This document shows, one piece after another, positions 1 through 7,015 of a stretch of 7,015 nucleotides of DNA; positions within the stretch are counted from its first letter, which is position 1; each line of letters starts with the position of its first letter. Position numbers and translations under genes: made by a program. Origin of the DNA: Candidatus Helarchaeota ASGARD archaeon Hel_GB_B (GTDB lineage: Archaea; Asgardarchaeota; Lokiarchaeia; Helarchaeales; HEL-GB-B); the NCBI GenBank assembly GCA_005191425.1, contig SUPR01000140.1, positions 1 through 7,015 of the forward strand. The letters are read 5' to 3'. The notes beneath the pieces are model-generated. The model searched no databases, was not told where the DNA came from, and saw nothing but the letters and a program-made list of their open reading frames with translations.

Positions 1-1
1 T

Positions 2-136
2 ATATTAGAAAGTGATAAAGGATACCTAATCCAAGAAATAAACCATACATCAGGTTTTAAAGCTGTTTCATGGACAACTGGAACAGATATAGCTGGTAGA
101 ATTGTTGATTATTTAATTAAGGAATGTAAGAAATAA
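2..136 (+). CDS. lysX: 3' end (partial) of an ATP-grasp RimK/LysX-family ligase, probably a LysW-amino acid ligase (LysX/ArgX)
   Basis: Manual translation of frame 2: ILESDKGYLIQEINHTSGFKAVSWTTGTDIAGRIVDYLIKECKK*. This resembles the LysX C-terminus (ExNH metal-binding motif followed by F-K...TGxDI). It ends in tandem stops TAA TAG and lies directly upstream of lysZ. LysX versus ArgX cannot be resolved from this fragment. Confidence 0.75.
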   Translation: MLESDKGYLIQEINHTSGFKAVSWTTGTDIAGRIVDYLIKECKK

Positions 137-140
137 TAGT

Positions 141-146
141 GAGGAG
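141..146 (+). promoter_or_regulatory. Ribosome-binding site for lysZ
   Basis: GAGGAG, 5 nt before the ATG at 152. Confidence 0.75.
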
Positions 147-151
147 TAGAA

Positions 152-982
152 ATGTCTATAACTGTTATAAAATTAGGTGGTAAATTATTATCTCAAGAAA
201 ATAAATTTGAAAATGTAATAAAAGATATAGCTAATTTAATAAAAAATAAAAAAGATAAAATTGTTTTGGTTCATGGCGGAGGACCACAAATTAATAAAAT
301 GTTAAGAGCAGTAGGAAAAGAGCCAAGAATTGTAAAATCAGTTTCGGGTATGCAAACAAGAATAACTGATAAAGAAACTTTAGAAATTGCTCAAATGGTA
401 ATGGTTGGAAAATTAAATAAATTATTGGTTTCAAAATTTGAATCTTTAGGAATAAAATCAGTTGGTATCTGTGGTGCAGATGGAACTACAATCCAAGCTA
501 AAAGAAAAGATAATTTACGAATTATAGATGAAAAAACTGGAAAGAAAATTGCAATTCATGATGATTATAGTGGTAGAATTGAGCATATAGACCCTACATT
601 AATAAATATTTTGTTAGAAAATGATTATTTACCAATTATTGCACCAATTGGGATTGGTTTAGAATACGAGTTGCTAAATTTAGATGCAGATAGAGTAGCT
701 GGATATATAGGTGCTGCATTAAAAGCAAAGAAATTACTATTATTTACAGATGTAGAAGGCGTTATAATTGATGGAAAAGTCATAGATAGTATTGGAAAAG
801 AGGAATTAAAAGATATTTTGAACAAAGTTGAGGGTGGTATGAAGAAAAAAATTTATGCTGCAAGTGAAGCACTTAATTTAGGAATAAAAACGGTATATAT
901 AGGATCAGGTATTTTAGAGAACCCAATTTCTTCTGTTTTAGAAGGAAAAACAGGAACAGTTGTTTCTTGGAGTTTTGTATAA
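152..982 (+). CDS. lysZ: [LysW]-aminoadipate/[LysW]-glutamate kinase (amino-acid kinase family)
   Basis: Amino-acid kinase motifs KLGG, VHGGG, NLDAD and GGMKKK. It also has the LysZ-type features PRIVKSVSGMQTRITDKETLE and the basic hairpin KRKDNLRIIDEKTGKKIAIHDDYSG, which classical ArgB lacks. It lies between lysX and lysK. Confidence 0.88.
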   Translation: MSITVIKLGGKLLSQENKFENVIKDIANLIKNKKDKIVLVHGGGPQINKMLRAVGKEPRIVKSVSGMQTRITDKETLEIAQMVMVGKLNKLLVSKFESLGIKSVGICGADGTTIQAKRKDNLRIIDEKTGKKIAIHDDYSGRIEHIDPTLINILLENDYLPIIAPIGIGLEYELLNLDADRVAGYIGAALKAKKLLLFTDVEGVIIDGKVIDSIGKEELKDILNKVEGGMKKKIYAASEALNLGIKTVYIGSGILENPISSVLEGKTGTVVSWSFV

Positions 983-1007
983 ATACAATAAAAAGGATGT
1001 TAAAAAT

Positions 1008-2117
1008 TTGGATGATGAAAATTATTATATAAGCCTCCTTCTACAAGCATTAAAAATTTTTTCTCCATCAGGTAATGAAAAAAAGTTTGCAGAATTTTTA
1101 TATAATTTTTTAATTAAACATCATTTTAAAAATGTTAGATATGATAAAGCAGGTAATGTTATTGGAGAAATTGGTAGAGGAGCACCCGTTCTATTACTTG
1201 CCTCCCATATGGATACAATAAATGATTTTATCGAAGTAAAAGAAGAAAAAGATAGAATTTATGGACGTGGAGCTGTAGATGCTAAAGGTCCCCTTATGGC
1301 TCTTGCAATTGCTTCATCTAAATTTTGTGATAAAGATTTTAATGGAAAAATTATTTTTGCAGGAATTGTAAAAGAAGAAATTAGTACCGATGGTATTGAA
1401 ACATTTTTAAATAATAATAGAAAAATAGATTTCGCGATATTTTCAGAACCAAATAATACAAAAAATATAGTAGTTGCTTATAAAGGTAGAACATCATTAA
1501 AAGTAAAATTGACATCAAATAAAGGGATTGGACATCCAGCAATTTCTTGGCTCTTTAAAAATAGTATAGAATTAGCATTTCAATATTATAATCAAATAAA
1601 AGGTTTATGTAATACAAAATATAAAGGAAGAACTCCTTATTTTAGTGTTATTCCAACAATAACTGAATTTAAATCAGCTGAAGGTAAAAATATTATTCCA
1701 TCTTGGGCAGAATTTTATTTAGATATAAGATATCCCTATGGTATAGATATAGAAAATATCTTTAAGGAAATTGATGAAATAAAATTAAAGTTTATGGAAA
1801 AAAATGATTGTGTAATAGAGCATACAATAATAAGCAATGTCTACCCATATTCAGTTAATCCAAAAATAGAATTTATAAAATATTTGTCAGAATCTATTGA
1901 AGAAATTTTAAATGAAAAAAGTAAATTAACAAGAAAAACTGGAACAACATTTATGAACGTTATTGGAAATACATTAAAAATACCAACTATTAGTTATGGA
2001 CCAGGAGATCCGACACTTGAACATACAAAAGGAGAATATATTTTAAAAGAAGATTTTTTAAATAGTATTAAAATTTTAGAATTATTTATTAAGAAATTTT
2101 TTATGATTTTAGAATAG
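1008..2117 (+). CDS. lysK: [LysW]-lysine/[LysW]-ornithine hydrolase (M20 family)
   Basis: M20 motifs SPSGNE, SHMD, YGRGAVDAKGP, KEE and SEP, plus LysK-type YKGR, DIRYP, KTGTxxMN and SYGPGDxxLEHT. Start moved from the track's 960 to the in-frame TTG at 1008: it removes the overlap with lysZ, has AGGA at 994-997 and gives a LysK-like N-terminal length. Confidence 0.85.
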   Translation: MDDENYYISLLLQALKIFSPSGNEKKFAEFLYNFLIKHHFKNVRYDKAGNVIGEIGRGAPVLLLASHMDTINDFIEVKEEKDRIYGRGAVDAKGPLMALAIASSKFCDKDFNGKIIFAGIVKEEISTDGIETFLNNNRKIDFAIFSEPNNTKNIVVAYKGRTSLKVKLTSNKGIGHPAISWLFKNSIELAFQYYNQIKGLCNTKYKGRTPYFSVIPTITEFKSAEGKNIIPSWAEFYLDIRYPYGIDIENIFKEIDEIKLKFMEKNDCVIEHTIISNVYPYSVNPKIEFIKYLSESIEEILNEKSKLTRKTGTTFMNVIGNTLKIPTISYGPGDPTLEHTKGEYILKEDFLNSIKILELFIKKFFMILE

Positions 2118-3105
2118 ATACTAGCAGTCCTTTTTGGACATGTAATCTATTTTCAGCTTGATCATAAATGACAGAATGTTTACCATCACATACACTATCT
2201 GTCGCAACTATATTTCTTCTAATAGGCATACAGTGCATAAAAATTGAATTTTTATTGGTAAGTTCCATTAATTCGTCATTACAAATCCAAATACCTCTAT
2301 ATGGAAGTCTAAATTTTTTCTCTTCCTTAGGTTTACCATAATATTTTAGAGAACACCAAGATTTAACATAAATAATATCTGCATCTTGATAAGCTTCTTT
2401 AATTGAATGTTTTATCTCAAAAGAACCGCCAGAATTTTCTGCATTCTCTTTTGCTTGTTCAATAATTTTTTGGTCCAATTCATATCCAGGAGGATGAGCT
2501 AAAGTAACATCTAAACCGAATCTTGTCATAATTAAAACTGTCGAATTAGGTACACTTAAAGGGAGAGGAAAAGGATGATATGCCCATGAGAGAACGAATT
2601 TCTTATTTTTAATATTATTAAATTTTTCTTTAATGGTCATTATATCTGCTAATGCTTGGCATGGATGATATAAATCATCTTCCATATTAATTACAGGGGC
2701 ATCTGAATATTTTACAAATTCACGTACAACTTGATTGCTTGCACCATATTTCCAATTAGTTATGTTGGGAAAAATTCTAATTGAAATAACATCTCCATAT
2801 CTGGACAGTACTTTTACAGTATCTTTAATACTTTCACTTTTCCTACCAAGCCAACTTTTATTTGCATCAATAAAAATAGCGTGCCCACCTAATTGGGTCA
2901 TTCCTACCTCAAATGAATTTCTAGTTCTTGTAGATGGACTAAAAAATATCATAATAAGAGTATAACCCGGTAATAATTCAATACTTTTATAATCACCTTT
3001 TTTAAAATTGCGCTTTAATTCAAAAGCTTTTTTTAAGACGGTATCAATTTCATCTTTTGACCATTCTTGAGTTGTAATGAGACTCTTATTTTTCAAATTA
3101 CTCAT
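2101..3105 (-). CDS. argF': ArgF'-type (N-acyl-ornithine; AOTCase/SOTCase-like) carbamoyltransferase
   Basis: Carbamoyl-phosphate motifs STRTR and HPCQ. It has the N-acyl-ornithine transcarbamylase signatures TTQEWS, IRIFP, INME, WAYHPFPLPLSVPNS, YVKSW (replacing the DxxxSMG motif of free-ornithine OTCases), HCMPIRRN and AENRLHVQK. ATG at 3105 is preferred over TTG at 3117 because GGTGG lies 5 nt upstream. Confidence 0.88.
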   Translation of the reverse strand: MSNLKNKSLITTQEWSKDEIDTVLKKAFELKRNFKKGDYKSIELLPGYTLIMIFFSPSTRTRNSFEVGMTQLGGHAIFIDANKSWLGRKSESIKDTVKVLSRYGDVISIRIFPNITNWKYGASNQVVREFVKYSDAPVINMEDDLYHPCQALADIMTIKEKFNNIKNKKFVLSWAYHPFPLPLSVPNSTVLIMTRFGLDVTLAHPPGYELDQKIIEQAKENAENSGGSFEIKHSIKEAYQDADIIYVKSWCSLKYYGKPKEEKKFRLPYRGIWICNDELMELTNKNSIFMHCMPIRRNIVATDSVCDGKHSVIYDQAENRLHVQKGLLVSILKS

Positions 3106-3110
3106 CAGTT

Positions 3111-3115
3111 CCACC
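3111..3115 (-). promoter_or_regulatory. Ribosome-binding site for argF'
   Basis: Minus strand reads GGTGG-AACTG-ATG. Confidence 0.6.
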
Positions 3116-3128
3116 AAGGTATAAGTAT

Positions 3129-3138
3129 AAAAACAAAA
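3129..3138 (-). terminator. Possible oligo-T archaeal terminator (or leaky terminator) after the longin-like gene
   Basis: TTTTGTTTTT immediately follows the TAA on the minus strand. Oligo-T tracts terminate archaeal transcripts, but such tracts are common in AT-rich DNA. Confidence 0.3.
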
Positions 3139-3552
3139 TTACCATAATGAATCTTTTATTCTTTTTATAGGTATATTACTAAAAATATCTAAAACTACTT
3201 TTTTAAAGTTTTTAAATACATGAACATTACCATCCCAATTTGAAATTCTATCTCCATATTCTGCCATAAATTGTTTTTCAATTGTTTTTAATAATTTACG
3301 AATATAATTTTCTTTTATTGCTTTTGGGGTTCTTACAACAAAAAAAAGATCTTTTTCACCATGCAATATAGTTAATTTAGAATTTCCAAAAACAATAGAA
3401 GTTAATTTCTCTCCTTGTAAATTCTCAATATAATTTTTTATAGCAGTCAGAAAGCTCCCTACTAGAATATTATCATCAGATTCTTTCAGGAAGAGCCAAA
3501 ATAGTGTTACTCCACCAGAATTCATTATCCAAAAATCTTGAACGAATTCCAT
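3139..3552 (-). CDS. Stand-alone longin-like domain protein (Asgard-type)
   Basis: 137 aa with longin-like order: N-terminal beta-hairpin (QDFWIMNSGGVTLF), helix (ILVGSFLTAIKNYIENL), three strands (SIVFG, KLTILH, LFFVVR), helix, NWDGN-x-x-x-F motif and a C-terminal Trp. AGGT lies 8 nt upstream of the ATG. The fold call is from pattern recognition. Confidence 0.68.
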   Translation of the reverse strand: MEFVQDFWIMNSGGVTLFWLFLKESDDNILVGSFLTAIKNYIENLQGEKLTSIVFGNSKLTILHGEKDLFFVVRTPKAIKENYIRKLLKTIEKQFMAEYGDRISNWDGNVHVFKNFKKVVLDIFSNIPIKRIKDSLW

Positions 3553-3612
3553 TTATAATTACCTAATTTATGTAAACTAATTAAATACTAACTAATATGA
3601 AAATAAAAGTTC

Positions 3613-3620
3613 TATATAAA
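3613..3620 (-). promoter_or_regulatory. Candidate TATA box for the longin-like gene
   Basis: TTTATATA on the minus strand about 60-68 nt upstream of the ATG. There is no clear BRE and the background is very AT-rich. Confidence 0.3.
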
Positions 3621-3735
3621 TTATAATTAAATATCTATTTTTCATTAATAAAATCTTTAATTTTATAAAATAATATATAAATTTTTAAATTTTAAGTTAC
3701 GAAAATATTAAAAAACTAAGATATATTTAAAAAAA

Positions 3736-3749
3736 TCAAATTAATTTGA
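3736..3749. repeat. Perfect 14-bp palindrome TCAAATTAATTTGA in the divergent intergenic region
   Basis: Read directly. A second palindrome with the same AAATTAATTT core (AAAATTAATTTT) lies at 3817-3828. Function is unproven. Confidence 0.45.
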
Positions 3750-3897
3750 CAATAAAAAAATAAATATTAAAAAGATACGCTAAATAAAACTAATAATCTC
3801 TTTTAAAAAAATTTCAAAAATTAATTTTATAAAAAAGTAAATTAAGAATTAAATAAATTAAATTTTAATTAGAATGTTTAATAAAAATAAAAAAGTT

Positions 3898-3902
3898 GAG
3901 GT
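3898..3902 (+). promoter_or_regulatory. Ribosome-binding site for the 7TM gene
   Basis: GAGGT, 9 nt before the TTG at 3912. Confidence 0.65.
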
Positions 3903-3911
3903 TATAGTCAA

Positions 3912-4715
3912 TTGGTGGCTAAATCAGATTTATTTGACCCACAAATTCATTTATTACCATTAATATTTGAGTTTATTGTATTTATTATTATTTTATATTT
4001 AAGTAAATTAATTTATTCAAAATATAAGGAGCGTAAAACTATTCCAACATTATTTTTAGCCTTAGCCTTATTTTCAATTGCTTTAGCTCCTTTTATTGCA
4101 TTTACAGGTTTATTTAGTTGGATGATTTTATGGATTATTAATGGCTTTAATCCTACATTAAGTCCTGATTATTATTCAATAAGTATGCCTATCGGATTTC
4201 TATTTGTTATATTATATGATATCTTTTTAATTTTCTTTACTATTCATATTTTTTGGGATAAAAATAATAAAAAAGCAATTCCATTCATTATTGTTGGTAT
4301 TATAATTGCTATTTTACTGTTTTTACCTAATAATTATTATGGAGTAGATCCAGGTCCGAACGATCCACCTAGTATAAGAGCGTATACGCAAGGAGTATAT
4401 TTTATTTATAATTTAATTATTTATATTATAGTTGCTATTTTTGCTTTTAGAGAGGCAATACGTATAGAGGAAAGAGTATATAAAATAGGATTTGAATGTA
4501 TAGCTTTTGCTCAATTAAGTAATATTATTATTTTTTTATCTTTTTTATGTGATGCAATTATTCTTTTATTTAATCCTGCAAGTCCAGGATATTCAATTTT
4601 TGTTGTAATTGCATGGATTTTTGCAGTTGTATCATCTATTTTGGTATATTTAGGTTTTATACTTCCAGATTGGTTTAAAAAATTGATACAAAAAGGTAAA
4701 TTAAAAACAGTATAA
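3912..4715 (+). CDS. Uncharacterised seven-transmembrane protein
   Basis: Seven hydrophobic segments at about aa 14-35, 46-76, 90-114, 122-138, 160-179, 197-220 and 228-251. Basic loops alternate with Pro/Gly/Tyr loops, and the C-terminus is YLGFILPDWFKK. TTG start with a GAGGT RBS. Confidence 0.8.
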   Translation: MVAKSDLFDPQIHLLPLIFEFIVFIIILYLSKLIYSKYKERKTIPTLFLALALFSIALAPFIAFTGLFSWMILWIINGFNPTLSPDYYSISMPIGFLFVILYDIFLIFFTIHIFWDKNNKKAIPFIIVGIIIAILLFLPNNYYGVDPGPNDPPSIRAYTQGVYFIYNLIIYIIVAIFAFREAIRIEERVYKIGFECIAFAQLSNIIIFLSFLCDAIILLFNPASPGYSIFVVIAWIFAVVSSILVYLGFILPDWFKKLIQKGKLKTV

Positions 4716-4762
4716 AGATAATATAAACATATTTATTATATTATTAGTAGTAGGTTAAATTT

Positions 4763-5668
4763 ATGGGAAAAAAAAATACTGCTGTAATTGGAGCCGGGTG
4801 GTTTGGCTCAGCCCACGCAAGAGTTTTAAATTCTCTTTCAAATCTTGTAGCTATTTGTGATATAGATATTAATAAAGCAAAATCGTTAGCAGAGAAATAT
4901 AATATCAATTATTATTCAGATTATAATGAATTAATAAAAAATGAAAAAATAGATTCTGTTAGTATTGTAGTTCCACCAAAAGAAATTCCAAAAATTGCAG
5001 AAAAATTAGCTTCAAAAGGAATTAATGTATTATTAGAAAAACCATTGGGAGTAGATTTAGATTCAGTTAAAAGATTGCTAAAATACGATAATGTTAGATT
5101 AATGTGTGGATTTATTGAACTTTTTAATCCAGTTATCGAACGATTGAAAAATAATCTACATAGAATAGGACATATTATAATGGTTAGTTCTAGACGAATT
5201 GGAAGACATCCACATAGAAATTGGGACATTGGTGTTATATTAGATTTAGGAATTCATTCAATATATATTCAAAGATTTCTTTTTGGCGATGTTATCGAAC
5301 AAAAATCAATGTTAACTTATGGACATAATAGTAAATATGAAGATGCTGCCTTTATCTTATTAAGATATAGTAGTGGAGTTAAAGGATTAATTGAAGCAAA
5401 TTGGTTGACATCTGCAAAATATCGTAAATTAATAGTGTATGGAGAATATGGCTCTTTAGAAATTGATTATATTACTCAAGAATTAAAATTTATTTCAAGT
5501 GAAGAAAAAGATCCTCAATATAAATATATTGAGATTTCTCAGCCTTACACCTTCGAGGAGCCACTAAGAAGGGAAATTTATGCGTTTCTTTATAATAAGA
5601 AGAATCCAGTACCAATAGAAGAAGGAATTAAAAGTTTAGAAATTGCTTTAAATTCTTATAAATCATAA
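4763..5668 (+). CDS. Gfo/Idh/MocA-family NAD(P)-dependent oxidoreductase (WlbA/WbpB-like; substrate unknown)
   Basis: Rossmann motif VIGAGWFG, plus AICDID, LLEKP, FNP, DLGIH and EANWLT. AGGT RBS at 4752-4755. Confidence 0.88.
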   Translation: MGKKNTAVIGAGWFGSAHARVLNSLSNLVAICDIDINKAKSLAEKYNINYYSDYNELIKNEKIDSVSIVVPPKEIPKIAEKLASKGINVLLEKPLGVDLDSVKRLLKYDNVRLMCGFIELFNPVIERLKNNLHRIGHIIMVSSRRIGRHPHRNWDIGVILDLGIHSIYIQRFLFGDVIEQKSMLTYGHNSKYEDAAFILLRYSSGVKGLIEANWLTSAKYRKLIVYGEYGSLEIDYITQELKFISSEEKDPQYKYIEISQPYTFEEPLRREIYAFLYNKKNPVPIEEGIKSLEIALNSYKS

Positions 5669-5750
5669 TCATAAATGCATATATTTTATTTACTAAGATT
5701 TAAAGAATTAATATATTAATCTATTATTATAAAGTTAAAATTTATCAATG

Positions 5751-5758
5751 TTTATATA
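5751..5758 (+). promoter_or_regulatory. Candidate TATA box for a near-leaderless JAMM transcript
   Basis: TTTATATA at -35 to -28 from the ATG at 5786, with no RBS before that ATG. This fits a transcription start a few nt upstream of the start codon. Confidence 0.45.
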
Positions 5759-5785
5759 TTAAAAAATTTTATTTGATATATAACG

Positions 5786-6520
5786 ATGGCACCAAAAGTA
5801 AAAATATATCCTCTTGCAGTTGCAAAAATTATTTACCATAGTGCTTCAAATCCAAATAAGGAAATTGCGGGATTTTTAATTGGATATTTTTATAAGGATA
5901 CTGTTATAATTACAGATACAAGAACAGGGAAACAGTATGGTACTTCAGTTCATGTAGTTATTGATGATATTGAATTAGCAAAAATCGCAGAAGAATTAGA
6001 TAATCTAAATATTAATGAAAAAATTGTTGGTTGGTATCACTCACATCCAAATATGGGAGCTCATTTTTTTTCTAGTATAGATATAAGTACTCAAAAACGT
6101 TATCAGATGTTTTCTCCTAATGCAGTTGGTATTGTCGTAGATCCTGCACAATTTATTAGAACTAAAAATCCAAACCATATAGATTTAAAATGTTGGCAAG
6201 TATATAATGATCATGCTATTAATATTGATTATGAAATAATTACGGATTCAGAAGCTTGTTTAAAAAATCTTTTACAACATTTACAAATAATTCCTGATAT
6301 AAATAGTAATATTTCATACATTATAGAAAAATTATTACCTCAATTTAATAGTGATGCTATTTTAAAAAAAGTCGAATTTACCAGACAAGAAATTTCAAAA
6401 CCAATTTTATCTGAAGATATTTATTATCTTAATAAAAATATATTAAAATTATTAATCCAATTAATAATATTAGTTTCTTTTTTAGTAATGTTAGTATTGT
6501 ATGTAAATATCCTTATTTAA
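5786..6520 (+). CDS. JAMM/MPN+ zinc metalloisopeptidase (Rpn11/CSN5-like) with a predicted C-terminal transmembrane helix
   Basis: E26 (KEIAGFLIG), GWYHSHP (H85, H87), S96 and D99, followed by STQ and AVGIVVDP as in Rpn11/CSN5. Residues 222-244 are uncharged and hydrophobic and end the protein. Confidence 0.88.
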   Translation: MAPKVKIYPLAVAKIIYHSASNPNKEIAGFLIGYFYKDTVIITDTRTGKQYGTSVHVVIDDIELAKIAEELDNLNINEKIVGWYHSHPNMGAHFFSSIDISTQKRYQMFSPNAVGIVVDPAQFIRTKNPNHIDLKCWQVYNDHAINIDYEIITDSEACLKNLLQHLQIIPDINSNISYIIEKLLPQFNSDAILKKVEFTRQEISKPILSEDIYYLNKNILKLLIQLIILVSFLVMLVLYVNILI

Positions 6521-6547
6521 AATTAAAAGCAAGTAAATCCTTAAACA

Positions 6548-6952
6548 TCATTCAGATTCAGATAATTTTACACTAATTTTTGCACTTAATGTTATTTTTT
6601 TCAAAATATTGGTAATATCGCTTGTATTTTTTAGATTTCCAATTACATTAACTTTACTAAATGTTTTATCAACGTCTTCAAAAAATATCAAAATCTCATC
6701 GCCTAATGGTTGATAAGCAATGTCTCCTTTTTTAACACTCATTGTTGGTTTTTCTACTCCTGTATTTATATTAGCTTTAAAAGCTAAACGATTGCCTTCA
6801 AGTACTATACCACGTTCATTGATTATTGGTAAATTATCAATAAACTTCTTAACAATAGAGGGACTATAGACCATCCTTAATATTCCTTTTACTATATTTT
6901 TTTCTCCGCCCTTCTCAACTATTATATCTATTTCATATTCACTTTTAGGAAT
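6548..6952 (-). CDS. Cyclophilin-like-fold protein (TM1367/DUF3830-like); start probably upstream of the tracked ATG at 6874
   Basis: Motif GVEKP...KGDIAYQPLGDEILIFF...VNVIG is typical of this family. The reading frame stays open 27 codons upstream of ATG 6874 (stop at 6958-6956), and GGTGAT lies 7 nt before an in-frame ATT at 6952. The product call is more secure than the start position. Confidence 0.65.
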   Translation of the reverse strand: MPKSEYEIDIIVEKGGEKNIVKGILRMVYSPSIVKKFIDNLPIINERGIVLEGNRLAFKANINTGVEKPTMSVKKGDIAYQPLGDEILIFFEDVDKTFSKVNVIGNLKNTSDITNILKKITLSAKISVKLSESE

Positions 6953-6959
6953 TAATTAA

Positions 6960-6965
6960 ATCACC
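6960..6965 (-). promoter_or_regulatory. Ribosome-binding site for the cyclophilin-like gene
   Basis: GGTGAT matches the archaeal SD core (GGAGGUGAU) and is followed by TTAATTA-ATT. Confidence 0.55.
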
Positions 6966-7015
6966 AAATCAACTCTTTTATATATTTATTTAAATCAATT
7001 TTTCAATTTTTATAA

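Follow-up and report, generated by a model that had tools for sequence, protein, structure and literature searches.

An N-acyl-ornithine-type transcarbamylase beside a LysW-type arginine cluster in Asgard archaea: a candidate for carbamoylation of carrier-bound ornithine

The DxxxSMG loop of the canonical ornithine carbamoyltransferase (OTCase; ArgF/ArgI) binds the free alpha-amino group, and a proline-rich loop together with an extended 120's loop is the signature of the trefoil-knot fold. In Xanthomonas and Bacteroides, ArgE acts on N-acetyl- or N-succinyl-citrulline. In the LysW route as described from Sulfolobus, Thermococcus and haloarchaea, free ornithine is released by LysK and converted to citrulline by a canonical OTCase. 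Three positions (X. campestris numbering) tell the N-acyl-ornithine transcarbamylases apart: Glu92, Asn185 and Lys302 mark the N-acetylornithine enzyme (AOTCase), and Ala, Ser, Pro, Val or Gln at 92, Pro at 185 and Val, Ile or Glu at 302 mark the N-succinylornithine enzyme (SOTCase) (PMC4581275).

Here we describe a locus in which genes of the LysW route stand next to a transcarbamylase of the N-acyl-ornithine type. The window, i.e., the whole stretch of DNA that was analysed (7,015 nucleotides), is an entire 7-kb contig of an Asgard (Loki-type) metagenome-assembled genome (MAG). Its features are as follows.

2..136, plus strand: C-terminal 44 residues of LysX/ArgX, an ATP-grasp ligase (open-ended ORF; the contig end truncates the gene)
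152..982, plus strand: LysZ, [LysW]-glutamate/aminoadipate kinase (PF00696; NF010662 at 232.6 bits, cut-off 194)
960..2117, plus strand: LysK-type M20 metallohydrolase (PF01546/PF07687; TIGR01902 at 221.8 bits, cut-off 163.1)
2101..3105, minus strand: ArgF'-type transcarbamylase, predicted to be knotted (passes NF003384, below the TIGR00658 cut-off; motifs, tree and AF2 model)
3139..3552, minus strand: longin-domain protein of 137 aa (same strand as argF' and immediately upstream of it, with a 21-bp gap)

An earlier note on this DNA had placed LysX, LysZ and LysK genes against an ArgF'-type transcarbamylase at 152-3105, and it proved accurate in both gene content and position. The LysX fragment matched positions 237-280 of TIGR02144 (35 bits) and shares 84% identity with the C-terminal end of the full-length LysX on C180, a contig of the same genome bin; the LysZ and LysK copies there are 70% and 61% identical to those of the window. 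LysW falls outside the window, since lysX is itself cut by the contig end. The window LysK scored 213.9 with the LysK equivalog NF003367, under its cut-off of 363, and its start codon is uncertain, with a TTG at 960 and homology to the C180 protein starting at residue 17; we propose it as a [LysW]-citrulline (or [LysW]-ornithine) hydrolase. The argF' ORF spans 2101-3117 on the minus strand and is open to a TTG at 3117, but the start is likely the ATG at 3105, giving a 334-aa product whose residue numbers are those of the 338-aa ORF minus 4. argF' meets lysK tail-to-tail with a 17 bp overlap and, being convergent, is not co-transcribed with it.

For the longin-domain protein, no Pfam or NCBIfam match was found, and the assignment comes from Atlas Fuz_longin_1-like clusters (score 0.95). 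Loki-type relatives have a 137-141-aa gene, with no Pfam match on record, upstream of argF'; among these neighbours the sequence comparison covers the C180 copy, which is 38% identical. The protein is probably a conserved neighbour in Loki-type genomes with no metabolic role. Longin, GFO/IDH/MocA, JAB and cyclophilin-like neighbours are likewise syntenic, without an obvious functional link.

The transcarbamylase superfamily (OTCace_N plus OTCace) is defined by SxRT, HPxQ and HxLP motifs and a beta4 arginine that binds carbamoyl phosphate. The window enzyme has both domains (PF02729, 1.5e-44; PF00185, 5.8e-39), the motifs STRTR, HPCQ and HCMP and the R112 equivalent, and none of the catalytic or carbamoyl-phosphate-binding residues is lost. 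Its score clears the cut-off of the N-acetylornithine carbamoyltransferase model NF003384 (352.1 bits against 288) but not that of the canonical OTC model TIGR00658 (264.8 bits against 280.85). Where the canonical OTCase of the same genome has DIIYTDTWVSMG, the window enzyme has DIIYVKSWCSL; YVKSWCSL replaces DTWVSMG, and DxxxSMG is missing. The earlier description of this neighbour as a transcarbamylase of the ArgF' (N-acyl-ornithine) type holds. The enzyme also carries the proline-rich loop YHPFPLPLSVPNS and the motif HCMPIRRN; the loop YHPxPLPxSVPNS and the K252 and E144 equivalents are invariant, and the 120's region aligns gap-free with AOTCase. X. campestris AOTCase is the best PDB sequence match (E 4e-83), and the AF2 model (pLDDT 96.6) gave TM scores of 0.90-0.91 against AOTCase structures, the best PDB match being the AOTCase 3KZK (42% identity, TM 0.91). 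Membership in the knotted fold is a prediction drawn from the sequence signature and the AF2 similarity.

On an OTC-rooted tree, 31 Asgard sequences formed a single, Asgard-only clade (support 0.97) that is the sister group of bacterial AOTCase plus SOTCase and lies outside the SOT group. All 31 members examined have Ser, Pro and then Val, Glu or Ile at the equivalents of 92, 185 and 302; in the window protein these are S94, P186 and V304 (338-aa ORF numbering), and the AOTCase-specific Glu92/Asn185/Lys302 are not found. The clade conserves the equivalents of W77, E144, K252 and R298; the window enzyme thereby keeps E144 and K252, the alpha-carboxylate anchors of N-acyl-ornithine transcarbamylases. 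As for the succinyl anchors, H176 and R278 equivalents are conserved, and the equivalent of R178, which anchors succinyl in SOTCase, is Phe in the window protein and Lys, Arg or Asn in relatives. In the clade, W77 and E92 are spaced 6 residues apart (7 in one of the 31 sequences), compared with 15-20, nearly always 16, in 42 of 42 bacterial-type RRN representatives, so that the clade's 80's loop is 10 residues shorter while the substrate-binding Trp is kept. Because E92/N185/K302 are S/P/V and the 80's loop is short, the label "N-acetylornithine carbamoyltransferase" in public annotations is not supported for the window enzyme. Judging from the aligned residues, the small or neutral residues at the succinyl-type positions would suit a gamma-glutamyl linker, which is chemically succinyl plus one carbon, and the short 80's loop may open the acyl pocket to a protein-borne substrate.

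In the window's bin, G000, a single kinase/reductase/aminotransferase/deacylase gene set was found, of LysW type, alongside lysW and lysX; a LysY fragment and LysJ are located on C157. Since LysA is present and lysine is covered by the DAP route, this single LysW system serves arginine, and with LysZ and LysK in the window the cluster is indeed the LysW-type arginine cluster that had been claimed. The bin appears to mix two related organisms. An interpretation of C48 and C180 as paralogous clusters was rejected, as both share an extended neighbourhood with single-copy loci of better assemblies; they are taken as orthologous loci from two co-binned relatives, a large old duplication being less likely. 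Among the clade-associated LysW sequences compared, 10 of 11 have the motif CP(E/S)CY(F/Y)EF, the exception being a divergent copy in genus g8 (ECYFE, ending EDWRE), and two families keep an additional complete lysWXYZJK cluster elsewhere.

The clade was present in 19 of the 151 sampled Asgard genomes, all of them MAGs or samples. Membership was assigned by motif in 10 of the 19, and by score and genus in G028, G046, G054, G060, G066, G071, G076, G103 and the C180-type copy of G000. LysW was detected in 17 of them at E<=1e-8, and the remaining two have a LysW-like gene ending EDWRE next to lysZ; no sampled genome had the clade while lacking both LysW and such a gene. More distant ArgF'-like proteins are present in Asgard genomes where no LysW was found.

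The earlier note had proposed that this enzyme carbamoylates ornithine still bound to LysW; it counted the absence of argJ, among other genes, and of canonical argF as support, and a canonical OTCase serving the LysW route as a refutation. In line with the proposal, ArgJ was found neither in G000 nor in the remaining 18 clade genomes. One of the refuting cases did turn up: a canonical OTCase is encoded in the window's bin (C164, 414.7 bits) and in 15 of the 19 clade genomes, a closed genome among them, so that most of these organisms could follow the textbook route, with ornithine freed by LysK and turned into citrulline by OTCase. In a check of an ADI-type catabolic role for the canonical OTCase, carbamate kinase was not found. 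No canonical OTCase was found in any of the four genomes of genus g3 (89-100% complete), which hold the clade enzyme, LysW, LysX, LysY and ArgG. The clade enzyme can thus suffice as the only ornithine-type transcarbamylase, as in g3.

The enzyme could instead be a knotted-fold OTCase using free ornithine that LysK releases, as in Sulfolobus and Thermococcus, duplicating the canonical OTCase or, in g3, replacing it. Such an enzyme would account just as well for the link to LysW and arginine genes, would fit its role as the sole ornithine-type transcarbamylase of g3, and would agree with an 80's loop of OTCase length (5-6 residues from W/Q to the E92 position) and with a clade lying outside AOT plus SOT on the OTC-rooted tree. 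Nevertheless, we judge it unlikely, if still a serious contender, as there is no DxxxSMG or other evident alpha-ammonium site, the acyl-pocket residues are SOTCase-patterned and invariant, and the activity would be redundant with the canonical OTCase wherever both occur, i.e., in those 15 genomes. Characterised relatives, moreover, do not use free ornithine (PMC4581275). Because the two enzymes coexist in three lineages with the clade's active-site signature unchanged, their long coexistence argues for non-redundant substrates.

Alternatively, the protein could be a genuine transcarbamylase of N-succinyl-ornithine (or of ornithine with another small N-acyl group), fed by an unrecognised N-acyl-glutamate route or by salvage, with the LysW route running textbook-style through LysK and the canonical OTCase that most clade genomes possess. 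The diagnostic triad is exactly of SOTCase type, argF' forms a separate, convergent transcription unit, and there is a precedent in the bacterial N-succinylglutamate synthases, which long went unrecognised (bioRxiv 10.1101/2024.10.14.618325). We nonetheless find this explanation improbable: the only suitable gene set found in G000 is of LysW type, the clade is not seen in sampled genomes without LysW, the extended 80's loop of all bacterial-type AOT/SOT representatives is missing, and g3 would be left with no enzyme for LysW-derived ornithine.

In better assemblies the full locus reads argG-argH-lysW-lysX-lysZ-lysK-><-argF', an order found in L051, L054 and C180, in the closed genome G038, and in G006 and G017 (both of a second family). 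In the orthologous loci L006, L051 and L054, lysX is immediately preceded by the gene for LysW, which matches PF21344, scores 62 bits with NF041070 and has the C-terminus DDWGE. On Jord-, Hel- and Frey-labelled contigs the layout is tail-to-tail or argF' lies within 3 kb, and in the Loki genera g3, g7 and g8 argF' does not lie near the LysW genes. The survey of synteny and co-occurrence that the earlier note called for thus places lysK and argF' in exactly this layout, or within about 3 kb of it, in six or more Asgard lineages, with the clade confined to LysW-bearing genomes. Fusions of a transcarbamylase with LysW, LysK or LysX were absent among long homologues, which showed only insertions, a Clp_N fusion and an OTC-carbamate-kinase fusion.

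Conserved gene order could also be inherited without any shared pathway, the enzyme carbamoylating some other amine. Asgard genomes hold several further uncharacterised transcarbamylase paralogues, including whole clades in other Asgard families, and the longin and other neighbours listed above show that genes can stay syntenic here without a functional link. The lysK pairing, however, persists tail-to-tail across lineages in which the other flanking genes differ, the ornithine/alpha-carboxylate anchors E144 and K252 are invariant, and the clade is restricted to LysW genomes; we therefore regard an inherited neighbourhood without a shared pathway as very unlikely.

Evidence on docking of LysW was also sought. 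A complex prediction for two copies of the C180 ArgF' with the cognate LysW scored 0.02 against a mark of 0.34, with no controls run, and is taken as evidence in neither direction. A basic surface on which LysW could dock is not evident in the clade. Loki members are basic overall (pI 8.2-9.3) and families f9 and f19 acidic, but overall charge was discarded as a docking proxy, the canonical OTCase of the same bin being basic too. Clade-specific gains of basic residues occur at few, scattered positions and were set aside as too weak for docking evidence. The Asgard clade has lost two acidic positions that bacterial AOT/SOT enzymes keep; judged by their order on the trimmed alignment, these probably fall in the 120's region.

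Our preferred explanation, which we put at about even odds, is that the window ArgF' acts as a LysW-gamma-ornithine carbamoyltransferase and that LysK afterwards sets citrulline free. The synteny, the LysW-only distribution of the clade, the succinyl-type triad and genus g3 favour this part of the earlier proposal, and the presence of canonical OTCase, the convergent orientation of argF' and its separation from the LysW genes in g3, g7 and g8, the variable R178 equivalent and the want of an evident docking surface weigh against it. Following the known pathway, ArgX/LysX would ligate glutamate onto the C-terminal Glu of LysW, and LysZ, LysY and LysJ would lead to LysW-gamma-ornithine. The ArgF'-type enzyme would then carbamoylate the delta-amino group of ornithine whose alpha-amino group remains isopeptide-linked, and the adjacent LysK paralogue would hydrolyse the resulting LysW-gamma-citrulline to free citrulline and recycled LysW, mirroring ArgE on N-acetyl- and N-succinyl-citrulline. 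ArgG and ArgH, encoded at the locus head in complete assemblies, would finish arginine, and the canonical OTCase of most clade genomes would handle free ornithine in salvage or catabolism.

A bolder version, which we consider highly improbable, is a dedicated arginine carrier system consisting of the CP(E/S)CY(F/Y)EF LysW, its own LysX/LysZ/LysK and a LysW-ornithine carbamoyltransferase, in which ornithine would never be released; in its extreme form, ArgG and ArgH would work on the carrier-bound substrate and LysK would free arginine. If true, such a system would keep intermediates apart from the free ornithine and citrulline of the canonical (possibly catabolic) OTCase.

In a full-text literature search, no paper turned up that connects LysW or amino-group carrier proteins with a transcarbamylase working on the bound substrate. 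If LysW-gamma-ornithine is the substrate, the enzyme would be the first known case of a transcarbamylase with a protein-linked substrate, and its short 80's loop would show a small-acyl active site opened to a carrier protein. The arginine route, without an earlier report, would be a third "carbamoylate first, deprotect later" variant after acetyl and succinyl, merging that logic with an amino-group carrier protein pathway. It would also correct a systematic "N-acetylornithine carbamoyltransferase" misannotation in Asgard genomes and alter how metabolism is reconstructed for the archaea most closely related to eukaryotes.

Among known systems, the Asgard enzymes resemble SOTCase in being knotted (as predicted here), in the proline-rich loop and HCLPxRRN motif, in the conserved equivalents of W75/W77, E142/E144, K236/K252 and R278/R298, in the same triad (a small residue at E92, Pro at N185, V/I/E at K302) and, as proposed, in carbamoylation that precedes N-alpha deblocking by an ArgE/LysK-family hydrolase. 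They differ from it in forming a separate clade outside AOT plus SOT, in an 80's loop 10 residues shorter, in a variable R178 equivalent (F, K, R or N) and in having lysW and lysX, rather than a succinyl-glutamate route, as genomic partners; the proposed acyl group would be the C-terminal gamma-glutamyl of a 6-kDa protein. AOTCase shares the fold class, the pathway logic and the NF003384 match, whereas the window enzyme has S, P and V at E92, N185 and K302 and a short 80's loop. The YgeW-type knotted transcarbamylase (YTCase) likewise combines a knotted fold with a short, OTC-length 80's loop, and a 2015 review speculated that its open site might take bulkier substrates, e.g., citrulline-containing peptides (PMC4581275). 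YTCase is, however, linked to carbamate kinase and catabolism, and the window enzyme scores far below the YgeW cut-offs. With the LysW route of Sulfolobus, Thermococcus and haloarchaea, the Asgard locus shares a LysW ending EDWGE, homologues of ArgX/LysX, LysZ, LysY, LysJ and LysK, clustering with argG and argH, and the lack of ArgJ. In contrast to that route, where LysK releases ornithine for a canonical OTCase, the Asgard LysW/X/Z/K set is paired with an N-acyl-ornithine-type transcarbamylase.

The window is an entire contig (C48) of 7,015 bp and 25% G+C from a MAG of 3.54 Mb in 182 contigs (93.7% complete, 4.9% contamination), and its proteins find their closest database matches under the labels Lokiarchaeota, Promethearchaeota, and other Asgard names. 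At the coordinates that it gave (152-3105), the earlier note correctly read an ArgF'-type transcarbamylase abutting LysW-type genes: the transcarbamylase scores 352 bits on the NCBIfam N-acetylornithine carbamoyltransferase (AOTCase) model, above the cut-off of 288, and its 265 bits on the canonical OTC model fall short of the 281 required there. The genes of the contig are as follows.

2-136, + strand: LysX/ArgX ligase, last 44 residues only
152-982, + strand: LysZ, passing NF010662, the [LysW]-aminoadipate/[LysW]-glutamate kinase model
960-2117, + strand: LysK-type M20 hydrolase, passing the TIGR01902 subfamily model
2101-3105, - strand: transcarbamylase (argF'), with a 17-bp tail-to-tail overlap with lysK
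3139-3552, - strand: 137-aa gene, upstream of argF' on the same strand
Rest of the contig: membrane protein, GFO/IDH/MocA oxidoreductase, JAB/MPN protein, and cyclophilin-like protein

The 137-aa protein has no Pfam match and a longin-domain look, taken from Atlas clusters with Fuz_longin_1 (score 0.95). Across Loki-type genomes, a gene of 137-141 aa with no Pfam match on record lies directly 5' of argF' on the same strand, even where argF' is far from the LysW genes; its sequence was compared for the copy on contig C180 of the same bin only (38% identity).

By both sequence and predicted structure, the top PDB match of the transcarbamylase is the X. campestris AOTCase (E-value 4e-83), on which its AF2 model (pLDDT 96.6) superposes at TM 0.91, better than on canonical OTCases. 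AOTCases are told from SOTCases by Glu92, Asn185, and Lys302, in place of which SOTCases have A/S/P/V/Q, Pro, and V/I/E (PMC4581275). At these positions the window protein reads Ser, Pro, and Val, and the S, P, V/E/I triad is found in all 31 aligned members of its Asgard clade. W77, E144, K252, and R298 have conserved equivalents; the SOTCase R178 equivalent varies within the clade and is Phe in the window protein. In AOTCase and SOTCase, the 80's loop is extended and reaches over from the adjacent subunit to cap the acyl pocket. The distinguishing property of the clade is that this loop is 10 residues shorter, with a Trp-to-E92 spacing of 6 versus 15-20 (nearly always 16) in 42/42 bacterial-type "RRN" representatives, which were found by searching 1.8 billion cluster representatives. 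In a FastTree tree rooted on canonical OTCase, the 31 Asgard sequences form a monophyletic group (support 0.97), which is sister to the entire AOT plus SOT group. Given the triad, the short loop, and the tree position, the enzyme is, on sequence grounds, a third branch of the knotted N-acyl-ornithine transcarbamylases, neither the AOTCase of its public annotation nor a typical SOTCase. An enzyme acting on free ornithine would also fit the OTC-length loop and the basal position. We consider that reading unlikely; the architecture and specificity residues match those of enzymes that require N-alpha-acylated ornithine, which points to an N-blocked substrate.

The gene order recurs. The tail-to-tail pairing of argF' and lysK behind (argG-argH-)lysW-lysX-lysZ is found in the window lineage, in G038 of family f19, and in G006 and G017 of family f9, as well as on a Frey-labelled contig with lysY within the cluster. 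One gene separates argF' from lysK on a Jord-labelled contig and three small genes do so on a Hel-labelled one, and in the Loki-class genera g3, g7, and g8 argF' lies apart from the LysW genes, which are dispersed. Families f9 and f19 each have two LysW systems, an argF'-linked argG-argH-lysW-X-Z-K and a complete lysW-X-Y-Z-J-K elsewhere (L033 and L056 of G038; L034 and L057 of G006). The argF'-linked LysW set holds lysW, X, Z, and K only; since the regions examined had LysY and LysJ in the complete cluster only, these two may be common to both systems. The LysW motif is CP(E/S)CY(F/Y)EF in the argF'-linked proteins versus CPECxA in those of the other cluster. No LysA was found in family f19, which fits the second cluster there making lysine.

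On C180, another contig of the bin, argG-argH-lysW-lysX-lysZ-lysK is convergent with argF', followed by a 141-aa gene; its proteins are 75% (ArgF'), 70% (LysZ), and 61% (LysK) identical to those of the window. The same locus occurs in other assemblies on L051 (275 kb) and L054 (92 kb), with ArgF' 78% identical to that of the window and with shared neighbours: the 137-aa gene, the membrane protein, GFO/IDH/MocA, JAB, and the cyclophilin-like gene. A third contig of the bin, C172, begins with a second JAB and cyclophilin-like pair. The bin thus holds two diverged syntenic versions of one ~15-kb locus (the window, and C180 with C172), at 38-75% protein identity over eight gene pairs including the LysX fragment, LysZ, LysK, ArgF', the longin protein, JAB, and the cyclophilin-like protein. 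We take them as orthologous versions because the same extended neighbourhood stands in long contigs elsewhere, on which the locus is single. Most likely, then, the bin is a mixture of two related Loki-type organisms, and whole-genome presence/absence calls for it therefore need care. The lysW, argH, and argG genes were simply lost from the window through the contig break.

In the orthologous loci, an Arf-family small GTPase and a 147-148-aa gene separate the membrane protein from the GFO/IDH/MocA gene; the window has neither (3553-3911 and 4716-4762, compared with L051 7513-8525 and L054 7564-8582). Its spacer at 3553-3911 (360 bp) is extremely AT-rich, with 14.6% G+C across 3501-4000. In L051, an MmeI-type restriction-modification gene has also been inserted between JAB and GFO.

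Elsewhere in the bin, C157 carries LysJ and a LysY fragment, and C141 an ATCase. LysA is present (446 bits), so that lysine can be made via the DAP route and the single LysW system serves arginine. Searches of the bin found no carbamate kinase and no ArgJ, whose absence the earlier note had named as support. The absence of a canonical OTCase, to which that note had also looked for support, did not hold: contig C164 carries one (415 bits), an outcome listed there as refuting, in surroundings unrelated to arginine. This OTCase (L007 7568-8548) is solitary and adjoins a PIG-L/BshB1-like deacetylase and several unannotated genes.

Among 151 Asgard genomes, each at least 80% complete, canonical OTCase was found in 135, LysW in 28, and the argF' clade in 19, with clade membership established by motif check in representatives and deduced from score and genus elsewhere. 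The 19 are the window's bin, genera g3, g7, and g8, and families f9 and f19. LysW is present in 17 of them, and in the other two a LysW-like gene ending in EDWRE adjoins lysZ. Twelve LysW-bearing genomes lack the clade, 11 of which have canonical OTCase. A check of 35 genomes found ArgJ in only one, and the 18 clade genomes besides the window's bin gave none; the only ornithine-forming machinery visible in clade genomes is LysW-dependent. That the enzyme uses a small N-acyl substrate, as its AOTCase and SOTCase relatives do, we hold to be less probable still than action on free ornithine.

More distant ArgF'-like proteins of other Asgard families have different motifs and occur in genomes with no LysW found. 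Other Asgard families have 1-4 further transcarbamylase paralogues with motifs of their own, e.g., HCLPADRG, PVFRGEEA, and RSWCSVQ loops (L039 of G011, 9561-11748; L041 of G123, 4019-5074 and 14228-15262; L040, L042-L044, and L048-L050); some are divergent pairs, and neither LysW nor ArgJ was found in their genomes. L066 (GCA_035531115.1 contig, protein P0014), filed under the bacterial name Candidatus Deferrimicrobium, carries a transcarbamylase of the window enzyme's Asgard clade with archaeal-type Spt5-NGN/KOW, SecE, JAB, and GFO genes in the order of Helarchaeota contig L068, and is probably a mis-binned Asgard contig.

Of the 19 clade genomes, 15 also have canonical OTCase, the closed genome G038 among them, and it was not found in any of the four genus g3 genomes (89-100% complete), which carry LysW, LysX, LysY, ArgG, and LysA (for LysA, the check covered two genomes, G030 and G142). 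As genus g3 shows, the clade enzyme can be the sole ornithine-type transcarbamylase in a genome having ArgG, and a textbook route plus an unrelated enzyme is therefore excluded for that lineage. Where both enzymes occur, their long coexistence with the clade active-site signature unchanged argues that they are non-redundant. An unrelated or other function takes what probability the other readings leave.

We give an even chance to the enzyme being a LysW-ornithine carbamoyltransferase, as the earlier note had proposed. Its substrate would be ornithine, N-blocked and provided by the LysW pathway, because, beyond the match to enzymes of acylated ornithine, it is found only alongside LysW, repeatedly adjoining the LysW-pathway hydrolase, and because of the LysW-dependent ornithine supply. 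A gamma-glutamyl isopeptide is a succinyl group plus one carbon bearing a carboxylate and the peptide chain, and such a linker would be expected to go with a triad of the succinyl type; an 80's loop this short could plausibly let the carrier tail into the pocket. LysK would then cut LysW-citrulline, by analogy with ArgE on acetyl- or succinyl-citrulline. Against this model, the textbook route is possible in most clade genomes and argF' is not co-transcribed with lysK; comparisons of overall and clade-specific charge could show no LysW-docking surface.

Openly searchable full-text literature on LysW/AmCP with transcarbamylase, citrulline, or Asgard yielded no paper proposing carbamoylation of carrier-bound ornithine, and no such proposal was found in the review of the transcarbamylase family, in the two GapMind papers, or in the papers on Thermus LysW (2025) and on arginine synthetase. 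What would be new is the joining of two known kinds of route, that of AmCP and that of the acyl-ornithine transcarbamylases, which consistent comparative genomics supports.

Follow-up and report, generated by a model that had tools for sequence, protein, structure and literature searches.

No known prokaryotes are closer to eukaryotes than Asgard archaea, in whose genomes ubiquitin and ESCRT genes lie side by side. To our knowledge, all JAMM deubiquitinases studied so far are soluble or recruited by partners, so that a membrane anchor built into the protein would add a new mode of localization to this enzyme class. The window analyzed here, i.e., the whole 7015-bp stretch of contig C48 (25% G+C) from a 3.54-Mb Asgard bin whose close relatives are named Helarchaeota, raises the question of whether such an anchored enzyme exists and whether ubiquitin is its substrate. 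One gene of the window (Table 1) codes for a JAMM protein with a hydrophobic C-terminus, which an earlier reading made from the DNA alone (the sequence-only reading) took to be a tail-anchored, deubiquitinase-like enzyme of a kind not previously characterized. Nothing in the literature searched contradicts that last statement: full-text searches returned no description of a tail- or membrane-anchored JAMM protein of Asgard or other archaea, and in papers dealing with the Caldiarchaeum system or with the ubiquitin-ESCRT clusters of Asgard archaea, deubiquitinases figure only as a domain class and an anchor is not mentioned.

Table 1. Coordinates of the JAMM gene and of its parts, counted from the first letter of the window.
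Feature	Position	Strand	Basis
Whole gene, tail-anchored MPN+/JAMM protein P0001, 244 aa	5786..6520	+	ORF list, translation, nine close orthologues
Stop codon	6518-6520	+	Translation
MPN/JAMM catalytic domain, aa 4-152	5795..6241	+	Pfam JAB, AF2, PDB matches
Catalytic Glu26	5861..5863	+	Invariant in 11- and 43-sequence alignments; touches ubiquitin tail in complex model
JAMM zinc motif H85-S-H87-x8-S96-x2-D99	6038..6082	+	Four residues invariant in both alignments
Helical stalk, aa 153-221, between MPN core and anchor	6242..6448	+	AF2 secondary structure, conserved motifs
C-terminal transmembrane tail anchor (predicted), aa 222-244	6449..6517	+	Hydropathy, AF2 helix, conservation
Upstream intergenic region	5669..5785	+	Read from sequence

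The catalytic domain and its closest relatives

The reading frame of the gene is intact, and its product matched only JAB-type MPN models in Pfam, with neither an MIT nor any other extra domain. JAB (PF01398) covers residues 4-112 (E=4e-21, 75.4 bits for a cut-off of 22.5), Prok-JAB follows as a weaker match, and UPF0172, the EMC8/9 family, gives a weak one (E=1.7e-6). In an AF2 model computed with the family alignment as input (mean pLDDT 89), residues 1-152 form the MPN core, pLDDT stands at 94-98 over residues 1-160, and the top 50 Foldseek matches are all MPN proteins. In this model, the N-terminus is part of the MPN fold (its first strand and its first helix), in agreement with the earlier view that a signal peptide is absent.

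The catalytic residues are likewise intact, E26, H85, H87, S96, and D99 being invariant both among close orthologues (11 aligned sequences) and across the wider family (43 aligned sequences). The complete MPN+ catalytic set of the sequence-only reading is therefore present, with one correction: the His-to-Ser spacer is 8 residues long (H-x-H-x8-S-x2-D), the canonical JAMM motif being E...H-x-H-x7-S-x2-D. The 8-residue spacer is common to many short-type members of the family. It is unusual nonetheless and, together with the UPF0172 match, would suit a catalytically dead MPN scaffold such as Rpn8, CSN6, or EMC8/9; this alternative is extremely improbable given the invariance of the Glu, both His, the Ser, and the Asp across 43 sequences and a JAB score far above that of UPF0172.

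The closest solved and characterized protein is CsRpn11 (Csub_C1473) of Candidatus Caldiarchaeum subterraneum (PDB 6FJU, 6FJV, 6FNN, and 6FNO), which is soluble, 202 aa long, a monomer in solution, and encoded beside a Ub/E2/E1/RING operon (PMC5654768, PMC6043591). In vitro, it strips the nine-residue propeptide of pro-ubiquitin, which was the first activity demonstrated for it, and deconjugates ubiquitin (PMC5654768, PMC6043591); SAMP precursors are not cleaved (PMC6043591). A phmmer comparison with the window protein gives E=1.7e-34 for CsRpn11, with 61 of 140 aligned positions identical (~44%), against about 6e-20 for yeast Rpn11 and about 1e-20 to 1e-14 for eukaryotic Rpn11/CSN5 proteins. 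The family profile separates them further (E=4e-61 for CsRpn11 vs. 1e-34 for human Rpn11), AMSH proteins scoring about 1e-19, and CsRpn11 also ranks first in Foldseek (6FJV/6FJU, E=2e-17). A quick, unrooted maximum-likelihood tree of 71 MPN proteins, which is silent on gain versus loss of the anchor, has a branch (SH-aLRT 86, not starred) that sets apart the Asgard tail-anchored together with the Aigarchaeota CsRpn11-like proteins (47 rows), and it puts eukaryotic Rpn11 and CSN5 in a separate, starred clade (SH-aLRT 97) away from the window protein. Other JAB paralogues of the bin group with neither of the two, and JAB relatives with two membrane helices (e.g., P0021-P0037), which occur among the matches, belong to a different branch of the tree from the window protein. 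At the level of sequence, the protein probably belongs to the CsRpn11 branch of JAMM proteases and lies outside the eukaryotic Rpn11, CSN5, and AMSH groups. The earlier assignment to an Rpn11/CSN5-like JAMM class is thereby upheld, with a proven deubiquitinase as the closest relative of its MPN+ domain.

The window protein and CsRpn11 have in common their JAMM subfamily, their catalytic residues, and a helix after the core, helix 155-166 of the stalk corresponding to H4 of CsRpn11. Unlike CsRpn11, the window protein has a longer stalk, a predicted C-terminal membrane helix, and a one-residue insertion in the zinc-motif loop. Eukaryotic Rpn11 and CSN5 are soluble subunits of the proteasome lid and the COP9 signalosome, respectively, with C-terminal helical bundles and an MPN- partner, and enzymes of these types cleave after the Gly-Gly of ubiquitin or NEDD8. 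The window protein resembles eukaryotic Rpn11/PSMD14 and CSN5 in its MPN+ fold and motif and matches them significantly in sequence, but it falls outside their clade and its C-terminus is a predicted membrane helix; we know of no eukaryotic Rpn11 or CSN5 with a membrane anchor. AMSH, AMSH-LP, and Sst2 offer a functional analogy, that of a JAMM enzyme at the membrane where ubiquitin and ESCRT meet. AMSH, which has an Ins-2 zinc site, is recruited to membranes via its MIT domain and ESCRT partners and without a membrane helix; the window protein, in contrast, has no MIT domain, and its similarity to AMSH is far below that to CsRpn11.

The hydrophobic C-terminus and its distribution among Asgard archaea

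The protein ends in LLIQLIILVSFLVMLVLYVNILI, a run of 23 residues with zero charged residues and nothing after it, preceded by K217 and K221; its place at the extreme C-terminus and the basic residues before it had been noted in the sequence-only reading. This run is the sole hydrophobic segment of the protein (Kyte-Doolittle 19-residue mean 2.98) and is spanned by an AF2 helix from residue 209 to 243 (pLDDT 95-98); the transmembrane call combines hydropathy with this helix. The linker of about 70 residues that had been placed before it is correct in length and is not featureless. AF2 predicts three helices in it, a confident one at residues 155-166 and two of low confidence at 173-186 and 190-203 (pLDDT stays high up to about residue 165 and stands at 51-71 over residues 170-220). 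Stalk motifs such as CLxNILxHL and IIxxLxPQLE are, moreover, conserved among Helarchaeial orthologues.

The anchor is conserved. In each of the nine close orthologues (241-251 aa, 37-58% identity), the protein terminates in a helix of this kind, the length and reading frame of the gene are consistent across all of them, and more distant members of the family keep the tail too, which settles in favor of the earlier proposal a point on which it had made the anchor depend. The uncharged stretch measures 23 residues in the median of 43 family members, with a median of 0 residues beyond it, and the feature is kept at 22-40% identity in lineages of quite different base composition. Since the tail persists in orthologues down to 37% identity and in far remoter members, it is not due to chance or to a frameshift; an artefact of frameshift, which the earlier reading had considered, or of AT-richness is ruled out as its source by this conservation across orthologues and distant lineages.

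Could the hydrophobic C-terminus nevertheless be something other than an anchor? The C-terminal helices of eukaryotic Rpn11, CSN5, and BRCC36 serve assembly, and a buried protein-contact helix of that kind would be one answer; a product of base composition or of a frameshift would be another, in view of a 25% G+C contig that favors Ile, Leu, and Phe codons and of public data that leave positions 6229-6487 uncovered (four public runs, none of them listed as RNA, hold parts of the stretch as fragmentary contigs, none of which spans this interval, and one of which matches 6499-6700 exactly). Both answers are very unlikely, for 23 uncharged residues of such hydropathy stand at the very end of the protein, the feature outlasts changes in base composition, lengths and frames agree in all orthologues, and related branches have membrane forms of their own, either two helices in a hairpin or one membrane helix with a long outer region after it.

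These other forms became apparent in a search of 1.84 billion cluster representatives, the best 150 of which were sorted by architecture. Strict tail-anchored proteins account for 36 of them, in 29 a long outer region comes after the membrane helix, 2 end in a two-helix hairpin, 74 are without a membrane helix (including eukaryotic Rpn11, CSN5, and fragments), and 9 show other arrangements. The named tail-anchored members are Hel-, Baldr-, Odin- (including the closed genome of Odinarchaeum yellowstonii), Hod-, Heimdall-, and Jordarchaeial. When run on 301 Asgard genomes, the family profile gave bimodal scores: about 15 of the 30 families, amounting to some 90 genomes, have matches at E<=1e-53, and in the others the best matches lie around 1e-30 to 1e-45. 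The architecture was confirmed at sixteen fetched loci: all four with strong matches (families f7, f16, and f27) are tail-anchored, and all twelve with weaker matches (f3, which is a sister order in the same class, f24, f30, f15, and f18) are soluble JABs with no anchor. A pan-Asgard distribution was accordingly rejected, as the best matches in these last five families are soluble proteins, and the anchored form is widespread but not universal in the Asgard phylum.

Family by family, E2 genes (PF00179) and profile-matching JABs either co-occur or are both missing in the 301 genomes, the largest family without both being f9 (0 of 76 for each), in a comparison that is coarse, as the threshold of E<=1e-20 admits soluble paralogues and related genomes are not independent. 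As E2 is present and the anchored form absent in f3, f24, f30, f15, and f18, the ubiquitin system does not need the anchor.

Ubiquitin genes, gene context, and candidate substrates

The ubiquitin, E1, E2, RING, and ESCRT genes that the sequence-only reading had proposed to look for were all found in the same bin. Contig C128 carries them as a continuous cluster of two ESCRT-III genes, ESCRT-II (EAP30), a UEV-type gene, a 76-aa RING protein, ubiquitin, E2, and an E1 with a C-terminal ubiquitin-like domain. The ubiquitin is 82 aa long and ends in ...TEGG-SPKN, i.e., with a 4-residue propeptide after Gly-Gly, and a protease is therefore needed to expose the Gly-Gly, as in Caldiarchaeum. No JAB gene is found on C128, and the tail-anchored JAMM protein is the nearest relative of CsRpn11 within the bin. 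The bin holds several further JAB proteins, and one candidate that competes for the role in ubiquitin processing is a soluble 147-aa JAB whose gene adjoins an E2 gene on contig C17. Also present are six ThiF/E1-type genes, further weak ubiquitin-fold matches, and, as candidate insertion factors, three or four Get3/ArsA-type genes and one EMC3/YidC-like gene.

The window and C128 probably come from different populations. A syntenic block occurs twice in the bin, on C48 and on C180 plus C172 (56-75% protein identity), and the bin has an estimated contamination of 4.9%; the window contig probably derives from a second, co-binned Helarchaeales population, other than that of C128. The copy of the JAMM gene on C172 (53% identity) was considered as a paralogue and rejected as such, because the entire syntenic block of the window recurs on C180 plus C172. 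The C172 copy is tail-anchored as well, so the conclusion does not depend on which of the contigs belongs with C128.

The immediate surroundings of the gene are those of a shared ancestry. In the window, it starts 117 nt after a GFO/IDH/MocA oxidoreductase gene and converges with a cyclophilin-like gene. All Helarchaeial loci examined (five neighborhoods) have the oxidoreductase-JAB order, with an MmeI-type methylase gene between the two in some of them; convergence with the cyclophilin-like gene is usual there, and a larger block with a LysW cluster, a transcarbamylase, and an Arf-like GTPase is syntenic too. None of these features is seen at the Odin, Baldr, or Hod loci or at a long-type locus, and a functional meaning of the Helarchaeial neighbors was rejected, since the synteny reflects the common descent of close relatives and ends outside this group. 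No ubiquitin, E1, or E2 gene lies beside the JAMM gene in 8 distinct Asgard neighborhoods (the window and 7 others), unlike the CsRpn11 gene with its adjoining Ub/E2/E1/RING operon. At the Odin and Baldr loci, a conserved pair of proteins (416/388 aa and 254/269 aa) is encoded upstream; it matches no Pfam family and was not found in the bin of the window by tblastn or HMMER with the Odin proteins as queries.

Upstream of the window gene, the string TTTATATA at 5751-5758, about 30 nt 5′ of the ATG, is a possible archaeal TATA box; such strings are common at 25% G+C, and it is for this reason no evidence of a promoter. The upstream region, which begins past the preceding gene, only suggests that the JAMM gene has a start of its own.

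The fit between enzyme and substrate was modeled in three runs and with 3 controls, from residues 1-172 (the MPN domain, supplied with the family alignment) and the 82-aa pro-ubiquitin of the bin. The modeled pair scored 0.84, vs. 0.02 for the best of the 3 controls; for reference, 58 of 80 solved complexes and 2 of 110 mismatched pairs attain that mark. At least 95% of the contacts agree among the three runs, the partner has a pLDDT of 90, and residues 70-81 of ubiquitin are placed against E26, H85, H87, S96, and D99, i.e., with the ubiquitin tail in the active site. A CsRpn11-CsUb complex has already been solved (6FNN), so that the score, while indicating likeness, may possibly reflect memory of that structure.

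Taken with the relationship to CsRpn11, these observations make it somewhat probable, on balance, that the JAMM protein is a cytoplasm-facing, tail-anchored ubiquitin protease of the CsRpn11 family; its insertion, topology, substrate, and link to ESCRT are what we infer. After its synthesis in the cytoplasm, the protein would enter the cell membrane post-translationally with its single C-terminal helix, for which the Get3/ArsA-type and YidC/EMC3-type factors of the bin are plausible agents. The zinc-containing MPN domain would thus be held at the cytoplasmic face on a helical stalk of about 70 residues, where it would cleave after the Gly-Gly of Asgard ubiquitin. On the one hand, this cleavage could free pro-ubiquitin of its short propeptide; on the other hand, it could take ubiquitin off modified proteins, or it could do both; in either case, the membrane, as the site of action of the ubiquitin-linked ESCRT machinery, would be the only place of ubiquitin maturation or recycling. 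The sequence-only reading had proposed the editing of modifiers on membrane proteins; by analogy with CsRpn11, maturation of pro-ubiquitin appears equally likely. Counted against a ubiquitin protease are the distance of the gene from ubiquitin, E1, and E2 genes in the 8 neighborhoods, unlike CsRpn11, the 8-residue spacer, the soluble JAB of C17 and the other JABs, the probable mismatch between the populations of C48 and C128, the risk of memory in the complex model, and the E2-bearing families without the anchored form.

Part of this evidence would fit an active, membrane-anchored JAMM protease with a substrate other than ubiquitin, be it a SAMP/Urm1-type modifier, a UFM1-like one, or a peptide bond outside of ubiquitin-like proteins. 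The gene is unlinked to ubiquitin, E1, and E2 in all loci examined, its Odin and Baldr counterparts lie beside two conserved proteins without a known family and not beside ubiquitin genes, and the bin has ThiF/E1-type genes and further ubiquitin-fold matches. Such a substrate is rather unlikely, as, of the solved JAMMs, the ubiquitin-specific CsRpn11 is by far the closest to the protein, CsRpn11 did not cleave SAMP precursors (PMC6043591), and the complex model favored ubiquitin, with the above proviso about memory. Less probable again is that the protein is a housekeeping maturase of pro-ubiquitin and nothing more, with an anchor that sets its location or stability and has no link to membrane substrates or ESCRT. 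The propeptide on the ubiquitin of the bin, the missing JAB gene in the C128 cluster, and pro-ubiquitin cleavage as the first demonstrated activity of CsRpn11 would all accord with so narrow a role, but CsRpn11 also deconjugates, and retention of the anchor across about 15 sampled Asgard families implies selection for a membrane location.

The proposed membrane location and the wider CsRpn11 family

With the anchored form present in about half of the sampled Asgard families, the membrane is probably where part of the archaeal ubiquitin system operates, as far as can be judged from sequence. A conserved, Rpn11-like protease fixed to the membrane on its cytoplasmic side would be a concrete, clonable candidate for the "eraser" of the Asgard ubiquitin system. 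It would put the processing of ubiquitin at the membrane before endosomes arose, and it offers a simple way to ask whether membrane sorting dependent on ubiquitin is older than eukaryotes.

A broader reading, unlikely as it stands, is that the whole CsRpn11 family, which among archaeal proteins is nearest to eukaryotic Rpn11 and CSN5, was ancestrally a membrane-associated deubiquitinase, with a tail anchor in many Asgard archaea and a basic amphipathic helix in Aigarchaeota. If this were true, ubiquitin removal would have begun at the membrane beside ESCRT, in an AMSH- or Doa4-like role, and recruitment into the soluble proteasome lid and the signalosome would have come later. The idea of an amphipathic tail rests on the Aigarchaeota relatives of CsRpn11, as the alignments with CsRpn11 itself end at residue 182; in its crystal, residues 174-202, the region of the amphipathic motif, are not resolved (PMC6043591).

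The Aigarchaeota relatives have no membrane helix. Their C-termini consist of a disordered stretch, after which nearly all of them end in a short basic amphipathic motif, e.g., IVKFFSKTKKLL or SVFRKLKKLL, with hydrophobic moments of 0.59-0.88 and a net charge of +1 to +5. This motif occupies the place of the Asgard anchor and could be a peripheral membrane-binding helix, which would extend membrane association to the entire family, or, equally, a partner-binding motif.

Duplicated block and cyclophilin-like gene

The syntenic block that includes the tail-anchored JAMM gene (LysX/AA-kinase/M20/transcarbamylase/137-aa/.../JAB/cyclophilin-like) is present in two copies in the Helarchaeales bin, G000 (see table). 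Protein identity between the two copies is 56–75%, reaching 84% for the LysX fragment (44 aa), and the G+C content of C48 is 25.4%. The reading of the duplicated C48 and C180/C172 blocks as a paralogous region was rejected in favor of two co-binned related populations, C48 being probably a contig from a second, related Helarchaeales population that was binned with the main genome. A tail-anchored JAMM protein of the Helarchaeota type (244 aa) is also encoded on contig DATKTP010000241.1 (locus L040). This contig bears the label of a bacterial MAG (Candidatus Deferrimicrobium sp.) and was probably mis-binned.

Downstream of the JAMM gene, the cyclophilin-like ORF can be extended upstream in frame by IPKSEYEIDIIVEKGGEKNIVKGILR, which matches the N-termini of 131–144-aa orthologues in the alignment. 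Because this extension is devoid of any usable ATG, GTG, or TTG codon, the start codon of the gene is probably ATT (6952–6950).

Coordinates of the features described in the bin and in related loci
Feature	Location	Strand	Content
Block copy 1	C48, whole window
Block copy 2	C180:8844-12391 and C172:44-1091
Cyclophilin-like ORF as called	window 6548-6874	-	108 aa
In-frame extension of this ORF	window 6875-6952	-
Ubiquitin-ESCRT supercluster	C128:49322-66133
Second small module	C17:60-1905		soluble 147-aa MPN+ JAB, 129-aa protein, 169-aa E2
Upstream protein pair, Odinarchaeum	L120:4968-6985		416 and 254 aa
Upstream protein pair, Baldrarchaeota	L121:3575-5566		388 and 269 aa
Inserted MmeI-type gene	L009:5237-7912; L015:5164-7905

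Ubiquitin modules and gene neighborhoods

The supercluster of G000 groups two ESCRT-III genes with genes for EAP30, UEV, a 76-aa RING protein, ubiquitin, E2, and E1; its ubiquitin has 82 aa, including a 4-residue propeptide (TEGG-SPKN), and no JAB gene lies within its limits. In the second module, the divergent 129-aa protein is encoded on the opposite strand and is related to a 136-aa protein found two genes downstream of the tail-anchored JAMM gene of Odinarchaeum.

Upstream of the latter gene and of its Baldrarchaeota counterpart are found two proteins, 29–31% identical between the two classes and belonging to no Pfam family, which are adjoined by an AdoMet synthase gene. This pair was not found in G000 using the Odinarchaeum proteins as queries. 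The oxidoreductase and JAB genes of some Helarchaeial relatives are separated by the insertion of a restriction-modification gene of the MmeI type (about 890–915 aa), which is absent from the window.

C-terminal architectures of the JAMM family

Within f3, an Asgard family from the sister order of the same class, the best JAB match (loci L124–L127) is a soluble protein of 265–274 aa. It contains the motif HSHPSYGCFMS(R/K/S)ED, and its acidic C-terminus is conserved (...GKPAYLEYDE or ...GKALFLEYDEE); the tail-anchored form was not seen in this family. In soluble CsRpn11-like proteins, mostly from Aigarchaeota/Nitrososphaerota together with one from Sifarchaeum (Asgard), the C-terminus is formed by a basic, amphipathic motif that is conserved, such as IVKFFSKTKKLL, SVFRKLKKLL, or LSKFLRKIKDR (L042, L045, L046, L048, L049, L051, L054–L056, L059, L063–L065, and L067). 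This motif, which occupies the position of the transmembrane anchor of many Asgard relatives, may act as a helix that binds the membrane peripherally or may serve to bind a partner.

Several long-type members of 280–300 aa (P0074, P0077, P0083, P0084, and P0103) carry a Glu mid-way in the tail anchor (e.g., GVALEVGIFW, GGVFIEILVFF), and the presence of a charge within the membrane-embedded helix suggests an intramembrane partner. Unlike the tail-anchored form, a related branch has a receptor-like layout, in which the JAB domain is followed by a membrane helix near residue 170–210 and then by an outer region of 200–550 aa (P0087, P0088, P0091, P0095, and P0102, and loci L068, L070, and L077, these three loci being from Thermoplasmata and Bathyarchaeia).
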